Shown here: positions 1 to 64,000 of the stretch, in pieces
How the letters are laid out: each line of letters begins with the position of its first letter
Position numbering within the stretch: position 1 is the stretch's first letter
Virus record (IMG/VR): IMGVR_UViG_3300001598_000033
Span: 64,001-128,000 of that record
Source: a virus
Lineage: Duplodnaviria; Caudoviricetes
Reading direction: 5' to 3' (one strand)
Length of the DNA stretch: 64,000 nucleotides
Notes under the pieces: generated by a model
Seen by the model: the letters and a program-made list of their open reading frames with translations, nothing else
Told to the model about the DNA's origin: nothing
The model's database searches: none
Made by a program: the position numbers and the translations under genes

Positions 1-51
1 TCTATATATAATATATAAATATATATAAAAAAATATTAATTAAGGATAAAA

Positions 52-982
52 ATGAATTTTAGAGATTTTTTTAAACGAAGACTTTTCTTCAGATTTAAAT
101 GAAGGCTTTTCTTCAGAAATGCTTAAAAATGATATTATTAAAAAGAATACTAAGAAAATTGCTGAGGGTTTTGCAAATAATGATATTCCATTTCAGGATT
201 TAAATTTTACACAAGTCGTGCCAAAGGCTTCAATACCTGTACTCAATAGTAGATCTGGCTGGGGTGTAAAGTTCAAGAATGCGTTAAAGAAATATACAGA
301 AGAAGGCGTTGAGTTAGGGGAAGGTACTAATGTTGCATATGTATGCTTAACTAACAAAGGTAAAATATTCTACGGTGTATTTGCATATTATACAGGAGGA
401 TTTAAAGATTCTTGGTCGGAATCAATCTTACCTAAAAACGAAACATTTGAACAAGATGCTACTGTAGAAACATTATGGGTTGCACCTTGTACATGGGAGG
501 ATATGGGTAATCAAAGACGATCAAAAGCAGTAAGAGTAAAAAATAACGAATTTGTAGATCCACTTATCCAAAAGAATGAAAAGTTCAAGAAGAAATTAGA
601 TGCAAGTAACGCTTTAAGCCCATTTGCTAAAGAACTAAAACAAATGTGTATAAAAGCTGGTGCTGATATGTCTAAATTTAGATGTAGTTTAGATCATAAT
701 GGATATAATGATGATTATTTAAATCTTAACATACGTGTTGTTTTTAGACCTCGCGAAGACCATAAAAACCTCGATATAGTTTTAGACGGAGGTAGTATGA
801 GCGTGAAGGAAAATGAAATGGATAAAAATATTTTTATAACTAATAAATTTGGTGATGGTGCATATACGATATATCTTCAGGATATAGTTCAATATGGTGA
901 TAAAATTGTTAAAATGGCGAAAGAAGCAGTTAAGATTGAGAAATTTATAGCATCTCATAAATATTCTGATTTATTATCATAA
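52..982 (+). CDS. Probable capsid-internal protein; true start likely at 52, with a +1 frameshift in the T7 run at 66-72 (track ORF starts at 119)
   Basis: TATAAATA at 14-21, AAGGA RBS, ATG at 52. Removing one T gives MNFRDFLNEDFSSDLNEGFSSE in frame with the 119 ORF. Confidence 0.6.
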
Positions 983-1003
983 TTTAATTATATAATCAAA
1001 ATA

Positions 1004-1030
1004 AAAGCCTACTTTAAAAGTAGGCTTTAT
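1004..1030. terminator. Bidirectional intrinsic terminator
   Basis: AAAGCCTACTTT-AA-AAGTAGGCTTT inverted repeat between convergent genes. Confidence 0.75.
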
Positions 1031-1249
1031 TTTTAATGCAATTTTTTAAATAGTTCAATAGTTTTTTCAATCTCTATATTATAATAATCTATAAAAACTA
1101 ATTCTCCATCTTTAAAATATACATAATTAGCTGTATGGTAATAATCCATCTGGTACGTATGCACAAAATACATAATACCGTTATGTTCAAAATCCATATA
1201 GTACCCTCCATATCAGGAGGCACTATTTTATTTATAATTTAATCATTAG

Positions 1250-1582
1250 TTATTCGTACTCAGCGTCAAGCTTATCTATAAACTCATCCCAACTACCATT
1301 AAATTTACTAATTTGGTATTTACCTTCTACTTTACCATTATCATCAATATACACACAAGTGTCAAGCTCACTAGCTGTAAACTTATTAACATTCTTAGGA
1401 GTGTATACACCGAGCATGCCACCAGTAGTTGCAATACAACCATTAGTTAATGACCCGATAACTAATAATCCAATAGTCTCACCATATCTATCCTTATAAG
1501 TAGCGCAATCACCAGCTTTAAGGCCACTAGCTTCGTTTAATCTATTTGAACGAGATTCATTTAAGTATTCTGCAAATTTCAT
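1250..1582 (-). CDS. Hypothetical late protein with capsid-targeting-like N-terminus
   Basis: MKFAEYLNE...RLNE start; late promoter on minus strand at 1613-1620; GGAG RBS. Confidence 0.6.
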   Translation of the reverse strand: MKFAEYLNESRSNRLNEASGLKAGDCATYKDRYGETIGLLVIGSLTNGCIATTGGMLGVYTPKNVNKFTASELDTCVYIDDNGKVEGKYQISKFNGSWDEFIDKLDAEYE

Positions 1583-1623
1583 TTTTAACTCCTTTTTTTA
1601 TATATTTTTATATATTTATAAAA

Positions 1624-2151
1624 TTAACTATTTTTAGCTAGTTCTTTAATTAGTTCTGCAGTACTCTTAATGGTAGCACCATCATCAACTATTATATTAG
1701 TTACTTCCTTAGGACCTTGGTTATTCACCGATTGCGCTTTTGATAGGTTAAGTACTATTGAACTCATATCCCTATAACATTGTAGGTATAATTTCATATT
1801 TTCATTTATTACATTACACAGTGCCGAATAACCTTCTAAAAGCCTTGCATCTGGTTCCATTTCAATTTCCTGAGCCATGCTCTTAAGTAATTTTTTACCT
1901 GTACTTGAGCACTCAGCTAATGTTTCTCTTATGTACTTAACATCATCAATCATATTCTGTAGGTTCAGAACTTCTGCTAAGTTAACATTAGGTGAAGGTT
2001 TCTCAATTTCAGCAGTAACTAACTCTGAACTTTCATCGATAATATCTTCGGTTTCAACCAAAAGGTCATCGACGCAATCAACCTTACCCCTAAAGGCTTC
2101 TGTTATAGAGTTCATTTTTTGTACAAGTCTATCAGCACTATCTTTATCCAT
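1624..2151 (-). CDS. gp16: Terminase small subunit (T4 gp16-like)
   Basis: Helical D..YIRETL segment, EP.ARLLEGYS and C-terminal STAELIKEL typical of gp16; next to gp14 and gp20. Confidence 0.7.
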   Translation of the reverse strand: MDKDSADRLVQKMNSITEAFRGKVDCVDDLLVETEDIIDESSELVTAEIEKPSPNVNLAEVLNLQNMIDDVKYIRETLAECSSTGKKLLKSMAQEIEMEPDARLLEGYSALCNVINENMKLYLQCYRDMSSIVLNLSKAQSVNNQGPKEVTNIIVDDGATIKSTAELIKELAKNS

Positions 2152-2581
2152 CGTAGTACTCCCCTAACTCTTTATCTCTATATAATCCTAAAAGATATTT
2201 TTCTGATTCTTCTAGATCTTCATATATTAAATTTGGGTTATGGTTATGGTTATGGTCGTGTTTTCTTTGACTTCTTATATAATCAATAGTACATTTAAGT
2301 ATTTCATTTTCATCTGAATTAATATCATTATACTTAGAATCATTATCCAATACTTCTTGTGCATTATTCCTACAATCTTCTAAAAATGGAAATTCTGGAC
2401 ATATCCACCCTTCATTTAACCAAATATTAAAATGTACTGTATCCTTTATTTGGTCTACTATTTCATCATTTATAATAGTGCCAGGTTCTAATTTATAATC
2501 ATTATCCAACCATATACGTTGGATAACTCTATACTTAGTTTTACAACATTTACATTCACAATTCATTTTTTTACCACCCAA
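2144..2581 (-). CDS. Hypothetical protein
   Basis: ORF overlapping gp14 and gp16 in one operon. Confidence 0.55.
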   Translation of the reverse strand: MGGKKMNCECKCCKTKYRVIQRIWLDNDYKLEPGTIINDEIVDQIKDTVHFNIWLNEGWICPEFPFLEDCRNNAQEVLDNDSKYNDINSDENEILKCTIDYIRSQRKHDHNHNHNPNLIYEDLEESEKYLLGLYRDKELGEYYDG

Positions 2582-3311
2582 ATGGATCTAACTCATCTTT
2601 ATTAACAACTGATCTTTGAACTTTGAGATTGTTCGCATCATCACTTACTTTAGGTGAAGTTGTTACAGTTTGTGCTAAAGGCTTAACCTCAGCCTCATAA
2701 TCTTGTACTTCTTTGGTGTTAAGTAATGTCTCAAAGTAATTGTCTAAAGGATCATAATGTTCTTGGATATCATCTATTTCCTTAATTTCATTTTCATTTA
2801 CATCTAATGTATTAATAACATCACTGCCTACAATTTCATCATGTAATTTAAATTTGTATGTATTAAGGTTTAGTTTGAAAATGGATTTAGAATCACTGTA
2901 AGCCCATAGATTATTAATGCCGGGGTCTAGTACTTCAGCATTTGTAATTTCCATTACTTTGTTAGAAGGTAATATTATTAAACAAGACATTAACTCATTT
3001 ATACCAAATCCTAATTTCATACATTCTTGAGCGCTGATATGTACGGAAGCTGATTCTGAGTTAGAAAATCCAAATTCACCAAATGCAAATTCACCGAAGT
3101 CAAAATTTTCTGAATTGTCAGGTAAAATATGCACATCAAATATTTGCTTATTATCGGTTTTAATACTACTCCAATCGCCGAATACTTCTTTATCTAAATT
3201 TAGTTTTTCAGTTTTAAGTAATTTAACCTCAATTCCATAAAGTCTAATACATTCACAAGAAATGCTATTATGGAGTTTGTATTCATTTTTATGTGTAAAA
3301 TTGAAATTCAT
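2571..3311 (-). CDS. gp14: Neck/head-closure protein (gp14-like)
   Basis: ECIRLYGIEVKLLKTE, FGD, FGEFGF and C-terminal DPFG motifs. Confidence 0.8.
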   Translation of the reverse strand: MNFNFTHKNEYKLHNSISCECIRLYGIEVKLLKTEKLNLDKEVFGDWSSIKTDNKQIFDVHILPDNSENFDFGEFAFGEFGFSNSESASVHISAQECMKLGFGINELMSCLIILPSNKVMEITNAEVLDPGINNLWAYSDSKSIFKLNLNTYKFKLHDEIVGSDVINTLDVNENEIKEIDDIQEHYDPLDNYFETLLNTKEVQDYEAEVKPLAQTVTTSPKVSDDANNLKVQRSVVNKDELDPFGW

Positions 3312-3333
3312 ATAAAATCCTTTATTTAATATA

Positions 3334-3345
3334 TATTTATAAATA
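3334..3345. promoter_or_regulatory. Overlapping divergent T4-type late promoters
   Basis: Palindrome TATTTATAAATA between divergent gp14 and gp20. Confidence 0.7.
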
Positions 3346-3374
3346 ATAATATTATTAATGATTAAGGATATAAA

Positions 3375-5150
3375 ATGGCTTTAATAACTGAGATGGTTAA
3401 AAATTTCTTTGCTCCTCATAATAATGATAATTCGAAAAAGTCATCCATTGTTAATCCTGAACAAGTATTAAACAATCTATCTGATGATGCAGGTCCTAAT
3501 AGATTTAATGACTTTTTTGATTACCAAAATGAAGTAGGAACATTTGCTGATTTTAACTTAGATGATATAATAGCTAAGCAATCTTCAAAAATAAATTCAT
3601 ATAGACAATGTGCTATGCAAGCTGAAGTAGCTAATGCTATAGACATTATAACTAATGAAATAATGTTTAGTTATGAGGGATTTCCTTTAAAACTTAAATT
3701 TAACGAAACTAATGAAAAAATGCAAAAGACTTTTGAGAAAGCGTTTGAAAAGATTATTAGATTAGGTAAATTTAATAAAAACTTATTTGATTTTGTTAGA
3801 AGATCATATATAGATGGCCAAATGATAGTTCATTGTGAGTTTGATGCTAAATCCACACATAAAGGTATAAAGGCATTAAGAATGATAGACCCTATGGGAT
3901 TTTATTTTGATGCAGAAGATCAAATGTGGAAATACTCTAAGTATTCATCCAATAATCAAACTATGTATTTTAAAGATAGTACATCTAAGGAAAGATACAG
4001 CCCTGAAGAAATAGCTAGATGTGATTTTGGTATATGGCAAGATCACTTATGTTTAAGTTATTTAGAATATGCAATCAAGATCGCTAATATGTTAAAATGC
4101 TTAGAGGATTTATTAGTACCTTTAAGATTCTCTCGTAGTATTTCAAGACGTGTATTTAATGTAGATATTGGTGACTTACCTCAACACAGAGGTGCAGAAT
4201 ACATGAAAAGTATTCAAGAAGCATTTAAGTATAAAAAATTCTACAATAATGAAACAGGTGAAATTTCTAATCAACAACATATCACAAGTATGGTGGAAGA
4301 TTATTGGTTCGCTAATAGATCTGGAGGTAAAGGTACCACTGTAGATTTATTAGATGAAACTGGTAATTTAGGTGAATTAACTGATATTCTTTATTATAAT
4401 AAGAAATTATACAGAGCATTACATATACCAACCTCACATTTGGATATAGATCCAGATGCCGATCATTCATTTAATATGGAACCTTCAGATACAACACAAG
4501 AAGATTTAAAGTTTATGTGCTTTATATCAAGAATAAGAAAGGTGTATAGTGAGTTCTTCAAAGAATTGTTAAAAAGAGAGATTATATCAACTGGTGTAAT
4601 GAAGGAAAAGGAATGGAAGCAAAAGGAAGATGATATTGAGATTATATTTACTAATGAGAACTTATTTATTGAAAGAATGAAATTAGCACAATTAACTAAC
4701 AAAATTGATATATGGAATAATGTTAAAGATTGTGGTGGTGCAGTATTATCTTTTAAGCAATTTATGACTCAGATTTTTGGATTTACAGATCAAGAAATTC
4801 AAGATAATATGAAGTTGATTAAGATTGAATTAGCAGATCCTGCATTTAGAAAATTATATGAAGATGCTGGTTTTATGTTTACTGATGAAGCATTGGATAT
4901 GATGAATGTAGATATTAAGGATTTAGATAATATTGAAAATGGTAATCGTATAATGGCTAAGGATATGGATGATCCAAATTCTGATATGTATGGTAGTAAT
5001 GAAATTGAAAATGACCCAGATTTAGAGAAGGTAAAATCATTTGATGGTATTATTAAAGCTTTAGATGTAGAAACTGATGAAACTGATGAACCCGAAGATG
5101 AAGAAGGCGAGGAAACAGAAGAAGATTCTGAGGATGAAAAAGAAAAATAA
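3375..5150 (+). CDS. gp20: Portal protein
   Basis: RRVFNVDIGDLP, SMVEDYWF.R.GGKGT, LYRALHIP motifs; acidic C-terminal tail. Confidence 0.95.
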   Translation: MALITEMVKNFFAPHNNDNSKKSSIVNPEQVLNNLSDDAGPNRFNDFFDYQNEVGTFADFNLDDIIAKQSSKINSYRQCAMQAEVANAIDIITNEIMFSYEGFPLKLKFNETNEKMQKTFEKAFEKIIRLGKFNKNLFDFVRRSYIDGQMIVHCEFDAKSTHKGIKALRMIDPMGFYFDAEDQMWKYSKYSSNNQTMYFKDSTSKERYSPEEIARCDFGIWQDHLCLSYLEYAIKIANMLKCLEDLLVPLRFSRSISRRVFNVDIGDLPQHRGAEYMKSIQEAFKYKKFYNNETGEISNQQHITSMVEDYWFANRSGGKGTTVDLLDETGNLGELTDILYYNKKLYRALHIPTSHLDIDPDADHSFNMEPSDTTQEDLKFMCFISRIRKVYSEFFKELLKREIISTGVMKEKEWKQKEDDIEIIFTNENLFIERMKLAQLTNKIDIWNNVKDCGGAVLSFKQFMTQIFGFTDQEIQDNMKLIKIELADPAFRKLYEDAGFMFTDEALDMMNVDIKDLDNIENGNRIMAKDMDDPNSDMYGSNEIENDPDLEKVKSFDGIIKALDVETDETDEPEDEEGEETEEDSEDEKEK

Positions 5151-5167
5151 AATTTAATTTTTTTTTT

Positions 5168-5193
5168 AAAATACCCGAAAGGGTATTTTTTTT
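5168..5193. terminator. Intrinsic terminator with GAAA loop
   Basis: AAAATACCC-GAAA-GGGTATTTT followed by T-tract. Confidence 0.8.
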
Positions 5194-5322
5194 GATTTCT
5201 TATATAATATTAATATATTAATAAAAAATATTAATTACACAATTATAATCACACCATTTTAAACTCTATCTAAAATATAAATATAATAAATTATTTTCAA
5301 TTAACTCAATAGGAGAAATTAA

Positions 5323-7728
5323 ATGGCAGAAATGGTTAACCCTGGTGTTTTCATTTCAGAAACAGACTTAAGTCTTATCGCTACAAATGATTCCCAGACA
5401 ACAACAGTTTTCGCAGGTGATTTCGTTAAGGGACCATTAGAAAAATACGTTCAAATTACTTCCGTAGATGAACTTATTGAAACTTTCGGTAAACCAAATA
5501 ACGATAATTATAATGATTGGTACCAAGCATATAACTTTTTACAATATGCATCAAACCTTTTAGTAGCTCGTGCTTGTAACATTAATGGTAATTTAACAGA
5601 CACTACATCTAAATTCTTAGATTTAGATTCATTGGATGGTTATGGTATCCAAGAATGGGGTGCTAGTACTTATGGTATTGCATCTGATGTAGAATGGGTA
5701 TTTACATCTGTTAACCCTAACCTTAAGAAGGGTGATATCATTGTATTTGGTAATGATACTTCTGCAATGATTAATACTAAATATCCTAAGTTCTTAGTTA
5801 TTGATGTAAATGAAGGCGAACGCTTAAATGATGGTGTTTCAGAACATGTTTATGGTATCCTTTTAGACCGCTCACCTAAGAAACTTGTAAATGGTAGTGT
5901 AGTGGATGTAGAAGCTAATGACCCTATTTACCGAATTGATATTTCATTAAATGGTGTTGCTGAAGCTGTTAGTTACGAATTAACTACTAAGATTAACCCT
6001 GATTGGAAGCAAGTAAAATCAGCAAATGGTAAAATTTACAAGGCAAATATTGATGTTCCTAATTTCTTAGATGGTACTTCTTATTACAACCCAGAATTAA
6101 AGAATAGTGTTGTAACTAAAGTGGATGTTGATACTGGTGAATATGTAAATGAAACAATCCCTTATTTTGAAGTAAATGTACCTGAAAAGTCTGATGAAGC
6201 ATTCTTATTTGAAAATAATATCCAGATTAAGAACGATGATCATTTTGATTTAATCAACCCAGTTATTAAAATGTCTTTAGCTACTTCTAAGTTAAAGTTC
6301 TTTAGTAAGACACCTGGTACTGAAGATGCTAAATACAAGATTTGTATTGCTTTACCTAGCGACTTTGCAGTGAATGATACAAGATTTATTGGTAATCATT
6401 GTTCAAGATATGCTTTTGAAGGTATTACATTAGATGGTTTGTTTGAATATGTACCTCAGTTAGGTAGTGCTCAGATTGCTGTAGTTGTGTTAGATGGTAT
6501 TGAAGGTGAAGTTAAGGAAACATTCTTATGTTCTTTAGATCCTACAGAAGTTGATTCATATAACAATTCAATGTACGTAGAAGATGTGATTAACCGCAAT
6601 TCTAAGTTAGTATACGTTAAGGATAATATTGCCGTACCTGCTTTATTAACAACTGTAGAAACAATATATAAGGTAGATGGTACACCTGAAGTTATCGGTC
6701 AAGATGCTGATGGTAATGATGTTTACAGAACAAGAACTGTAAAGGTGCCTAATATTGCTTCTTATACATTGGTATATGATTCTGTAAATAATAAATACTA
6801 CGGTAGAACATTAGAATTTAGTTGCTCTCATGACTCTGGTATTCAGGAAGATGATTTAATTGATGCATATGAATTATTCAATAATAAAGAAGATTTAGAT
6901 GTTGATTATATTATAGGTAATGAATTAGATAATGGTTCAAGTGCTTTAAGTTTAGCAGAGTTCCGTCAAGATTGTATTGCTTATATCGGTATTCCTAAGG
7001 AATATAAGAATAAGTCAGTATGTATTGGTGAAAGAACTAATAATGCTACAACAAATATTGTTAAGTTCAGAAACTCAGTAAATTACAATACAATGTGGTG
7101 TGCGTTACATGGTAATTACAAGTACCAATATGACCGTTATAACGATACTTACAGATGGATCAATATTGCAGGCGACTGTGCGGGTTTAAGAGCTAAGTGT
7201 ACTGTTGAAAATGATGCTTGGTGGGCAAGTGCTGGTTTGGATAGAGGCCAAATCAAGAATGTTATTAAGTTAGCATATGCACCTAACCAAACACAAAGAG
7301 GAACACTATATACTAATGGTGTAAACCCTGTTGTTACATTCCCAGGTGAAGGTACAGTACTTTGGGGTCAAAAGACAATGTTATCTAAGAGTTCTTCATT
7401 TAACAGAATTAACATTCGTTGTTTATTCAATACAATTGAAAGAGCTTTAGCTGAAATGTCTCGTTACTCAGTATTTGAATTTAACGATTCATTTACTAGA
7501 AATAAGGTTGTTTCAACAATTAAACCTTACTTAGCGCAAGTACAAGCAGGTCGTGGTATCCAAGACTTCAAGGTAGTATGTGATACTTCTAACAACACAG
7601 CACAAATTATTGCTGAGAATAAGTTAGTGGTAGATATTTACATTAAGCCAACTTATGTAGCTGAGTTTATCCACTTACGCTTCTTCAATGTTGGTACTAA
7701 CGATTTTAGCACAGTTGTTACTGAATAA
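5323..7728 (+). CDS. gp18: Contractile tail sheath protein with large insertion
   Basis: PGVFISETD, FGKP.NDNY, WWASAGLDRG, LWGQKT, FNRINIR.LF, IYIKP motifs. Confidence 0.95.
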   Translation: MAEMVNPGVFISETDLSLIATNDSQTTTVFAGDFVKGPLEKYVQITSVDELIETFGKPNNDNYNDWYQAYNFLQYASNLLVARACNINGNLTDTTSKFLDLDSLDGYGIQEWGASTYGIASDVEWVFTSVNPNLKKGDIIVFGNDTSAMINTKYPKFLVIDVNEGERLNDGVSEHVYGILLDRSPKKLVNGSVVDVEANDPIYRIDISLNGVAEAVSYELTTKINPDWKQVKSANGKIYKANIDVPNFLDGTSYYNPELKNSVVTKVDVDTGEYVNETIPYFEVNVPEKSDEAFLFENNIQIKNDDHFDLINPVIKMSLATSKLKFFSKTPGTEDAKYKICIALPSDFAVNDTRFIGNHCSRYAFEGITLDGLFEYVPQLGSAQIAVVVLDGIEGEVKETFLCSLDPTEVDSYNNSMYVEDVINRNSKLVYVKDNIAVPALLTTVETIYKVDGTPEVIGQDADGNDVYRTRTVKVPNIASYTLVYDSVNNKYYGRTLEFSCSHDSGIQEDDLIDAYELFNNKEDLDVDYIIGNELDNGSSALSLAEFRQDCIAYIGIPKEYKNKSVCIGERTNNATTNIVKFRNSVNYNTMWCALHGNYKYQYDRYNDTYRWINIAGDCAGLRAKCTVENDAWWASAGLDRGQIKNVIKLAYAPNQTQRGTLYTNGVNPVVTFPGEGTVLWGQKTMLSKSSSFNRINIRCLFNTIERALAEMSRYSVFEFNDSFTRNKVVSTIKPYLAQVQAGRGIQDFKVVCDTSNNTAQIIAENKLVVDIYIKPTYVAEFIHLRFFNVGTNDFSTVVTE

Positions 7729-7750
7729 TCTGTTTAGATTCTAAATTCTC

Positions 7751-7780
7751 AAAATCCTATCGAAAGATAGGATTTTTTTT
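7751..7780. terminator. Intrinsic terminator, core identical to 45463-45491
   Basis: AATCCTATC-GAAA-GATAGGATT followed by T-tract. Confidence 0.85.
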
Positions 7781-7844
7781 GTTTATATTAATATTTTTTT
7801 ATTAATATTATTAATATTATTATATAAGAAATTGAAAAAAAATC

Positions 7845-7925
7845 TAAAAAAGTGTTGACTTTTATTTTAAAGTATGTTATAATATATACATAAAGATAAG
7901 AAATTAAAGAGAAACTTAAGAGGTA
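7845..7925 (+). promoter_or_regulatory. Repeated sigma70-type early promoter/leader/RBS unit, copy 1
   Basis: TTGACT(7855)-17 bp-TATAAT(7878), A-tract upstream, conserved leader ATATACATAAAGATAAG...AAGAGGTA. Confidence 0.85.
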
Positions 7926-8197
7926 ATGAAAATGTTAGAATTAGTTTTTGATGGTGTTGAAGGTGAAGTTTCAGTTCGTGTAGAAGTTCCTCAAGACGTG
8001 CAGGAACATTATTCAGGCTTCTATGTAGAAGAAGGTCATTTATATGTATCTTTTGAAGTAAATGATTTGGTTGAAGTATGGGATGATGGATTCTCTCATG
8101 CTCTCATGAAGAATATGCTACAGTAATATCTTACGATTGTGGTGAAGGATTTGAATACCTAGAAGGTCTTGAACCTTACTACCATTTAGAATTTTAA
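7926..8197 (+). pseudogene. Small early gene frameshifted by an 8-bp tandem duplication
   Basis: CTCTCATG twice at 8093-8108; removing one copy extends the frame ...DDGFSHEEYATVISYDCGEGFEYLEGLEPYYHLEF* to 8197. Confidence 0.6.
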
Positions 8198-8280
8198 AAA
8201 CTTCTTTAATTTTATTTTAAAGTATAATTATAAAATTTTGATTTAATACTAATTTAAAAGGAATTTAAAAGGATTACAAT

Positions 8281-8586
8281 ATGTTTATAACAGCAAAAAC
8301 TTCGATTGATTTGAAATATGCATTGAATTTATTTAAGACAAATTTAGGTAAGGCTAGAGTAGTTAAAAAGGATGGTAGAACTGTAATGTTGATTAGTGGT
8401 AATAAGCATATTGGTACAATTATAGTACAAAGAGATAAAGCAAGTATCATTAATATTGATAATATGTCTTTCACTTGCATTAAAGCTTATCAACCAAAAA
8501 CTTATTCAGCAGTGGGAAATATTTTTAAACAAATCCTTGCTAAGTTCGAATTTAATAACCCACTGCTTGCAAATGATATTGACTAA
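8281..8586 (+). CDS. Hypothetical protein
   Basis: ORF with AAGGA RBS. Confidence 0.6.
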   Translation: MFITAKTSIDLKYALNLFKTNLGKARVVKKDGRTVMLISGNKHIGTIIVQRDKASIINIDNMSFTCIKAYQPKTYSAVGNIFKQILAKFEFNNPLLANDID

Positions 8587-9482
8587 AGAGTTTTCTTAAA
8601 CTCTGATTTTAGAAATGAGGGAATGTAGATTTTGTTAGTTCCATTAGTACTACAAGGCTTAGAACCATCTGCAAAATCGTTAATATCATACATATTTAAA
8701 CAACGTATAATATCAAACATTCCTTTATATTCATTCATATAAATCATTTTAGCGATTCCTTCTATAGTAAAAGATGGGTCCAGTTTATATTCCGCATTTT
8801 CACCATATCGTTCTTCGATTATATCACCATTAATGGTTCGTATACACACCTTATATTTTTTAGGGGTAGTATCTATAATAACACTATGATCATCCTTTGG
8901 ATTACCTCTATCCTCAAAAGTCTCTATCATTGCAGGAATTTCCCAAAAGTAATTTTCCATATCTTCAATAGCACTTTTTACATTTTGTATCTCTGTAGCT
9001 CTTTTAGTGGCTATATAATCACACCAACCAACTCGATCAGTTCCAGCGTAAGATGAATTATATCCTATATAATCATTCACTATTACAACATAATTGTTAG
9101 AGGATACTATTCTCCATGCATTATTGAAATCAATATCAGATGTATTCATTATACTTTCAAAACTAAAACAATTATTAGTGGTTAATAACCTAAAATCATT
9201 TACAAAATATAACTGTGGTAAATCAGGTATAGTAATCCCTAGGTATTCATCATTCTCACATTCCTGTATTTTATTATTACTAAACCACATATATGTCTGA
9301 ATAAACTCCTCAAACTTTTTAGCTAATTCATTTTTATTAGCGTCTAAATACGCTGACATTACAGTTTTAACTTTATTAACTTGAGTTGACATTTGAGTGT
9401 GAAATGTACTATCTTTTTTTAATTTACTATATTCCAATAAACTGTCTAACTTATTACAAACTTCAGCATATGTATATATCAT
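8583..9482 (-). CDS. Hypothetical late protein, possible C-terminal LysM/gp53-like motif
   Basis: Late promoter on minus strand at 9509-9516; C-terminal IEGIAKMIY...IIRCLN...KIYIPS. Confidence 0.5.
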   Translation of the reverse strand: MIYTYAEVCNKLDSLLEYSKLKKDSTFHTQMSTQVNKVKTVMSAYLDANKNELAKKFEEFIQTYMWFSNNKIQECENDEYLGITIPDLPQLYFVNDFRLLTTNNCFSFESIMNTSDIDFNNAWRIVSSNNYVVIVNDYIGYNSSYAGTDRVGWCDYIATKRATEIQNVKSAIEDMENYFWEIPAMIETFEDRGNPKDDHSVIIDTTPKKYKVCIRTINGDIIEERYGENAEYKLDPSFTIEGIAKMIYMNEYKGMFDIIRCLNMYDINDFADGSKPCSTNGTNKIYIPSFLKSEFKKTL

Positions 9483-9537
9483 TTTTTAGTACCTTTTTAT
9501 AAATATATTATTTATAGAATAAAATAAGGAGATTGCT

Positions 9538-9834
9538 ATGCCTTATATAGGTGATGATGCGATGGAAACCCTTGACATATTTATGACTTCAATTGGTCGA
9601 AAAGGTGCGTGGGAATTACTCAAAAAGAAATTAAGTAGTTTAGATGATTGCCAAAACGATGGTTGTGCTGAAGCAATTACGCAAACTAAAATTAATAAGG
9701 ACAACATAGCTACTAACTCAGGTAATATAGCTGAATTAAAGAATACGGTGAATAATTTGAATAATTTGGTTATTGAAGGTATTGATAAAGCTGATCCTGA
9801 TGATGTGGATGATTGGTTTAACGATAATGAATAA
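9538..9834 (+). CDS. Short fibre-associated coiled-coil protein
   Basis: NI..N...I heptads; C-terminal DVDDWF shared with the next gene. Confidence 0.5.
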   Translation: MPYIGDDAMETLDIFMTSIGRKGAWELLKKKLSSLDDCQNDGCAEAITQTKINKDNIATNSGNIAELKNTVNNLNNLVIEGIDKADPDDVDDWFNDNE

Positions 9835-9912
9835 TTACTCATTTTTTATAAATAAAATAGTATAATAAATTTTTTTTATTATAACAAACATAAATAGAGA
9901 GGAAAAAAATTT

Positions 9913-11094
9913 ATGGCAACAGATATTAATCAAATTGTTACCGTTGGCTATTTACAAAGCTACGATAAGAAAATCAAGACAGCTTATAAAGACGCAGATA
10001 CTGCATTAGAAACTAAGTTGATGGATGTAATCGGTAAGATCAATTCATTTGAAATTACTATTGTTGAATCATTACCTGTAACTGGTGTAATCGGTACATT
10101 CTATTTAATCAAAGCTGATCCTGGTGAATACAATGGCGCTAACAATGTATACAAAGAATACTTATGGTACATGAAGAAGGAAGCTGATGAATCAGCAGGT
10201 ACTCCAGCTGAATATAGTTGGGAATTAGTAGGTGATACTAAGTTAGATTTGGATGCATTAAAGGCTGACATCACAGATGAAGTTGCTGGTACATATGTTA
10301 AGTCCGTTGATGTTTCTACTGGAGATGCAACTGTAGGTGCAGTAACCACTACTACTTCAACTATTTCTTTCAAGAATGGTGATGGTGATGAAATTGATTC
10401 TGAAACTATCTCCTCTATCACTTCTATCGGTGCTGTAGTAGCTGACGCTAAAGGTGTAACTGGTTATGACGGTTTAATGTCTAAGGAAGACAAGGCAATT
10501 TTGGATTCCTTGAATGACGACATGGGCAACTTCATCCGCACCGAAGATGCGGACGCTAAGTATGTTGCTACAATTGATGCAGGCACTCCTGCAATTGTAG
10601 ATAATGGTGACGGTTCAAAGACTGTTACAACTACTTACACAGCAAAGGCATCTGATGGCACTGAATTAGATACTTTTGATGTACTTGGTACAACTTATGT
10701 AAATGCACAATCAGCAGTTGAAGCAGATCCAGAAAATGGTATCGAAGGCAAAGACGCAGTTGGTGGTTTATTAAGTGCTGAAGACAAAGTTAAAATTGAT
10801 AACATGACAGGCAATGCTGATGCTAAGTACGTTGCAAGTTTAGATATCAGCGCTGGCGTAGGCCCAGCTATTATAAATGGTAATACTTATATAACTACTG
10901 TAACAGTTTCTGCTAAGAACGCCAACGGTGATGAAATCGATTCCGACACATTTGATGTAACCACTTATGGTGAAGCAACACAGGAAGCTGAAGGTTTAAT
11001 GAGTGCGGCTGATAAGATAAAATTAGATGGCTTGAATTTTGCTGATCTTGGTGATGTAGATGATTGGTTTGATGACAACTGGCCTGATGATTAA
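9913..11094 (+). CDS. Fibre-like virion protein with three GL(M/L)S..DK repeats
   Basis: GLMSKEDK, GLLSAEDK, GLMSAADK repeats; IVESLP.TG..G..YL..Y.EYLW..WE.VG module; late promoter upstream. Confidence 0.65.
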   Translation: MATDINQIVTVGYLQSYDKKIKTAYKDADTALETKLMDVIGKINSFEITIVESLPVTGVIGTFYLIKADPGEYNGANNVYKEYLWYMKKEADESAGTPAEYSWELVGDTKLDLDALKADITDEVAGTYVKSVDVSTGDATVGAVTTTTSTISFKNGDGDEIDSETISSITSIGAVVADAKGVTGYDGLMSKEDKAILDSLNDDMGNFIRTEDADAKYVATIDAGTPAIVDNGDGSKTVTTTYTAKASDGTELDTFDVLGTTYVNAQSAVEADPENGIEGKDAVGGLLSAEDKVKIDNMTGNADAKYVASLDISAGVGPAIINGNTYITTVTVSAKNANGDEIDSDTFDVTTYGEATQEAEGLMSAADKIKLDGLNFADLGDVDDWFDDNWPDD

Positions 11095-11181
11095 TGAAAA
11101 TGGTAACCAAACCTTGATTAAATAATTAAAATAAGTGCCTCTAAGAGGTACTTATAAATATATAAAAATTAAGGAAACAAT

Positions 11182-11559
11182 ATGGCTGATATAAGTAATG
11201 CTAATAATGTAGTTAGTAACAATACTCTAAAATATTATGATACTAAAATAAAACAATGGGTATCTGATAAGATTTCAGAAATTCCAGGTATTTCAGGTAC
11301 AGTTACCATAAGTAATGTAGATGTAACTATCAAACCTACTGAATGGGATGCTACAAACCATACTGTTGTTAAGGATATTGGTATTGATGCTAAAAATGAT
11401 ATCATTGTTTCAGTACCAACTAATGATTCGACTAATATACAAAATATTTATGATTGTGGTATATTAGTAAAACAACATACAGGAACCAAAATCACTATTG
11501 AATGGTTATATGCTAAACCTACAACTAATGTAGTATTACATATTACTTCATACTCATAA
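11182..11559 (+). CDS. Fibre-associated protein
   Basis: LKYYDTKIK N-terminal motif like LQSYDKKIK of the previous gene; late promoter near 11153. Confidence 0.5.
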   Translation: MADISNANNVVSNNTLKYYDTKIKQWVSDKISEIPGISGTVTISNVDVTIKPTEWDATNHTVVKDIGIDAKNDIIVSVPTNDSTNIQNIYDCGILVKQHTGTKITIEWLYAKPTTNVVLHITSYS

Positions 11560-11871
11560 TTATAAATTACTAATTACAATTAATTCATTTTTTTAGAAGT
11601 ACATCTTATATAGATATAATCGATATTGGGATTAAGGTAAGCATAAAGTGCTTTGAATATCAATATTATTAAAATCTAAATATTTGTACTTTTTTATTTC
11701 TTTTTCTATTTCATTAATTTTATTATGATCTTTCTTCATTTCCAATTGTTAGACAAATATATCTCATATTAAAACCCCTTTAATACATATTTAATTAATA
11801 TTTTATTTTGCATATAATTAATATATAATATAATTATAAATGAATTATATTTGGATTAGAGGATACTGGAA

Positions 11872-12348
11872 ATGATACAGCAAAGTGAAATGTCCGATAT
11901 TATACAGAAATTCTTATCATCTGTAGATTGCATGGAAGATTTTATAGAATCATTAAACATTGATAATCTAAAGGTGAAGAAAGAAGATATTATAAAGGGT
12001 GAATTATTTAAAGATAACGCACTTCTTAGTAAATTAAGTGTTTTCGGTAGTGGAAACCTAGAAGGTTTTATTATAACATGTAAGGATATTGATATTATAT
12101 TTGTAAGTCCTTGTTATGAGTATATACGTTTATGGCATGCTAGAAACTTTTTTGGATACAAGATTGGGCAAAACCATGAGTGGAAAAATGACAGAAAAAC
12201 AAGATTTTATGTAAATATCTTACCTTATGGTGCTAGAACAAAAAATACAATAGAAGAGTATAATACTTTTAAAAATTATTATGTATGTAATATAGTGGAG
12301 AAAAGTGAACAATTAAATAATTGGTTAAAAGCATTATATTGTTCTTAA
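11872..12348 (+). CDS. Hypothetical protein
   Basis: 158-aa ORF with GAGGA RBS. Confidence 0.55.
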   Translation: MIQQSEMSDIIQKFLSSVDCMEDFIESLNIDNLKVKKEDIIKGELFKDNALLSKLSVFGSGNLEGFIITCKDIDIIFVSPCYEYIRLWHARNFFGYKIGQNHEWKNDRKTRFYVNILPYGARTKNTIEEYNTFKNYYVCNIVEKSEQLNNWLKALYCS

Positions 12349-12396
12349 TATACAATATCCTTATATTATAAATATAAAAATATAAGGATTTTTTTT

Positions 12397-13515
12397 ATGA
12401 CTGAATTAACTACATATGTATATCCATATGATTTAAATAACTCTAGCAATTCTAATAAAGCTGTTACATTTATGGCTATTAAGTCATTACAAGCTCATAA
12501 AGACGGTGGTGGCTTTTTAAACTATGAAGCTATATCTGAGGGTGAAGTTGAATCCATAATTTATTTGCCTACACCAACGAACTTAACAGATAATCAATCT
12601 CATGCATGGTCACAAGAAACTACTATAAGTGCATTTGAAAAAATAACCCAAGGTATTGGTTCAACCGCAAACGCGACTGGCTCTGGGTTTTCATTGCTAG
12701 GTAATGCAACTGGTGCAAAACTTTCAGCTTTATTTAGTGCTGGAGCTAATCTTACTGCAGGTACTGTTGGTATAGCTTCAAATATAGGTAAAGCTCCAGT
12801 AATCGGATTAATATCATTAATGGCAGGTGGTAGAAAAGCTTTAGTAAATCCAGGTTATTTCCAAAACTACGCGAACTCAACACCAAGAACATTTGAATTT
12901 TCATATACATTCTATTCCAGAAATAGAGATGAAGCTTTAACTGTACTTAATATAATAAGATCATTTAAGATGTATAGTTCTCCAACAGGTAATGTAGATC
13001 TTGATAAGGATGTGATAGCGCATGGTAATACAAATGACAATACAAGTACAGATAATCCTGCTGGAGTTGAAGCAGACACAAAGCCTCTACAAAGTGTAGA
13101 TGACACTATATCAACAAAGGTAGGTAAAGCGGTTGATAGTACTGTTAAAAAGATATCAGAAGTGTTTGGGTATATGGGTCAGCCAAATTACTGGAAAATA
13201 TCATTTAGTAACAGTTATATAGATCGATTACTTAAATTGGATTATGTGGTTTGCACTAATGTTGGTGTTACATATGGTAATGGTTCTAAATTAGAAATGT
13301 ATAGTGATGGGATTCCTAAAGTGATTACGCTTACATTGAGTTTTGCAGAAGTTAAGCTGAAAATGAGAGAGGATTTTAGTACTGAATTTAGGAGTTCCGA
13401 TAAAAATGTGAATGAAAACTATAATAATTATAATAGAAATTTAGTAACTAATGACAATAATAAACAACTAACAGATGCTAAAACTGGTGCTTCTGAAAAA
13501 ACCTTAAAGAGCTAA
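12397..13515 (+). CDS. gp48: Baseplate tail-tube cap (gp48-like)
   Basis: LP.P..L.D....W, NP......RTFEFSY.F..RN..EA..V..II..FK...P, L.FAE motifs. Confidence 0.8.
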   Translation: MTELTTYVYPYDLNNSSNSNKAVTFMAIKSLQAHKDGGGFLNYEAISEGEVESIIYLPTPTNLTDNQSHAWSQETTISAFEKITQGIGSTANATGSGFSLLGNATGAKLSALFSAGANLTAGTVGIASNIGKAPVIGLISLMAGGRKALVNPGYFQNYANSTPRTFEFSYTFYSRNRDEALTVLNIIRSFKMYSSPTGNVDLDKDVIAHGNTNDNTSTDNPAGVEADTKPLQSVDDTISTKVGKAVDSTVKKISEVFGYMGQPNYWKISFSNSYIDRLLKLDYVVCTNVGVTYGNGSKLEMYSDGIPKVITLTLSFAEVKLKMREDFSTEFRSSDKNVNENYNNYNRNLVTNDNNKQLTDAKTGASEKTLKS

Positions 13516-13526
13516 AGGGATAATAT

Positions 13527-14045
13527 ATGCGAAATATAATAGATTATAATGATTTTAAGATGCAAGGATCAACATATAATTTTAGTATTACTGATTATAC
13601 ATCCTCTGGTTTAAATAAAATAAGAATGTATTTAAATACCTTGGATAATTCATACTTCGTATATCTTAAAGTAGAAGAAAACACAAAAATAGAAAAAGTA
13701 TGTTATGATTATTATAATAATACAGATTATTATGATTTGACCCTTTTATTAAATAATAGAGAAATGGTTTATGATATGCCATATTCTTATGATATTGTCT
13801 TAGAAGCAATTGAAAAGGATATAGATCGTTATAGAAGTAAAGTATTTAAAAATACATTTGAAAAATTTTCAGATATGGCTTATAACGATTTGGAAAATAG
13901 TTTATCTGAAAAATATAATAAGAATAATTCTAAATTTTTATATATAAAAGCTATTAAAATAAATTTAATTCCTATTGTCTTGAGTGAAATATATAAACTA
14001 ACAACAGAATACAGAGATAATATAAATCTCGTTAATATGGAATAA
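13527..14045 (+). CDS. gp53: Baseplate wedge subunit (gp53-like)
   Basis: EK..YDYY....YY.L.LLLN...YD.P LysM-like motif; follows gp48. Confidence 0.7.
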   Translation: MRNIIDYNDFKMQGSTYNFSITDYTSSGLNKIRMYLNTLDNSYFVYLKVEENTKIEKVCYDYYNNTDYYDLTLLLNNREMVYDMPYSYDIVLEAIEKDIDRYRSKVFKNTFEKFSDMAYNDLENSLSEKYNKNNSKFLYIKAIKINLIPIVLSEIYKLTTEYRDNINLVNME

Positions 14046-14058
14046 ATGGAGAAATTGT

Positions 14059-16011
14059 GTGTCTACCTCTACTATACAAAGTTTAAAATTTGCGAAACCA
14101 GCAACTGTTCAAATTATATTTGATAAAAAAGAACTTAATTTTAACGAGGCTAATACTGGTGAATACATTTCATCTTTAGAAATATCATCGTCATTTACAA
14201 GACCTGTTTTAATGGCTATAATTAAAATTCAAAAATTAGCAATTGAAAAATTAAAATTAGATGATATTAACAAACAATTTAATAAAAGCACAGTAAAAAT
14301 TACGATAACCCAAAGAGATTCTAGATACTCATTTACTAAAAGATTTATTGTGGATGAAGTTGTTAACCCGTCTGTGAATAGTTCTCAAGGTGGCGATTAT
14401 ATTCTTAAATGTTTAGATGTATATGGATATAGTATATGCAACGATATTTTTCAATATAAAGATGGGTTATATGAAGGAACTCCAATTAATAATGTTGTTT
14501 CTTATATTAATAATATATTTAGTTCTATAAAAGAAAAATATAAGGATGATACTCCAATTACTGTTAATCACTTAAGTGGTTATGAATACCCTGTGAGTGA
14601 ATTACCTGAAAGTTACAGAAAAGAGGTGCAAAATTCAAGCAAAATCCAGGTTATTAACGCTTCTCCACTAGTAACACTAAGAGAGTATTGCATGAAATAC
14701 AACATTAGAATTTGGCAGGATTATAATGGTTTAAATATAGTTCAAAACCCTAAGTTATCCAAGTTTCCTAAATTTGGGTATTATTTATCTGATAGATGCG
14801 AGTCTAATAGTCCTTATTATATTTGTGATTATAAGATTATGCCAAATAATACAAATGGTAATACAGGACTTTCAAAGAAACTTAAACGTGTATCTGTAAC
14901 TGAAGGTAAAAATAATACATCTAAACAACTTGATATGAATATGTTATTAGAATCGCTTTGCATTAATGATAATAACGAATCATACACTAAATGTTTACCT
15001 TCTGAAGTATCTGACACACAAGGTAATTCTAATACCACGAATTGTAGTTTAACATTTGAGGAGTTTTACAGGGCTTTAGCTACAAAGACGCTATATGTAT
15101 GTTTAAGCGGGGATATGGGTGAATTATACCCAGGTAAATTAGTAGATCTGAATATGATGTATAACCATGAGGATCCTTATAAACAATATCAAGGTGATAT
15201 AGAAATAAGTAAGACTTGGTTTATTACTGGTAGTACGTACAAAGTCATTTTAGGAAATGATGGTAAATGTTTTTGTAGATTGATCCTTAATAGATTCGAT
15301 GATCCTAAGGATATTACAAGTAAAGAAGATACAAGCATATATAAAAGTATACAGAATAAGGTAAGTAGTGATATTAGCCTTACTGGGTTATTTAATGATA
15401 TTGAAGCATCATTTAAAAACGCTATTAATGATTTAAAAAATTCTGTTAATAGTCTCAAAAATATATTAGCTAATATAAAGGGTCAATTGAAAAATTGGGC
15501 TTTAGGAAATGTTAGCGATTTGCTTAATAATATTAAAGAAATTAAAGAAAATCTTAAGAAATTTGATGACGCATTAAATAAAGCAAAAGAAGATGCTAGA
15601 CAAGCTGAAATTAGATATAATAATTCCACTTATGGTAAAGATCTTGTATCCTCAATTGATTCTGAGTTTGGTGGATTGGATTTAGATGATTTATTTAGTA
15701 GTTATTATGAGGATTTAGAAAATAGAGGGTTAAGTGATCGATTAAAAGAATTTAAAGTTGTATTTGATTTATCCAATAAAGATTTGTCAGATTTTCAATT
15801 AAGTGTTAAAAAATTATTTGATAGTTATAATTATAATAATATTAATATAAAAAGTTTAGATAATTCATCTACTTCTATTTCAACACATAATGACTATATT
15901 GACTATATTGATTCTAATATCAAAACAAAATCCGAATTAAATAATATAAGGGAAAAACAATTACAAAAAATTCGAGAAAGACAAGGTATTCACGAAACCT
16001 ATACAGTATAA
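14059..16011 (+). CDS. Baseplate hub protein (gp27-like) with C-terminal coiled coil
   Basis: Position between gp53 and gp5; IWQDY.G and GD...YPG..V...W.I motifs. Confidence 0.55.
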   Translation: MSTSTIQSLKFAKPATVQIIFDKKELNFNEANTGEYISSLEISSSFTRPVLMAIIKIQKLAIEKLKLDDINKQFNKSTVKITITQRDSRYSFTKRFIVDEVVNPSVNSSQGGDYILKCLDVYGYSICNDIFQYKDGLYEGTPINNVVSYINNIFSSIKEKYKDDTPITVNHLSGYEYPVSELPESYRKEVQNSSKIQVINASPLVTLREYCMKYNIRIWQDYNGLNIVQNPKLSKFPKFGYYLSDRCESNSPYYICDYKIMPNNTNGNTGLSKKLKRVSVTEGKNNTSKQLDMNMLLESLCINDNNESYTKCLPSEVSDTQGNSNTTNCSLTFEEFYRALATKTLYVCLSGDMGELYPGKLVDLNMMYNHEDPYKQYQGDIEISKTWFITGSTYKVILGNDGKCFCRLILNRFDDPKDITSKEDTSIYKSIQNKVSSDISLTGLFNDIEASFKNAINDLKNSVNSLKNILANIKGQLKNWALGNVSDLLNNIKEIKENLKKFDDALNKAKEDARQAEIRYNNSTYGKDLVSSIDSEFGGLDLDDLFSSYYEDLENRGLSDRLKEFKVVFDLSNKDLSDFQLSVKKLFDSYNYNNINIKSLDNSSTSISTHNDYIDYIDSNIKTKSELNNIREKQLQKIRERQGIHETYTV

Positions 16012-16020
16012 GGATTTAAA

Positions 16021-18024
16021 ATGCAAATCGAAGATGGTTTTTATAAAGGTGTTGTGATTGACAACAATGATGAATTTAGAAGGGGTAGAGTTCAGGTAAG
16101 GATAGAAGGATTACATGAAGGCTTCAAAGATGATAATATAAAATGGGCTGAGGTAATCCAACCTACATTTATGGGTATTTTGGGAGGTACTGGTGCTTGT
16201 TCTGTTTTAAGAATTGGTACTGGTGTATGGATTAAATTTGATAAGGATTTTGACCACCCAGTAGTAGTAGGTGTATTAGTAGGTGGTACTGAAGATCATA
16301 CTAACTTATATGATTCCGAATTACCTATTGGCAATAGAGATGGTGCTGATTGGGGTACTGAGGCAATCCCTAAAAATTGTGATTTTAGATACGGAAGTCT
16401 ACTCAAAGCCCGTAATCATATTAACACCGTACATAAAGGTAAATACCTAACAACTACTACATTCGAGACACCATGTGGGCATTTAATAGAATTAGATGAC
16501 ACACCTAATACTCCAGCAATAAGAATTACACATAGCTCAGGATTATCTCAAATTACTTTGAATGAAGATGGTTCAATTTGTATATTGAGTCATACAGTGA
16601 ATGTAACCAGTGCTCAAAAAATGACATTCGAATCACTTGGAGACATAAGTATGGAGGCAAAGGGAAGTATTTATGTAAAATCCGGGCAGAAGACTGCAAT
16701 TCAAGCTGGTAATGGTGTAAATGTAAAATCTGATAATGAAGTATTAATTAATAGTAAAAATAATATTAGTATGCAGAGTACTGATGGTGATTTATCTATG
16801 AATATAGATAAAGGGTGTTTAGTTGCAACATCAAAGGATACAATGAACCTTGAATCTAAAAATAAGGTTGTTATAACTGGATCCCAAGAAACTAAAATCC
16901 AAGGTGGGCAAGGTTCTGTTACTTTATCTAATTCTACAACAGTATCCTCAAGTGGTGGTAAAGTAGCAATCCAAGGTAATGCATGTGCTATTAATACCAA
17001 ATTAGATGTAGCGAATGGGGTTAGTACTAATGGTATGGTTACTGGAATGTTTATGTTAGCAAAGGATTTCTTACCTTGTATTATGCTAAGCCCACCATCT
17101 ACAAGTTTAATGGAATCATATAATACTGAAATGCAGAACAGAGTCCAAACTATAAATGAATCAATAGAAGAAACAAGAAATATAAAAGACTTTAATATTA
17201 AGATTAATAATATAAAGAATATTAAAAATAAAATAGATGAATTAGATGATGATTTCCAAAAAGTTAAAAATGATATTCATAAATCAGTTTTAGAGGATTT
17301 TATTAGACAGCATAAGGAATCATTTGAAGGTATTGATGAAAATGAAATTCAAATGTTATGCGAATCTACTACTCGAGCAATGTCTAATATTGGAGGATTA
17401 TCAGTTACTAATAGAAGCCCTGATGGTTCTAAAAAGATAGTGGAAAAGAATGATTGTACATGCGATTGGCTAAGCCCTGGTTCATGGTTTGAAATTGATG
17501 GTATTGATGAATTTACTGTTGATAGATTTAGTAAGATTTTGGAATATGATATTAAATTACCTGATTTAGCTGATTTATTTCCACCTACACCTCAATTCTC
17601 ATTAATGGCTGTGGTTAAGATTATTATGAAGATTGCAGGAATGAAGATAATTAAATTATTAAGTGCATTTAAACGAATGGTAATGCAATACATAAAACCC
17701 GTTATAGATGCAATTAACAATACAATAGCTATTATCAACGCAATCCCGCCTAAGATAGATTTTAATTTAGATTTGGGTACTTTATTAGGTAATCCGTTGT
17801 TTAATTTCCCTGAATTACCTGATTCCTCATTGCCTAATATTTGTTGTTCTGTAAACGAATGTACTTGTAGTGATTGTGCTGAGAATGTGGATAGTTGGCA
17901 AAAAGAAGCTGAAAAATGGGTTGAAGAAAACATACCTAAAGGTGAAATACCCGATGTTAGTGGGAATATTAAAAACAACTTACCTAGTGGATATAAAAAG
18001 GAATATACCAACAAATCAAATTAA
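16021..18024 (+). CDS. gp5: Baseplate central spike (gp5-like), no lysozyme domain
   Basis: G.V.DN.D....GRVQVRI.G.H OB-fold, T..GH.IE.DDTP, beta-helix repeats. Confidence 0.85.
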   Translation: MQIEDGFYKGVVIDNNDEFRRGRVQVRIEGLHEGFKDDNIKWAEVIQPTFMGILGGTGACSVLRIGTGVWIKFDKDFDHPVVVGVLVGGTEDHTNLYDSELPIGNRDGADWGTEAIPKNCDFRYGSLLKARNHINTVHKGKYLTTTTFETPCGHLIELDDTPNTPAIRITHSSGLSQITLNEDGSICILSHTVNVTSAQKMTFESLGDISMEAKGSIYVKSGQKTAIQAGNGVNVKSDNEVLINSKNNISMQSTDGDLSMNIDKGCLVATSKDTMNLESKNKVVITGSQETKIQGGQGSVTLSNSTTVSSSGGKVAIQGNACAINTKLDVANGVSTNGMVTGMFMLAKDFLPCIMLSPPSTSLMESYNTEMQNRVQTINESIEETRNIKDFNIKINNIKNIKNKIDELDDDFQKVKNDIHKSVLEDFIRQHKESFEGIDENEIQMLCESTTRAMSNIGGLSVTNRSPDGSKKIVEKNDCTCDWLSPGSWFEIDGIDEFTVDRFSKILEYDIKLPDLADLFPPTPQFSLMAVVKIIMKIAGMKIIKLLSAFKRMVMQYIKPVIDAINNTIAIINAIPPKIDFNLDLGTLLGNPLFNFPELPDSSLPNICCSVNECTCSDCAENVDSWQKEAEKWVEENIPKGEIPDVSGNIKNNLPSGYKKEYTNKSN

Positions 18025-18118
18025 AAAAAAATAAGTAAAATAATAGGTAATGAAAAATTTTTTATTTTATTTAATATAATATATAATATAAAATATAAAA
18101 TAATTAAGGTAATGAAAA

Positions 18119-20743
18119 ATGTATAAAATAACTGTTTTTAATTCTCAAAAGACTCAAGGAAAAAGACCTATAAGTCCATATGGCGATGAAACATTTGATT
18201 TTAGAACAATCGAAGTTTCAGAACCTATGGATTTATACAGAATCTTAAGTAAAGAGTTTATTCTAAATATTTCATTGGATTTAAGTGAAACAAAGCGATT
18301 AAGAAGACGTAAGCAAGACTTGGAGCAGTATTACCCTTCAACTACAAATTATGTCATTATTGACGTGGATCATGTTAATTCTAAAGAAAATCAGATTAAA
18401 ATACTTAATTATTTTAAGAATTATAAATGTATTCTGGGTGAATCCCGTAGTTGTAATAATATAGATAACTTTAATTTAAAAGGTTTCTTATTTTTAAAAC
18501 CTATTGAAATCTCTAAATTAAGACCATTATTAGAACAATTACACGATGATTTAATGGAGTATGGAGATATTGATTTAAGTCCATCTCACAAAGCAAAATT
18601 AAATGCTCCTATGAATAAAGTATCCGTTCTATTAGAATCTAATATGAATGAGTACGAATTCATATTAAGACTTAAAAATGTTGATAAAAAAGCATTTAAT
18701 AATTTAATTGATCTAAATGATCTAAAAAGTATTCCTAAGGATATTGATTTAACTAATATAGATAGTATTGATAAATTATGCCTTAAGGTATTTGAATCAT
18801 TAGGATTTGAAGCTTTAAAAGCTAACGGTAATTGTATTATTTTTAAACATGATTCAGAAACTAAAAGTCCGGGTGGATTTTATTGGTTTAAAGATAATCC
18901 TTATGTTATGAACCACTATAACGAATTAAGAAGCATTAACTTATTCGAGCAAATAGTGAAAATGCCAGAAGCAAAGGAATTACTAAAGAAACAAATAAAT
19001 TATGATAATGAATTATTAAAATATAATACTAATACTAATTTAATAAGTGTAAATTTGCCTTACCTTACAATTACAGATGAAATTAAAAGTCATATAGATA
19101 CATTTTTAGCAAAGAATGATGGATTATTTAGTATTAAAAGCCCTATGGGTACTGCAAAATCAATTATAATAGATGAAATTATTAGACAAGCTAAATGTAA
19201 TGATTTGAGGATAATGATATGTTCTAATAGAATTTCAGTTGCGCAAGATTTTAGTAAGAAATATGGTATTAAGTTATATAATAGGGATCAATATAATCCA
19301 GGTGATTCTCTGATCGTACAGTATGACAGTTTATGGAAATACAATATAAGATTATTTGATGTTATTATATTGGATGAATTTGTATCAGTAATGCTACATG
19401 CTAGAAATAACTTAACTAATTCCTGTATTAACTTATCTAAATTATTTGCTTGTTTAAGGAAGAAATTAGTTATTGCAGATGCATTCTTAACAGGTTATGA
19501 AAATAATTTATTAAGTTTTAAGAAAGACAATGTATATATGATACAAAATGATTACAGAGATGATACTAAACTATATGAGTACGAAAATTTTAATTGTTTT
19601 ATACAAAGCGTACTAATACATTGTAAAAAGTATAAAGCAACTATTAGTTGTACATCTTTAGTAACTATTAAAGCACTTAAAAAATTATTGGAGAAACATG
19701 GGTTAAAGGTAATAACATTAACATCAGAAACACCTCAAATAACTAAGGATTTAATATATAAATTATTTGAAAATGATGAAAATAATAAGTACGATGTACT
19801 TATATATAGCCCTACATTAACTGTTGGAGTATCAAATTTAAATGATGTGGATATCCATTTCCATTATGATACATCCAATACTTGTGACGCTATTAGTTCA
19901 TTGCAAATGATTAAAAGAACAAGAAGAGCCAAAGAGATACATTATTTTATTAAAAATACTATTAATTATAATTTAAAAACATCTTTTAATGAAATAAAAT
20001 CAGAATATATGAAGAATGTTGGCAAACAAATAGAATTAAACTTTTTATTTGAGTTAAATGATTATGGTGAGCCTAAATTAAGTAAATTGGGAAAAGGTGC
20101 TATATTTATTGATTTATTTAGAAATATATTAGAGTTTAATCATAAAAATTCATTTATATATTTATTACAATATCAATTTAAGAATAAACCAGAATTAGTG
20201 TCAAAGAGATATGAAAGTAATGTATTATTACCATACATAAAAGAAGTGAAAGATGACATTAAAATGGAAAATAAGGAATTGGTAGATGAGTATATATTAT
20301 TATCTGGAGATGACATGGATATATCTAAATTTGAAAATAATAATATGTTCGATATATTATTTGACTTAGAAAAGTATATTATTAAAGATATTCCATTGGA
20401 TATTAAAAAGGAAATATTATATAAGGAAATTGAACATAGAGGATTTATTGATAAATGTAAACGATATAATATAATAAGTGAATATTCAAGAACAATGGAT
20501 AAACAACCTATACAAATTGAAATTTCTAACGATATATTAAATGATATCCAAAAAGTAAGTTTTTGGAATGATGTATTGAAGGTTGTGCAAATCCCATTAG
20601 AAGATGAATATAAAATTAAGGATGTGCCATCAAATCTAAAGAAAATATTAGATGAATGTGGATATAAAAAGCTTTCAAAAAATTGTGAAAGATATTATGG
20701 AGTTGAGAAAGAAGTAATGGAATATAAGGATTATATATGCTAA
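18119..20743 (+). CDS. UL9/origin-binding-protein-like SF2 helicase
   Basis: IKSPMGTAKS, IILDEFVS, IADAF, YSPTLTVGVS, LQM..R.R motifs. Confidence 0.7.
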   Translation: MYKITVFNSQKTQGKRPISPYGDETFDFRTIEVSEPMDLYRILSKEFILNISLDLSETKRLRRRKQDLEQYYPSTTNYVIIDVDHVNSKENQIKILNYFKNYKCILGESRSCNNIDNFNLKGFLFLKPIEISKLRPLLEQLHDDLMEYGDIDLSPSHKAKLNAPMNKVSVLLESNMNEYEFILRLKNVDKKAFNNLIDLNDLKSIPKDIDLTNIDSIDKLCLKVFESLGFEALKANGNCIIFKHDSETKSPGGFYWFKDNPYVMNHYNELRSINLFEQIVKMPEAKELLKKQINYDNELLKYNTNTNLISVNLPYLTITDEIKSHIDTFLAKNDGLFSIKSPMGTAKSIIIDEIIRQAKCNDLRIMICSNRISVAQDFSKKYGIKLYNRDQYNPGDSLIVQYDSLWKYNIRLFDVIILDEFVSVMLHARNNLTNSCINLSKLFACLRKKLVIADAFLTGYENNLLSFKKDNVYMIQNDYRDDTKLYEYENFNCFIQSVLIHCKKYKATISCTSLVTIKALKKLLEKHGLKVITLTSETPQITKDLIYKLFENDENNKYDVLIYSPTLTVGVSNLNDVDIHFHYDTSNTCDAISSLQMIKRTRRAKEIHYFIKNTINYNLKTSFNEIKSEYMKNVGKQIELNFLFELNDYGEPKLSKLGKGAIFIDLFRNILEFNHKNSFIYLLQYQFKNKPELVSKRYESNVLLPYIKEVKDDIKMENKELVDEYILLSGDDMDISKFENNNMFDILFDLEKYIIKDIPLDIKKEILYKEIEHRGFIDKCKRYNIISEYSRTMDKQPIQIEISNDILNDIQKVSFWNDVLKVVQIPLEDEYKIKDVPSNLKKILDECGYKKLSKNCERYYGVEKEVMEYKDYIC

Positions 20744-21183
20744 TAACAAAAATAAATGAATCGTTTAGTTATTGTGATGGTACTAAAGAAGAATTAAAAA
20801 TTGCACTTGATCACCTTAAGATATATGACCCAAGCACTAAGTATGATAGATTAGTACAGTTAGGTTTAAGAAGTCCATACAAGTGCTTTGGCAGTATGCA
20901 ACAAGGTAAATTATTAATATATAATGGTCATGCTCATTTAGTGGATAATACATACCAACAACCTACCTTTAAAGATGATGTTATTGAATTCAAAAATATA
21001 TTAAAAGATATGAACTTACCGTTTGAGCCATATGATTACCAAATTAGGGCAGTAGGTTATGCTTTGTTATATAAGAGGGCATTACTAAAATCTTGCACTT
21101 CATGTTTGGACCCTAATACAGAAATAGAAGTTGATATCCCTGGATATACAGAACAAGAAATAAGGGAAATGCTAGATGAATAA
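20737..21183 (+). CDS. uvsW: UvsW helicase fragment 1 fused to split intein N-part
   Basis: PYDYQ..AV...L..KR.LL..CTS, then intein block A CLDPNTEIEV. Confidence 0.9.
   Translation: MLITKINESFSYCDGTKEELKIALDHLKIYDPSTKYDRLVQLGLRSPYKCFGSMQQGKLLIYNGHAHLVDNTYQQPTFKDDVIEFKNILKDMNLPFEPYDYQIRAVGYALLYKRALLKSCTSCLDPNTEIEVDIPGYTEQEIREMLDE
21103..21180 (+). other. Split intein N-fragment (26 aa)
   Basis: CLDPNTEIEVDIPGYTEQEIREMLDE directly after the Walker A half-site. Confidence 0.85.
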
Positions 21184-22136
21184 TTGTTTAAAAAATAAAT
21201 CTGAATCTTATAAAATATGCTCCAAATATTTTAATAAGAATCAATTATTGATTTGGATAAATCTTTTTGGAAGTTTAACGCAATTAAAACTATTATTGAA
21301 ATTAAGATTATCACATAATTTACCTATTGATTTTCTACGATTTAAAGAAATAAACCGTAGAAAAAAGAATGATAAAGCTGTAACATTAAAAAAATATATT
21401 TTATATTATGAATATAAAGCACATAAAATTATATAAAGAATATGTTAAATCAAAATGTAAAGGTTGGCATCGACCAGGAATAAATCATGATTCCAAATCT
21501 TTAGAATTTTGTATTAAAAAATTCGGCAATGAGAAAGGAAAAGAAGTGTATAAACAAAGGTGTTTTGATTGTGGTAAATCTACAAGAATACAATATTTTA
21601 TTGATAAAGGTTTAACAGAAGATGAAGCAAAAATTGCTTTAAAAGAAAGACAATCAACCTTTAGTCTTGAAAAATGTATTGAAAAATATGGTGAAGTAGA
21701 AGGTACTAAACGTTGGAAAGAGAGACAAATTAAGTGGCAAAATACTTTAAATTCAAAATCTGAAGAAGAAATTAAAAGAATTAATCTATTAAAATCTTCA
21801 GGTAAAAATAACGTAACAACAACAAATGGATATTGTTTATTATATTATATACATTTTTATAATGTCGAAGATAATTTCAATGTTTGGAAAATAGGAATAA
21901 CTGGGAAAAGTGTTGAAGAAAGATTTAATTTAAAACTATTAAAAATGCATCATAATTTAAATTATGAAATTAAATTTATTCAAAAATATAATTCTGTTGA
22001 TGAAGCATATTCAAAAGAACAATATATTTTAAGTGCTTTTAATGAAAATAGAGTTTATACAAATTATAATGGTTTTTTAACAACAGAAACTTTTAATAAA
22101 GATGTTTTGGAAGGATATTATGAAACTAACATATAG
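21176..22136 (+). mobile_element. Free-standing homing endonuclease gene with C-terminal GIY-YIG-like domain, broken into two frames near 21410-21430
   Basis: CI.K(F/Y)G...G repeats; LYYIHF...WKIGIT..SVEERF...E..IL; ORFs 21176-21436 and 21408-22136 overlap out of frame. Confidence 0.7.
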
Positions 22137-22464
22137 ACAAATTCATAAATTATTGGATAAAGGCATTGAAATGTTTGTTGATAGCCCAACTGGTAAAAAG
22201 AAAATTCTAAATAAATTTTCTAAAATGTCTGAAGGCTATATTATTAAGTATGATGATAATACTGAAACAAATTGTGCAGTTGCACATAATATGATTTTTA
22301 ATGGTATTTTAAAAGGAGCCTCTGAAATTCAAGTTGGTGATATTGATGATTTATCACATAAAAAAGTTATTTCAAAAACAAAAATTCCAGAACAAGAATA
22401 TTTAGATTTTGAAATTTCGGATCCGAATGGACTTTATATTCAAAATGGAATAATACACCATAAT
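22120..22464 (+). other. Split intein C-fragment (115 aa)
   Basis: V.SP.G, block B CAVAH, block F YLDFEI, block G NGIIHHN followed by +1 Ser. Confidence 0.9.
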
Positions 22465-23454
22465 TCTGGTAAAAGTCTAGTTATCTCCATGATTCTCGAG
22501 TATTTCAGAAGGAAAGGATTAAAGGGTGTATTAGTAGTTCCAAATATTAACTTACTAACACAATTCAAATCAGATATTGAGAGTTATGGACTTAACGATT
22601 TATATAATGAAATCCAAGTACATGGTGATGGTAATAAATCTAATTTTGATACAGTGCTAACCATTAGTACTTGGCAATCATTGGTTGATGAAAAGAGAAC
22701 TAATTTTGATTTTATTATATGTGATGAATGCCATCGATTCGCTTCGGATGTTACAAGTGATATTATTCAAAGATCGTATAACACATCAATTAGATTAGGT
22801 TTTACGGGGACATTACCCGAAAATCCTGTAGATAAGATGATGTTATTAGGGCTTTTTGGCGAACCTAAAACAGTTATTACTTCTAAAGAGTTAATTGAAA
22901 GAGGTTTAGGTTGCCCTGTAAGTATAAAGAGTATAATTTTGAATTATAATAATGTAAGCAAGGCAGAATTTAGAGAATGTACCGACTACCAAAAGCAACT
23001 TCAATACATAATTGACCATCAAAGAAGGAATGAAATAATAGTTAGGTTATGTACAGGGTTATCATTAAAGAACCAAAATTCATTAGTGTTATTCCAACGT
23101 ACCAACCACGGTAAACAATTATTTATTGATATTATGAAAACATTGTATCCAGAGGTGAATGTTGAGAATAAGGATATAGTAGGTAAAAAATCGTTGGAGT
23201 TCCAAAAGCAATATAATGTATTCTTTTTGAATGGTGAGCAAGACTCAAAAACCCGCGAAGAAGTACGACATATTATGGAAAACAACTTTATAAGAATAAC
23301 ATTAGAAGACGGAACATTATTAAATATACCTGAAGATGATGATGTTAAATTAACTACTGGCATAAATATTAAAGCAAAAGATTTAAAAGAAACTGATGAA
23401 ATATCGGACGAGTGGCTAAATGAACAAAAAATGTTATTACGTATATCAAATTAA
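22120..23454 (+). CDS. uvsW: Split intein C-part, UvsW helicase fragment 2 and Hint-like C-terminal tail
   Basis: RBS and ATG at 22120; HHN|SGKS; VVP...L..Q, STWQS, DECH, GFTGT, HG..L; tail ITLEDG...KAKDLKETDEI. Confidence 0.9.
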   Translation: MKLTYRQIHKLLDKGIEMFVDSPTGKKKILNKFSKMSEGYIIKYDDNTETNCAVAHNMIFNGILKGASEIQVGDIDDLSHKKVISKTKIPEQEYLDFEISDPNGLYIQNGIIHHNSGKSLVISMILEYFRRKGLKGVLVVPNINLLTQFKSDIESYGLNDLYNEIQVHGDGNKSNFDTVLTISTWQSLVDEKRTNFDFIICDECHRFASDVTSDIIQRSYNTSIRLGFTGTLPENPVDKMMLLGLFGEPKTVITSKELIERGLGCPVSIKSIILNYNNVSKAEFRECTDYQKQLQYIIDHQRRNEIIVRLCTGLSLKNQNSLVLFQRTNHGKQLFIDIMKTLYPEVNVENKDIVGKKSLEFQKQYNVFFLNGEQDSKTREEVRHIMENNFIRITLEDGTLLNIPEDDDVKLTTGINIKAKDLKETDEISDEWLNEQKMLLRISN

Positions 23455-24447
23455 AAATATATTAACTGGTAGAAAATATATAGGAAGTAGGGGTTGCTAC
23501 GGCGACCCCCTAAATATTTAGGGGTTAAATATTTTTCAAGTTCAACTGATAAAGATTTTATAAATGAACAGAAGAAAAATAGAAATAATTTTGAATATAT
23601 TATTATTAAAAAGTTTGATAATAGGGATGATGCTATTTTATACGAAAGTGAGCTTCATTTAAAATATGATGTAATGAGAAACCCAGATTTTTATAATAAA
23701 GCAAATCAAGGTAAAATTAATGGTAAATGGGAATCGCCAAAAAATCAATTTTGTAAATTTCATACATATAAAGAAGTATATGGTGAAGAGAAAGGTGCAG
23801 AGTTAGCAAAAAATCATAGTAATGTACTGAAAGGTAAACGATTTAGTGAAGAGCATAGAAAAAATTTGGCAAATTCTATTCGCAAAAGAGTAAAAGGCAA
23901 GACACTTGAAGAGATATATGGAATTAAAATGGCTCAAGAAATAAAACAAAAATTAAAGGCTCCGAAGTCAGAAGAAACAAAGAGAAAAATATCTGAAGCC
24001 AGAACTGGATACAAATGTACGGAGGAAGCAAAGCAACATATTTCTGATGGGATAAGAAAACTCCATGCAGATCCAGAATATAAAAAGAAATTCACAGAAA
24101 CAATGACAAGAGTAAACCAAAATGTTGATAAAAAAGAAAAAGCGGGAAAAGTTATAAAGGAACTTTGGCAAACAGATGAGTATTTAAATAAAATGAAAAA
24201 TAGAAAACACAGGAGATGTAAGGTAATTGAAGTTACATACCCTAACGGTGATGTTAAAACCTTTAATGGTTTTGATAAAATGTGTGAAGACAATAATTTT
24301 AATAAAACTATTGTTAGAAAGTACCTAAAATCTGGTGATGTTATTCCTAAATATATTGGTGTTAAGAAATCAGTAACATTTTCCACAGATTATATAAATT
24401 TAGAAGGTTATAAATTTGTTTTAAAAGGATATACTAATGAAAATTAA
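23420..24447 (+). mobile_element. GIY-YIG (Seg-like) homing endonuclease with NUMOD3-like repeats; -1 frameshift near 23506-23513
   Basis: ATG at 23420 reads MNKKCYYVYQIKNILTGRKYIGSRG; a second frame continues YLGVKYFSSS...E..LH...FYN; SEEHR and SEETKRKISEA repeats. Confidence 0.85.
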
Positions 24448-24754
24448 AAAAATTGAAAGAATGAGCCCAATCCTTGTAAGTAATACAGCCTTGTTATCAA
24501 CAGGGGTATCCATAAAGGCGCTTAAAAATTTAATTTTAGCTTCACCGATGAAGGCATTCACCACAGTATCTCAAAGCCTTGGAAGATTGATGAGATTACA
24601 TAAAGATAAAAAGGAAGCATTTGTATATGACATAGTTGATAATTTCAGTTTTAGAAAACCTAGTGGGATTTTTTGGAAACAATACCAACACCGAATTGAA
24701 AGTTCGTATAATCCGGAAGATTTTGGAATTACAGAAACAACTATTAATTTATAA
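24437..24754 (+). CDS. uvsW: UvsW helicase fragment 3 (motifs V-VI)
   Basis: STGVSIK.L..LILA, QSLGR.MR, VYDIVD; short MKIKKIER leader. Confidence 0.9.
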   Translation: MKIKKIERMSPILVSNTALLSTGVSIKALKNLILASPMKAFTTVSQSLGRLMRLHKDKKEAFVYDIVDNFSFRKPSGIFWKQYQHRIESSYNPEDFGITETTINL

Positions 24755-24814
24755 TTAATTTATAATATTATATTATATAAAAATACTAAAAAAAATTTCA
24801 ATTTTTTGAAAAAA

Positions 24815-24898
24815 AATTTAAAAAGGGGTTGATTTTTATTTTAAAGTATGCTATAATATATACATAAAGATAAGGAATTAAAGAAAACTTAAGAGGTA
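24815..24898 (+). promoter_or_regulatory. Repeated early promoter unit, copy 2
   Basis: TTGATT(24829)-17-TATAAT(24852), same leader and GAGGTA. Confidence 0.85.
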
Positions 24899-25395
24899 AT
24901 GAATATGATGACAGTAAACAAATCAGAAGTTGAAAATGAAATTAACGCATTGTTTGAAGAACTAGTACCACCAATGGGTAAGGCAGACACAGTGGCTGGC
25001 GAAATTATCAGAGCTACTTGCAAAATTGTATACCGTTGGTACAACGATGGGGATTGCATTGATCGCTCTTACGGCAAGGAAGTTTTAAATGCCCCAGCAA
25101 GATATCTTTGCGCAGTATGCAAGGGTGAAGTTGGTGATTATATTCGAAACACTCTCTGGGTGAGCTTTACTATGAAGAAGAATTAGTAGAATTACAAAGA
25201 TTAGTTTTGGTACATATTGAAAATCACCCAGAATTAATGACAACAGATAACAAATTGGATATGTACGATGACTTCCAATACACATCAGATACTTGGTATT
25301 CAGAAGATGACTATGACGGAGATGATTGGAACGAAGACGATGACTATGAATGGAGTGACCCATTCGCATACAACAACGATGAAGATGATGAATAA
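24899..25395 (+). CDS. Hypothetical early protein with acidic tail, apparently frameshifted at ~25158
   Basis: LVP..GKADTVAGEIIRA..YRWYNDGD; one extra G joins it to LYYEEELVELQRLVLVHIENHPEL. Confidence 0.55.
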
Positions 25396-25421
25396 TATTT
25401 GGTAATAGATATAGTGAGGTA

Positions 25422-25700
25422 ATGAATATGGCAAAAGTATATTATGTAAAATCAACACACCGTGGCCGTGAAACAATTTGGGAAGGTACTCTTGAATACC
25501 TAAAAGAAAGAGTATTCGGTTACACTCTTGAATGTGGACATTCATGGAATCCAAAGATCAACCCCGACCCAAAGACAATTAAATCATTAGTAAATGCTTT
25601 AGAAAAATCTGCAATTGAATGCAACCGCTACTATGATTCCTATTATGTTTCATCAAAGGAAGAATTTGATAATTCAGATAATGCTCAACCAATGGATTAA
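25422..25700 (+). CDS. Hypothetical protein
   Basis: GAGG RBS; conserved-looking FGYTLECGHSWN motif. Confidence 0.65.
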   Translation: MNMAKVYYVKSTHRGRETIWEGTLEYLKERVFGYTLECGHSWNPKINPDPKTIKSLVNALEKSAIECNRYYDSYYVSSKEEFDNSDNAQPMD

Positions 25701-25722
25701 ACTAAAGGATTTAAGGATTTAT

Positions 25723-26775
25723 ATGGATTCGTTAGATATTAGATTTTTTAAAATGGCTGTGGGAGGGGACAGGATAAGACAAGAAACACCCACAGACATT
25801 ACAGCAAGATGCCCAATATGTGGCGATAGTAAATACTCAAAATCAAAAGCCCGTTTACATTTATACGAAAAGAACGGTGTAACATTAGTTAATTGTTTTA
25901 ATGAATGTAGTGTTAATAACATTACCATGGAGAGGTTTTTAAAGGATTTTTACCCGGCTTTATTACCATCGTACAGGGATGAAAAGGGTAGTAATACATT
26001 AGCCAGTCTTAAGAATTTTATGAAAACTGATATTTCTAAAACAATGTCAGCAGGATTGAGCGATTTTAATTTTGATGATTTTTATAATAAAGAAACTGAG
26101 GAAACTAAAGAAGACAAAGAATTAGAATTATTAGGTGTTGGTAAGAACCCACCAATCCTCTTTGATTTGACTAATAATTTTAAAAGGGATGATGCTAAAA
26201 TAACTAAATATTGTAAAGAAAGAGGTATCGTGTACAACCCTGAGTGGAAGTGGTTAGTTGGTAAGGATATTATAATAGATGGTAAAAATTTTAGGATTAA
26301 TGATTATATAATAATACCTTTATATTGTGGTGGTAAAATGTATGGGTTTTACTCAAGGTCTATGAATGAGCACAGGTTTCAAACATATATACCGGATAAG
26401 AACACAGGTTTTAAAGTTTGGAATTTGTACAATATTGATATAGAAAAACCTATATATGTATTTGAAGGTATTTTTGATGCGTTAAGTGCATATCAGTGTG
26501 GTCTAACTAATGTTATTGCTTGTTTAGGCGCAACACCACCTTTAGATCTATTAAAGGGATTGGATTTAGTATTTTGTTTAGACAACGATCGTACCGGGTA
26601 TATGAATAGCATAAAATACCTTAAACAAGGTTATAAAGCTTTAATTTATCCTGATAGTATTAAACTCAAAGATACTAATGAAATGTTAAAATCAGGAATT
26701 GATATTAAAGATTTAATCCTAAATAATATAGGAAGTGGAATTTTAGCGCAAGTTAGAATCCAAAGAAAATTGTAA
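25723..26775 (+). CDS. gp61: DNA primase
   Basis: RCPICGDS Zn ribbon, C..C, FEG.FDA and LDND TOPRIM motifs, KD.NE; RBS supports start at 25723. Confidence 0.92.
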   Translation: MDSLDIRFFKMAVGGDRIRQETPTDITARCPICGDSKYSKSKARLHLYEKNGVTLVNCFNECSVNNITMERFLKDFYPALLPSYRDEKGSNTLASLKNFMKTDISKTMSAGLSDFNFDDFYNKETEETKEDKELELLGVGKNPPILFDLTNNFKRDDAKITKYCKERGIVYNPEWKWLVGKDIIIDGKNFRINDYIIIPLYCGGKMYGFYSRSMNEHRFQTYIPDKNTGFKVWNLYNIDIEKPIYVFEGIFDALSAYQCGLTNVIACLGATPPLDLLKGLDLVFCLDNDRTGYMNSIKYLKQGYKALIYPDSIKLKDTNEMLKSGIDIKDLILNNIGSGILAQVRIQRKL

Positions 26776-26867
26776 AATAAATGGGTTTTATAAAAATTTT
26801 TTTATTATATTTTATATAATATAATATAGTTAAATATTTAATTTGTAATAGTAAAAAGGAAAAGAAA

Positions 26868-27287
26868 ATGAGAATCCTAGAAGTAAATAACCGTGTAATT
26901 AATTTAGAAAAGGTTTCAACTGTAAAATTAGATGAAGTAAAGGATAGAATATATTTTAATATGACTTTCGTAACCCAAAATTCATCTGGTGTTTACATTC
27001 AAGATTATGTATATGTAAAGTACACACCTGAAATTTTAGAATCAATCGTTTCAGAATTAAATAGAAGCGGAACTTTCATTCAGTACGAAGTTAATAAGTG
27101 GATAAATGTTACTTGCATTTCTTCTATGAAATTAGACGAAGAATCTAATAGAATTATTATGAACCTTTCTAACCCTCATACTTACGAATTTCCACACGGT
27201 AAGAAAGTACTAGCAGAATTCATTTACATGGAAAATGCAACTGCTGACACACTTAAAGGTATTATTGAAATTATGGGTAATATTTAA
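26868..27287 (+). CDS. Hypothetical protein with internal duplication
   Basis: NRVINLEKVSTVKLDEVKDRIYFNM resembles NKWINVTCISSMKLDEESNRIIMNL. Confidence 0.65.
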   Translation: MRILEVNNRVINLEKVSTVKLDEVKDRIYFNMTFVTQNSSGVYIQDYVYVKYTPEILESIVSELNRSGTFIQYEVNKWINVTCISSMKLDEESNRIIMNLSNPHTYEFPHGKKVLAEFIYMENATADTLKGIIEIMGNI

Positions 27288-27312
27288 TAGGACGAGAATA
27301 AGGTGGTAAATA

Positions 27313-27609
27313 ATGGAAGAATTAGATCAAGTAAGCACTGAAATTGAAGGATTAACAATTAGTTTTGCAGAACGATATATTAGATTACAATTGCAAAAGA
27401 AATCGTTAGGTGAAGATGTAAAAGAATTAAAGAAGGAATTTGAAGAACAAGGATTACCAACAAAGCAGGTAATTAAAGCAATTGATAGAATACGAAAAGA
27501 ATTAAAGGAAGGATCTGAATCAGAAATTGAAATCAATACATTTAAAGATATGTTATGCGATAAGGCAGTTATTCAAAATGGATTGACTGAATTAGATGCA
27601 AAAGGATAA
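27313..27609 (+). CDS. DsbA/GapR-like dsDNA-binding protein
   Basis: FAERYIRL...KK.L.EDVKELK.E....G......I...RK pattern. Confidence 0.65.
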   Translation: MEELDQVSTEIEGLTISFAERYIRLQLQKKSLGEDVKELKKEFEEQGLPTKQVIKAIDRIRKELKEGSESEIEINTFKDMLCDKAVIQNGLTELDAKG

Positions 27610-27644
27610 TTAATATTATTTTATATATAAAGATATAAGAAAAT

Positions 27645-27671
27645 AAAAGGTCATCTGTGATGACCTTTTTT
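27645..27671. terminator. Bidirectional terminator
   Basis: AAAAGGTCATC-TGT-GATGACCTTTT between convergent genes. Confidence 0.8.
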
Positions 27672-27688
27672 ATTTGTTATTAGTATTG

Positions 27689-27719
27689 TTACATATGGAT
27701 TACATATGGATTACATATG
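27689..27719. repeat. 11-bp tandem repeat TTACATATGGA, about 2.8 copies
   Basis: Copies at 27689, 27700 and 27711, overlapping the ATPase stop codon. Confidence 0.85.
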
Positions 27720-29297
27720 TTTAACCATACCCTTCCAACCAGCTCTAAGTTCACTGTTTTGACAAGATAGAAGTTTAATAGTCATAACACCTGAACGAAC
27801 TGTCAATTCTTTATTTCTACCTGGTTCAGTTAAGAAGTCAATTGCTTCATGTACAAGTGCAGGTTCATAACCTTGTTTAAGTAGGATTTCTGTAATACGT
27901 TTAGCAACATCTGTAGCTGTTAACCATAAGTCAATACGAATTGAGCGTGAAATAATAGCTTGGTCTAACTTCTTAGCTGGTAAGTTGGAAATGAATATTA
28001 AACCACCTGAAAAGAAGAACTTTGATGGCACCCAGTAACCTGCAATATCATCAGCTGTAAAATCTTCAACACCATTTGTAGTATCTATACCATTTTCCAT
28101 AGCATTCATAAATGTAATACGATTCCATTTATCGAAAATCTTACTACCATCCTTTTCCCTGTATGTACCATTCCACATAGCAGGACCTTTTACTGCTTTT
28201 GATACAGGCGCACCTTGTTCGATTAGTTTATCTACACATGCTGAATAACGCTTAATTTCATCATCTGACATCTTGAAACAAGGCATCTTACCTGGAGCAT
28301 ATTCCATTGTATTTTCACCTGTTGTATCTAGCATAGGTTTTAACATCACAATACATTCTGGGTTAGTTAAAATACTATCTGCTTCATCAAATACTGTAAT
28401 ATAATCGCGACAACGGAATAATTCATCATAGAATGTAGCAGGTGTAAATTCCTTACCAGCTGTATATAACCAATCCTTACCTTGAGTACCTAAAGTACGC
28501 TTTAAAGCTTCCTTAACGTGGTAAGTCTTACCTAAACCACCCATACCACAAAGTACGAATGAACGAGAAATTTGTTCAGTAACAGCAATAGTTGCTAATT
28601 CGATTTCATTAAATATTGTGTCTGGATTACAATATTGATGTTCTTCTAAAGCTTTTTCTGTCTTCTTGATTTCTGTTTCTAATTCATTACGTTCTGGCTT
28701 GCCAGGTTCGATTTCAGCAATAAATTCATTCCATTCATCTTTTAAACCATTAGTGTCAATCCATTCATCAAATTTATTCTTCATGTTAGCACGCCAAGCT
28801 TGGCCACCCTTTTGTGCTAAAAATTCCTTACGAACATCAGTGATACTAGCTTCATTTACGTTTTCTTTAACAGAATCCATAAAATCACCAACTGAATATC
28901 TACCTGCTTTACCATTACGGATTAATGCGCCTAATTTCTTCCAAATTTTAACTACATTCACTGCGCGTGAGAAATAACAAGTTGTGGTAGGGCATGCATA
29001 ATCTTCAGCACCTTGTTCCCAAAAGTCAATTGAACTTAATACAACGAAATCTCTAGGAGCGTTTGCAAAGTTAGAAGTACGATTTGAGAAGTTGATGCGT
29101 AGCATTCTACCCATCTTATTAATCATACGAACGCCTTGACCTTTTTCTTTTTGTTTTTGATACCATTCGATATTAAATGGAAGGAACTTACCACCAAATT
29201 CTTTACCAAATAAAGCACCATATGCGTTTGCAACCTTTTCAAGGTCTTTTACACTAAATGAAGCTTCATTCAGCATGCTTTCATAAAACATATTCAT
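27711..29297 (-). CDS. AAA+/P-loop ATPase, late-expressed, capsid-targeting-like N-terminus
   Basis: GMGGLGKT, VFDEAD, FISN, A..SR; late promoter at 29342-29349; MNMFYESMLNE start. Confidence 0.8.
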   Translation of the reverse strand: MNMFYESMLNEASFSVKDLEKVANAYGALFGKEFGGKFLPFNIEWYQKQKEKGQGVRMINKMGRMLRINFSNRTSNFANAPRDFVVLSSIDFWEQGAEDYACPTTTCYFSRAVNVVKIWKKLGALIRNGKAGRYSVGDFMDSVKENVNEASITDVRKEFLAQKGGQAWRANMKNKFDEWIDTNGLKDEWNEFIAEIEPGKPERNELETEIKKTEKALEEHQYCNPDTIFNEIELATIAVTEQISRSFVLCGMGGLGKTYHVKEALKRTLGTQGKDWLYTAGKEFTPATFYDELFRCRDYITVFDEADSILTNPECIVMLKPMLDTTGENTMEYAPGKMPCFKMSDDEIKRYSACVDKLIEQGAPVSKAVKGPAMWNGTYREKDGSKIFDKWNRITFMNAMENGIDTTNGVEDFTADDIAGYWVPSKFFFSGGLIFISNLPAKKLDQAIISRSIRIDLWLTATDVAKRITEILLKQGYEPALVHEAIDFLTEPGRNKELTVRSGVMTIKLLSCQNSELRAGWKGMVKHM

Positions 29298-29362
29298 ATT
29301 ATTATGATTCCTCTAAATTTATTATTTGAATATTTTTTATATATTTATAATAATGCAAAAAA

Positions 29363-29442
29363 ATTTAAAAAAAAGCGTGCCTTTATTTTAAAAACATGAT
29401 ATAATATATACATAAGAAATGAAAAATAAAATTTAAGAGGTA
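29363..29442 (+). promoter_or_regulatory. Diverged copy of early promoter unit
   Basis: GTGCCT-17-TATAAT(29400), ATATACATAAG leader, AAGAGGTA. Confidence 0.65.
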
Positions 29443-29448
29443 TCTAAC

Positions 29449-29703
29449 ATGAGAAACGAAAATATAAATTCAAAAACTGTAGGTTCTTCAGGATTTTCTA
29501 TAAGTTTAGTAGTATTCATTGTGCTAGTAGTACTAAAATTAGTGGGTGTTGTGAATATCAGTTGGATAATGGTTTTCGTAATCCCATTTATATTAGTTCC
29601 TATAGTAATTGCATTATCATTATTCTTATTCATTGTTGCAGTAATGTTAATTGTAGTAGTGTTAGGTAGCTTAATCAAAGTAGATAGAAAAGATAGAAAT
29701 TAA
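29449..29703 (+). CDS. Small membrane protein
   Basis: Two hydrophobic stretches, LKL.GV...SW..V..P motif. Confidence 0.7.
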   Translation: MRNENINSKTVGSSGFSISLVVFIVLVVLKLVGVVNISWIMVFVIPFILVPIVIALSLFLFIVAVMLIVVVLGSLIKVDRKDRN

Positions 29704-29719
29704 AAATTAGCTAGAGGTA

Positions 29720-29950
29720 ATGAATATGAATAAATATGCAGTGATTAGAGTCGGTGGTTCAATAGGCTGTGGTAATTTTGTTACAGTGGGTATATACGGA
29801 GCTAAAGAAGAAGCACAAGAAGAAGCACAAGCAGAAGCTAAATTTAGAAGAAGTCGTTTAAGCCCTTGTGAAAAGAAATACTATGGTATGAAATACAAGG
29901 TTGTTGAATGCACCCCAAGAAACGTGGAAAATTACGAAATAAAGCTATAA
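29720..29950 (+). CDS. Hypothetical protein
   Basis: GAGG RBS. Confidence 0.6.
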   Translation: MNMNKYAVIRVGGSIGCGNFVTVGIYGAKEEAQEEAQAEAKFRRSRLSPCEKKYYGMKYKVVECTPRNVENYEIKL

Positions 29951-29965
29951 GGAATAGGTGATATT

Positions 29966-30679
29966 ATGAAACCTTGGTCATTAAGTAAAGTACAATGTTA
30001 CGAAAGTTGCCCGATGAAGTACAAGTATCAATATATAGACAAAATTAAACCTGATGCAAATTGCAATAGTGCTTTAGCTAAGGGTGCTAAAATTCATAAC
30101 ATTTTAGAAAACTTGGATAACTTCATCGATAACCAATCCAAGGATGTTGAATACGATATTGTTAATAATTTCATTAAATCACCGTTGTTTGAATCTATTA
30201 GTAAAAAGGTTCAGTTAGGTGAAAAAGAAGTAGCATTCGGAATTGACATTGTAGATGGAAAATTAGTACCTGCTGAATACAATAACAAAGTGTTATTCAG
30301 GGGTAAAATTGACTTATTATACAAAAATCAAATTTTTGATTATAAGACAGGCAAATTCAAAGCATACGATGATCAAGATTGGACACAATTAAAATGGTAT
30401 GCTATTTGGTTCTTTTTAAAATACCCAGAATATGATGAAGTTCGTATTAGTTATCTATACGTAGAGCATTGTTTACATAATTCTATGACTATAAGAAAAA
30501 GTGAAATTGCTGATATTACTAATGATATGCTCTCAAGAATTAGAAACGTTACTATAGGTGAATCAGAACCCATTACAAAGTGTAATAAGTCAGCATTATG
30601 TGGTTGGTGTGGATATATGCTATTATGTGAAGATAAGCAAAACGATATGAATATAAAAGTTGATTTTGAATTTTTATAA
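29966..30679 (+). CDS. Cas4/RecB-like PD-(D/E)xK nuclease
   Basis: S.S....Y..CP, G..IH, RGKID, DYKTG, QL..Y, C..C.....C. Confidence 0.85.
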   Translation: MKPWSLSKVQCYESCPMKYKYQYIDKIKPDANCNSALAKGAKIHNILENLDNFIDNQSKDVEYDIVNNFIKSPLFESISKKVQLGEKEVAFGIDIVDGKLVPAEYNNKVLFRGKIDLLYKNQIFDYKTGKFKAYDDQDWTQLKWYAIWFFLKYPEYDEVRISYLYVEHCLHNSMTIRKSEIADITNDMLSRIRNVTIGESEPITKCNKSALCGWCGYMLLCEDKQNDMNIKVDFEFL

Positions 30680-30714
30680 ATAATAATATTACTATTTAGT
30701 TTAAAGGTATTATA

Positions 30715-31572
30715 ATGAAGAATGATTATATAAATGAATCAGCACTAGCACCTAATATTGCTGATACAGATGAAAATGTGGTATTAAACCAAATTTATAT
30801 GAAATTATCATTACCTAGCTTAGGTAGACGTATTTTTGGTTTTACTAAAATTCATGGACCTACAGGTGGTGTATTTGCTATTAAATCAAAAGATACTGGA
30901 GATGGACTTGAATTATTAAGAAATAATATTACAGTTAATGATGATGTATCTAACAGTATTTCTATTTCACAAGAAGCGTTCGATGACTGGGTTAACATGT
31001 TTGGTGAAGATGTAAAAGAACGTATTGTTACTTATATGGGTAGATATGCAAATATAGATGAAAATGATTATTGTATTGAATTCTTAAAGAATAACTCAAA
31101 ATTAAGTACAGCTCTTACATTGTCAAATCCAGCAGATCCAGATGTTGTATGGAAGGAAATTGCATATAAAGCAACACAGTTAGTTTTAGAAGCTAATATG
31201 AGTGGTCGTATTACTTTTAATTCATATTTAGTTGTTCCATATAAGTACGCGGCTTCAATTATTGCAATGTATCCTAAAATGATTAGCCAGAATGAACCCG
31301 TATTGGATGATATGTACGTTGGCAATGTAGCAGGTATGGCTATTTATATAAATCCAGATGTAGAAGATGATAATGTATATGTAGGCTTAAGGGATGATGA
31401 AATTGGACGTTGTAGTGCAATCTTTACTTCTTACTATGATAAAATTATAGGCCCGGTTGCCGATGTAAAAACAGGTAATCATAAGTATTTTATATTTAAA
31501 AGATTTGCTATTACAGCTAATCCATTACATACAGACACAACACCAATGATGTTTAAATTTAAGGTTAACTAA
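30715..31572 (+). CDS. gp24: Capsid vertex / major capsid paralog (gp24-like)
   Basis: GPTG.VFA, ISQEA..D, G...G..IY.., RFA...NP; late promoter at 30675. Confidence 0.7.
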   Translation: MKNDYINESALAPNIADTDENVVLNQIYMKLSLPSLGRRIFGFTKIHGPTGGVFAIKSKDTGDGLELLRNNITVNDDVSNSISISQEAFDDWVNMFGEDVKERIVTYMGRYANIDENDYCIEFLKNNSKLSTALTLSNPADPDVVWKEIAYKATQLVLEANMSGRITFNSYLVVPYKYAASIIAMYPKMISQNEPVLDDMYVGNVAGMAIYINPDVEDDNVYVGLRDDEIGRCSAIFTSYYDKIIGPVADVKTGNHKYFIFKRFAITANPLHTDTTPMMFKFKVN

Positions 31573-31943
31573 TGAGTTCGAGTTTCAGGAATTTTTTTAA
31601 TAATTTATTATTAGAAGAACAAAATAAAATTATTGATATGGTTGATAAGAGTGCAAAAGCCCAGTATACTAAAACACAATTAAAATCGCCTAAATCTTCT
31701 AAGCCTAATACAACTAAATCAAAACCTCAAAATGTTATTAAATCAAATACAGTAAATGTATATGAAATTCCTGAAGTTATTAGGACTTATAGTATTAAAA
31801 TTAAACATACTAAATTATTAGATGATGGGATTGAAATTGAGTTATTTAATTTAGATGACATTGATAATACCTTAAAAATATTAAGAAATTTAGGGATAAA
31901 ATCTTATAATCTTAATGATTTAGTTATTACTATAAAGGGTTAA
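31572..31943 (+). CDS. Hypothetical late protein
   Basis: Coupled to gp24-like gene. Confidence 0.55.
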   Translation: MSSSFRNFFNNLLLEEQNKIIDMVDKSAKAQYTKTQLKSPKSSKPNTTKSKPQNVIKSNTVNVYEIPEVIRTYSIKIKHTKLLDDGIEIELFNLDDIDNTLKILRNLGIKSYNLNDLVITIKG

Positions 31944-31946
31944 TAT

Positions 31947-32294
31947 ATGTTTACAACTTTAGAACAATTTTTTAACGACTTTAGAATTAAAAACGATATG
32001 GTTCCTTCTGAGGTTGTTCTTAATAAGGGACCTATGCGACTTAAAAGAGAAGTAAGGGAGCTAAAATCATTATCGGATATTGTTATTGGTAATGACATTC
32101 CTGCTTGGAGTGCAAATACACGATATGAAGTAGATGAATATGTAAGTTATAATAACATTATATATCGTTCTACTAATGATGGTAATTACAATTACACTCC
32201 AGATAGTCATCCTGCAATGTGGGTAAAGGTTGAAATAGTATCTTTAAAGAGATTGCTAGCGAGAATTGAAGCATTAGAAGCAAAAGTGAGGTAA
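31947..32294 (+). CDS. Virion protein with CBM5/12-like carbohydrate-binding motif
   Basis: AW.....Y...D.V.YN..IY......P.....W, followed by a coiled coil. Confidence 0.65.
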   Translation: MFTTLEQFFNDFRIKNDMVPSEVVLNKGPMRLKREVRELKSLSDIVIGNDIPAWSANTRYEVDEYVSYNNIIYRSTNDGNYNYTPDSHPAMWVKVEIVSLKRLLARIEALEAKVR

Positions 32295-32297
32295 TGC

Positions 32298-33149
32298 ATG
32301 GATTTTAAGCAATTCAGAATAAGCGAAATGTTAGGATTAATGGAATTATTAGAATCAAATAATTCTGATATTAAAGATTTAAAGAACATTTCTAGTGAAT
32401 TGGATACTGATGATGTAAAAGAATCCAAAAAAGTATATAATGAACTTATTGCAATGCTTAAAGAAAAACCTTATGAAGAAGCAATAGGATTTATAGACGA
32501 TTTAGTGAAGGATCCTAAATTAAAATTTATACTTTCATTGGGTTTTGGTGGTAAGTTTGCAGATTATAAGTTAAAACTTAAAAAGACTAATATTCCAGCA
32601 TATAAGTTGATTCCGACTCAAAATGAAATAGGGTTGGATGAAACACTTAAGTATATGATGAAAGGTGATAATATTGAAAATTGCTTTAAAAGTCCTGCTT
32701 GTATTAAAAAGCCTATTGTTACATTCCAAGGTACATTTATAATTGATGGACATCATAGGTGGTCTGAAATATTTGTTACCAATCCTAGTGCTAATTTAGA
32801 ATGTATTAATATTGAGGGTAATTTGAGTCCATTAAGTATGCTTAAAGCAGTTCAGGCAACTATAGGATCTAACCTAGGTAAATTGATTATAAAAGACGTA
32901 GAGGGTAAAAATCTTCTTAAATGTTCTAAATCTGTAATTGAGAAATACTTGCAAGATATGCCTGAAGATACAATTAAGAAGCTTAAAAAGTATTATAATG
33001 ATCCAATTAAGTCAATAGTTGATAATTGTATGGAATTAAAAGCAAATAATACACCTATATTAAATGCCCCAAAAAGAGGTGATATGCCTCAAACTACTAA
33101 AGATCCTGAATTATTTGATGATTTGAAGAAAGGAATCTCTAAAATATAA
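32298..33149 (+). CDS. ParB/Srx-like domain protein
   Basis: L.PTQ.EI, PIV, IIDGHHRW; MDFKQFRISE N-terminus. Confidence 0.75.
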   Translation: MDFKQFRISEMLGLMELLESNNSDIKDLKNISSELDTDDVKESKKVYNELIAMLKEKPYEEAIGFIDDLVKDPKLKFILSLGFGGKFADYKLKLKKTNIPAYKLIPTQNEIGLDETLKYMMKGDNIENCFKSPACIKKPIVTFQGTFIIDGHHRWSEIFVTNPSANLECINIEGNLSPLSMLKAVQATIGSNLGKLIIKDVEGKNLLKCSKSVIEKYLQDMPEDTIKKLKKYYNDPIKSIVDNCMELKANNTPILNAPKRGDMPQTTKDPELFDDLKKGISKI

Positions 33150-33212
33150 AAAAAAATTCAGTTTCTTATATATAATAATATTAATAAAAAAATATTAATA
33201 TAAAAAAATAAA

Positions 33213-33240
33213 AAAAAATCCAACGAAAGTTGGATTTTTT
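33213..33240. terminator. Bidirectional terminator with GAAA loop
   Basis: AATCCAAC-GAAA-GTTGGATT. Confidence 0.8.
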
Positions 33241-33256
33241 ATTTCTATAATTTTTA

Positions 33257-36200
33257 TTACATACACAATTGAGTGCCAAATAACATATCATTCATTATAT
33301 CAGTAATAAACAATGCATCTGAAACACCATCGTCATTTTTAACTGCATCTTCTTGCATATCTGCTTCAGTATTTCCAGATCTAATTACATTTACTTGTGT
33401 TCCATTAGCATCAGCTTCCCAAGCACTTAAGAAATTCGATGCTTTATCCTGATCTGACAATGTATCCCATATACCGCTCCTTCTTAAATTTGGAGGAACG
33501 TTTTTATTAATATTGGTCATTGTCTTATCATAATCTTTATCACCTTTCTTTAACTTACCTGAAGCTATTTTACTTATATTTGCGATTCCACCAGCACCTT
33601 GTTGGTGTGCCATGTACATTGTATATCTAGTTAATGGAGTACCTGTATTCTTCAATATACTTGCATTTCTCTTAACTAATAACTTAAATGCTTTAAAGTT
33701 TTCGTAAGGATCTGTAGCTAAACTGAAATCCTTACCTTTAGTTATATCAGCCCATGTAGCTTCTGTAAATTGGAACAATCCAGTTGCTGAACTTAAAGGA
33801 CTTTTAGCATTAGCTCTACCACCAGATTCTTTATTCAATACATATTGTACAAAAGGATCATCACTGTAATATATACCATTACCTTTATCGTATATATTAG
33901 AATTCATTACAGAATTTAAATCAAATTCTCCAGATACATTTCCATTACCATAATTATTATCAACCTTACCAATGGTAGGATTTGTATTACCAAAATAATT
34001 TTTATCACTTATATAATTAATGCCACTAGATTTCAATACACCTTCTGATAATTTACCTCTGTACTCAGAATCCATAACGTTTCCATTTATATTATCAACC
34101 CGAGCCATTGCAATATTATTATTAGGTTGAGTTACTACTAACTTATTAACTACCTTAATTATATCTTCTTTGCTAATGGATTTATCATCCATAGTACTCA
34201 ACTCATTGATGTATTTCTTGTTTTCGCCTTTATTATCCTGTAACATTTGCATTAATGCTTTATGATAGTTTTTAACAATATCATCAAGATTATCAAGTTT
34301 TATTTTACGATTATCTGGCATGTTCTTGTTATAGGCATCAGCATAAGCCAAACACACTTCTGCAATAGCTAAAGAAGCATTATTATTTGTTTTCAAAGCT
34401 TCTTGTGTAATAGCACCAGCTAATTTAACTTTATTGATATAATTACCATCATCCTTAAGGCTACTGTCTAACTCAATATATTCTCCCAAATCATAATCAA
34501 TACCTATATTACCAAATTTCAAAGATTCATATCCAGATCCTGGATTTGTGATATCAACACCTTTAATAACTTCATTTTTAAAACTAGAAGTGTTATTTAA
34601 CTTAAGATCGCTACCAATATATAAACTTTCACCTTTAGTAATTTCAGTTATATTTTCCTTATTCTTATCATAATAATCGTATATTTTATCCCAATCTTCT
34701 GGCGAACGTAATATTTCAACCATAGTTCTAACAGTTTCTACGTCTATTTTATTTAAAGCTTCACGAATATTAGTATTATTACTATTTCTATATTTAAATC
34801 TATATAATAAATAAATTAAACTATAACTTTTAATTACTTGTGTTAAACCTTCATTATTTTGACACCAACTATTTACATCATTTAAACTATTTACAACATT
34901 TGGTGCTATATTTTTTCTTAAGAATTCTATTTCATTACTTACACCTTTCCACTTATCACCTGGATACCCTGCATAGTTAAATCTTAGAAATTCCACAGCT
35001 AATACCCATTCTTTACGGAATCCTATATAAGTATTTTTACCATTAATGAAATTTTTAATTTCATCTCTTAATTTAATATTAATATTATTTCTAAATAACA
35101 TGGATATTGTGTAAAGGAAAAGTAAAGAATATATTATATTTTTAATTAAAAGTACAGATGAAGCTTCATCACCAGTAAGTATTTTAGATGCAGTTAAATT
35201 ACCATTAGTTATAGGTTGATATAATCCTTCTCCACCTTCCATTTTTGGATAATATATAGCACTCTGTCCACCAGAGACACTTATAACATCATCACCATAT
35301 TTTTCAATAGTTTCATCACCACCTAATATAAATGAGTGTGGTTCCAATGCATTATTTTTAATTGTATTATCTTTATAATGAAGGCCACTTCTAAAAGCAT
35401 TTAAACACAATACAGTTAAACCCCAATTCACTCTAGCTGTAGTAACACTACCAGACCAACCAGGTTTTTTAACAAAAGTATTGCTAAAGTCATATTTTAC
35501 AACCCTTTGACCATTAATTCTTCTAATTATAGCATTAACACCAGATTGTGTTGCTACGGCTCTTGCATCTCCTGATCGTCTAAACTCTTCCTTTATATCT
35601 TCTATTCTAATATTACTACCATTTAATAAGAATGATACTGTTGTAGCTTTTACTAAATCTTCTTGGCTAATAAATGTATATGGGTTATCAAAATCAATAA
35701 GATCAAAATCAAATCCCAACCACACATCTCTAACCCAATCAAATAAAGCATCTAATACTGATGTTACTAATACAGAAACAACTAACCCAATACCACCAGT
35801 ACCAGCACCTACCCCTATATTAATTGCTGATAATGTAATGGATTCCATAATAGTTGCTAGCCACCACTTTCTAGAGGATTCCATATTACTGATTATTTTC
35901 TTACATATCTCTTGGTATCTGGCTTTATCTTTAAATCTACTTTCATCTCTTTTAAGGATTTCTAAAGCGTGATTTATTTGCTTATCCATATCTACACTAA
36001 AGAAATTGATTATATCAGGAACGCTAAATAAACATCCAGCACCTACACCAATTACAGGTACTTTCTTAACCATTTTTTGTAAGAGTCTATTTTTACGTAA
36101 TTGATTAGAAAATCCTTTATAATTGACAGTTTTTTGTAATTCACTGGTATTTAAATATCTTTTTACCAGCTTGTCATCAGCCATATCAAAAAGATCTCTA

Positions 36201-37495
36201 GCAGTTCCTTTAACCCAACCTTTGATGCCTTTGCTTGATGCTGATTCTAATTTCTTAACCTGTTTTGATATAATATCACTCAATTTAGCATTAACAGATA
36301 ATCTTGCATTATAAATAGCATTTTTACCTGCTTGTCCTATAGTTTTAGCTAATACAGTGCTTTTCTCTATACCTTTACCAAATAAATATGATTGGGTAGA
36401 ATGTGATGCTATTTGACCTAATGTATTAAAATACCCATTTCCATTAATATATGATGAGACACTTTGAGATGCCATTCCTCTCATACTTAAATCATTTCCA
36501 CCCATAAATGAATCTTTAAGGGTTTGTGCTAAAGGTTGTAATGTACTTGATATTAAACCTCCTGTTGATTTTAGGAGTTTCCCAAATTCACTACTATCCA
36601 GAGTGAGAGCGCCATAGGTTAAAGCCGCAATAATTACGGCACCTAATTTATGTTTTGCTAAAAATCCCAATACTTTATGTTTAGCTAGAAACGCTTTCAT
36701 TTTATCTGCGTTCTTAGCAACCACAGCTTTTGATGATCTCACTTCAGATGATAGTGCTTTACCAGTTGCTCTAGCTGTAGCTACTGTAGCCATACCTTTT
36801 GCTATATTTCTAATACCTAAATATTGGAACAATGGTCCAAAGAAAGATTCACCATTATCATTATCATTTGGCAAAAATATAGGAGATGAACCTTCAGAAC
36901 CACCTTCATTAACATTAATAACTACAGTTTGGTCTTTCTTCTTATGTTTAATATCCTGTTGTACAATGAAATGATGTTGGATTTTCTCCATTACTTTATA
37001 CATCTTTTCTTGTATAAGAGAAATTCTTTTAACTGAATTACCACCAATATCACTGAACATTTGGCTTTCAACTAAGGATCTTTGTAGGTCTAATAATGCT
37101 GATAAATCAGTTTGAAATAAAGAATTTAACCTAATATCAAATTCTCTCATATTATTAATATTAAATAAAGTAGCTCTAAAATCCTCAGCTATTCGGTTCA
37201 ATTCTTTACTTAACGAATTACTATCAGTGATTCTTTTTTCAATTTCCTTATGATTTATTTTTTCCTTTTTGAAATCATTTTTAACCCATACCTGAGGAAC
37301 TTTTTGATTTGCATTTTGTGCTTTCAATAAGTCTTGAATTGCCTTTAAGGATTTATCAGTATCACTTTTATTTTTATTAAAAATACTACCCTTAACACTT
37401 ACTGTTCCGTTAGAACTTCCTTTATTCATAAATCTGGTATATGAATTAGGATCTTTAAGTGCTCTAAGTAACTGTTTCTGTATTATATCAGCCAT
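33257..37495 (-). CDS. Tape-measure-like tail protein with C-terminal lytic transglycosylase
   Basis: Long helical and hydrophobic protein; ESGG...A....SSATGLFQF..TW and Y.AHQQG motifs. Confidence 0.75.
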   Translation of the reverse strand: MADIIQKQLLRALKDPNSYTRFMNKGSSNGTVSVKGSIFNKNKSDTDKSLKAIQDLLKAQNANQKVPQVWVKNDFKKEKINHKEIEKRITDSNSLSKELNRIAEDFRATLFNINNMREFDIRLNSLFQTDLSALLDLQRSLVESQMFSDIGGNSVKRISLIQEKMYKVMEKIQHHFIVQQDIKHKKKDQTVVINVNEGGSEGSSPIFLPNDNDNGESFFGPLFQYLGIRNIAKGMATVATARATGKALSSEVRSSKAVVAKNADKMKAFLAKHKVLGFLAKHKLGAVIIAALTYGALTLDSSEFGKLLKSTGGLISSTLQPLAQTLKDSFMGGNDLSMRGMASQSVSSYINGNGYFNTLGQIASHSTQSYLFGKGIEKSTVLAKTIGQAGKNAIYNARLSVNAKLSDIISKQVKKLESASSKGIKGWVKGTARDLFDMADDKLVKRYLNTSELQKTVNYKGFSNQLRKNRLLQKMVKKVPVIGVGAGCLFSVPDIINFFSVDMDKQINHALEILKRDESRFKDKARYQEICKKIISNMESSRKWWLATIMESITLSAINIGVGAGTGGIGLVVSVLVTSVLDALFDWVRDVWLGFDFDLIDFDNPYTFISQEDLVKATTVSFLLNGSNIRIEDIKEEFRRSGDARAVATQSGVNAIIRRINGQRVVKYDFSNTFVKKPGWSGSVTTARVNWGLTVLCLNAFRSGLHYKDNTIKNNALEPHSFILGGDETIEKYGDDVISVSGGQSAIYYPKMEGGEGLYQPITNGNLTASKILTGDEASSVLLIKNIIYSLLFLYTISMLFRNNINIKLRDEIKNFINGKNTYIGFRKEWVLAVEFLRFNYAGYPGDKWKGVSNEIEFLRKNIAPNVVNSLNDVNSWCQNNEGLTQVIKSYSLIYLLYRFKYRNSNNTNIREALNKIDVETVRTMVEILRSPEDWDKIYDYYDKNKENITEITKGESLYIGSDLKLNNTSSFKNEVIKGVDITNPGSGYESLKFGNIGIDYDLGEYIELDSSLKDDGNYINKVKLAGAITQEALKTNNNASLAIAEVCLAYADAYNKNMPDNRKIKLDNLDDIVKNYHKALMQMLQDNKGENKKYINELSTMDDKSISKEDIIKVVNKLVVTQPNNNIAMARVDNINGNVMDSEYRGKLSEGVLKSSGINYISDKNYFGNTNPTIGKVDNNYGNGNVSGEFDLNSVMNSNIYDKGNGIYYSDDPFVQYVLNKESGGRANAKSPLSSATGLFQFTEATWADITKGKDFSLATDPYENFKAFKLLVKRNASILKNTGTPLTRYTMYMAHQQGAGGIANISKIASGKLKKGDKDYDKTMTNINKNVPPNLRRSGIWDTLSDQDKASNFLSAWEADANGTQVNVIRSGNTEADMQEDAVKNDDGVSDALFITDIMNDMLFGTQLCM

Positions 37496-37520
37496 AATTA
37501 TCTCGTTATTATCCCTTTAG

Positions 37521-38267
37521 TTATCCAAAGTTAGGTGTTTGGGATTGAATTTCCTTTCGTCTTTTTTCTATTTCATTTTTTGTTTCTTCCAACAAACCAT
37601 ACTCTAATATTCGTTGTAATGGTGTCATTTCCATTAAATCACCTCTGGTTTGTCTTCCGTTATACACTAAAATATGTAAGAGTCTTGAAAGTGAATCAAA
37701 ACTTTCATCCGAAATGAAATTTATTATTAATCTTTTATTAAAATCAAATTGGTTTTCTTTTCTACAATATTCACAAGGACATTTTTGTATAAAATTATAT
37801 GTGTCTATATACTTACCTATATTATTTTTAACATCATCATATAGGTCTAAATCCATATCTTCTATATCGCTAGGTGATACTATATCATCCACTTGTAAAA
37901 TGCCTGCATATTCTTCATCAAATATACCTTTTATTTTACTGTTAGGAGTTTCAGCTAATTTGATCATATTATTTATATTAATTGTGGCTTCAGCAGGCTT
38001 ACCACAATGTAAACATTTAAATTTAACCTTTATTTCATCCCCTATAGAAATTTCTCTTATCTTTAATAATAATATTATTTTTTCTATATCGGTTAAACCA
38101 TTAATATCAATATTATTTTTAACTAAAAACTCATTTATAAAAGAGTCTACATCCTCTTCGGATAAATCCTCATGAATGTATAAAAACTCTAAGCAATCTA
38201 ATTCATCTTTAGTTTTATATGATTCGATTTTAAAAGTTTTGCCGTTAAGATGTAAAATACTTTTCAT
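37521..38267 (-). CDS. Baseplate hub assembly protein (gp26/gp51-like)
   Basis: LLLKIR..S.G, two C..C pairs, C-terminal M.MTP motif. Confidence 0.7.
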   Translation of the reverse strand: MKSILHLNGKTFKIESYKTKDELDCLEFLYIHEDLSEEDVDSFINEFLVKNNIDINGLTDIEKIILLLKIREISIGDEIKVKFKCLHCGKPAEATININNMIKLAETPNSKIKGIFDEEYAGILQVDDIVSPSDIEDMDLDLYDDVKNNIGKYIDTYNFIQKCPCEYCRKENQFDFNKRLIINFISDESFDSLSRLLHILVYNGRQTRGDLMEMTPLQRILEYGLLEETKNEIEKRRKEIQSQTPNFG

Positions 38268-39163
38268 TATAAATTCCAATCATTCCAGCTAGGTGGGTAA
38301 AAACCAGGCACATCTTCAAAATTATATTTACTTATACTATGACATTCGGGGCATTCAATATCATTATCAATAACTGTCTTAAATCTAATTTTATTCCATT
38401 CTTCTACCAAATTATCCGCAACGTCAGCATCTAAATCATCTATTAGTTTTATTACTTCAATTAAATTATCTCGGTCATTTACTTCTAAATCATCAATTTT
38501 CTTAATGTGTAAAATCATATCAGTCATAAACATTTGAAAATCGCTCAAATCATCTACATACATAAATTCATCGTAAATTTCTTGGCTTAACGGGCTACCA
38601 AATTCTACATTAATGTCCTCATCACCATTCTTAACAACAATCTTTCCATTTAATTCATAATCACCGCCAGATGATTTTACAATATTTTCCAAGCGTATTT
38701 CTAATCTATGAATATGTCCACAGTTAGGGCAAGAAAAATTATTAATTAAAGGTTTATGTACACTATCATATCTAATTTTATGTAATAGGAAATTAAATTC
38801 TTCATTATCAATAATTGGGTTGTTTTGTAAACAATTATATACTAATGCATATTTCATATCAGTTATAGTCTTAGATTTATCCAAATACTTTTTATCCTTT
38901 ACTTTCCATTTACGGTACTTTATTTCGCCATTAGATAAATGAGCTTCACCAGGAGTTTCGTTTATACGTTTAGTAATATTACTTAATAAAGCTTTTTCGA
39001 TTATAGGAGTATCTACTACATCTGATGCTAAAGCTTCTGGAGTTTCTAAACCATATTTTTCTTGTAATTCCTTTAAGGAATTTTTAATATCCTCAGGTAA
39101 TTCAGTTTTTAAATCGATAACTTCTGCACCTTCAGGTAATTCAATATTTTCTAATTCTGACAT
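38267..39163 (-). CDS. gp26: Baseplate hub assembly protein (gp26-like)
   Basis: YR.W.VKD, IR..SV, CP.CG and CP.C motifs. Confidence 0.7.
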   Translation of the reverse strand: MSELENIELPEGAEVIDLKTELPEDIKNSLKELQEKYGLETPEALASDVVDTPIIEKALLSNITKRINETPGEAHLSNGEIKYRKWKVKDKKYLDKSKTITDMKYALVYNCLQNNPIIDNEEFNFLLHKIRYDSVHKPLINNFSCPNCGHIHRLEIRLENIVKSSGGDYELNGKIVVKNGDEDINVEFGSPLSQEIYDEFMYVDDLSDFQMFMTDMILHIKKIDDLEVNDRDNLIEVIKLIDDLDADVADNLVEEWNKIRFKTVIDNDIECPECHSISKYNFEDVPGFYPPSWNDWNL

Positions 39164-39226
39164 TTAAAAATCCTTATATTAATAATTTTATTTAATATTT
39201 ATTATATAATATAAAACGAATTTTTT

Positions 39227-39796
39227 TTATAAAACATTGCTCACAGTTGAATCTAAATTATCCTTAGTATTCTTATTGATTATTATTTTTGGAGTTTGTA
39301 TACTTATAGAAAATGTTAATATAGTCCCAGAACCTTCAGAACTAGCATTTAAGTCTAATTGGGATACATTATTAACAACACAATCTGTTATTTTAGCTAT
39401 AGGAAATTCTTTTTCATTTGCATTATCAGGTAATTTAATAAAAGTAACATCAAATTTATAATCATCTAAATATTGATCAAGTTGATCAATAAAATGACTA
39501 GACCAAAATCGATATAATTCCAATTGATCGTGATCTAAAAAATCTATAGATACAGTCATTATTTCCACAGTACTCATAGTTTGGAAATTTCTATGATCTA
39601 TCCATTGTACATCTGGAGTCGCTGATAAAGCAGGTATATTGGCCTTTACCAAATACACTTCATTTTCACCATCAGTACCGTTTAGTTTATTTGATTTTTC
39701 TGGATTATTAAAATTAAATATACATTTAAATGTATTATTAAATGACCAGTTTGTATTCTTTAATTTACTATAAGCGCTTGATAATTTTGAAGCCAT
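39227..39796 (-). CDS. Tail-tube-fold protein (gp3/gp54-like)
   Basis: N.F...F, .NIP, F.D......Y..W, I.TF.I.. tube-fold pattern; RBS supports start at 39796. Confidence 0.55.
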   Translation of the reverse strand: MASKLSSAYSKLKNTNWSFNNTFKCIFNFNNPEKSNKLNGTDGENEVYLVKANIPALSATPDVQWIDHRNFQTMSTVEIMTVSIDFLDHDQLELYRFWSSHFIDQLDQYLDDYKFDVTFIKLPDNANEKEFPIAKITDCVVNNVSQLDLNASSEGSGTILTFSISIQTPKIIINKNTKDNLDSTVSNVL

Positions 39797-39822
39797 ATAT
39801 AAACCTTTTTTATTAAATATAT

Positions 39823-39834
39823 TATTTATAAATA
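39823..39834. promoter_or_regulatory. Overlapping divergent late promoters
   Basis: Palindrome TATTTATAAATA between divergent tail genes. Confidence 0.7.
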
Positions 39835-39851
39835 TATAAGAGGTAAAATAT

Positions 39852-40427
39852 ATGTCCAATTATCAAGATTTAATGAGAAAATATTTAGGTGATGGAGCGA
39901 GAAATACAAGATTTGATATTAAGTTGAATATTCCATCTAAAATAGACAATTCTTATAATGATCCTAGAGCTTTATCCATAATGTGCAAATCTACTAATTT
40001 ACCTAATAGGACTATACAAACACAAAATATTGTATTTAGGGGTAGAAGCATTCCTGTTCCAGTATCCACAAAATATAGTAATACATGGACTTGTACTTTT
40101 TATAATGATGAAAATCATAATATGAGAAGAATGTTTGAGTTATGGTTAGATGCTGTTGATTCTAAAAATGAGTATACTTCATTCACAGATGAAATGAAAG
40201 GGCTAATCGGGAATGATTATATAAAGGATGAAATAAAAATTGAACAATACTCAAGTACCTCTAATGATTTAGAATCAGCTACTCCCACTGCAGTATGGAC
40301 ATTATATGGGGTATATCCCACAGATGTATCTTCTATAGAACTGGGTTCTGAATCAGAAGCAATAGAAGAATTTACAGTAACATTTTCATATACATATTAT
40401 GAAATAGATATTAAAGGAAATGAATAA
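39852..40427 (+). CDS. Tail tube paralog (gp19/gp54-like)
   Basis: GAR..RF, C....LP.R, RGR, W..TFY.DE....R..FE.W, YP..V..I.L, EF.VTFSY. Confidence 0.8.
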   Translation: MSNYQDLMRKYLGDGARNTRFDIKLNIPSKIDNSYNDPRALSIMCKSTNLPNRTIQTQNIVFRGRSIPVPVSTKYSNTWTCTFYNDENHNMRRMFELWLDAVDSKNEYTSFTDEMKGLIGNDYIKDEIKIEQYSSTSNDLESATPTAVWTLYGVYPTDVSSIELGSESEAIEEFTVTFSYTYYEIDIKGNE

Positions 40428-40981
40428 TGAACCCTATATCACAAGTAAAATCAGCATTAGCAGGTGGCTTGTTTAAAAATAAATTTAAGATATTTTTTAA
40501 TGCACCAAAGAATGATACTAAAAGTAATAATATATCTGAAAGTAATTATGATGATGTTTTAGATGTGTTATGTACTAATGTTGCCTTTCCTACCCGCAAA
40601 GTAAATACAGTGACTATGTTCCACAGGGGTAGAAAATTAATACTAAGAGGTATAGAAGAAAATCAGGATACAATGTCCGTTACAATAATGGAAGATAATC
40701 GATGCTCTGTTAGGAGACTTTTTGAAAATTGGTTGATGGGTGTGGATTCTCAAGTAAAGAATTCTAATTGGGACGGATACACAACCACTATGAAAATAGT
40801 TGAATTAAATCATGAGCAAGATCCTATATTTGGATACGAATTTACTGATTGTTTTATTACAGAAATAGGCTCGGTTGATTTTTCTGATAGTTCTCAAAAC
40901 GAATTAGTTTCATATAATATTAGTTTTGCTTATTCTAAGTGTTATCCTATTAGTAGTGCTGACTTAAATAGTTTGAAATAA
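40427..40981 (+). CDS. Tail tube paralog (gp19-like)
   Basis: GG...NKF, C....FP, RGR, R..FE.W motifs. Confidence 0.75.
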   Translation: MNPISQVKSALAGGLFKNKFKIFFNAPKNDTKSNNISESNYDDVLDVLCTNVAFPTRKVNTVTMFHRGRKLILRGIEENQDTMSVTIMEDNRCSVRRLFENWLMGVDSQVKNSNWDGYTTTMKIVELNHEQDPIFGYEFTDCFITEIGSVDFSDSSQNELVSYNISFAYSKCYPISSADLNSLK

Positions 40982-41039
40982 TAAAAAATTATATAATATT
41001 ATAAATATAAATAAAATATATTTTTATATGAGGTTTTAA

Positions 41040-41636
41040 ATGACAAATCGTATTTCAGAAATTAAAGCCAAAATTGGTGCTGGTGCAAGACCGAACAAAT
41101 TTATGGTTTATATTACATTTCCTCAGAACCTAGATGTAGGTAGTACTAATTTAGAAAATGATGCCGCAATTTTATGCAAAGCTTCTTCTATTCCAGATAA
41201 GACTATTGGCGTTATCGAAGTATGGAATCAAGGTCGTAAATATAATTTACCTGGTGATACTACATTTACAGGAACTTGGGATTGTACATTCTACAACACA
41301 GAAGAACATAATCTTCGTAGAGCATTTTTAGCTTGGCAAAAGGCTATGGACCATGCTCAAACTGGTACTCATACAGGTAACCCTGCTTCATTGCAAACAA
41401 CAATGAAGGTAGCTCAGTTAGATTCAGCAGAAAATGAAACTGTGGTTTATGAATTACATAATGTTTACCCTACATCAGTAGCTACTATTTCATTAGATCA
41501 AGCTGGTGTGGATCAGTTAGAAGAATATAATGTAACATTTAGTTATAGTGATTGGGTAATTGGTGATGATGAAGATAATGACCAACCTGCTAAATTTACT
41601 AGTGCTACTAAGAATGATGTAGCATTAAATAACTAA
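41040..41636 (+). CDS. gp19: Major tail tube protein
   Basis: GARPNKF, CKA..IP, GR...LPGD..F..W, YP.....I.L, VTFSY..W; own late promoter. Confidence 0.88.
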   Translation: MTNRISEIKAKIGAGARPNKFMVYITFPQNLDVGSTNLENDAAILCKASSIPDKTIGVIEVWNQGRKYNLPGDTTFTGTWDCTFYNTEEHNLRRAFLAWQKAMDHAQTGTHTGNPASLQTTMKVAQLDSAENETVVYELHNVYPTSVATISLDQAGVDQLEEYNVTFSYSDWVIGDDEDNDQPAKFTSATKNDVALNN

Positions 41637-41654
41637 TGTAATTAAGGATATAAA

Positions 41655-42320
41655 ATGAAAGAAGAAATTTTAAATTTAGTGAAGGGTAACCCTGATGGAT
41701 TTGAAAAGGTTTTAAAGGAAGCCCTTGAAGAAAGACTTGTTAATCATCCTGCAATCCAAAAAGCTAAGAAAATCACACGTATTTATGAAGAAATTAATGC
41801 TTTAAATACTAGAGTACATGATCTTTTAATTGAAGCTAATACATTAATGAATGAATCTCATGAACCAAATGACCAAGATTTAGACTCTATTAAGTCACAT
41901 GGTGATGTTGAAGATGTAGAAACTATTGAAGAAGGTAAGATGATGGGTTCTAAAGTGTTTAATTTTGACCCTGAATCAATTGGTTTACAAGATACTAATG
42001 ATAACGTAGAAAAGATGGTTGTTAAGGATATGAAGGTATTAGATGGTACTGAAGCACCTAGTTCAATTCCTTTGTTCCAAGATGGTCCAGAATGGTTACA
42101 AGAACCTATTGTAGTAGGTAAACCTGAAGCTGGTGATACAGATATTACTTCTGGTGCTAAGTTGGATAACCAAACAATTGGTAAGACTAAATCATCTCAA
42201 GGTGAATTAGGAAGAGAAGCTGTAACAGGATTCGATTCTACATTTGATAATGTTACTAAAGTAAAAGTAATGAAATCTTTTACTAGTGATAATGATATTA
42301 GAGATTGGGATAAGGAATAA
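41655..42320 (+). CDS. Prohead core protein (gp67/68-like position)
   Basis: Acidic, rich in (L/I/M)xE, immediately upstream of gp21. Confidence 0.5.
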   Translation: MKEEILNLVKGNPDGFEKVLKEALEERLVNHPAIQKAKKITRIYEEINALNTRVHDLLIEANTLMNESHEPNDQDLDSIKSHGDVEDVETIEEGKMMGSKVFNFDPESIGLQDTNDNVEKMVVKDMKVLDGTEAPSSIPLFQDGPEWLQEPIVVGKPEAGDTDITSGAKLDNQTIGKTKSSQGELGREAVTGFDSTFDNVTKVKVMKSFTSDNDIRDWDKE

Positions 42321-42323
42321 TTT

Positions 42324-42980
42324 ATGGGTAGCTTGATGTTTGATGCTGATGCTCAACAGTTACAAATAGAGCGTGAAGAATCAATTAATGAAGCTACTGG
42401 TAAATCCGAAAAGAAATATAAGATTAAAGGTATATACTCTACTATAGCTGAAAAGAATAGAAATGGTAGAGTGTATCCTAGAAATCTTTGGGAATCGGAA
42501 GTTGCTTCTTATCAAAATGAAATAAAAACAGGTTCTATTAATACATTAATGGAATATGAACACCCTGCAAGAACTGCTGTTGATCCAATGAAGGCTGTAG
42601 CTAAAATTGAAAAATTGTGGATTGATGGTAATTATGTAATGGGTGAATCAGTATTATTAGATAATCCTCAAGCAAACCAACTTAAATCATTAATTGACAA
42701 TGGTGTGAAAATCTCAGTTTCAAGTAGAGGTGTTGGGAATGTTCGAAATGGAATTGTGGAGTCATTCAAACTTATTACTTATGACGTTGTGCCTAATCCT
42801 AGCGACTATAACGCAACAATGAATGGGATGTGTGAATCAATGCAGTTATGTGAAGGTGTAGTTCAAGGTAAGAACTTTGAATGCGACCAATTCGGTAACT
42901 TAATTGAATGTGAAAGTGTAGAAGATGTACAAAATGCTATTAGAGGGGCATTTGATGATTTTCTAAATAAAATTATTTAA
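42324..42980 (+). CDS. gp21: Prohead protease
   Basis: NRNGRVYP, E..HP, VSSRG.G, D.V..PS. Confidence 0.95.
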   Translation: MGSLMFDADAQQLQIEREESINEATGKSEKKYKIKGIYSTIAEKNRNGRVYPRNLWESEVASYQNEIKTGSINTLMEYEHPARTAVDPMKAVAKIEKLWIDGNYVMGESVLLDNPQANQLKSLIDNGVKISVSSRGVGNVRNGIVESFKLITYDVVPNPSDYNATMNGMCESMQLCEGVVQGKNFECDQFGNLIECESVEDVQNAIRGAFDDFLNKII

Positions 42981-43034
42981 TTATAATATTATAAATATAA
43001 ATAAAATAAATTATTAATATTGGAGAATTTCGAA

Positions 43035-43850
43035 ATGCTCGAAAATTTAAAAGAAAGTATAGGTGAAGCATTCACTGAGGACCTTCGAGAAGAACTTGAA
43101 GTAAAAATTCAGAAGGCAGTAGATACTAAAGCTGAAGTTAAGGTACAATCATTGATTGAAGCTAAGACTGAAGAACTTAATGAAGCTTGTGAAGAATATA
43201 AAGCACAGTTAGCTGAAGAAGCTCACAAAGCTGTAAATGATAAGATTACAGAAATCAATGAAATGGTTGATAAGTATGTAGATCATGTAGTTGCTGATTT
43301 TATTTCAGAACATCAAGAGGTGTTTAAGGTAAATGAAGAAGATCTACGTGCAGAAGCAGTATTCCGTTGTTTAAGTAATGCTTGCTTATCAGCAGGTGTG
43401 GAAGCTCAAAGAATCTCTGAAAGTATTTATGTACAAGACAGTTGCTGTCATTCAGGTATTAACTTAGGTATTAATGTAGATGAAAAGCGCATTTTAGAAA
43501 GTTTATTAAAATCTCGTAAGGAATTAAATTTACTTAAGGAAGAAAATAGTAAGCTTATTAAGATGGGTATAATTGCTGAAATGTCTGAAGATTTAACACC
43601 TTCACAAGCTAAGGAATTTGCAGAGTTAGCTGAAGCAGTTGAATTTGTAAAAGATAAATCATTTGCCAATAAGCTAGAAGATATTAAGAATTCAATCTTA
43701 GAAAGTGAAGATGAAGAAGATGAAGATGAAGAAGTAAATGAAAGTGTGGATATCGTTCGTAGTTTAAATGAAAGTATCAAAACACGTTCAAATAGCTCTA
43801 CTAACTTAATGGTTGAATCATTCAGAGATAGAATGAAAGGTTTAGTTTAA
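43035..43850 (+). CDS. gp22: Prohead core scaffold
   Basis: Acidic coiled coil, VDKY.D.V, L...Q...F..LAE; between gp21 and gp23. Confidence 0.85.
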   Translation: MLENLKESIGEAFTEDLREELEVKIQKAVDTKAEVKVQSLIEAKTEELNEACEEYKAQLAEEAHKAVNDKITEINEMVDKYVDHVVADFISEHQEVFKVNEEDLRAEAVFRCLSNACLSAGVEAQRISESIYVQDSCCHSGINLGINVDEKRILESLLKSRKELNLLKEENSKLIKMGIIAEMSEDLTPSQAKEFAELAEAVEFVKDKSFANKLEDIKNSILESEDEEDEDEEVNESVDIVRSLNESIKTRSNSSTNLMVESFRDRMKGLV

Positions 43851-43916
43851 AATTTATATAAATAAATATAAATATATTACAAAAGATTACAATTTTAATA
43901 AATAGGAGTTCCATTA

Positions 43917-45419
43917 ATGGAAATGTTAAACGAAGCAGTACAAACTGCAGTATCAAATGAGTATGCAAAGGAAATTTTTGAATCATCTAAGTATGGTGAA
44001 CAATTAACCGGTACTCAACGCGATAATATGATTCAGTTATTTGAAAATACACAAGCTGAAGTAATGAAGCAATTAAGTGAAGGTACTTTAACTTCAGATA
44101 TTGCTCAATTTACACCAATCTTATTACCTATGGTTCGTCGTATTTACCCTCAATTAATTGCGAATGAATTATTAGGCGTACAACCTATGTCTATGCCTAC
44201 AGGTTATATGTATGCAATGGTTAACCAATACTTAGGTGATGGTTTACGTAAGGTTGAAGACCGTACACGTCCTGCTGGTGTTGTTTACACAGTTAGCGCA
44301 TCAGATGCGGCTACTATTGAAGCTGGTATTGGAGCTGGCACAATCCAAACTGGTGTTACTAAGGTATTAAATTCTGATGGTGATGCTGTTGGTACATTAT
44401 TATATGTTGAAAAGGATGTTCGCACTAATGTATTAGGTGAAAATCAACACGTTGGTACTAAGATTTTAGCTACAATCGATGTAGATACATCATCTGTATT
44501 AGAACAAGACTTAGTATTAACTACTGGTGAAACATTCAGTTTAGGTACAGTTAGTGGTTTAACAGTAGTTGCTACTTACTCAAACGAAGCCGCATTTGCT
44601 CATATCCTTAAGAATTACACAGGTCCATATACTACAGTGGAAGCTGAACACTTAGGTGACGAAATAAGAGAAGTTGGTTTCAGTATCGCTCGTAAGAGTA
44701 TCGAAGCTAAGTCTCGCGCGTTAAAAGCTAAATACACAGTTGAAGCATTCCAAGATTTAAATGCACAACATGGTTTAACTATGGACTCAGAATTAATGAG
44801 TACAATGCAATATGAAATCCAATCTGAATTAGACCGTGAAATTGTTTCATTCGTTAAGAACAATTCTACATGGTTACCAGATATGCAATTTGGTACTCAA
44901 ACTAACGTACAAATTCCAGATGGTCGTTGGGAAATTGAACGTTACCGCGCTCAAGCTATCCGCATTGATAAGGAATCAGTACAAATTGGTTTAGATACAA
45001 AGCGTGGCCAAGGTAATATCTTATTAGTATCACCTAAGGTATGCACAATGTTAGAACAAGTTGGTTCATTCAACCCTGCACCTATTTCTTCTGATGTACG
45101 TCAACCAATTTCTGGTGGTGTAGCAGGTACATTCAATAACAAGTACAAGGTTGTAGTTGACCAATACGCTGATGATAACTATTGTACAGTATTATACAAG
45201 GGTGCATCTAATAAGGACGCAATGGGTATGTTCTGTCCATACGTTCCATTATCATTCACTAAGGTAACTGACTACGTAACTGGTCAACCAGTAATCATTG
45301 CTAAGACTCGTTATGCATTAGGTACAATTCCTGGTGTTGTTAACCCAGAATCTAATGACCGTGCTAAGTCATATGCTCGTAGCTTTGGTGTAAATTTTGC
45401 TAACACAATTTTAGCATAA
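43917..45419 (+). CDS. gp23: Major capsid protein
   Basis: VRR..P.LIA....GVQPM..PTG, AKSR.LKA.Y..E..QDL..HG, F.PYVPL, TRY. Confidence 0.97.
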   Translation: MEMLNEAVQTAVSNEYAKEIFESSKYGEQLTGTQRDNMIQLFENTQAEVMKQLSEGTLTSDIAQFTPILLPMVRRIYPQLIANELLGVQPMSMPTGYMYAMVNQYLGDGLRKVEDRTRPAGVVYTVSASDAATIEAGIGAGTIQTGVTKVLNSDGDAVGTLLYVEKDVRTNVLGENQHVGTKILATIDVDTSSVLEQDLVLTTGETFSLGTVSGLTVVATYSNEAAFAHILKNYTGPYTTVEAEHLGDEIREVGFSIARKSIEAKSRALKAKYTVEAFQDLNAQHGLTMDSELMSTMQYEIQSELDREIVSFVKNNSTWLPDMQFGTQTNVQIPDGRWEIERYRAQAIRIDKESVQIGLDTKRGQGNILLVSPKVCTMLEQVGSFNPAPISSDVRQPISGGVAGTFNNKYKVVVDQYADDNYCTVLYKGASNKDAMGMFCPYVPLSFTKVTDYVTGQPVIIAKTRYALGTIPGVVNPESNDRAKSYARSFGVNFANTILA

Positions 45420-45462
45420 TTTAGAAATATAAATAAAATAATAAAGTTCATTAAATAATTTT

Positions 45463-45491
45463 AAATCCTATCGAAAGATAGGATTTTTTTT
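45463..45491. terminator. Intrinsic terminator
   Basis: AATCCTATC-GAAA-GATAGGATT followed by T-tract. Confidence 0.85.
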
Positions 45492-45564
45492 GTATTAATA
45501 TTTTTATATATTAATTTTATATATTAATTATTATATAAGAAACTAAAATTTTTTTTCAAAAAAT

Positions 45565-45646
45565 TAAAAAAAAGTGTTGATTTTTATTTTAAGTTATTAT
45601 ATAATATATACATAAAGATAAGGAATTAAAGAAAATCTAAAAGGTA
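45565..45646 (+). promoter_or_regulatory. Repeated early promoter unit, copy 3
   Basis: TTGATT(45577)-17-TATAAT(45600), same leader. Confidence 0.85.
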
Positions 45647-45652
45647 ATTGAA

Positions 45653-46075
45653 ATGATTAAATTGGTTAAAACATTTACTTATAATGGTAGAGACTGCAGT
45701 ATTTGTAAGGTAACAGATGGTTTGACACAATGGCTAACTGCTTATGTTCACCTCCCAGAACTTACTGAATACTACGAAGATGAAATGGCCAGAGTTCCTG
45801 ACTACATTGACCGTGTAGAGGAACCGTTGGATGATTACTTATTTAATGCTCCATTTGTATCATTTATAGGAATGTTTGACAGCACTAAAGTGGTAGGTTA
45901 TGACCATGAAGTTGTTAGCGATAAAGTTTTTAGTGTTGGATTAGACTTAGCACACTTACAATATTTAGAACTAAATGATAAAATGTCTATTGATTTAGCT
46001 GAGTCACAATTAAAAGAAATTGTTGACTTTATTGAAGATAATTACAAAGAAATAGAAAACATTATTAAAGGATAA
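45653..46075 (+). CDS. Hypothetical early protein
   Basis: AYV.LP and G.D.AH motifs. Confidence 0.65.
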   Translation: MIKLVKTFTYNGRDCSICKVTDGLTQWLTAYVHLPELTEYYEDEMARVPDYIDRVEEPLDDYLFNAPFVSFIGMFDSTKVVGYDHEVVSDKVFSVGLDLAHLQYLELNDKMSIDLAESQLKEIVDFIEDNYKEIENIIKG

Positions 46076-46088
46076 TATGGAGTAATAT

Positions 46089-46985
46089 ATGGAATTTAAA
46101 GATTTTAAATATATGCACATAGAACACTGGGACACTGATGAAGTTTTACACTTAAAAAATTCTGAAGCCTTATGTGTTCAACCTAAGTTAGATGGTACTA
46201 ACTGTTGTATAACATTTGATAATGGTAATATTATTATTGGTTCCCGTAACCGTTTTATTACACCAGAAGATGATAATAATGGTTGCGCAAAATATATAAT
46301 GGAAAACCTAAAGGAAGAATTGTTAGAGTATTTTAAAGCTAACCCTACAAACATTCTGTATGGTGAATACCTAATAAACCACGTTTTTAAGGTTAAACCA
46401 GAATATGTGAATAGGTTTTATATCTTTGACGTATATGACAGGATTACCTGCGAATACAGACAACCAAATAGTACTGAAGAAGATGTTGGGTTGGATATTG
46501 TACCTACAATCCCAGCTCAAAACAGACCTAACTTTAAAGAATTTGTTTTAAGTGACCTAAAGCAATTCAGTAAATTCCTAATGGATGATGGATTTGAAAC
46601 TGGTGAGGGTTTTGTAATTAAGGATTACACTAATCCTAGAAACAAATATGGAAGAATTTGCTGGGCAAAGGTATTATTTGAAAAACCTAAGTTTGAAGGC
46701 AAACATGTTGCTGGTAAGGACTTTTGGTTAAGCATAAGAGAAAAGTTTTTTACAGATGCTTTCATTGAAAAGGAAACTATTAAATACTTAGAAACTAATA
46801 ATCTAATAGAAATTGATAACTTTAATAAGTATGCTAATATTGTAATTGCAGAATTTATCAAGGAAGAAATTGCTAATATAATATTTAAGTGTAAGTATCC
46901 AAAAATCAATTTCCAGGAATTGAAAGTGTTTCTAACTAAGATTTTAAAGGATTTTCGTGATGTTCATAATAATAACCTTAAGTGA
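46089..46985 (+). CDS. RNA ligase (Rnl2-like)
   Basis: KLDGTN, SRN, YGE, FDV, EGFVIK, AK motifs. Confidence 0.85.
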   Translation: MEFKDFKYMHIEHWDTDEVLHLKNSEALCVQPKLDGTNCCITFDNGNIIIGSRNRFITPEDDNNGCAKYIMENLKEELLEYFKANPTNILYGEYLINHVFKVKPEYVNRFYIFDVYDRITCEYRQPNSTEEDVGLDIVPTIPAQNRPNFKEFVLSDLKQFSKFLMDDGFETGEGFVIKDYTNPRNKYGRICWAKVLFEKPKFEGKHVAGKDFWLSIREKFFTDAFIEKETIKYLETNNLIEIDNFNKYANIVIAEFIKEEIANIIFKCKYPKINFQELKVFLTKILKDFRDVHNNNLK

Positions 46986-47163
46986 GTTTTTACATTGGTA
47001 TGCCGAATTTAAAACTGTGATTTCTGTTAGAACAGACGATACAACATACCCTAGTTTAACAGTATCAGAATGGTTAAAGAATATGGAAAAGTACGAAGAA
47101 ATTATGGATGAAGAAATATCTATAATCAGTGTAGAAGATAATGTGATGGTAATATATCTATGA
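46957..47163 (+). CDS. Hypothetical protein
   Basis: Overlapping small ORF in the early cluster. Confidence 0.5.
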   Translation: MMFIIITLSEFLHWYAEFKTVISVRTDDTTYPSLTVSEWLKNMEKYEEIMDEEISIISVEDNVMVIYL

Positions 47164-47369
47164 AAGTTGGTGAATTAATTTTTCATGCAGACCACTTCGA
47201 CTATGTTGAGGTGGAGTTTAATAAAATCATAGCTTTTGAAGATGCAAAGGTTTTGCCTTTAGAAATCCTAGAAAAAGAAGTAATCAGTTTCAGTCCGTAC
47301 ATTGAAGATCCTTATGATCCAAATAGTAAAATAACTTTGCTAATAGAGGTTAAAGATGGAAGAATTTAA
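47160..47369 (+). CDS. Hypothetical protein
   Basis: ATGA-coupled small ORF. Confidence 0.55.
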   Translation: MKVGELIFHADHFDYVEVEFNKIIAFEDAKVLPLEILEKEVISFSPYIEDPYDPNSKITLLIEVKDGRI

Positions 47370-47589
47370 TTATGACGAGTTGTTGACTAAGAGACAAAAA
47401 GAGTTGCTAGACGATTACATCAAAAGATCGCTAATGGCAGAAATAGAAGGAAAAGAATTTGAAAGAAAAGAAAGTGATGAAGAAGCAGAAAAAAATAATT
47501 AAAGAATTTTGTTCTTTGTTTAAACCTAATTATGGGTAAGAAAATGAAAACTACGGTAAATATTTAGTGAGACGCAATAGAGGTAGAAA

Positions 47590-47856
47590 ATGAAAATAAG
47601 AGAATTTTTTGAATTATATAGAGAACCTGAATGTGTAGAAGATTATGTTTGGGAGTTTAATATAGATAAAAAATATAAAATCATTGATAAGCAAGGTTTG
47701 CTTAACTACCCAGAATTATTTGATAAAGAAATGACCTATTTTACCATAGTTAATCAGATTGACTATGAAAAGGACGTAGTTTATAGTTTTGGTGGATTAA
47801 AAGTATATCCAAAAGCTAGGGTATACATATACACAACTGAATATAACGGAGTTTAA
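47590..47856 (+). CDS. Hypothetical protein
   Basis: GAGG RBS. Confidence 0.6.
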   Translation: MKIREFFELYREPECVEDYVWEFNIDKKYKIIDKQGLLNYPELFDKEMTYFTIVNQIDYEKDVVYSFGGLKVYPKARVYIYTTEYNGV

Positions 47857-48054
47857 ATGATTTACTGTAAGGAAAATGTTTCCGATTGTATAGTGCATAT
47901 TGGCAAAACTGGTTTATTTTCCCATAGTGAAGATTTTAAAGAATTTGCTCAGGGAAAACTAACTAGAATTGTTATTTGCGAAGATAAAGTGCTTTATGAG
48001 TGTAATTATGCAGATAAGAAATTTTGCTATTTTAGATATTTTAAAATCATATAG
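47857..48054 (+). CDS. Hypothetical protein related to the N-termini of the next two genes
   Basis: HIG..G.FS...DF....G.L shared pattern. Confidence 0.55.
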   Translation: MIYCKENVSDCIVHIGKTGLFSHSEDFKEFAQGKLTRIVICEDKVLYECNYADKKFCYFRYFKII

Positions 48055-48072
48055 CATATATGGAGTTAAGAA

Positions 48073-48612
48073 ATGTCTGAACAACTAGATTTAGAAAATA
48101 CAAGAATATACTTAAATACATATGGTGATATCTTATGCGCCTTTACACACATAGGTGAGGAAGTTTATCTTTCTAACGATAGTGATTTTGGTACATATTT
48201 TAAAGGGAAGCTTATTGGTATTACTTATGTAAATGTAAATGATAGCACTTATACAAGGTATCCTTTTATTGGAAGAACTGTTGGAAATAGTGGTTTAGAA
48301 ATAAGCGGGAATTATATGTATTTTATCCTTGAAAAAGACACCAAGTTCAAGGAAAAGAAATTAAGACCTTATGGTATAAACGAATTTTTTGATAAATTCA
48401 CTATGCTTTCAAGAATTACCTTTAGAGAAAAAGGGAATAATGACTGTATTATTACTTGTATTGTTAATGGTTATAGGACTAGACCTGTCTGCATAGATGT
48501 ATGTTTAGGTGTAGAGTGGATATCTCTAGGAACACTTTTTGATAAGTATGAATATAAAGATAAATTAGGTAATTGGTCACCATTTGGAGTGTTAGAAAAT
48601 GAAAAAGATTAA
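48073..48612 (+). CDS. Hypothetical protein, paralog of 48599-49138
   Basis: EEVY.SN..DF..Y..G.L and LF..YEY......W.PFGV shared. Confidence 0.7.
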   Translation: MSEQLDLENTRIYLNTYGDILCAFTHIGEEVYLSNDSDFGTYFKGKLIGITYVNVNDSTYTRYPFIGRTVGNSGLEISGNYMYFILEKDTKFKEKKLRPYGINEFFDKFTMLSRITFREKGNNDCIITCIVNGYRTRPVCIDVCLGVEWISLGTLFDKYEYKDKLGNWSPFGVLENEKD

Positions 48613-49138
48613 TACAAACAAAAGTGTAATTTATGGAAATGGAATATCCGATTTAAAAAAGTCTTCTAAATACTTAAATGAAGAAGTTTATTTTTCAAAT
48701 TTTTCAGACTTTTCTGAATACAAAGAAGGTATACTAAAATCAGTTAAGATGTCTTATGGTGCTGGTTATTCTTATGGGAATGGGTGTGATAATCAGAACT
48801 ACAACTATTTCATACCCAAAGACATGGTTGCGTTTGGTGATGAACCGAAAAAATATTACAAACCTTTCAAAACTATTGGAGAATTGCTAGACAGTACAGG
48901 TTTAGTCTTTCACCAATACCCAAACACAGTTCAATATCTAGAATTTAGAAGTAATTGTGGCGATACATACTACCTATCTTATAATGGATATGAAATAGAC
49001 AAATTCGGAACTGTTTATATCCATTTGGGTTCATTAACATTTACACTTAAGGAGTTATTTAATTCCTATGAATACACTTCGGATGGCATTAAGTGGCTAC
49101 CTTTTGGTGTAGAATGTGAGAAAGATGAAGTAGAATAA
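48599..49138 (+). CDS. Hypothetical protein, paralog of 48073-48612
   Basis: Same motifs and same length (179 aa). Confidence 0.7.
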   Translation: MKKINTNKSVIYGNGISDLKKSSKYLNEEVYFSNFSDFSEYKEGILKSVKMSYGAGYSYGNGCDNQNYNYFIPKDMVAFGDEPKKYYKPFKTIGELLDSTGLVFHQYPNTVQYLEFRSNCGDTYYLSYNGYEIDKFGTVYIHLGSLTFTLKELFNSYEYTSDGIKWLPFGVECEKDEVE

Positions 49139-49221
49139 AATAGCATTTTATTTAATTATATTAATTTTTTATTAATATTATATTATAGAAATACTAAAAA
49201 ATTTTTCTTTTTTTTTTAAAA

Positions 49222-49306
49222 AATCTAAAAAAAAGTGTTGACTTTTATTTTAAAGTATGCTATAATATATACATAAAGATAAGAAATTAAAGAAAACTTA
49301 AGAGGT
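49222..49306 (+). promoter_or_regulatory. Repeated early promoter unit, copy 4
   Basis: TTGACT(49238)-17-TATAAT(49261), same leader. Confidence 0.85.
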
Positions 49307-49313
49307 AAAGAAT

Positions 49314-49769
49314 ATGAAATTAGATGTTATGGAAATTTGTGAAATGTGTGAAAAGAGCAAAGATGAATTTTGCAATAAATTTGCCAAGGAAGCTCAAGCT
49401 GAATTAGATGCAATGATTCCAGAATGTCCAGAAGGCGAAAAGTTTAAAGAAATTAAGGAAGCCATTGATAAAGGTTGCAAGTATTTCAATTCTAGCTATT
49501 GGTCAGATGTATACCCAGGAATTATCACAAAGGTAATAAACCCAAAAACCATTGAAGTGTTGGAGTTGGATCGCATTGCTGATGTGAGAAAGGCATGTGG
49601 GCCTGGTTATCAGAATTGGATAATTTACAGAGATGACAATAAATGTACAAAGCATATCTTTACACTAAGAAAGAATGGAAGATGGATTGAGAAGGGTGGT
49701 ACAATGAAGAGTGGATTACACGGTAGTATTTGTGACGACCCCCACTATTATTACGATTGGTCATTTTAA
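49314..49769 (+). CDS. Hypothetical early protein
   Basis: WSD.YP, TLRKNGRW, C-terminal YYDWSF. Confidence 0.7.
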   Translation: MKLDVMEICEMCEKSKDEFCNKFAKEAQAELDAMIPECPEGEKFKEIKEAIDKGCKYFNSSYWSDVYPGIITKVINPKTIEVLELDRIADVRKACGPGYQNWIIYRDDNKCTKHIFTLRKNGRWIEKGGTMKSGLHGSICDDPHYYYDWSF

Positions 49770-49791
49770 TACTATAGCATGATAAACGTTG

Positions 49792-49822
49792 TATAACCCT
49801 ATTTTCATAGGGTTATATTTTT
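49792..49822. terminator. Terminator between convergent genes
   Basis: TATAACCCTAT-TTTC-ATAGGGTTATA. Confidence 0.75.
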
Positions 49823-49826
49823 TAAA

Positions 49827-50099
49827 TCACTTTATAAAAATATTTACTATTTGGTTATTATTTAACCCCAAATACATCGATATTACTTTTATATCTTTTA
49901 TTGATAAATGATGATGTATTTTATAGCTTAATTGCTGAGGAGATATATTTAAAACTTCTGCTAAATTATTAAATCTTGTATTTGTTACCTTTAACAATAA
50001 CTGTAATCTCTTAATCAAAGTAATTTCAGAAGTTTTAAATATATCACCTTTAATATAAAATATATCACCATTTTCAGACATTATAGACTGTAATGGCAT
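49827..50099 (-). CDS. XRE-type HTH DNA-binding protein
   Basis: LAEVLNISPQQLSYKI...I...L.L......IF. Confidence 0.7.
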   Translation of the reverse strand: MPLQSIMSENGDIFYIKGDIFKTSEITLIKRLQLLLKVTNTRFNNLAEVLNISPQQLSYKIHHHLSIKDIKVISMYLGLNNNQIVNIFIK

Positions 50100-50108
50100 A
50101 ATATTTCC

Positions 50109-50591
50109 TTATGGTTTAAGTTGATCCTCTGTTAGTATTATAAACTTCATATTTTGCTGTTTAGCAAATTCATCAGCTGATTTCCATTTAGCTTGATTTA
50201 CTAAATAAGTTTCTATTGAATCTTTATAATACTTTGCATTCTTTTCATTTAGTACTTTTGGTTTCTTTGGCTTTTGTGTTTCTCCTTTTGATTTAATTTC
50301 TACAATAAATTTATCTCCTGTAATGAACTCTAAAAACATATCTATAAAATACCTATGTTGTTTATTATCAGTAGGTTTTATATATTTAATATTAAAAGGT
50401 TCAATACTAAACCTTTTAATTTTAGGGTTCATATCAGCATACCTAAACGCTATTCGTTCAAGCATAGATTTATATTGAATATACGAAACCCCATTTTGTA
50501 TTGTATAGGATTCCATATATTCATCTAACGGTTTAATAAATTTCTCAGGGTGTTGCAAAGCATACCACCCTTTATGAGATTTGTATTTCAT
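50109..50591 (-). CDS. gp4: Head completion nuclease (gp4-like)
   Basis: G.Y....P.K, Y.S..E, I.Y..P.D...HRYF.D, VEIK, N.AKW..A, F.ILTE. Confidence 0.9.
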   Translation of the reverse strand: MKYKSHKGWYALQHPEKFIKPLDEYMESYTIQNGVSYIQYKSMLERIAFRYADMNPKIKRFSIEPFNIKYIKPTDNKQHRYFIDMFLEFITGDKFIVEIKSKGETQKPKKPKVLNEKNAKYYKDSIETYLVNQAKWKSADEFAKQQNMKFIILTEDQLKP

Positions 50592-50594
50592 TTA

Positions 50595-51383
50595 TTAGAA
50601 AATAATTCGCCATGTAATTTTTAATTCAGTTGTATCATCTTTTACTTTAGCTGGAAATGTTTTCATGGAAAATAATCTTCCATTTACATATAAACCAGCT
50701 TCTGTAAATAATGATACTTCACTATTAAACCCTGCTTCACTTGCATTATGCTGATTATTTGCCTGACTCTTTGGTATAGTGAATACAAACTGACATATTG
50801 TCTGTTTTAAGATATCTTCTGAAACATCTTCAGGTATAGACACTGTACATCCACATCTATTATCTTTTGAAGCACCAATTGTTAAATTAGTTCCATCATA
50901 TGTATTACCTTCTAAACTGAAGTTTATATTATAATAATATGGTTTAGAAGTTTGTACAAAATCTTCACCATTTATTGCAGTATCGGTAATAGGTAAGACT
51001 TTATCTTCTCCAGTATATCTGTAATACTTATTATAATACTTAACAATATCCCATTTACGCAAATCAGCATTGCTACCTTCAGTTACTGTTATTACAGGTT
51101 GTTCTGAGTATAAACATTGATGTAGTTTATCCTTATTAAATCCTGTTTGTTCTGATTTAGGGGTATATTCCGAGAATGTACAACCTTCAGTACCAATTAC
51201 AAATCTATTGGCGAATTGGATGTTTTTATCGATGTTCTTTCTATTAAGGAATATTTCAGCCATTGAACGTCTCGCTGACATCATAATGGTATTATGGTCT
51301 TCAAATACATCAACCACCTTACCATCTTTTATACATTCAACTTTGAAATAACCCTCAAATCCGGTTCTAATCTGATCTTTCAT
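50595..51383 (-). CDS. Baseplate/fibre-attachment protein
   Basis: G.F......G..V....DHN.I and EAGL....LFS..TFP..KD....I.W.I.F motifs; in the baseplate operon. Confidence 0.6.
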   Translation of the reverse strand: MKDQIRTGFEGYFKVECIKDGKVVDVFEDHNTIMMSARRSMAEIFLNRKNIDKNIQFANRFVIGTEGCTFSEYTPKSEQTGFNKDKLHQCLYSEQPVITVTEGSNADLRKWDIVKYYNKYYRYTGEDKVLPITDTAINGEDFVQTSKPYYYNINFSLEGNTYDGTNLTIGASKDNRCGCTVSIPEDVSEDILKQTICQFVFTIPKSQANNQHNASEAGFNSEVSLFTEAGLYVNGRLFSMKTFPAKVKDDTTELKITWRIIF

Positions 51384-51391
51384 TATAACCT

Positions 51392-51646
51392 CTAAATTTC
51401 AAACCAAACTATAAGTTGCAATGTTTGGTTTTTCATACCTTTATATAATTTTGAATTTGCGGTATTCCACCATAGCATAATGCCATTAGATGTAAATCCA
51501 TCATAAGTTGGTGGATCATTACTTTCGATAATTTTAGTATAACTCTTTAGTGTTTCTGTTATTCCATGTGCTCTCCATAAAGCTTCAACAGCATGTTGTG
51601 CTGTCATACCACAAGGATAAGCTTGAAATCCGTCTAATGTTGCCAT
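51392..51646 (-). CDS. Hypothetical virion protein
   Basis: RBS; in late operon. Confidence 0.55.
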   Translation of the reverse strand: MATLDGFQAYPCGMTAQHAVEALWRAHGITETLKSYTKIIESNDPPTYDGFTSNGIMLWWNTANSKLYKGMKNQTLQLIVWFEI

Positions 51647-51694
51647 ATTAAATCCTTTAAATTTATAATAATATTATTTATATATTAAACAATA

Positions 51695-54103
51695 TTAATT
51701 CCTTTTAGCAGTAATTACGTTATTTATTCTTAACCAAGAAGCTCTGTCTATAGTTTCTGGATATCCACCTAGTTCTACAGTGAATAAAAATGTATTTTCA
51801 TTATTATTAGTAATAAAACTATGTGCTAATGCATCTTCGTAATTAGCAAAATCACAACCCTTCGCATCATCATTAAATACTAAGAAATATTCAGATCCTA
51901 CTACATCAATAAAAATACTATCCTTAATTCTTCTAGAATCGTCCGATACAAATTGTTCTGAGGTATCACAATCTATATGATTATATCCCTTATTAATAAA
52001 TACCCCTTGTGGTGTTAAAGCCTCATCCAATCCAGTTAAATTATATTCAAGGTAATTATCTAAATTTACATAATCAGAACCTATTAAGTTCATTTCTCTG
52101 AATTCATAGCTATGTAAATCACTTAAAATTGGTCCTGTTGTTGGGTACCTATACATTTGTTTAGTATCTGTGTTTTTAAATTCAACAGGGCTAATTATTG
52201 ACTGATTTAGGTTAGGTTTTTTAAATATAGGCATTTGTAGTTCTGTGTTATGATAATTTTCTACAAATAAGTTAGTCTTTATATATAAATTATTAATATA
52301 TAATATTAATATATCATTAATTTTTCTTTCAATTCTAAACTCACCATTATTAACATTAACAGTTGATTTATTACCATTGAAATCAATATTTAAAGTTTGT
52401 AAGTTTGATTTTCCTTTTATAATAAGTCTACCGGTTATGTCGTTATAAGTCCAACTGGTAATCCATGTACCTTTATTTTCTGTACTTAATAAATCTAATA
52501 TATTAGTTTGTAAATATACATCAGATTCTGTAGTTAAAGCTCTTACATTTATAATACCTGCATATCCAGAAAGGTTAAGACTAACATTATTCTCACCTTC
52601 ACAATATGTTTTTCTAAAACTATGTCCATAAGAATCGCTTATACTGATATAGGTTTCAAAATTATTCTTAAAAGACATATCAAATATAAATTGTTCATCC
52701 CAATTTCTTAAATCACTTTGGTCCATCTGAACAGCAATTACATTATTACAACCTTCATCATAACCTTGGGTATACACCATACTTTGTCCATAAAGTTTAA
52801 ACGCTTTATTGTGGTTTGGCTCTAAGTACTTATAAACTCCATGAGTTGGCTCAATGGCAGTTTCGGATTCCATATCATCTGTGTAAAGGAATTTGTAATC
52901 TAAAAGATCGTTTATTTCTTTTGTAGATCCACAATCCAACACCCAATAAGGATCCAATTTGTACATTTTAGATAAATCAGGCTCTACATCATAATAATCC
53001 AATTTACCAAAGTATACACTGTCATTATCGTAATATAATGAATAACCATTGCTAAATGTAACTAAAGAATTTTTACATTCCTGATTTTCACCATAGTAAA
53101 AATTGTATCTCTCAAACTCATATGGTACTAATAATATATCACAATCCTCCATATACATATCAATATACTCAGGATTAAATTCACTATCAAGTTGTTTAAT
53201 AACCATTTTTTCAATATCAGATACAGTAACACTTCTATTGTAATCATTTATAGAATTATTACCTTGCGCATCTAAATGTTTACTATAATATAAAGGACCT
53301 TCTTTCCATATTGTATTATATCTAGTTTCGTCTGATTTAACGGCTTCTCTTAAATTATCTAAAAATTCTGTAGGAGTTAAATTAGTAAAGAAAATACATT
53401 TACCTGCACGTCTTAATACAATTCTAGGTAACTTGTAAATAAATTCAATACCAAAATAATCTTCAAGAATAAAGCTTAACATAGTTGTATAAGCATAACA
53501 CCATCCAACAGGGTGCGCCAAATCATGCATAAACTCGGTAAAATAATACTTATGAAGCGATCCGCTATAGTTCATAATGAAGTTGCTAGGCACTTTAGAA
53601 TCCAGTGTTAAATCGCTTTTTAAGTACCCTGTTTCTATATACTTTGCAAATTGGTATATGTAATGGATAGCATTTTCAGTACCCATTGATTGTTGTACAA
53701 TTCTGAACGAACCTAAGAATTCAGATGTTAATATATTATGTTGTTCCTCAAATATTAAAGAAGTTTTATAATTACGCATCTGGGTAGCTTCTCTAATATT
53801 ATTGTTTAATTGGGCTTTAGTAATACAATCATATAATAATCCCAAATAAGTCATAAACAACCCTTTCTTCAGGTTGTCTTTTGATTCTTTAAGAAAAGCA
53901 CTGTCAGTTACTACTAATGTGTTACCTTTATCATCTTGAGTGTACCATGCTTCGTCATCCACAGAATACAACTTAGATATCCTTTGAGATATTGCTCCAT
54001 TACGGTTCAACATCTCAATGAATATAGCTAATGATTTTTGTACTAATGGTATATTTTTAATGTTATCGGGTACAATAGCATCAAAAATTACATTTAATTC
54101 CAT
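51695..54103 (-). CDS. Baseplate wedge protein (gp7-like)
   Basis: GT..AI.YI and LAHPVGW motifs; directly after gp6. Confidence 0.65.
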   Translation of the reverse strand: MELNVIFDAIVPDNIKNIPLVQKSLAIFIEMLNRNGAISQRISKLYSVDDEAWYTQDDKGNTLVVTDSAFLKESKDNLKKGLFMTYLGLLYDCITKAQLNNNIREATQMRNYKTSLIFEEQHNILTSEFLGSFRIVQQSMGTENAIHYIYQFAKYIETGYLKSDLTLDSKVPSNFIMNYSGSLHKYYFTEFMHDLAHPVGWCYAYTTMLSFILEDYFGIEFIYKLPRIVLRRAGKCIFFTNLTPTEFLDNLREAVKSDETRYNTIWKEGPLYYSKHLDAQGNNSINDYNRSVTVSDIEKMVIKQLDSEFNPEYIDMYMEDCDILLVPYEFERYNFYYGENQECKNSLVTFSNGYSLYYDNDSVYFGKLDYYDVEPDLSKMYKLDPYWVLDCGSTKEINDLLDYKFLYTDDMESETAIEPTHGVYKYLEPNHNKAFKLYGQSMVYTQGYDEGCNNVIAVQMDQSDLRNWDEQFIFDMSFKNNFETYISISDSYGHSFRKTYCEGENNVSLNLSGYAGIINVRALTTESDVYLQTNILDLLSTENKGTWITSWTYNDITGRLIIKGKSNLQTLNIDFNGNKSTVNVNNGEFRIERKINDILILYINNLYIKTNLFVENYHNTELQMPIFKKPNLNQSIISPVEFKNTDTKQMYRYPTTGPILSDLHSYEFREMNLIGSDYVNLDNYLEYNLTGLDEALTPQGVFINKGYNHIDCDTSEQFVSDDSRRIKDSIFIDVVGSEYFLVFNDDAKGCDFANYEDALAHSFITNNNENTFLFTVELGGYPETIDRASWLRINNVITAKRN

Positions 54104-54122
54104 TTTATCTCCTTATTAACTA

Positions 54123-57100
54123 TTAGTATAACTCAACAGCATTCTTAAACTTAACGTTATTTAAACGAGGAACTACGTTCTTTATTACTTTAAAGTTAGT
54201 GCTTGGATACTTAACATTTAAATATACATTTTGTCTAAATAAGTCAGTAGTTAATGGTGTATATAAGTAATCACTTTCCTTATAATTTCTTATAATTTCA
54301 CCTGTATAATAATCAGTATCTGAAACATCTTCTATGGTATCAACCAAATAACCTTCTGTTGTAATATAACGGTTATTTGAAGTTCCATTTACTGTTGTGT
54401 AATTTTCTGATCTTAATAAACTATTTATTTTAGCTACAACATTTGCAGGTATTTCTGTTTCTTCATTTATTTCCATAGCACTACCATCTTCTTCAGTAGT
54501 TGTTATATACTTTTTATCAGATGTATATAAGTATGCTCTAGGATTGCTATATGTTACATCAATATAATTTACATCATCATATATTGCAGTTTCATTTGCA
54601 TTAAATACATTATATAATTCTGTATTTTCATTTAATGTATTTGTTCTCATACCATTAGAGGCATCTTTAAATCCTTCATGGTCGCCATTTACAAATAAAT
54701 GTATTAATATATCTTTATTAAAAGTATTATTTAAATAATAATATCCACATGTTCTGGAGAATTCAATTTCCAAAATTTTACCTACTTGGTTGGTAATTAA
54801 ATTGCTTCTAATCCTTAATTTAGATCTATCTTCATAATTTGGTATGTACGCAGAACCATTAACTAATGCATCATTTGCAATAACTGTGTCATATTGCCCT
54901 GAAGCATTTACTACACATACCCTGCACTTAATACCATTATATGATTCATCTTTTGTATTATCAGGAGCTAACCTAAACCCTAATTGTATATCAACAAACC
55001 CGTTAGCATCAAAGAAATCCTTTAATTCTTGTGTTAACAAATAACGGCATTTCATTTTGATCTTTATAGGCGCTATAAACATCTTTGTGTTAATATCCGA
55101 ATAATCCTTTTCTGCGTCAGTGCTTTGTAATACTTTGTTTTTATTAGTATTTTCAATTATATTTGTCCAATCTGTATATAAATCACCAGTTACTAATGAA
55201 AATCTTAAAGCATCCTTATCACCGTACTTACCAACATATAATCCATCATATTCAGATGGAACTTCATTTCTTATCTTATCATATGTAAAATTAATAAAGT
55301 TTTCTGTATCGATACTTGGTAATCTTGAAGGGTCTAAGAATCCATCATCTGTAAAGTATTTTTCAAATGGTACGCCTAGTGGAATATAAACATCTTTATA
55401 TTCGGATTTCCAATTTTCAGTACTTAATGTCTTTTCATTTAATATTAACTGTGTTTCCAATGTACTTGTAAAACCACATAAATCTGAAATTAAATAATCT
55501 AATCTCTTAACTATATTGGTATGGAAATATTCCACATCAAAATTTTCTAAATGTAAAGAATCATCTCCGCAGAAACAAGCATTTAAAGCATCAAATAATT
55601 TTTTATGTACATTAGAAGTCTTATCTTTTATATTATATTTTAATATATTAAAATTATAATTAAAATTCATATAAATTGGGTGTCTATGATGGAAAGTTAA
55701 ACTCGGAACGCATTTATCAATTAAATCACCCCAAACACCACTATATTTTCTTACAATAGTACCATTTTCATCTTTTTCAGCTCTATATCCTTTTATTTCT
55801 GTATTTAAGATATAATTCTTTCTATAGTATTCATTTCTTAATTGAGTTTGGTAAGTACTATCACCTTCAGCATAATTGTATACTAATTGGTTATTAGTTC
55901 TTTGGTACTCTGTATTATTATTATCTGAAATGAATTGCCTTGTAGATGATTTTTCAGGCATAAAGCTAAACCAAATATGACCAGGCGCTTTAGGAAACTC
56001 ATCTTCACCACCCCACACAGAACTGTCATAAACATAAGGACTACGATTACAAGCATACTTATAATCCAACTTAGTGATTAAACGGTTAGCACTATTGTAT
56101 ACCTTTGGTGCGTTTTGTTGGATACTGTAACTTGATTCTTCATCAGCTCCTGTAAGTACTAAGTCACAACCAATAATTTGTGCATCTGCAAATATATTTT
56201 TAATATAGTCCGGTTGTGTATCCACACCACAAGGTAATTCAGGTAATTCTAACCCAGAAAATACATTTAATTCTATAGTTGTTGGATCTGATGCTGTTTC
56301 TTCTCTGTACTCAGCTTCTGTTTGTTTATGGTCATACATTTGGTCATAATTAGGTAAACTAAATATATACTTTTCAGAACTTGTATTTAACTCACCTTCA
56401 GAACCCTTAGTTTTTAGGATACTGATTTGCACAACAGATCCGAATGGAACACCCTCACCTAACCCCGCATATTTAAAGTATATTCTAGGTGTGCCCATTT
56501 CAATATCATCAATACGAATGAATTTATGATTAACTGCACCAGTATATGTAGAATCCTTTTCAAAGAAATAATCAGAAACTTTATTATATGGTATTTTTTC
56601 TTGATAATTGCCATAACTGTCGTAATAAGATACATATACATTAATACCATCATTCTCAACATTAGTATATGGAATATCAATATAATTTCTTACAGTTGTT
56701 TGCCCATTAACAGTAATTGAACCTATAGTAACTTCTAATGAACTAGGATCTATACTATAATCAATTATTTCACCTTCCTTTACAGGAATTTCAATATTCC
56801 TATTGCGTTCAAACATTGCATGAAGTTCTTTAAGATTATCAACATAAAATCCATCTTGAGTCTTAGCTGTTTTAATATACCCGTTATTTTCATTATACTC
56901 TAATTCTAATGTTCTTTTATCGTATTCTACATCACCAACTTTAAATTTACCTGTATCAATAACAATGCCATTTTCTTTAGAGTTATGTAAATCATTATTT
57001 TCTATAAAAACATAAGTATTATCGTTGGATGTAAATTTTGTATACTTAGGAATTGTAATTTTGCCATAACCAATCATATTATATCCTAACTTAATAGTTA

Positions 57101-57377
57101 GTTTATATTGATATGAGGTTGCATGTTGAGGTTCGTATCCTAATACTCTCGCATCCTGTAAGATATTATTACGTTTTGTGGCATAAGGTAGTAATGTTTC
57201 ATTTATATTCATCGCTGTATTAGTATTCATAGATGATACTAAATAAGACATTACAGCCGATAATTGTGATGTATTAGAACCATCAGATACATCGAATCCA
57301 GCATTTGAAAAAAGATTTCTGGATTCTTCGAACAAATCATCAAAACTAAATGGAACTGTTTGTGTAGTTTTAGACAT
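54123..57377 (-). CDS. gp6: Baseplate wedge protein
   Basis: FD..GSN, NE..L..A..R..I...A..LGY.P, G.DEES..SI...AP..Y...NRL.T..DY, VWGGE. Confidence 0.9.
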   Translation of the reverse strand: MSKTTQTVPFSFDDLFEESRNLFSNAGFDVSDGSNTSQLSAVMSYLVSSMNTNTAMNINETLLPYATKRNNILQDARVLGYEPQHATSYQYKLTIKLGYNMIGYGKITIPKYTKFTSNDNTYVFIENNDLHNSKENGIVIDTGKFKVGDVEYDKRTLELEYNENNGYIKTAKTQDGFYVDNLKELHAMFERNRNIEIPVKEGEIIDYSIDPSSLEVTIGSITVNGQTTVRNYIDIPYTNVENDGINVYVSYYDSYGNYQEKIPYNKVSDYFFEKDSTYTGAVNHKFIRIDDIEMGTPRIYFKYAGLGEGVPFGSVVQISILKTKGSEGELNTSSEKYIFSLPNYDQMYDHKQTEAEYREETASDPTTIELNVFSGLELPELPCGVDTQPDYIKNIFADAQIIGCDLVLTGADEESSYSIQQNAPKVYNSANRLITKLDYKYACNRSPYVYDSSVWGGEDEFPKAPGHIWFSFMPEKSSTRQFISDNNNTEYQRTNNQLVYNYAEGDSTYQTQLRNEYYRKNYILNTEIKGYRAEKDENGTIVRKYSGVWGDLIDKCVPSLTFHHRHPIYMNFNYNFNILKYNIKDKTSNVHKKLFDALNACFCGDDSLHLENFDVEYFHTNIVKRLDYLISDLCGFTSTLETQLILNEKTLSTENWKSEYKDVYIPLGVPFEKYFTDDGFLDPSRLPSIDTENFINFTYDKIRNEVPSEYDGLYVGKYGDKDALRFSLVTGDLYTDWTNIIENTNKNKVLQSTDAEKDYSDINTKMFIAPIKIKMKCRYLLTQELKDFFDANGFVDIQLGFRLAPDNTKDESYNGIKCRVCVVNASGQYDTVIANDALVNGSAYIPNYEDRSKLRIRSNLITNQVGKILEIEFSRTCGYYYLNNTFNKDILIHLFVNGDHEGFKDASNGMRTNTLNENTELYNVFNANETAIYDDVNYIDVTYSNPRAYLYTSDKKYITTTEEDGSAMEINEETEIPANVVAKINSLLRSENYTTVNGTSNNRYITTEGYLVDTIEDVSDTDYYTGEIIRNYKESDYLYTPLTTDLFRQNVYLNVKYPSTNFKVIKNVVPRLNNVKFKNAVELY

Positions 57378-57380
57378 TCT

Positions 57381-57746
57381 TTACTCCAATAATGTTATAG
57401 ATACAGAACCATTCATTCCGGTATCTTTAAAGCGATATTTTATATTTGCTACTAATTTATTTTCTTTATTTTCTATAATATCTACATCATTAAAATCTAT
57501 ACGTGTTTCCCAAGCTACTAATGCTTCTCTAACAATTCGTTTTAATAATGTATGTGTAATATCATCATTTGGCGAAAATGGTATTTGCATAATTCTAGAC
57601 CCAAATGTTGGTCTACCAGGCATTTTACCTTTATGAGTTAATAGTATATTAGTTATTGAATTTTTTATAGCACTTTCATCGAACACGGTGGTGTTGGGTT
57701 TCACAAAATCTTCATATAACTTATCAAAACTTGAAAATGTAGACAT
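57381..57746 (-). CDS. gp25: Baseplate wedge / sheath initiator
   Basis: AIKNSI.NIL.T..G..P..P.FGS, WE.RI. Confidence 0.9.
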   Translation of the reverse strand: MSTFSSFDKLYEDFVKPNTTVFDESAIKNSITNILLTHKGKMPGRPTFGSRIMQIPFSPNDDITHTLLKRIVREALVAWETRIDFNDVDIIENKENKLVANIKYRFKDTGMNGSVSITLLE

Positions 57747-57772
57747 TTTTATTCCTATAGGTTTTTATTTAA

Positions 57773-57784
57773 TATTTATAAATA
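57773..57784. promoter_or_regulatory. Overlapping divergent late promoters
   Basis: Palindrome TATTTATAAATA between gp25 and gp13. Confidence 0.7.
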
Positions 57785-57809
57785 ATATAAAAATATTTTA
57801 GGATATAAA

Positions 57810-58541
57810 ATGGTTAAAAAAGTTATTGATACTGAATTAAAGTTAATTGCATACATAAGATCCCAATTAGGTGCGCCAATAATTGATATTGAAGTGAGTG
57901 ATGAACAAATCTCTGAGATTATAAGTGATGTAGTACAGGAATTTACTGAAATAGCATATGGGTCATTAGAAGGAACTGTATGTGTAGATTTAAGGGGTAA
58001 AGGTGAATACCAAATGCCTAAGAATGTTACTAATATAATTAAAGTATCAAGAGGCAACGTATCCAACATATCGAATTTCAGTGCTAACTACGGTTCTAAT
58101 TATGTTCCAGACCTTTGGTCTCAGCAATTTTTCACAGCTTCGTTAGGTGGAGATATATTACCTAATGTAGCTCAGTTGAGTAACACTAGGGCAATGCTTG
58201 AAAAATACTTTGGAGATGATATTTACTTTAACTGGAATCCACATAAGAAGGTGTTACAGGTATTTGAACCATTTAAAGGTAGAGCTGTGATACATTTTGT
58301 TTATGAGTACTATCCTGATGAAGAGGATATGATTTATGATCAAATGTGGGTGAAGAAAATGTGTATAGCGCGTACAAAATTTCTTTGGGGTTCTATTGTA
58401 GGTAAGTATTCTGCTAATCTTGTTGGTGGGGCTACAATTAACTACTCAGATCTAAAGTCAGAAGCTCAAACTGAAATAGATAACCTTAAGGAAGAATTAA
58501 AGGATCGTTGGGAAGATCCATGCCCTGTATTAATTTCGTAA
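57810..58541 (+). CDS. gp13: Neck protein
   Basis: YI...LGAP.I.IEV..EQI, WVK....A..K..WG....KY...L.GG..IN. Confidence 0.9.
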   Translation: MVKKVIDTELKLIAYIRSQLGAPIIDIEVSDEQISEIISDVVQEFTEIAYGSLEGTVCVDLRGKGEYQMPKNVTNIIKVSRGNVSNISNFSANYGSNYVPDLWSQQFFTASLGGDILPNVAQLSNTRAMLEKYFGDDIYFNWNPHKKVLQVFEPFKGRAVIHFVYEYYPDEEDMIYDQMWVKKMCIARTKFLWGSIVGKYSANLVGGATINYSDLKSEAQTEIDNLKEELKDRWEDPCPVLIS

Positions 58542-58556
58542 TTTAGTGGGATTAAA

Positions 58557-59345
58557 ATGACTATATTATATAATTATAAACATTATTTCGTTTATTTAAT
58601 ATGGAATAAAATAAACAGAAAAATGTATATTGGATATAAATCAACAGATAAAGATCCGTATGATGTTATTGGTAAGTCATACTTTTCAAGTTCATCCAAT
58701 AAAGAATTTATGAAAGATCAAAAAAATAACCCAAATAATTATAGATATAAAGTTTTAGCTGATTTCAAAACATCGGAAGAAGCTTTAGAACTTGAAATAA
58801 GTTTACATGAAAAGTACAACGTTGATATTAATGATAGGTTTTATAATCTTTCTAAACAGAGGAAAAATGGTTTCACAACAACAAACTATAAAGGATTGTG
58901 TGGTCCAGAAAATGGAATGTTTGGAAGGAAACGAACAGAAGAGGAAAAGAAATTAATATCAGAAAAAACAAAAGAGGGTATGAGGAGAAACGGCATAACA
59001 AAAGAAAAAATGTGTGAAACATCTAAAGCTTTTTGGGAAACTCATGAGCATCTTAAAAGTATTTATGCTGAAAGAGCATCAAAACAATTTAAAGAGTTAT
59101 GGACTGATCAAGAATTTATTGATAAAATGAAAAACAGAACTGTGAAGCCATATGCCAGGACAAGTGAGCAAAAGGAATTTATCACCAATCTGAGAAAAGA
59201 AGAAGCAAAGAATGGAACAGGAGCTTATAAAAAATTAACTTGTCCCCATTGTGGAAAAATAACAAATACTGGAAATTACGCACAGTACCACGGTGACAAG
59301 TGTAAAAAAAGACATATATGTCCAGCACCTGTATTAATAGGTTAA
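58557..59345 (+). mobile_element. GIY-YIG (Seg-like) homing endonuclease, intact
   Basis: VYLI.N..N...YIG, YFSSS, E..LH, FYN, NGMFG, CPHC Zn motif. Confidence 0.88.
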
Positions 59346-59361
59346 TTAACGGATTAACACT

Positions 59362-59682
59362 ATGAAAAACATAACGAAGGAAAATATTGACTTTAGAGAG
59401 CGACAAATTCGTTTGAATAATGAAAACGAAAAAGAAGACTCTATGCGCTACATGACATGGTTTGCATTAGTTGGTATGTTGATTTATCCTTCGTTATTGA
59501 TAGCATGTGATATATTTCATTTAAATGAGGCAATCACCCATTTAACTTCAATCGCTGAAATATATTTTATTTCTGTTAGTGGGTTAGTATCAGTATATTT
59601 TGGTTCTAATGCATATTCTAAAAAGAGATCTAACCAACATCAATCAAACTATAATTCATATAATTCAGATTCAGAAAATTAA
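59362..59682 (+). CDS. Two-TM membrane protein, possible holin
   Basis: Two hydrophobic helices, YFGS motif, polar tail. Confidence 0.5.
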   Translation: MKNITKENIDFRERQIRLNNENEKEDSMRYMTWFALVGMLIYPSLLIACDIFHLNEAITHLTSIAEIYFISVSGLVSVYFGSNAYSKKRSNQHQSNYNSYNSDSEN

Positions 59683-59799
59683 TTATATTAATATTATTAT
59701 ATAAAATACTATAAATAAAAATTGATTTTTAGATTGAAATATTATATAATTGATTCGTAATAATTTTTTTTTTGCTAGATCAAGAGATAGGAGAGAAAA

Positions 59800-59928
59800 A
59801 TGGCTTGTAATGGTAATTTCGTGGCTAAATATGACTGGCAGATTAACAAAGCAAAAACATTTATAGATCGTAAAAAGGCTTTTAAAAAGGGTTATAAGAA
59901 GCATAAAGGAAAAAATGATTTTTTATAA
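59800..59928 (+). CDS. 42-aa basic protein, not in ORF track
   Basis: AGGAG RBS; MACNGNFVAKYDWQINKAKTFIDRKKAFKKGYKKHKGKNDFL. Confidence 0.7.
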   Translation: MACNGNFVAKYDWQINKAKTFIDRKKAFKKGYKKHKGKNDFL

Positions 59929-59954
59929 AAAAAATAAAAAAAATAAAAAAAATT

Positions 59955-60024
59955 GAAAAAAAAGCTTGACTTTTGGATTACTTTATTATATAATATATTC
60001 ATAAGAGATAGGAAATAAGAGGTA
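59955..60024 (+). promoter_or_regulatory. Diverged copy of early promoter unit
   Basis: TTGACT(59966)-17-TATAAT(59989), AAGAGGTA. Confidence 0.75.
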
Positions 60025-60030
60025 AAGAAG

Positions 60031-60225
60031 ATGTTAGTAAAAGATTTAGTACAAAAAGTTATAGAAACATTAGGTGAAGATGATTTAAGAGTTATCTTTA
60101 AAATCAATGGAGATTCTTACCGCTTAATGGATATCGAAGATAACCCAGTAGTAGGATGGATTGAAGTGGAAAGTTACTCTGATAAAATAACTGAATCAGA
60201 CCGTGTTATATACATCAACTATTAA
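60031..60225 (+). CDS. Hypothetical early protein
   Basis: First ORF after the promoter. Confidence 0.6.
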   Translation: MLVKDLVQKVIETLGEDDLRVIFKINGDSYRLMDIEDNPVVGWIEVESYSDKITESDRVIYINY

Positions 60226-60237
60226 ATCTTAGAGGTA

Positions 60238-60477
60238 ATGAGAATGAAATTAAAAGATGCTGTAAAATTTATAAAACACAATGGTTGTTCTTGTAACGCA
60301 AGTGATATAGAACATTTTGCAAGAATTGTTTTACGAGATGGTTTGACTGATGAACTAACAAGAGAAATTCTTGAAATCTATGGTAATAACGAAGTTCTAG
60401 ATGTTAATGTAATTGTTGAACTTGAAGGTCACGAACTTATGAACTACATTATTTACGATTTTTACTTGGATATTTAA
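60238..60477 (+). CDS. Hypothetical protein, tandem paralog
   Basis: MKLKDAV.F..HN.C.C...D..HFA..VL.DG...FYLDI. Confidence 0.7.
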   Translation: MRMKLKDAVKFIKHNGCSCNASDIEHFARIVLRDGLTDELTREILEIYGNNEVLDVNVIVELEGHELMNYIIYDFYLDI

Positions 60478-60487
60478 GGAAAAGAAA

Positions 60488-60736
60488 ATGAAATTGAAGG
60501 ATGCTGTTAGATTCGTTTGTCATAATGATTGCCCGTGCTATGATTACGATACCCAACATTTTGCAAAAGTTGTTTTGCAAGATGGTTCAACAGAAGAAAT
60601 GTTCTTATATACAACAAAGGAAATACTTAATAAGTACGGCGATGCAAACGTTTTAAAGGTGAATGTAAGCGTTACCATTGAAGGTGATAATGAACTTAAC
60701 GATTATATAGTTTATGAATTTTATTTAGATATTTAA
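60488..60736 (+). CDS. Hypothetical protein, tandem paralog
   Basis: Same motifs as 60238-60477. Confidence 0.7.
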   Translation: MKLKDAVRFVCHNDCPCYDYDTQHFAKVVLQDGSTEEMFLYTTKEILNKYGDANVLKVNVSVTIEGDNELNDYIVYEFYLDI

Positions 60737-60775
60737 GGAATAAGGAAATAAGAAAAAAATTAAAAGCCTGGGGTA

Positions 60776-60979
60776 ATGGAAATGTTTAAAGAAGAATATT
60801 TTGGTAAAGATAAAGAAAACCGTAAAGCATATAGAGGTGCTAAATCCGTATCTAAATCTTGCAGGAGTCACGGAACTTGTGACTGGTGTAAAGCTAACAG
60901 ACTTTACTCTATTAATAAAAATATTGAAAAAACTGAAAGCGAAATGAAAATGACTAAAATGGGGTTAATGAATGAGTAA
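60776..60979 (+). CDS. Small basic Cys/His protein
   Basis: RK.YRG.K.V..SCR.HG.C.WC..NR. Confidence 0.65.
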   Translation: MEMFKEEYFGKDKENRKAYRGAKSVSKSCRSHGTCDWCKANRLYSINKNIEKTESEMKMTKMGLMNE

Positions 60980-61409
60980 AGACGAAAGATATATCAAAAT
61001 ATCCAAAGAAATTGCTTCTTGGAGTAAAGACCCTAGCACTAAAGTTGGCGCTATCATTGTAGGTGATAAAGGTCAAATTGTATCACAAGGATATAACGGT
61101 TTTCCAAGAGGATTTGAAGACACTATTGAACGTTATTCTAACAGGCCTATAAAATACAAATACATCATTCACGCTGAAGCTAATGCTATTTACAATGCTT
61201 TATATAATGGTGCAAATGTAGAAGGTTGTACTATATACGTTCACGGATTACCACCTTGTTTAGAATGTGCTAAAGCAATAGTTCAATCCGGAATTAAGAG
61301 AGTTGTTACTGATAGTAAGCCAGATGAAAGATGGTTAAAATCCAATCAAGATGCTATGGATATTTTTAATGAAGCAAAAGTTGAATTTGAGTATTTGGAT
61401 TGTGAATAA
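60972..61409 (+). CDS. cd: dCMP deaminase
   Basis: SKDPSTKVGA, GYNG, HAEANA, PCLEC. Confidence 0.93.
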   Translation: MSKDERYIKISKEIASWSKDPSTKVGAIIVGDKGQIVSQGYNGFPRGFEDTIERYSNRPIKYKYIIHAEANAIYNALYNGANVEGCTIYVHGLPPCLECAKAIVQSGIKRVVTDSKPDERWLKSNQDAMDIFNEAKVEFEYLDCE

Positions 61410-61419
61410 GGACATAAAA

Positions 61420-61704
61420 ATGACCGTAGAGGAATTTGAAGAATTTGAAAAATCAATTAAGAGAATTGAAACAGGTATAACACTTTCAAAGTTTCTTAGT
61501 GAGTTAAAGGTATGTAAAAATGATAGGGTTGTAATCTATGATGATTCAGATAATATGGCCTTTGATTCAGATGTCTTTGGTTTTGATGATCCCGAATTGT
61601 TTGGGTATAATGAGTATTGGGAGATGCTTGAAGAAACTATTTGCCGTGTTTCAGATGTTACCGAAAACGGTAAAAGATCAATTTTTATTTTTATGAGTTA
61701 TTAA
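61420..61704 (+). CDS. Hypothetical protein
   Basis: AAGGA RBS before ATG at 61420. Confidence 0.55.
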   Translation: MTVEEFEEFEKSIKRIETGITLSKFLSELKVCKNDRVVIYDDSDNMAFDSDVFGFDDPELFGYNEYWEMLEETICRVSDVTENGKRSIFIFMSY

Positions 61705-61723
61705 AGTTTAGAGACTTTGAAAT

Positions 61724-62161
61724 ATGGAAATAAGTAAAGATGAATTGAAATTAGTTAAGTCTTATATTGGGAAATTACAAGATATACTATCTCAATGTGG
61801 CAATCCAGAACATTATTTAGATTCAGATGAACTAAAAGAACTAGATAAGGATTATTCTTCGGTATGTAATCTTTTTAATAGATTATCAAGTGATGAAACC
61901 TTAGAAGATTTGAAAGAAGAAATTAAGTATCTTAATAACGAGAATGACACTCAATTTGATGTTATAGACGGACTGTATACAGCTATAATTTCCGTAGCAT
62001 CGCACAATGAGATAAGTGCAGGTCAATTCAATGTTTTATGTAAAGCATACGGAATGCTAGGTGGTGATACTTGGGAACCCGAAACTATTTTAGGAAAAGT
62101 TACTGTTACTGATGTTAAAAACATCAAACCTGAGTATTTGAAATACTTTAAAAAGGCGTGA
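61724..62161 (+). CDS. Hypothetical protein
   Basis: ORF in early cluster. Confidence 0.6.
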   Translation: MEISKDELKLVKSYIGKLQDILSQCGNPEHYLDSDELKELDKDYSSVCNLFNRLSSDETLEDLKEEIKYLNNENDTQFDVIDGLYTAIISVASHNEISAGQFNVLCKAYGMLGGDTWEPETILGKVTVTDVKNIKPEYLKYFKKA

Positions 62162-62170
62162 GTAAAAAAA

Positions 62171-62398
62171 ATGAAAATAGAAGTAATGGTCAGATGTATA
62201 AAAGATAATACAAGTGTATATAGTTGCAATGCTACATATCGTTCAGAAGGTAATATGCTTATTCAATCAGAAGTTGATGAACATCAAAAGCAATATCTTT
62301 TGAAAATGGCTTCTGATGCTCTATATACGACAAATATGCTATTAAGAAATCAAATTAAAATGGAACTCCCTGATAATAAAACAGTTGATGAAAGGTAA
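62171..62398 (+). CDS. Hypothetical protein
   Basis: ORF in early cluster. Confidence 0.5.
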   Translation: MKIEVMVRCIKDNTSVYSCNATYRSEGNMLIQSEVDEHQKQYLLKMASDALYTTNMLLRNQIKMELPDNKTVDER

Positions 62399-62401
62399 AC
62401 T

Positions 62402-62611
62402 ATGGAAAGAAAATTAGGAAGAGAAGAATTTTGTGAGAAAGGAAATCTTCATCAGCGTTATCTTTCTCGTGATATTGACGAAGTTATTAAAAATATTCTT
62501 GAAAATCCTTCAGAAGAGTTGATACATCAACTTATATACTATGTTGAATTAAGAACTTTAAGAACTTTCCAAAAACAGTTTAATTTTCTTGAAGAAACAA
62601 GTGAGGATTAA
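62402..62611 (+). CDS. Hypothetical protein
   Basis: AAGGT RBS. Confidence 0.55.
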   Translation: MERKLGREEFCEKGNLHQRYLSRDIDEVIKNILENPSEELIHQLIYYVELRTLRTFQKQFNFLEETSED

Positions 62612-62613
62612 AA

Positions 62614-62823
62614 ATGAATTTACAAATACCTTTTGAATTGCTTGGACATTATAAGTCTATTGTACTTAATACAGACGATACTTTCTATCAATTAACTGCA
62701 TACTATCCAAGTTTTAATATCACTATAATTCTGAACAATCATGAAATAGAATCTTACAATTTTAAACTTGCTACTATTGATGGCAAGCGAAAAGTTAAAA
62801 AAATTTCTACCATTGTTAATTGA
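62614..62823 (+). CDS. Hypothetical protein
   Basis: GAGGA RBS. Confidence 0.55.
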   Translation: MNLQIPFELLGHYKSIVLNTDDTFYQLTAYYPSFNITIILNNHEIESYNFKLATIDGKRKVKKISTIVN

Positions 62824-62922
62824 TTATTTTGAAAAACTTGGTTTTAATGATGTTTGCAAAATGAGAGAAAAATGGAAAATTTGATGAATAAGGACTTGTA
62901 ATTAGAACTAAAGGAAATAAAA

Positions 62923-63123
62923 ATGAATGAAGAATTAAAAGAAAAATTAGAAAATCAAAAGTCTGAATTGTTAAATACAGTTAAAGAAGTTGAAAAGATT
63001 ATTGATTTAATTAAAGAATCTAATACTTTGGATTTTGAAACTAGAACAAAGACAACTGCTTTTCTTGAAGGCTATATGAAAGCTTCAAAAGAACAGATTG
63101 AATGGCTTTATTTTATTCTTTAG
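62923..63123 (+). CDS. Hypothetical protein
   Basis: AAGGA RBS. Confidence 0.55.
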   Translation: MNEELKEKLENQKSELLNTVKEVEKIIDLIKESNTLDFETRTKTTAFLEGYMKASKEQIEWLYFIL

Positions 63124-63287
63124 TAATTTTGGTGTTGAAGAATGAAAATGTTAGGATTGACAGTAGGGTCAATTCTTATTGTCCTTACAATTTGTTTTTG
63201 TGAGTATAAAGATACGTGTTGTTTTATGTGTGTTTTCTATGCTTGGTGTATGGTTTGGTATAGTTTGGACGCTAAGGATGATTAAAA

Positions 63288-63533
63288 ATGAACATTTTAA
63301 AAGCTATCAAAGAATTTTTTTGTCCAAAGAAATATAATGGTTTTGAAATTGCAGAGATGAGGAAACATATCAAGTTTGACTACTACATAGAATCTTTAAC
63401 TTTAATTTATAGTTCAAATAAACTCACGGAATCTGAAAAAGATAGACTTGTTAGTAAGCTTATTCATGGTTATACTCAAAACAAGTTTATTGATAAACGC
63501 ACTTATGAGTATCTTAAAAAGAAACTGATGTAG
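63288..63533 (+). CDS. Hypothetical protein
   Basis: AAGGA RBS. Confidence 0.55.
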   Translation: MNILKAIKEFFCPKKYNGFEIAEMRKHIKFDYYIESLTLIYSSNKLTESEKDRLVSKLIHGYTQNKFIDKRTYEYLKKKLM

Positions 63534-63694
63534 ATGTGAGTTGCAAGAAAATAGGACTTAAAAACGTCTGAATTTACTAATGATGGTGTTATTTTAAATA
63601 ATTTGTACTTATATAACATAAGTGAGAATATTATTAAGAATATAAATTAAATTATATATTAATAAATAATATAATAGAATAAAGGATTTTTTTT

Positions 63695-64000
63695 ATGGAA
63701 TATTCAGTTATTTTTGCTTGTAGTGAAAATGGTGTGATAGGCAAAGACAATACCATACCATGGAAAATAAGCTTAGATATGAAACTATTTAAGAAGCTTA
63801 CTGAAAATAATATTGTTATTATGGGTAGGAAAACATATGAAAGTATAGGTCACCCTTTAAAAAACCGTATTAATATAATTGTTACTAAAAATCCCAATTA
63901 TAATATTTCAGGATGTACAGATAATGTGCTTATAGCAAATTCCTTACAAGAAGCATTAAAGGTTGCAGAACCTTTAGCATTAAAAGAATTTCTTGATGTT
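63695..64000 (+). CDS. frd: Dihydrofolate reductase, 5' part (runs off the window; not in ORF track)
   Basis: MEYSVIFACSENGVIGKDNTIPWKISLDMKLFKKLTENNIVIMGRKTYESIGHPLKNRINIIVT. Confidence 0.95.
   Translation, partial: MEYSVIFACSENGVIGKDNTIPWKISLDMKLFKKLTENNIVIMGRKTYESIGHPLKNRINIIVTKNPNYNISGCTDNVLIANSLQEALKVAEPLALKEFLDV

Follow-up and report, generated by a model that had tools for sequence, protein, structure and literature searches.

In the 64,000-nucleotide window analysed here, which forms part of a 154-kb uncultured phage record, a single UvsW-like SF2 helicase is split over three same-strand ORFs (20737-24754, + strand), hereafter F1, F2 and F3. In BLASTP comparisons, the three fragments line up one after another along the intact 512-aa Vibrio phage Va1 protein 'DNA helicase UvsW', with F1 residues 5-122 matching Va1 residues 13-135 (E 7e-25), F2 residues 121-397 matching 135-413 (E 1e-115), and F3 residues 12-105 matching 418-511 (E 7e-41). 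Identity to the Va1 protein is 56-59% and to Campylobacter phage UvsW 38%; SF2 motifs I-VI are present and the best matches are annotated UvsW proteins, which places the enzyme in the UvsW family. F1 shares 38% identity with the Va1 N-terminus and gave no match to the Pfam UvsW N-terminal domain (PF21241) at E 0.1, and the F2 extein matches Pfam ResIII (1.6e-16).

The gene is broken within Walker A (break 1) and ahead of motif V (break 2), and the features of the locus are as follows.

20737..21102, + strand: F1 extein, 122 aa, with the N-terminal domain, the PYDYQ region and the first half of Walker A (…LLKSCTS) (BLASTP)
21088-21102, + strand: half Walker A (KSCTS)
21103..21183, + strand: predicted N-intein (IntN), 26 aa (CLDPNTEIEVDIPGYTEQEIREMLDE), and stop codon (Cys1, match to L004)
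21176..22136, + strand: endonuclease gene 1, tentatively T5orf172-type, GIY-YIG clan, in two ORFs (21176-21436 and 21408-22136) (L004, Pfam, Atlas)
22120..22464, + strand: predicted C-intein (IntC), 115 aa, ending …GIIHHN (phmmer to PDB, match to L004)
22465..23286, + strand: F2 extein, 274 aa, with SGKS, motif Ia, TWQS, DECH, TGT and the motif IV region (BLASTP, Pfam)
22465, + strand: SGKS
22717-22740, + strand: DECH
22801-22815, + strand: TGT
23287..23454, + strand: F2 tail, 55 aa (FIRITLEDG…KDLKETDEISDEWL…), and stop codon (conservation, hhalign, profile search, AF2)
23420..24447, + strand: endonuclease gene 2, tentatively of the Seg-like GIY-YIG type, containing a NUMOD3-like region (GIY-YIG motif, phrog_314, L010 orthologue)
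23490..23509, + strand: G+C-rich hairpin with an 8-bp stem and a UACG loop, where endonuclease gene 2 is frameshifted (fold z-score -2.7)
24437..24469, + strand: F3 head, 11 aa (MKIKKIERMSP; conserved MKIKKIE)
24470..24754, + strand: F3 extein, 94 aa, with motifs V and VI, the C-terminus and the stop codon (BLASTP)
24491-24517, + strand: motif V (LLSTGVSIK)
24572-24595, + strand: motif VI (QSLGRLMR)

The tiling on Va1 and the motif coordinates bear out an earlier note on this DNA, in which the SF2 motifs were described as spread over three ORFs. Its claim that F2 and F3 each possess their own ribosome-binding site within the 3' end of the endonuclease ORF that precedes them also holds (GGAAGGA, 22109-22115, before ATG 22120; AAGGA, 24425-24429, before ATG 24437), while the F2 start which it placed at 22102 has to be corrected to ATG 22120, in agreement with L004. 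Neither late promoters (TATAAATA) nor terminators were found within the locus.

Putative split intein in Walker A

Break 1 separates …KSCTS from SGKS…; the halves of a putative split intein lie on adjacent ORFs, and a free-standing endonuclease gene sits between the two. The first intein residue, Cys1 (21103-21105), follows …KSCTS directly, where homology to Va1 stops. The block B histidine lies in …NCAVAHNM…, where AVAH aligns to AFNH of VidaL (CAFNH), the block F aspartate is present (LDFEIS), block G ends in His-Asn (…GIIHHN), the +1 nucleophile is serine, and joining KSCTS to SGKS restores the MCTSSGKS of Va1. In phmmer searches of the PDB, the C-intein matched VidaL (6vgv; E 3.4e-4, from chain position 25) and the gp41-1 intein (6qaz; E 3.7e-4, from chain position 28). 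Pfam intein models did not match the break 1 intein at E 0.1, a tblastn search of GenBank phages with the C-intein gave no match, no further intein copies were found in the phage's own genome, and AF2 modelling of fragment 2 yielded no usable C-intein model (pLDDT ~30). Judged by its sequence, break 1 carries an atypically split class-1 intein with every defining feature, and splicing is predicted.

The same element is found in L004, which carries break 1 alone. The N-intein is identical to that of L004 at 24 of 26 residues (dN 0.03, dS 0.45) and the C-intein at 111 of 115 (dN 0.01, dS 0.62, 115 codons), so that dN/dS is ~0.02-0.07 and the intein is under very strong purifying selection. DNA identity to L004 reaches 82-94% in the element compared to ~50-60% in the host gene, which indicates a mobile element; its upstream edge is sharp, and downstream the identity declines gradually, as expected from co-conversion.

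Endonuclease gene 1 is a single intact ORF of 322 aa in L004 and two pieces in the phage's own genome, where DNA alignment with L004 locates an extra A in the run 21424-21427. The intact L004 copy matches Pfam T5orf172 (PF10544) at E 0.013 and 16.4 bits, below the cut-off of 20, and the nearest Atlas cluster (score 0.94) contains T5orf172 in 45% of its members; the gene may, on these weak matches, be T5orf172-like. Of the two GIY-YIG-type genes proposed in the earlier note, the second appears to be a Seg-like GIY-YIG gene, whereas the first would belong to the GIY-YIG clan without being a classical GIY-YIG gene.

In its general design break 1 resembles the fractured genes described by Dassa, London, Stoddard & Pietrokovski (2009, PMC2677866), in which a split intein interrupts a phage DNA-metabolism gene, its halves lying on either side of a free-standing endonuclease gene, with overlapping ORFs and a downstream Met contributed by the element. 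It differs in its host gene, a UvsW-like helicase here compared to gp41, IMPDH, DnaE, NrdA, NrdJ, ligase and terminase listed there (PMC2677866), in its putative T5orf172-type endonuclease, and in the presence of a second, intein-less break in the same gene. With the atypically split inteins AceL-TerL, GOS-TerL and VidaL (6vgv) it shares a short IntN (26 aa; known range 15-37), a long IntC, Cys1, the terminal HN and the +1 Ser, and SGK follows the intein chain in VidaL as it does here. Its sequence is different, with no close match in GenBank phages, and, unlike in those three inteins, an α1-like helix lies on both sides of the split, acidic in IntN (TEQEIREMLDE) and basic in IntC (TYRQIHKLLDKG). 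With its 26-aa IntN, the break 1 intein would be a new member of the atypically split inteins. Atypically split inteins are in demand for protein semisynthesis.

Tail, head and endonuclease gene at break 2

Endonuclease gene 2 begins at ATG 23420 with the motif YYVYQIKN...RKYIGS, read from the sequence, and matches phrog_314 at 1.5e-21. Its matches to the SegE_GIY-YIG and NUMOD3 domains are weak, and the ORF is frameshifted; it passes from frame 2 to frame 1 at a run of five C (23506-23510) that is one base short compared with L010, in which the orthologue is an intact ORF of 307 aa. In phage T4, SegE is a GIY-YIG endonuclease adjoining uvsW, which it cleaves (PMC2988022). Endonuclease gene 2 would likewise tie a Seg-type GIY-YIG endonuclease to uvsW (PF19835 match weak, phrog_314 strong), but it lies inside the helicase gene, not beside it, and is frameshifted here.

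Break 2 shows no intein residues, that is, no Cys/Ser1, TxxH, terminal Asn or +1 nucleophile. The first residue of the tail is F, N or V across loci, PEDD or xGN(E/Q) occupies the position of TxxH, and the 11-aa head has no HN and is followed by Ile. In hhalign comparisons with the search motif left out, the tail shows homology to true N-inteins in their block B region (91.6%, E 8e-7). A tail-profile search yielded 72 protein clusters, in nearly all of which the tail occupies the extreme C-terminus, and its matches include true inteins with Pfam Intein_splicing matches. The tail is conserved in L007 and L010, which carry break 2 alone; the head motif MKIKKIE is invariant in both and occurs also in UvsW loci split by HNH endonuclease genes. 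The F3 head shares its opening with true C-inteins, those of L014, L016 and L021. The tail appears to descend from a split N-intein, of which it would be the C-terminal half, now catalytically dead, and the head to be what is left of a split C-intein's first strand, making the break 2 module intein-derived, yet not an intein. This reading of F2 tail and F3 head as catalytically dead split-intein remnants is what seems new here.

With the tail, phmmer and profile searches of the PDB returned chance-level matches only, BLASTP against the gp41-1 intein aligned 10 residues, tblastn found no match in GenBank phages, the closest cultured cyanophage UvsW proteins have no tail, and no paralogue of tail or head was found in the phage's own genome. 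Two other origins of the tail were considered and rejected. A decayed duplicate of motif V (LTTGINIK vs LSTGVSIK) was discarded because L007 and the HNH-split loci do not show the similarity yet keep the rest of the tail, and a DNA polymerase host, suggested by a weak phrog_13169 match, was discarded as the protein concerned, P0021 (462 aa), is a UvsW N-fragment.

Several phage genes split by an endonuclease, namely nrdA of Aeh1 (mobE), T4 gene 39/60 and Aeromonas phage gp43A/B, are translated as separate parts that reassemble non-covalently (PMC2988022). Break 2 resembles them in that an endonuclease gene splits an essential gene. Unlike theirs, it has a 55-aa tail on one side and an 11-aa head on the other, both conserved and apparently derived from a split intein, the tail/head module is shared between sites and endonuclease types, and a true split intein would reside in the same gene.

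Proposed assembly and alternative explanations

We propose that one UvsW-like helicase is probably built from three polypeptides by trans-splicing, non-covalent binding and a possible clasp. In the first step, which we consider very likely, IntN at the end of F1 and IntC at the start of F2 would associate and trans-splice as an atypically split class-1 intein, yielding a 451-aa protein containing …KSCTS-SGKS…. Because break 2 has neither splicing residues nor an Rfam intron, and translation of F3 can start from an RBS and ATG of its own, the fragments would have to be joined non-covalently there; in a second, likely step, the spliced product would bind the separately translated 105-aa F3, which would supply motifs V and VI and complete the second RecA-like domain. 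The combination of trans-splicing and non-covalent docking put forward in the earlier note is thus backed by sequence evidence for both mechanisms. Both breaks would have originated from homing-endonuclease elements, the SegE-like GIY-YIG gene travelling with the remnant module and the T5orf172-type gene within the intein.

In a third step, the acidic tail (net charge -6) and the basic head (+3), as splicing-dead counterparts of the intein parts that adjoin the split point and are the first to touch in split inteins, may act as a clasp between the fragments, a proposal to which we give slightly less than even weight. Initial recognition between the fragments of a split intein relies on an anionic region in IntN and a cationic one in IntC (PMC11766414). 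For tail and head we infer a docking role; their charge complementarity is weak in several loci. More tentatively still, they might constitute an exapted dead split-intein 'capture' module, a portable heterodimerising clasp that travels with GIY-YIG or HNH genes and tethers, without splicing, the products of essential genes split where no +1 nucleophile is usable. If true, the dead-intein clasp would stand midway between protein splicing and simple subunit association as a natural intermediate. It would also make clear how endonuclease cassettes can settle at sites without a splice-competent residue, and would give a small natural pair of binding tags.

Alternatively, break 2 could be bridged by the helicase fold alone, as in the mobE-split NrdA of phage Aeh1, with tail and head being cassette passengers that play no part in docking and merely contribute the stop codon, the region where the endonuclease starts, and an RBS and ATG further downstream. 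We regard this as unlikely, although it accounts for several observations: the endonuclease gene starts within the tail, tails of the window's own group show dN/dS of 0.5-1.2 with confidence intervals that include 1, and invading endonuclease genes have been proposed to bring stop/start signals for the gene they break (Dassa 2009, PMC2677866). In the comparison of the window with L010, dS is 0.30 for the tail but saturated for the flanks, which points to a young cassette and also fits a passenger. Against it, the same tail and head accompany two unrelated endonuclease types at two UvsW sites, since in six loci they surround an HNH endonuclease gene at a UvsW site different from that of the GIY-YIG gene; in these HNH-split loci the tail is constrained like the flanking helicase (dN/dS 0.12-0.37). 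Moreover, the tail persists in L030, from which the endonuclease gene is gone, and AF2 predicts it to be structured (pLDDT 70-87). In an AF2 model of P0012, the insertion was predicted with only partial confidence.

It is very improbable that two invasions have left the helicase gene dead or dying, with its three ORFs as functionless remnants. Both resident endonuclease genes are frameshifted, and the C-terminal part is decaying in the relative L030, but all SF2 motifs are intact, intein dN/dS is as low as 0.02, and each split type persists in diverged lineages. Across the three exteins pN is 0.26-0.45 vs pS 0.62-0.93 (F2, 0.28 vs 0.83; F3, 0.26-0.35 vs 0.62-0.81), and the record, which is 84% complete, contains one helicase core; neither the relaxed selection nor the intact uvsW elsewhere that the earlier note had named as evidence against its reading was seen. 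Under the three-polypeptide assembly, the locus shows how far selfish elements can break up an essential phage gene still under selection, with two invasions apparently met by two different repair strategies in one 512-aa enzyme.

Still less probable is an assembly artefact, in which two one-break strains were joined as a chimera or the endonuclease frameshifts are sequencing errors. Both breaks occur together on this contig only, and both frameshifts lie in homopolymer runs; in contrast, F2 is a single 1.3-kb ORF that joins C-intein and tail, independent contigs confirm each break, and long ORFs, the largest of 1412 aa, remain intact throughout the very AT-rich window. Repair of break 2 into one covalent polypeptide by a group I intron with a GIY-YIG ORF or by ribosomal bypassing hardly merits consideration, even though GIY-YIG genes are frequent in T4-type group I introns and the F2 frame continues into the insert, given that Rfam at permissive thresholds gave 0 matches in 20000-25500, only ~130 nt upstream and ~25 nt downstream of the ORF lie outside conserved coding sequence, the tail shows conservation at the protein level, F3 has its own start signals, and known bypasses span tens of bases, not ~1 kb (Dassa 2009, PMC2677866).

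Programmed frameshifting was also considered for the endonuclease genes, since full-length proteins would result if the ribosome slipped by -1 on the C run and by +1 on the A run. It was rejected in the absence of a canonical slippery site and spacing, and the frameshifts are therefore taken as mutations or sequencing errors. The G+C-rich hairpin at the frameshift site of endonuclease gene 2 is the sole one of its kind in the window, and a second palindrome follows it at ~23507-23524.

Organization of the split helicase gene

The IMG/VR virus record containing the window comprises 154,412 bp at approximately 25% G+C, with a completeness estimate of 84%. Among annotated intact relatives, Vibrio phage Va1 'DNA helicase UvsW' (512 aa) is closest to the split helicase, followed by UvsW proteins of Campylobacter phages (38% identity). 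The locus is arranged as follows:

18119-20743: 874-aa helicase (phrog_10417, Helicase_C), directly upstream and overlapping the F1 start; same position kept in L004, a relative locus with break 1 alone
20737-24754, + strand: six ORFs, tightly packed or overlapping, with helicase pieces alternating with endonuclease pieces

Table. Tiling of Va1 UvsW, without loss, by the three helicase ORFs
F1, aa 5-122: Va1 13-135
F2, aa 121-397: Va1 135-413
F3, aa 12-105: Va1 418-511

The full set of SF2 motifs was found, spread over the three ORFs as the earlier note had described, and its assignment of a separate RBS to F2 and F3 also held (GGAAGGA before ATG 22120, the true F2 start, whose position is shared with L004, and AAGGA before F3). 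A helicase-core search of the whole record (84% complete) revealed no second core besides this copy.

The split intein and mobile element at break 1

Homology of F1 to Va1 stops inside Walker A at …LLKSCTS, after which a Cys, 25 further residues (together IntN), and a stop follow. F2 opens with 115 residues (IntC) ending in …GIIHHN and continues with SGKS, so that joining would recreate CTSSGKS as in Va1. IntC matches two solved inteins, VidaL (6vgv, E 3.4e-4) and gp41-1 (6qaz, E 3.7e-4), the alignments beginning at chain positions 25 and 28, respectively, as expected if the first ~25 residues come from F1. The block B His, block F Asp, terminal His-Asn, and +1 Ser are all present, and the 26-aa IntN falls within the range of known atypically split inteins (15-37 aa; PMC13014065). 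Substitution is low at nonsynonymous sites (dN 0.01 vs dS 0.62 for IntC; dN 0.03 vs dS 0.45 for IntN), which indicates an intein apparently maintained in a functional state. Trans-splicing of F1 and F2, which would yield a 451-aa protein, is well supported at the sequence level.

Beside the split, an α1-like helix occurs in each intein half (21148-21180 and 22123-22164), acidic in IntN (TEQEIREMLDE) and basic in IntC (TYRQIHKLLDKG), the latter aligned to the VidaL helix by HMMER; the twin helices might reflect a duplication where the endonuclease gene inserted, or might form a charge-paired contact.

The break 1 element is conserved far above its host gene.

Table. Identity between the window and L004
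IntN: 92%
IntC: 97%
Endonuclease 1: 80-88%
Exteins: 36-58%
Neighbouring gene: 52%

At the DNA level, the element (21097-22446) shares 82-94% identity with L004 and has a sharp upstream edge, whereas downstream identity declines through 72, 71, and 63 to approximately 55%; this pattern is a signature of homing with co-conversion, by which the element probably spread. Endonuclease gene 1, which lies between the two intein halves and is a single 322-aa ORF in L004, is cut in two in the window by an extra A at 21424-21427; since its dN/dS is 0.12-0.21, the frameshift is either a recent event or a sequencing error. The N-terminal repeat region of this gene (21590-21785) shows 73-76% DNA identity to two sequences, a hypothetical gene in Caulobacter phage Cr30 and an uncultured 462-kb phage; the region is a DNA-binding module common to mobile nuclease genes.

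Break 2 and the tail and head module

In F2, homology to Va1 stops at …RHIMENN and resumes in F3 at ILVSN, just ahead of motif V. F2 continues for 55 residues (the tail, 23287-23451), and F3 opens with 11 extra residues, MKIKKIERMSP (the head, 24437-24469). Between them, endonuclease gene 2 starts at ATG 23420 and hits phrog_314 'homing endonuclease' (1.5e-21), with weak matches to SegE_GIY-YIG and NUMOD3; its reading frame is lost at a C5 run (23506-23510), whereas the L010 orthologue is an intact 307-aa ORF. Of the two GIY-YIG-type genes proposed in the earlier note, gene 2 shows a clear GIY-YIG motif, and gene 1 gives a weak T5orf172 match. In phage T4, uvsW is cleaved by SegE (PMC2988022). 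A G+C-rich hairpin (8-bp stem, UACG loop), adjoining a CCCCTAAA/TTTAGGGG palindrome (23490-23525), coincides exactly with the frameshift site in this 25% G+C genome; the L010 orthologue does not contain this sequence, with length kept (44 vs 45 nt).

We infer, by elimination and because F3 is under purifying selection, that F3 would join the spliced F1-F2 non-covalently. That selection also speaks against a dead helicase gene, which we regard as improbable, and an assembly artefact behind the arrangement is still less probable. An intron at break 2 was rejected, since the Rfam search returned no match and the non-coding sequence is too short for an intron core; repair at the RNA level or through ribosomal bypassing is the least credible explanation.

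The same tail and an invariant head MKIKKIE occur in L007 and L010, which have break 2 alone. Scanning IMG/VR for KDLxETDEI yielded two classes. The first comprises true inteins as well as split inteins; here the motif closes the N-intein after block B TxxH, and C-halves in L014, L016, L020, and L021 start with MKIKKI… or LRIKKIE… and terminate in …SHN|T/C. The second comprises six loci in which a T4-like-phage UvsW is split elsewhere, ahead of motif Ib, by an HNH endonuclease gene; a similar tail is found there, with MKIKKIEHKEP as the head. A degenerate-tail profile with the search motif removed aligns to true N-inteins (91.6% probability, E 8e-7), PEDD or xGN(E/Q) occupying the TxxH position in tails. 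Searched against 1.84 billion cluster representatives, the tail profile matched 72 clusters at E ≤ 1e-3, nearly all at the extreme C-terminal end of N-fragments of UvsW broken at one or the other site, and a few being bona fide inteins. Given this alignment, the cluster matches, two sites, and two endonuclease types, the module is intein-derived, without any catalytic residue, and portable across sites as well as endonuclease types. A weak tail-profile match elsewhere in this phage's record, outside the window (G000:C1:49908-49985, E 0.003), lies within a 512-aa open frame and may represent a genuine intein in a different gene.

We tentatively suggest that tail and head might serve as a clasp between F2 and F3. 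The retained intein pieces are those adjoining the split point, and their net charges are -6 (tail) and +3 (head); split inteins first engage through an anionic region of IntN and the cationic IntC (PMC11766414). The AF2 prediction gives the tail four short strands and a helix (pLDDT 70-87). In HNH-split loci, tail dN/dS is 0.12-0.37, a constraint equal to that on the neighbouring helicase; in the window's own tail group it is 0.5-1.2, with wide intervals. Somewhat less likely than the clasp is that both sequences simply came along with the cassette.

Known systems and further elements in UvsW

Genes fractured by split inteins (Dassa 2009, PMC2677866) and endonuclease-split genes with non-covalent reassembly (Aeh1 NrdA, gp43A/B; PMC2988022) are already known; the proposed occurrence of both mechanisms within one gene is new. 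UvsW is not listed among the host genes in Dassa 2009, our literature search found no description of an intein in UvsW, and the searchable literature yielded none of a dead-intein module.

In relatives, UvsW proves to be a hot spot for elements of this kind. P0058 (a 603-aa UvsW N-fragment) carries a LAGLIDADG maxi-intein from approximately residue 137, in the P-loop region, and has a degenerate tail as its end, located at the pre-motif-Ib site, making it a second UvsW with two elements. P0012 (L030:491-2137), also a UvsW, has two tail modules. At the pre-motif-Ib site, tail and head are fused in frame into a 54-aa insertion, where all other sequences listed (119/120) have two residues; the AF2 model places strands at both ends, with an uncertain middle. 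An additional site-2 tail is followed after 34 nt by the head MKPDSIEHKE…; an endonuclease gene is absent there. The C-terminal part of P0012 appears disrupted, unless the contig is of low quality.

According to Dassa 2009 (PMC2677866), no GIY-YIG domain had been known within inteins. In the inteins of L021:891-2636 and P0051, such a domain is fused in frame behind the N-intein portion (…KDLSETDEIVDFKPFGYIYKCTHPYTGKIYIGK…), and Pfam identifies Intein_splicing and GIY-YIG together in a single protein.

Follow-up and report, generated by a model that had tools for sequence, protein, structure and literature searches.

The second and third fragments of a split uvsW gene carry, at their facing ends, an acidic tail and a basic head that are foreign to the helicase. 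These extensions probably constitute half of a Hint domain, dead for splicing, which holds the two halves of the RecA2 domain together non-covalently. The gene was found in a phage genome, within a 64,000-nucleotide stretch of DNA called the window here. The evidence supported an intein origin for both extensions, with the tail derived from the half of a phage split-intein IntN that runs from the block-B hairpin to the split site (the C-terminal half), and the head from the first IntC strand. We infer that tail and head bind each other in trans and that the helicase depends on them.

Organization of the split uvsW gene

The following features were delimited within the window:

20737-21102, plus strand: UvsW exon 1, upstream of the P-loop split intein
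20737-22467, plus strand: context of a genuine but atypically split intein in the UvsW P-loop, with a weak Pfam Intein_splicing match at its C-terminal end
21103-21180, plus strand: IntN of the P-loop intein, 26 aa
21176-22136, plus strand: endonuclease gene inside the P-loop intein, frameshifted
22120-22467, plus strand: IntC of the P-loop intein, 115 aa, ending HHN before S
22468-23274, plus strand: UvsW exon 2, from the SGKS Walker A motif to ...EEVRHI, comprising the remainder of RecA1 and the first half of RecA2
23275-23286, plus strand: MENN, the first codons beyond the DNA breakpoint, in place of LEDI in uninterrupted relatives
23287-23451, plus strand: tail, the acidic C-terminal extension of fragment 2, 55 residues (stop codon 23452-23454)
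23380-23415, plus strand: conserved acidic patch plus Trp of the tail, KDLKETDEISDEW
23420-24447, plus strand: SegE-like GIY-YIG homing endonuclease gene in two frames (23420-23521 and 23494-24447)
24425-24429, plus strand: putative ribosome-binding site AAGGA, read from the sequence, 7 nt 5' of the fragment-3 start codon
24437-24463, plus strand: head, MKIKKIERM, the basic N-terminal extension of fragment 3
24464-24754, plus strand: UvsW exon 3, encoding the rest of RecA2 with motifs V and VI and ending at the stop codon

The three fragments make up a UvsW-type SF2 helicase, as shown by matches to T4 UvsW and to the ResIII/DEAD and Helicase_C models; exon 2 matched Pfam ResIII (1.6e-16), and the family profile matched T4 UvsW (2OCA) among PDB sequences at 4.5e-15. 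In relatives the UvsW_N domain is present and UvsY/UvsX genes adjoin. A conserved site of the gene is broken and an endonuclease ORF on the same strand separates the two halves, which is the layout of a fractured gene.

The ORF at 22102-23454 (plus strand) reads ...REEVRHIMENN and continues as FIRITLEDGTLLNIPEDDDVKLTTGINIKAKDLKETDEISDEWLNEQKMLLRISN (23287-23451), and that at 24437-24754 (plus strand) opens with MKIKKIERM and continues as SPILVSNTALLSTG.... Close homologues with a contiguous gene (486 aa; P0002, P0003 and others) run ...RHILEDIPNAILLSN... straight through the junction, which marks both extensions as true insertions into the helicase sequence. In the close relative L012 the gene is likewise uninterrupted, and DNA homology with the window reaches CATATT, stopping exactly where the insertion begins. 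In cultured Vibrio Va1-like and Campylobacter CP220-like phages, uvsW is also contiguous at this site. The MENN codons, which correspond to MEDK in the relative L017, are probably the left edge of the inserted element; beyond its right edge, the initial 20 or so codons of exon 3 show the kind of divergence from close relatives that a co-conversion tract would leave.

The endonuclease gene is one base short near position 23515 when compared with the intact 342-aa gene that lies between tail and head in L017; other intact homologues occur in L005 and L008. Both of its pieces matched Pfam SegE_GIY-YIG weakly, below the curated cut-off. An AAGGA identical to that preceding fragment 3 also precedes the head in L003.

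When the 154-kb genome was searched with a tail-only profile, the window tail scored 58 bits (E = 6e-17) and no second tail was found elsewhere. Among 79 proteins the size of fragment 3 (95–120 aa), whose helicase part is 50–65% identical to that of the window, 46 began with exactly MKIKKIE and 66 fitted a looser head pattern. Judged from these comparisons, tail and head are no chance resemblance. A conserved SDEW(L/I) follows ...DEI across the alignment of the tail family; it forms a helix in the model of a fused homologue, and is missing from the true IntN pieces examined (P0221, P0222). One large mixed alignment set the heads against a true IntC; this was a misalignment and was left out of the folding.

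These results largely agree with the original prediction, which had fragment 2 leaving the helicase after REEVRHIMENN and fragment 3 starting at MKIKKIERM. Its sequence of the tail was correct, but it ended the tail at ...DEI, short of the conserved SDEW(L/I). The N-terminal piece had been called acidic and the C-terminal piece basic, and the net charge averaged -4.0 over 63 tails and +2.6 over the nine residues that open the head. The contiguous version of the gene, for which it proposed a search of related phages, exists in close relatives such as L012. What it overlooked was the mobile endonuclease cassette, which is widespread in other phages and genes.

Similarity to Hint domains

Searches with profiles and with a structural model both returned the Hint similarity that had been proposed. 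A profile containing the tail was run exhaustively against 1.8 billion proteins and matched Pfam-verified inteins in the tail columns only, at the block-B region, with E values from 1e-5 to 1e-3. These included P0225 (E = 2.5e-4), in one stretch within its Intein_splicing domain, and the portal-protein inteins P0203, P0209, P0210 and P0248. The tail-only profile gave 18.6 bits to the intein of P0005, which is an independent case, not having been chosen via the tail. In the mini-intein P0200, VKIKKII...VYDIL comes directly after the tail-like part, and true IntC pieces start MKLIKKEEI (P0204) or MIKIKKIK (P0231); the head thus corresponds to the first strand of phage IntC pieces.

Single-sequence searches gave no such signal. 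The window tail alone matched no intein family in Pfam at E ≤ 10 and only chance PCNA rows among PDB sequences (E about 0.8), and BLASTP of the window tail against the intein-bearing P0005 returned nothing. The family profile containing the tail matched UvsW and other helicases among PDB sequences, and no intein at E ≤ 1. Weak Intein_splicing matches were obtained for 2 of 31 tail-bearing sequences (best E = 0.023), possibly from true IntC parts, as in P0235.

A natural fused tail-linker-head (L015:2361-2588), which is a 24%-identical homologue and not the window's own two chains, was modelled with AF2 at a pLDDT of 87.6. When 48,161 chains were searched with this model independently of Foldseek, the matches were almost exclusively Hint domains: the top 23 rows all belonged to the Hint superfamily (inteins, hedgehog Hint and a bacterial intein-like domain), and in a second structural comparison inteins occupied 37 of the 37 top rows. 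The model aligned with PI-PfuI (Z = 7.1), with residues 41–102 of gp41-1 (Z = 6.0, rmsd 3.2 over 61 residues) and with residues 50–113 of Npu DnaE. The region matched in the latter two is the middle half of the Hint fold; the Hint N-terminal lobe and last strands had no counterpart in the model, such that about half of the fold is present. Foldseek placed inteins in its top rows for the same model, with no match at E ≤ 0.001. The structural Z scores are moderate (5–7), and AlphaFold may have been pulled toward intein-like shapes by likeness of sequence. A three-chain complex prediction (N-terminal half of RecA2, fragment 3, and the tail as scored partner) reached 0.30, compared with a mark of 0.32, and weighs on neither side of the binding proposal.

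The catalytic elements of the Hint domain, which the original prediction had listed as absent from the window, are lacking family-wide. The window junction is Asn-Phe where block A would supply its nucleophile; this position is variable (F, Y, I, K, L and others) in an alignment of 63 tails, with no conserved Cys, Ser or Thr at the first tail position. In place of the block-B TxxH the window has NIPEDDD, and [TS]xxH occurred in 1 of the 63 tails, whereas the true inteins matched by the same profile all carry TxxH. Blocks F and G are absent; the head of 7–9 residues passes directly into a RecA2 strand (MKIKKIEKQNQ/ILVS and similar), and neither HN nor a conserved +1 nucleophile was seen among the heads. 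With the N-terminal lobe that bears Cys1, TxxH and blocks F/G lost, splicing is impossible.

Mobility and recurrence

The window and L017 were 91% identical in the tail, 93% in the endonuclease gene and 96% in the head, compared with 72–81% in the helicase exons; the P-loop intein cassette is likewise closer to L017 than the helicase exons are. Together with the abrupt edge of homology with L012, these identities indicate that tail, GIY-YIG gene and head move as one mobile cassette at the second uvsW junction. The cassette is young in this lineage, and part of the high similarity among cassettes stems from recent spread and not from selection.

The tail-head pair also occurs at a site in RecA1 of UvsW (L011, P0205 and others), in DnaE (L006), in an RNA ligase with a homologous GIY-YIG gene (L008), and in a likely ribonucleotide reductase fragment (P0231), the host being named from a motif. 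It weakly recurs in T4 gp39/gp60: the gp39 C-terminus (FTFELNGDTIIVNENDEVQINGKWITVGELRK) gave 12.9 bits with the tail profile (E = 8e-6 in a two-sequence search), gp60 starts with MKFVKID, and residues 477–524 of 8yo3_C aligned weakly with the L015 model (Z = 2.1).

Comparison with known systems

Fractured genes, such as those containing gp41-1 and NrdJ-1, occur in phage-like DNA and have naturally split inteins flanking a free-standing homing endonuclease gene (Dassa et al. 2009, PMC2677866). The layout is the same here, that is, host N-part with an IntN-like piece, endonuclease gene, and IntC-like piece with the host C-part; the pieces are homologous, the break falls where endonuclease domains insert, interface charges are opposite, and the hosts serve replication and repair. 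The cassette differs in retaining only the middle of the Hint domain (approximately gp41-1 41–102), with no Cys1, TxxH, block F, block G or +1 nucleophile and therefore no trans-splicing, and in the Trp-containing helix added after the acidic patch. A genuine fractured-gene example sits 2 kb upstream within the same uvsW.

The statement that such an arrangement was not known to be described proved too strong, since the mobile-element tails of Aeh1 NrdA (PMC3045599) and the T4 assembly bracket (PMC11461880) precede it. In Aeh1, a free-standing endonuclease interrupts an essential gene (NrdA-a / mobE / NrdA-b; Friedrich 2007; Crona et al. 2011, PMC3045599), and the two products bear unique tails of opposite charge, one C-terminal and one N-terminal, that came with the insertion. 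Those tails are essential for activity; the NrdA halves bound each other without them, and the tails were needed for higher assembly and activity (PMC3045599). They had no detectable database matches, and their authors speculated on a degenerate split intein (PMC3045599). Compared with the window, the charge polarity of the Aeh1 tails is reversed and they act on assembly of a dimer of heterodimers, whereas the tails described here are a large conserved family in several genes with demonstrable Hint homology.

In T4, a gene 39 / mobA / gene 60 element with CTE and NTE tails has been described (10.1101/2022.08.31.505936), and in the topoisomerase II structure 8YO3 the 'TOPRIM insertion' of gp39/gp60 is described as an assembly bracket (PMC11461880, 2024). 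In T4 too, an endonuclease cassette splits an essential enzyme, the conserved C- and N-terminal extensions are always kept, even after nuclease loss or re-fusion, and they form a pendant domain. The T4 element differs in its 50-nt bypass, in a shorter tail without acidic patch and Trp helix, and in the weakness of its match to the tail family; the T4 papers make no link to inteins. Intein similarity of the tails is demonstrated in neither of these precedents, the Aeh1 study offering such an origin only as speculation. T4 SegE, also a GIY-YIG endonuclease, is free-standing and has uvsW as its target (PMC2988022); the window endonuclease resembles it in its weak Pfam SegE_GIY-YIG match and uvsW location, but SegE lies beside uvsW and the present gene lies inside the reading frame.

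Proposed mechanism and alternatives

Once translated, the acidic tail would pair with the basic head, as in the first, 'capture' step of split inteins; tail, head and the tail-specific Trp-containing helix would then fold into a small half-Hint domain hanging off RecA2. This domain would clip the two RecA2 halves non-covalently, so that the nuclease could occupy an essential gene without destroying the function of its host.

Codon comparisons showed the tail-head pair to be under purifying selection: the 22 conserved tail codons of the window and L005 differed by 8 synonymous changes and 1 non-synonymous change, despite endonucleases that are only 40% identical, and head codons differed synonymously between loci. 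This argues against an inert scar, in which decaying split-intein leftovers or endonuclease-borne junk would be tolerated on RecA2 halves that assemble by themselves. The exact MKIKKIE start retained despite divergence of the helicase argues likewise, as do the SDEW(I/L) helix gained relative to true IntN pieces and the pair outliving the nuclease gene in L003 and L006. Tail-profile scores, which were 50–70 bits in split tails, fell to 29 and 11 bits in two covalently fused forms, and this fits relaxed constraint after the chain was rejoined. A scar is nonetheless favoured by the frequency with which split domains reassemble unaided, the Aeh1 NrdA halves included (PMC3045599), by the youth of the cassette, such that some conservation is shared ancestry, and by fused forms (P0204, P0224, P0152) that keep the insertion as a mere internal remnant; on the whole it was judged unlikely.

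Slightly less likely again is a functional half-Hint domain that is not a simple two-chain clasp and acts instead in higher-order assembly, in folding or solubility of fragment 2, or in binding a third partner. Sharing of the pair by unrelated hosts (helicase, DnaE, RNA ligase) points rather to a host-independent role, for example mutual binding, and tail and head are oppositely charged, as are the associating pieces of split inteins (PMC2677866; 10.1101/546465). Yet by analogy with Aeh1, where the tails are dispensable for binding between the halves and affect tetramer or holoenzyme assembly, not heterodimer formation (PMC3045599), 'clasp' may be too simple a term. The T4 insertion is pendant, an 'assembly chaperone' with little effect on fused-enzyme activity (PMC11461880), and the half-Hint domain persists in some fused helicases. 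It is very improbable that the break is healed covalently or through RNA, by non-canonical protein splicing, a group I intron or ribosome bypassing, even though introns or inteins often house phage endonuclease genes and translational bypassing is known from the T4 mobA cassette (10.1101/2022.08.31.505936). Neither junction has a conserved nucleophile, and a Hint active site needs far more than 54 residues. No Rfam match, including a group I intron RNA core, was found at E ≤ 1 on either strand of 20500-25000, and fragment 3 has its own ribosome-binding site, start codon and a head under protein-level selection. In L003 the genes are 31 nt apart in different frames; a ribosome hop there was rejected after reading the spacer by eye, as stops follow every candidate TTA landing site. 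RNA splicing at the junction, an outcome that the original prediction had set against its own proposal, is accordingly unlikely.

Implications

On balance, non-covalent clipping by a portable half-Hint pair, splicing-dead and carried by GIY-YIG or HNH nucleases, may allow homing endonucleases to reside in essential genes, as a third general strategy next to introns and inteins. If so, one Hint lobe would survive as a stand-alone association module after the loss of splicing chemistry, and there would be a molecular origin for the tails that let endonuclease-split phage enzymes work, a question raised by Aeh1 NrdA and T4 topoisomerase; the tails of T4 gp39/gp60, so far unexplained, may be further members of this class. 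An acidic tail of about 45 residues and a basic head of 7–9 residues would be a very small natural affinity tag, and the 45 + 9 residue pair, associating but never splicing, could be used as a heterodimerisation or purification tag. Arranged in order, the related loci suggest a plausible life cycle, in which the cassette invades, its nuclease gene decays and is then lost, and the host gene finally becomes fused again with a remnant inside it. In phage metagenomes, many genes for helicases, polymerases and ligases that pass as 'truncated' would then be recognised as encoding working two-piece enzymes.

Organization of the split uvsW gene

A single UvsW-type helicase was spread over three genes on the plus strand of the window (20737-24754). 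Its family assignment was based on Pfam matches to ResIII, DEAD and Helicase_C, and the family profile matched T4 UvsW (2OCA) at E = 4.5e-15. The features at its two junctions were as follows:

21103-22467, plus strand: intein cassette of junction 1, in the P-loop (Walker A loop), with a 26-aa IntN (CLDPNTEIEV...), an endonuclease gene and a 115-aa IntC ending HHN/SGKS
23287-23451, plus strand: tail of fragment 2, 55 residues beyond the helicase end (...REEVRHIMENN)
23420-24447, plus strand: GIY-YIG endonuclease gene of junction 2, after the tail
24437-24463, plus strand: head of fragment 3, MKIKKIERM, after which the helicase picks up again at SPILVSN
7 nt 5' of the fragment 3 ATG, plus strand: ribosome-binding site, AAGGA

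Junction 1 is a genuine, atypically split intein. Junction 2 was read without a break by close homologues (...RHILEDIPNAILLSN...; 88–89% identical, 486 aa), which marks the tail and head as insertions. Both extensions had been described accurately in the original prediction, judging by the ORF reading and these contiguous homologues; the contiguous versions that it proposed to seek in relatives were found as the 486-aa proteins and in L012, a close relative lacking the interruption. Directly upstream (18119-20743), an 874-aa helicase-like protein shared 48% identity with Vibrio phage proteins (Va1, phiKT1024 and pv27) and 33–34% with Campylobacter T4-like phage proteins, which places this genome near those large myoviruses.

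Conservation of the tail/head pair

An exhaustive HMMER search of 1.84 billion proteins, with the last part of the RecA2 N-half plus the tail as query, showed that approximately 60 N-fragments of diverse UvsW-like helicases share the same C-terminal tail, with the consensus ..I.L(E/F)....I......V.L.NG..K.AKD(L/I)T..DD(I/V)(S/D)D.W(I/L). Only one copy was present in the window's 154-kb genome. The head pattern began 66 of 79 fragment-3 homologues of 95–120 aa (exactly MKIKKIE in 46), and the helicase parts of these head-bearing proteins were only about 50–65% identical to that of the window. The N piece was acidic and the C piece basic, as had been predicted (mean net charge -4.0 and +2.6). On these sequences, tail and head make up a conserved family and are no peculiarity of this locus. 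One UvsW N-fragment, P0171 (516 aa), carried two tail-like segments, an internal one at the RecA1 site that was apparently re-fused (residues 220–259) and a C-terminal one at the RecA2 site (468–514).

The pair is under selection. Across the conserved 22 tail codons, eight synonymous substitutions and a single conservative one separated the window from L005, a locus with an intact GIY-YIG gene, while their endonucleases were only 40% identical. Head codons also varied synonymously among loci (ATT/ATA/ATC, AAA/AAG), and the pair was kept after loss of the endonuclease gene in two loci (L003 and L006). A helix, SDEW(I/L), was common to the tails and absent from the true IntN pieces P0221 and P0222. 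Tail profile scores fell from 50–70 bits in split tails to 29 and 11 bits in two fused proteins (two related sequences only), as expected if the constraint is the need to find a partner in trans.

Evidence for origin from a split intein

The exhaustive search also returned proteins aligned over the tail columns only, and all those examined were other tails or inteins. The intein matches had E values of 1e-5 to 1e-3 (1.84 billion proteins) and included T4-like portal proteins with three or four inteins (P0203, P0209, P0210 and P0248), besides P0219, P0222, P0225, P0247, P0200, P0245 and P0221. Those scanned with Pfam had a verified splicing domain, and in each the aligned segment lay in its block-B region; these inteins carry TxxH exactly where the tails lack it. 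The DExH-site intein of P0005, a protein chosen as a helicase homologue and not through its tail, scored 18.6 bits with a tail-only profile. In the mini-intein P0200, a tail-like stretch was followed directly by VKIKKII...VYDIL, and true IntC pieces from the same gene pool began MKLIKKEEI (P0204) and MIKIKKIK (P0231); the head was therefore interpreted as the first IntC strand. Two natural helicases (P0204 and P0224) carried tail, a linker of 15–20 residues and head in a single chain.

Such a fused tail-linker-head insertion, 76 residues long, was modelled alone with AlphaFold, from an alignment made of tails (mean pLDDT 87.6). The model comprised four strands, a helix spanning the conserved SEW(L) motif, a short strand after that helix and, as its final strand, the head. 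In a structure search that did not depend on Foldseek (48,161 PDB representatives), Hint-superfamily domains filled the top 23 rows, comprising inteins, the hedgehog Hint module and a bacterial intein-like domain. Matches included NrdJ-1, PI-PfuI (Z 7.1) and gp41-1 (Z 6.0, residues 41–102, 61 aligned, rmsd 3.2 Å), these Z values being moderate and AlphaFold possibly leaning towards known shapes. Residues 50–99 of Npu DnaE IntN paired with model residues 1–51, and inteins occupied all of the first 37 rows in Foldseek's own list. The gp41-1 region matched includes the second pseudo-C2 unit, and also the charged strands between the IntN end and the IntC start, where association begins (10.1101/546465; PMC2677866). 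In their consistency and register, the model's matches still agree with the sequence mapping. The predicted Hint similarity was thus found by both profile and structure search, which support descent of the pair from a split intein; the original phrase, 'about half a Hint domain', fairly describes what is retained.

Absence of splicing

The catalytic elements were missing, as originally proposed: 63 tails had no conserved nucleophile at the first position and only one had [TS]xxH, while heads had neither block F nor block G and were followed by a variable residue (KQNQ/I, RMSP/I, HCGS/I...). Tail and head together total about 54 residues. On these motifs, the pair is unable to splice. Repair of junction 2 at the RNA level is unlikely, since an Rfam search of the locus at E <= 1 gave no match, the head is conserved at the protein level, and in L003 a 31-nt spacer separates the two genes, which are in different frames, and the endonuclease gene is wholly absent.

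Mobility and spread to other genes

The tail/head pair travels with its endonuclease. The relative L017 likewise had its helicase laid out in three genes, and its two endonuclease genes (323 and 342 aa) were intact; its helicase exons were 72–81% identical to those of the window, whereas identity was 91% for the tail, 93% for the endonuclease gene and 96% for the head. The upstream true intein cassette (86–94%) showed the same contrast. Against the uninterrupted L012, DNA identity ended right after CAT ATT (His-Ile) and did not resume until about 20 codons into exon 3, a pattern resembling a co-conversion tract.

Both endonuclease genes in the window's uvsW differed from the intact L017 genes by one base each, a change that disrupted the endonuclease reading frame in both cases but left the host fragments open. 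The first carried one surplus A within an A-run at 21425; the second lacked a base near 23515, inside a perfect palindrome (23507-23524, CCCCTAAATATTTAGGGG). These frameshifts are either real decay or assembly error.

Other genes were also affected. A T4-type RNA ligase in L008 had the same tail and head around a homologous GIY-YIG gene (E = 2e-20 and 3e-38). At a second UvsW site (RecA1) in L011, tail and head flanked an apparent HNH-type gene (281-1027), so called from a motif (HHILP...GG.DDPE) in one pairwise alignment, and not GIY-YIG, which suggests that the pair is not tied to a single nuclease family. N-fragments ending at the RecA1 site were seen in further UvsW proteins. In L006 (1575-6404), a phage DnaE was in three pieces: one break held a true split intein with a GIY-YIG gene, and the next, at the PDxD active-site motif, held the tail/head pair (head MKVKSINII) with no endonuclease gene, the two genes overlapping by 20 nt. 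The pair also occurred in P0231, taken to be a ribonucleotide reductase fragment from its CxEIxLP motif.

Role of the pair and relation to known systems

An association role for the pair is likely, and the inferred function that fits best is that of a non-covalent clasp or 'assembly bracket'. Endonuclease-borne interaction tails are already published as a concept, and to that extent the original view that the arrangement was undescribed did not stand. No paper in the literature searched identifies such tails with a conserved split-intein half that is catalytically dead, or shows such a tail family across several genes. In Aeh1 NrdA, tails brought by mobE are essential for activity but not needed for binding between the halves; a degenerate split intein was raised as a speculation by the authors, who found no match (PMC3045599). 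In T4 topoisomerase, the mobA split never occurs without conserved C- and N-terminal extensions (10.1101/2022.08.31.505936), which form a pendant 'assembly bracket' by cryo-EM (PMC11461880); neither paper mentions inteins for these extensions. The candidate T4 pair was located in L018 (phage T4):

3778-3900 (gp39 C-terminus) and 2950-2990, minus strand: T4 pair candidates

Residues 477–524 of 8yo3_C aligned weakly with the fused-insertion model (Z 2.1). The C-terminus of T4 gp39 (FTFELNGDTIIVNENDEVQINGKWITVGELRK) matched the tail profile; the match covered the last 32 residues of gp39 and scored 12.9 bits (E = 8e-6, two-sequence search). gp60 starts MKFVKID. This link to the tail/head family is suggestive, not proof; the T4 mobA split could thus employ a shortened member of the half-intein pair.

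Follow-up and report, generated by a model that had tools for sequence, protein, structure and literature searches.

How a free-standing homing endonuclease gene came to lie directly behind gp13 and to end in nearly the same peptide as gp13 is the question raised by one locus of an uncultured T4-like phage, whose 154-kb contig included the stretch of 64,000 nucleotides analyzed here (hereafter, the window). The answer that we consider likely is that a homing-endonuclease cassette, needing no splicing, has settled in the 3' end of the essential neck gene gp13. The original prediction had placed an endonuclease in the end of gp13, with a replacement end brought along and with the endonuclease reading into the displaced original end, and it was supported in kind.

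The gp13 locus and its duplicated gene end

The gp13 gene (Table 1) matched phrog_211 (head-tail adaptor Ad2 = gp13; E 6.5e-26), and its product was full-length relative to homologs and was encoded by one ORF without splicing. The late-promoter-like motif upstream of gp13 showed no enrichment over chance in the AT-rich window, so that it points only weakly to a promoter; in the search of the window, neither the gap behind gp13 nor the gap behind the endonuclease gene contained the motif. Homologs of the small membrane ORF were found directly after gp13 or at most 360 bases away in the contigs L008/L024, L018, L020, L021, L025, and L029, and the gp13 relatives with the membrane ORF directly downstream had 50-77% gp13 identity. 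No gp13 relative above 77% identity was present in the viral, metagenome, and genome contigs scanned, and blastn of the phage collection gave matches of only 67-69%, inside gp13.

Table 1. Coordinates of the features at the gp13 locus in the window (peptides are written up to the stop codon)
Feature	Position	Strand	Remarks
T4-type late-promoter-like motif TATAAATA	57777..57784	+	26 bases 5' of gp13 start
gp13 (neck protein / head-tail adaptor Ad2)	57810..58541	+	243 aa, complete, end ...RWEDPCPVLIS
Attached (putative replacement) gp13 end, last 9 codons plus stop	58512..58541	+	direct repeat with 59316-59345
Spacer, gp13 stop to endonuclease start (15 bases)	58542..58556	+	ends GGATTAA(A), like the spacer before the downstream ORF
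Endonuclease proper (predicted)	58557..59315	+	GIY-YIG-like N-terminal domain, helical linker modules, zinc-finger-like module; no stop of its own
Putatively displaced gp13 end as endonuclease C-terminus, ICPAPVLIG	59316..59345	+	direct repeat with 58512-58541
Spacer after displaced end	59346..59361	+	holds translation start region of downstream ORF
Small membrane ORF, 106 aa	59362..59682	+	usual downstream neighbor of gp13

The wider surroundings of gp13 contained (i) a baseplate wedge gp6-like gene (1084 aa) plus a gp25-like gene (Pfam GPW_gp25, E 9e-16) on the minus strand at 54123-57746, head to head with gp13, with portal and head-completion genes upstream of gp13 instead in Vibrio relatives; (ii) two tandem paralogous small ORFs at 60238-60477 and 60488-60736 (79 and 82 aa, respectively), with near-identical ends ...Y(D/E)FYLDI; and (iii) an ORF at 60972-61409 with HAE...PCxxC motifs, which looks like a dCMP/cytidine deaminase gene.

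The whole endonuclease ORF (58557-59345) encoded 262 aa, ended in ...KKRHICPAPVLIG, and was composed of a GIY-YIG-like domain at residues ~9-100 and a CxxC...HxxxC zinc-finger-like module at residues 229-249, the latter being conserved among homologs. It matched the profile phrog_314 (homing endonuclease; E 2e-23), while Pfam GIY-YIG PF01541 scored 20.2 bits, under the 22.6 cut-off (E 7e-4), and the homologs gave equally weak GIY-YIG or SegE matches. Residues 9-100 of the AlphaFold model had a pLDDT of ~90, and the top three Foldseek hits (probability 0.98-1.00; TM 0.62-0.63 on the target) were all to the I-TevI catalytic domain, with UvrC GIY-YIG next in rank, but the E-values were weak (0.014-0.05). 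Y13, Y24, G26, and E80 were invariant and N97 nearly so in 13 homologs; no Arg was conserved at the I-TevI spacing, the candidate position being occupied by K, R, or H. NUMOD3 scored above its cut-off in the homologs P0107, P0105, and L026 and gave no match at E 0.01 in the window endonuclease itself, and the family profile matched the I-TevI DNA-binding domain 1i3j (E 0.0036). The phrog and fold matches point to a Seg-like GIY-YIG homing endonuclease, and the Pfam score and the missing canonical Arg leave its activity a prediction.

Comparison of the two ORF ends gave the 18/25 identical bases that had been claimed (58517-58541 versus 59321-59345), in the same codon phase and with both TAA stops aligned, the two 25-base copies encoding ...DPCPVLIS in gp13 and ...CPAPVLIG in the endonuclease. 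The similarity did not end with the stops but covered part of each spacer as well, as far as a common GGATTAA before each next ATG (gapped local alignment of ~40 columns), and the two copies shared 11 identical bases in a row, indicating light respelling. The last 7 codons of the copy at the endonuclease end were clearly gp13-like and the first two had diverged; a longer duplication upstream of the CCA codon was unsupported (6/18 bases identical). A match of 18/25 bases was expected 0.43 times anywhere in 64 kb on both strands and was therefore not rare; this one was the sole such match in the window, and the chance of its falling on the terminus of the neighboring ORF, with the stops in register, was ~3e-6 per position. 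The local alignment score was attained by 0.7% of random 100-base segments. Across the 154-kb genome, 6 of the 68,265 ORF pairs had at least five of the last eight residues in common, and a genome-wide scan gave no second case of this kind among adjacent ORF ends.

Presence, absence, and end types of gp13 alleles

Public contigs were compared over 57600-59900, and the endonuclease-bearing contigs came from four studies. Two contigs of run X1 skipped the endonuclease and bridged gp13 to the membrane ORF: (i) in the first, 58520 was joined to 59361 via 21 letters encoding APILVG, giving the end ...DPAPILVG, and the APILVG ending was independently present in protein P0005; and (ii) in the second, 58549 was joined to 59351 via 6 letters, retaining the attached-type gp13 end, its stop, and the first 8 spacer bases. 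Together with the relatives that had the membrane ORF right after gp13, these two junctions established the endonuclease as an insertion, as had been claimed. The second contig may represent a natural resistant allele, the source lineage of the substitute end, or a product of endonuclease loss; its origin by simple deletion between the GGATTAA repeats is disfavored, since such a deletion would not give its spacer. The original prediction, which had named an endonuclease-free ...PCPVLIS end as the outcome that would speak against it, was supported by the first of these contigs and not by the second, which came near to that outcome. A lower contig depth of the endonuclease than of gp13 in X1 and X2, considered as a hint that the cassette-bearing form is the rarer allele, was left unused, contig depth being no valid measure, and an X2 spacer rebuilt from loose ends was set aside as too uncertain.

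The nine-residue tail of the endonuclease was foreign to the enzyme and was a gp13 end: it was lacking in homologs, was disordered in the AlphaFold model (residues 253-262, pLDDT <50), and equaled the ends of real gp13 alleles. None of the remote homologs L010, L015, and L026 carried the PAPVLIG end that was to speak against this origin if found at unrelated loci; these homologs, which lie at such loci, came to their stop within 2-7 residues of the last Cys of the CxxC...HxxxC module, and so right behind the zinc finger. Among the endonucleases of the set at least 85% identical, P0058 and P0084 ended in QDLDPVLIG and QDLCPVLIG, respectively, P0059 and P0083 (85-90% identical) stopped at KNKK, and P0089 had the same remnant read in another frame. 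The gp13 proteins at least 90% identical displayed the ends ...DPAPVLIG (P0070), ...DPCPVLIG (five sequences), ...DPAPVLIS, ...DPAPILIS, and ...DPAPALVM; the tail of the window endonuclease was the P0070 ending, and P0070 thus supplied the ...WEDPAPVLIG end expected of an original gp13.

The sister-allele tail QDLCPVLIG differed from EDPCPVLIG by two single-base changes (one per codon), which would put the junction right behind Trp234, at a distance of 9 codons from the stop. Insertion inside the gp13 end was supported, but the predicted distance of about 7 codons is probably too short: both this tail and the phage phiKT1024 (see below) favored 9, as judged from these alignments.

Variable sites among the gp13 relatives at least 90% identical defined two allele groups, of which the window gp13 was a mosaic: it was group I-like at residues 1-131, 181-203, and 238 and group II-like at residues 144-169, 225, and 243, as expected from co-conversion at homing. 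The attached end was lightly changed, and its variants Cys238 and Ser243 and its spacer were also present as natural alleles. Among the gp13 proteins at least 90% identical, C or A at residue 238 was combined with S or G at residue 243 in each of the four possible ways, which fits recombination between the two copies.

Related cassettes in Vibrio phages and the polarity of the two copies

A tblastn search with the endonuclease gave one full-length homolog (35.6% identity over residues 4-262), in the cultured Vibrio phage phiKT1024 (OM249648.1; L031:1747-3208), where it was annotated as 'hypothetical protein' and located directly downstream of gp13. The phiKT1024 gp13 ended in ...NKFSDPAPIDIA and stopped at TGA; between it and the endonuclease, which ended in ...EKCKFKSDPAPIDVA with the tail SDPAPIDVA, lay a spacer of 31 bases containing TATAAATA and GGAG. 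When the gp13 ends of phages phiTY18, pv27, and Va1, all without the endonuclease there, and of Vibrio phage VB_VaC_SRILMA (SRILMA) were used for comparison, the phiKT1024 tail had 28-29/30 identical bases, while the gp13-attached end of phiKT1024 had only 19-21/30; moreover, the 300 bases after the tail were 300/300 identical to phiTY18. The gp13 body was almost the same in phiKT1024 and phiTY18 (686/693 identical). At base 696 the agreement broke off: 14 differences fell within the final 34 bases and struck almost every remaining codon (the last 12 codons respelled), mostly at synonymous positions. The polarity in phiKT1024 was demonstrated by this comparison with three endonuclease-free relatives, the tail being native and the attached end a substitute, and the site was polymorphic, phiKT1024 carrying the endonuclease and phiTY18, pv27, and Va1 lacking it. 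The layout proposed for the window was matched exactly, the endonuclease being a homolog and the gp13 codon the corresponding one: the attached end of the window (58512..58541) was the counterpart of the respelled phiKT1024 gp13 end, and the tail at 59316..59345 was that of SDPAPIDVA.

A mirror-image cassette was found at the gp13 5' end of SRILMA (PP083314.1; L002:2030-3720), and the coordinates were the same in TDDLMA. In SRILMA, the native start and gp13 codons 1-37 (106/111 bases identical to Va1) were fused before a related endonuclease, with the region upstream of the fusion 198/207 identical, while the real gp13 had respelled attached codons 1-37 (74/111) and was 581/618 identical in the rest, which established the polarity in this phage as well. 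The last codons of the SRILMA endonuclease contained the ribosome-binding site and overlapped the GTG with which the real gp13 begins, and the fusion ORF had been deposited as a second 'head-tail adaptor Ad2'. Related GIY-YIG/NUMOD3 endonucleases were also observed immediately upstream and ~150 bases downstream of gp13 in the metagenome contigs L026 (442-3103), L028, and L030 from another lineage, in which no duplicated gene end was seen by eye.

In the lineage of the window itself, the native copy was assigned by analogy to these phages, with support at the protein level only (P0070), and since the attached-type end also occurred without the endonuclease (second X1 contig, with the same 8 bases after the stop), this assignment is provisional. 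The endonuclease might instead have landed in the spacer behind a native ...VLIS gp13, its tail being foreign and derived from an earlier host; a module, once formed, is transferred as a whole, and either of its copies may then be foreign to the recipient. The ...VLIS alleles P0003, P0072, and P0073 were on contigs that matched none of the endonuclease-bearing contigs in length. This reverse polarity appears unlikely to us: the homologous phiKT1024 cassette has the opposite one, judged against three empty relatives; the tail followed the local gp13 type (...IDVA in phiKT1024 and ...VLIG, the type of the local clade, in the window), where it was contiguous with the local downstream ORF; and the mosaic structure of the window gp13 is what co-conversion at homing predicts.

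It is far less probable that the tail is functional, its gp13 C-terminal peptide letting the endonuclease bind a gp13 partner in the neck/portal or be regulated through it. Such a role would suit the in-frame read-through kept in two distant lineages and the conserved gp13 C-terminus, 40 of the 54 relatives fitting P-x-P-h-x-h-X (a P..hhG end had been named as typical of T4-type gp13, but a final G was present in only 17/54). A common frame, however, follows simply from a fixed junction, and the tail was lost by early stop or frameshift in the close alleles P0059, P0083, and P0089, was disordered in the model, and showed decay of the first remnant codons. As for chance or compositional similarity between two AT-rich ORF ends, the expected frequency of an 18/25 match might allow it, but the position, phase, and aligned stops, a tail absent from homologs and identical to real gp13 allele ends, and the phiKT1024 parallel leave it scarcely credible.

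Proposed mechanism and comparison with known systems

In the preferred reading, that of a cassette in the gp13 3' end, the mobile unit would be composed of the substitute last ~9 gp13 codons plus stop, a short spacer, and a stop-less Seg-like GIY-YIG ORF, and it would sit ~9 codons before the original gp13 stop. Full-length gp13 would still be made from the substitute end, while the endonuclease ORF would keep its frame through the displaced original end and borrow the old stop; the old end, the following spacer, and the membrane ORF would make up the right-hand homology arm. In co-infection, gp13 alleles that lack the endonuclease would be cut by the enzyme at the intact junction or close to it, and repair off the cassette-bearing genome would copy the cassette. 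The changed end together with the interruption may shield the carrier from cutting and may also reduce deletion between the two repeats, and the 9-residue tail would be a passive passenger that the enzyme does not need. The intron-free nature of this design, which had also been claimed, agreed with the gp13 stop preceding the endonuclease ORF and with the finding of no group I or II intron match in 57500-60000 (Rfam, E up to 1).

Several known systems share parts of this design. The MobA plus gene 60 bypass cassette of T4 reportedly splits its gene and depends on ribosomal bypassing; it resembles the gp13 cassette in having a free-standing endonuclease, in bringing along additional sequence by which an essential gene stays functional despite the interruption, and in disrupting the target site, but in gp13 a plain duplicate gene end would suffice. 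In fractured genes, split inteins flank a free-standing endonuclease gene and protein trans-splicing is needed. They likewise place an endonuclease within an essential phage gene without an intron, whereas gp13 was a single uninterrupted ORF with no intein motifs. Synthetic 'home-and-rescue' gene drives combine a nuclease in an essential gene with a recoded, uncuttable rescue of the disrupted end; the likeness is in design only, the gp13 cassette being natural, protein-guided, and in a phage.

The free-standing Seg endonucleases of T4 and their 'intronless homing' (PMC2988022) were similar to the gp13 case in enzyme architecture, in having a phage host, and in adjoining an essential gene that is conserved; they likewise spread through double-strand-break repair and co-conversion and are present in some relatives but absent from others. 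The T4 seg genes, however, are intergenic, with cut sites hundreds of bases away, and that review mentions no gene-end duplication (0 occurrences of 'duplicat'; PMC2988022), whereas the insertion in gp13 would lie inside coding sequence and be mended by a carried copy.

The closest likeness in layout was to the mORF 'gene hybrids' of fungal mitochondria, namely Allomyces macrogynus atp6; Glomus atp6, atp9, cox2, and nad3; Rhizopus atp9; and Mortierella cox2 (PMC3630166). Both have an endonuclease ORF near the gene 3' end without splicing. The divergent substitute C-terminus of mORFs, with the native C-terminus left downstream and matching close relatives, had its counterpart in phiKT1024 and, at the protein level (P0070), a putative one in the window. 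An endonuclease ORF between two copies of a gene end, by which mORFs are recognized, was present in the window, in phiKT1024, and, at the 5' end, in SRILMA. The gp13 cassettes differed from the mORF hybrids in four respects: (i) the host was a phage structural gene and the enzyme a Seg-like GIY-YIG protein with a zinc finger; (ii) the ORF was fused in frame to the displaced end, using its stop, whereas mORFs are in phase with the upstream gene; (iii) gp13 could also be invaded at its 5' end, by a related enzyme in the mirror-image arrangement; and (iv) the duplicated piece comprised only ~9 codons. A literature search, with subscription journals outside its reach, found no phage publication of this design.

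A wider reading, which we hold as tentative and somewhat doubtful, spans phages with gp13 proteins only 50% identical: one Seg-like lineage may have specialized on gp13 via 3' stop-less and 5' start-less cassettes, and their gain, co-conversion, and loss by repeat recombination may diversify the gp13 C-terminus.

For annotation, SRILMA with its second 'head-tail adaptor' serves as a warning that an endonuclease fusion can pass as a structural gene. With the insertion point marked by the displaced end, the sequence itself shows where the likely recognition region lies, and the same design in cultured phages (phiKT1024/phiTY18, nearly identical around the site, and SRILMA/Va1) makes homing, resistance, and loss directly testable. 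A free-standing endonuclease can, in this way, enter an essential phage coding sequence without an intron, an intein, or a gene split, by means of a spare end and a borrowed stop; if the specialization on gp13 were true, its cassettes would borrow the stop, the start, and the promoter of the target itself.
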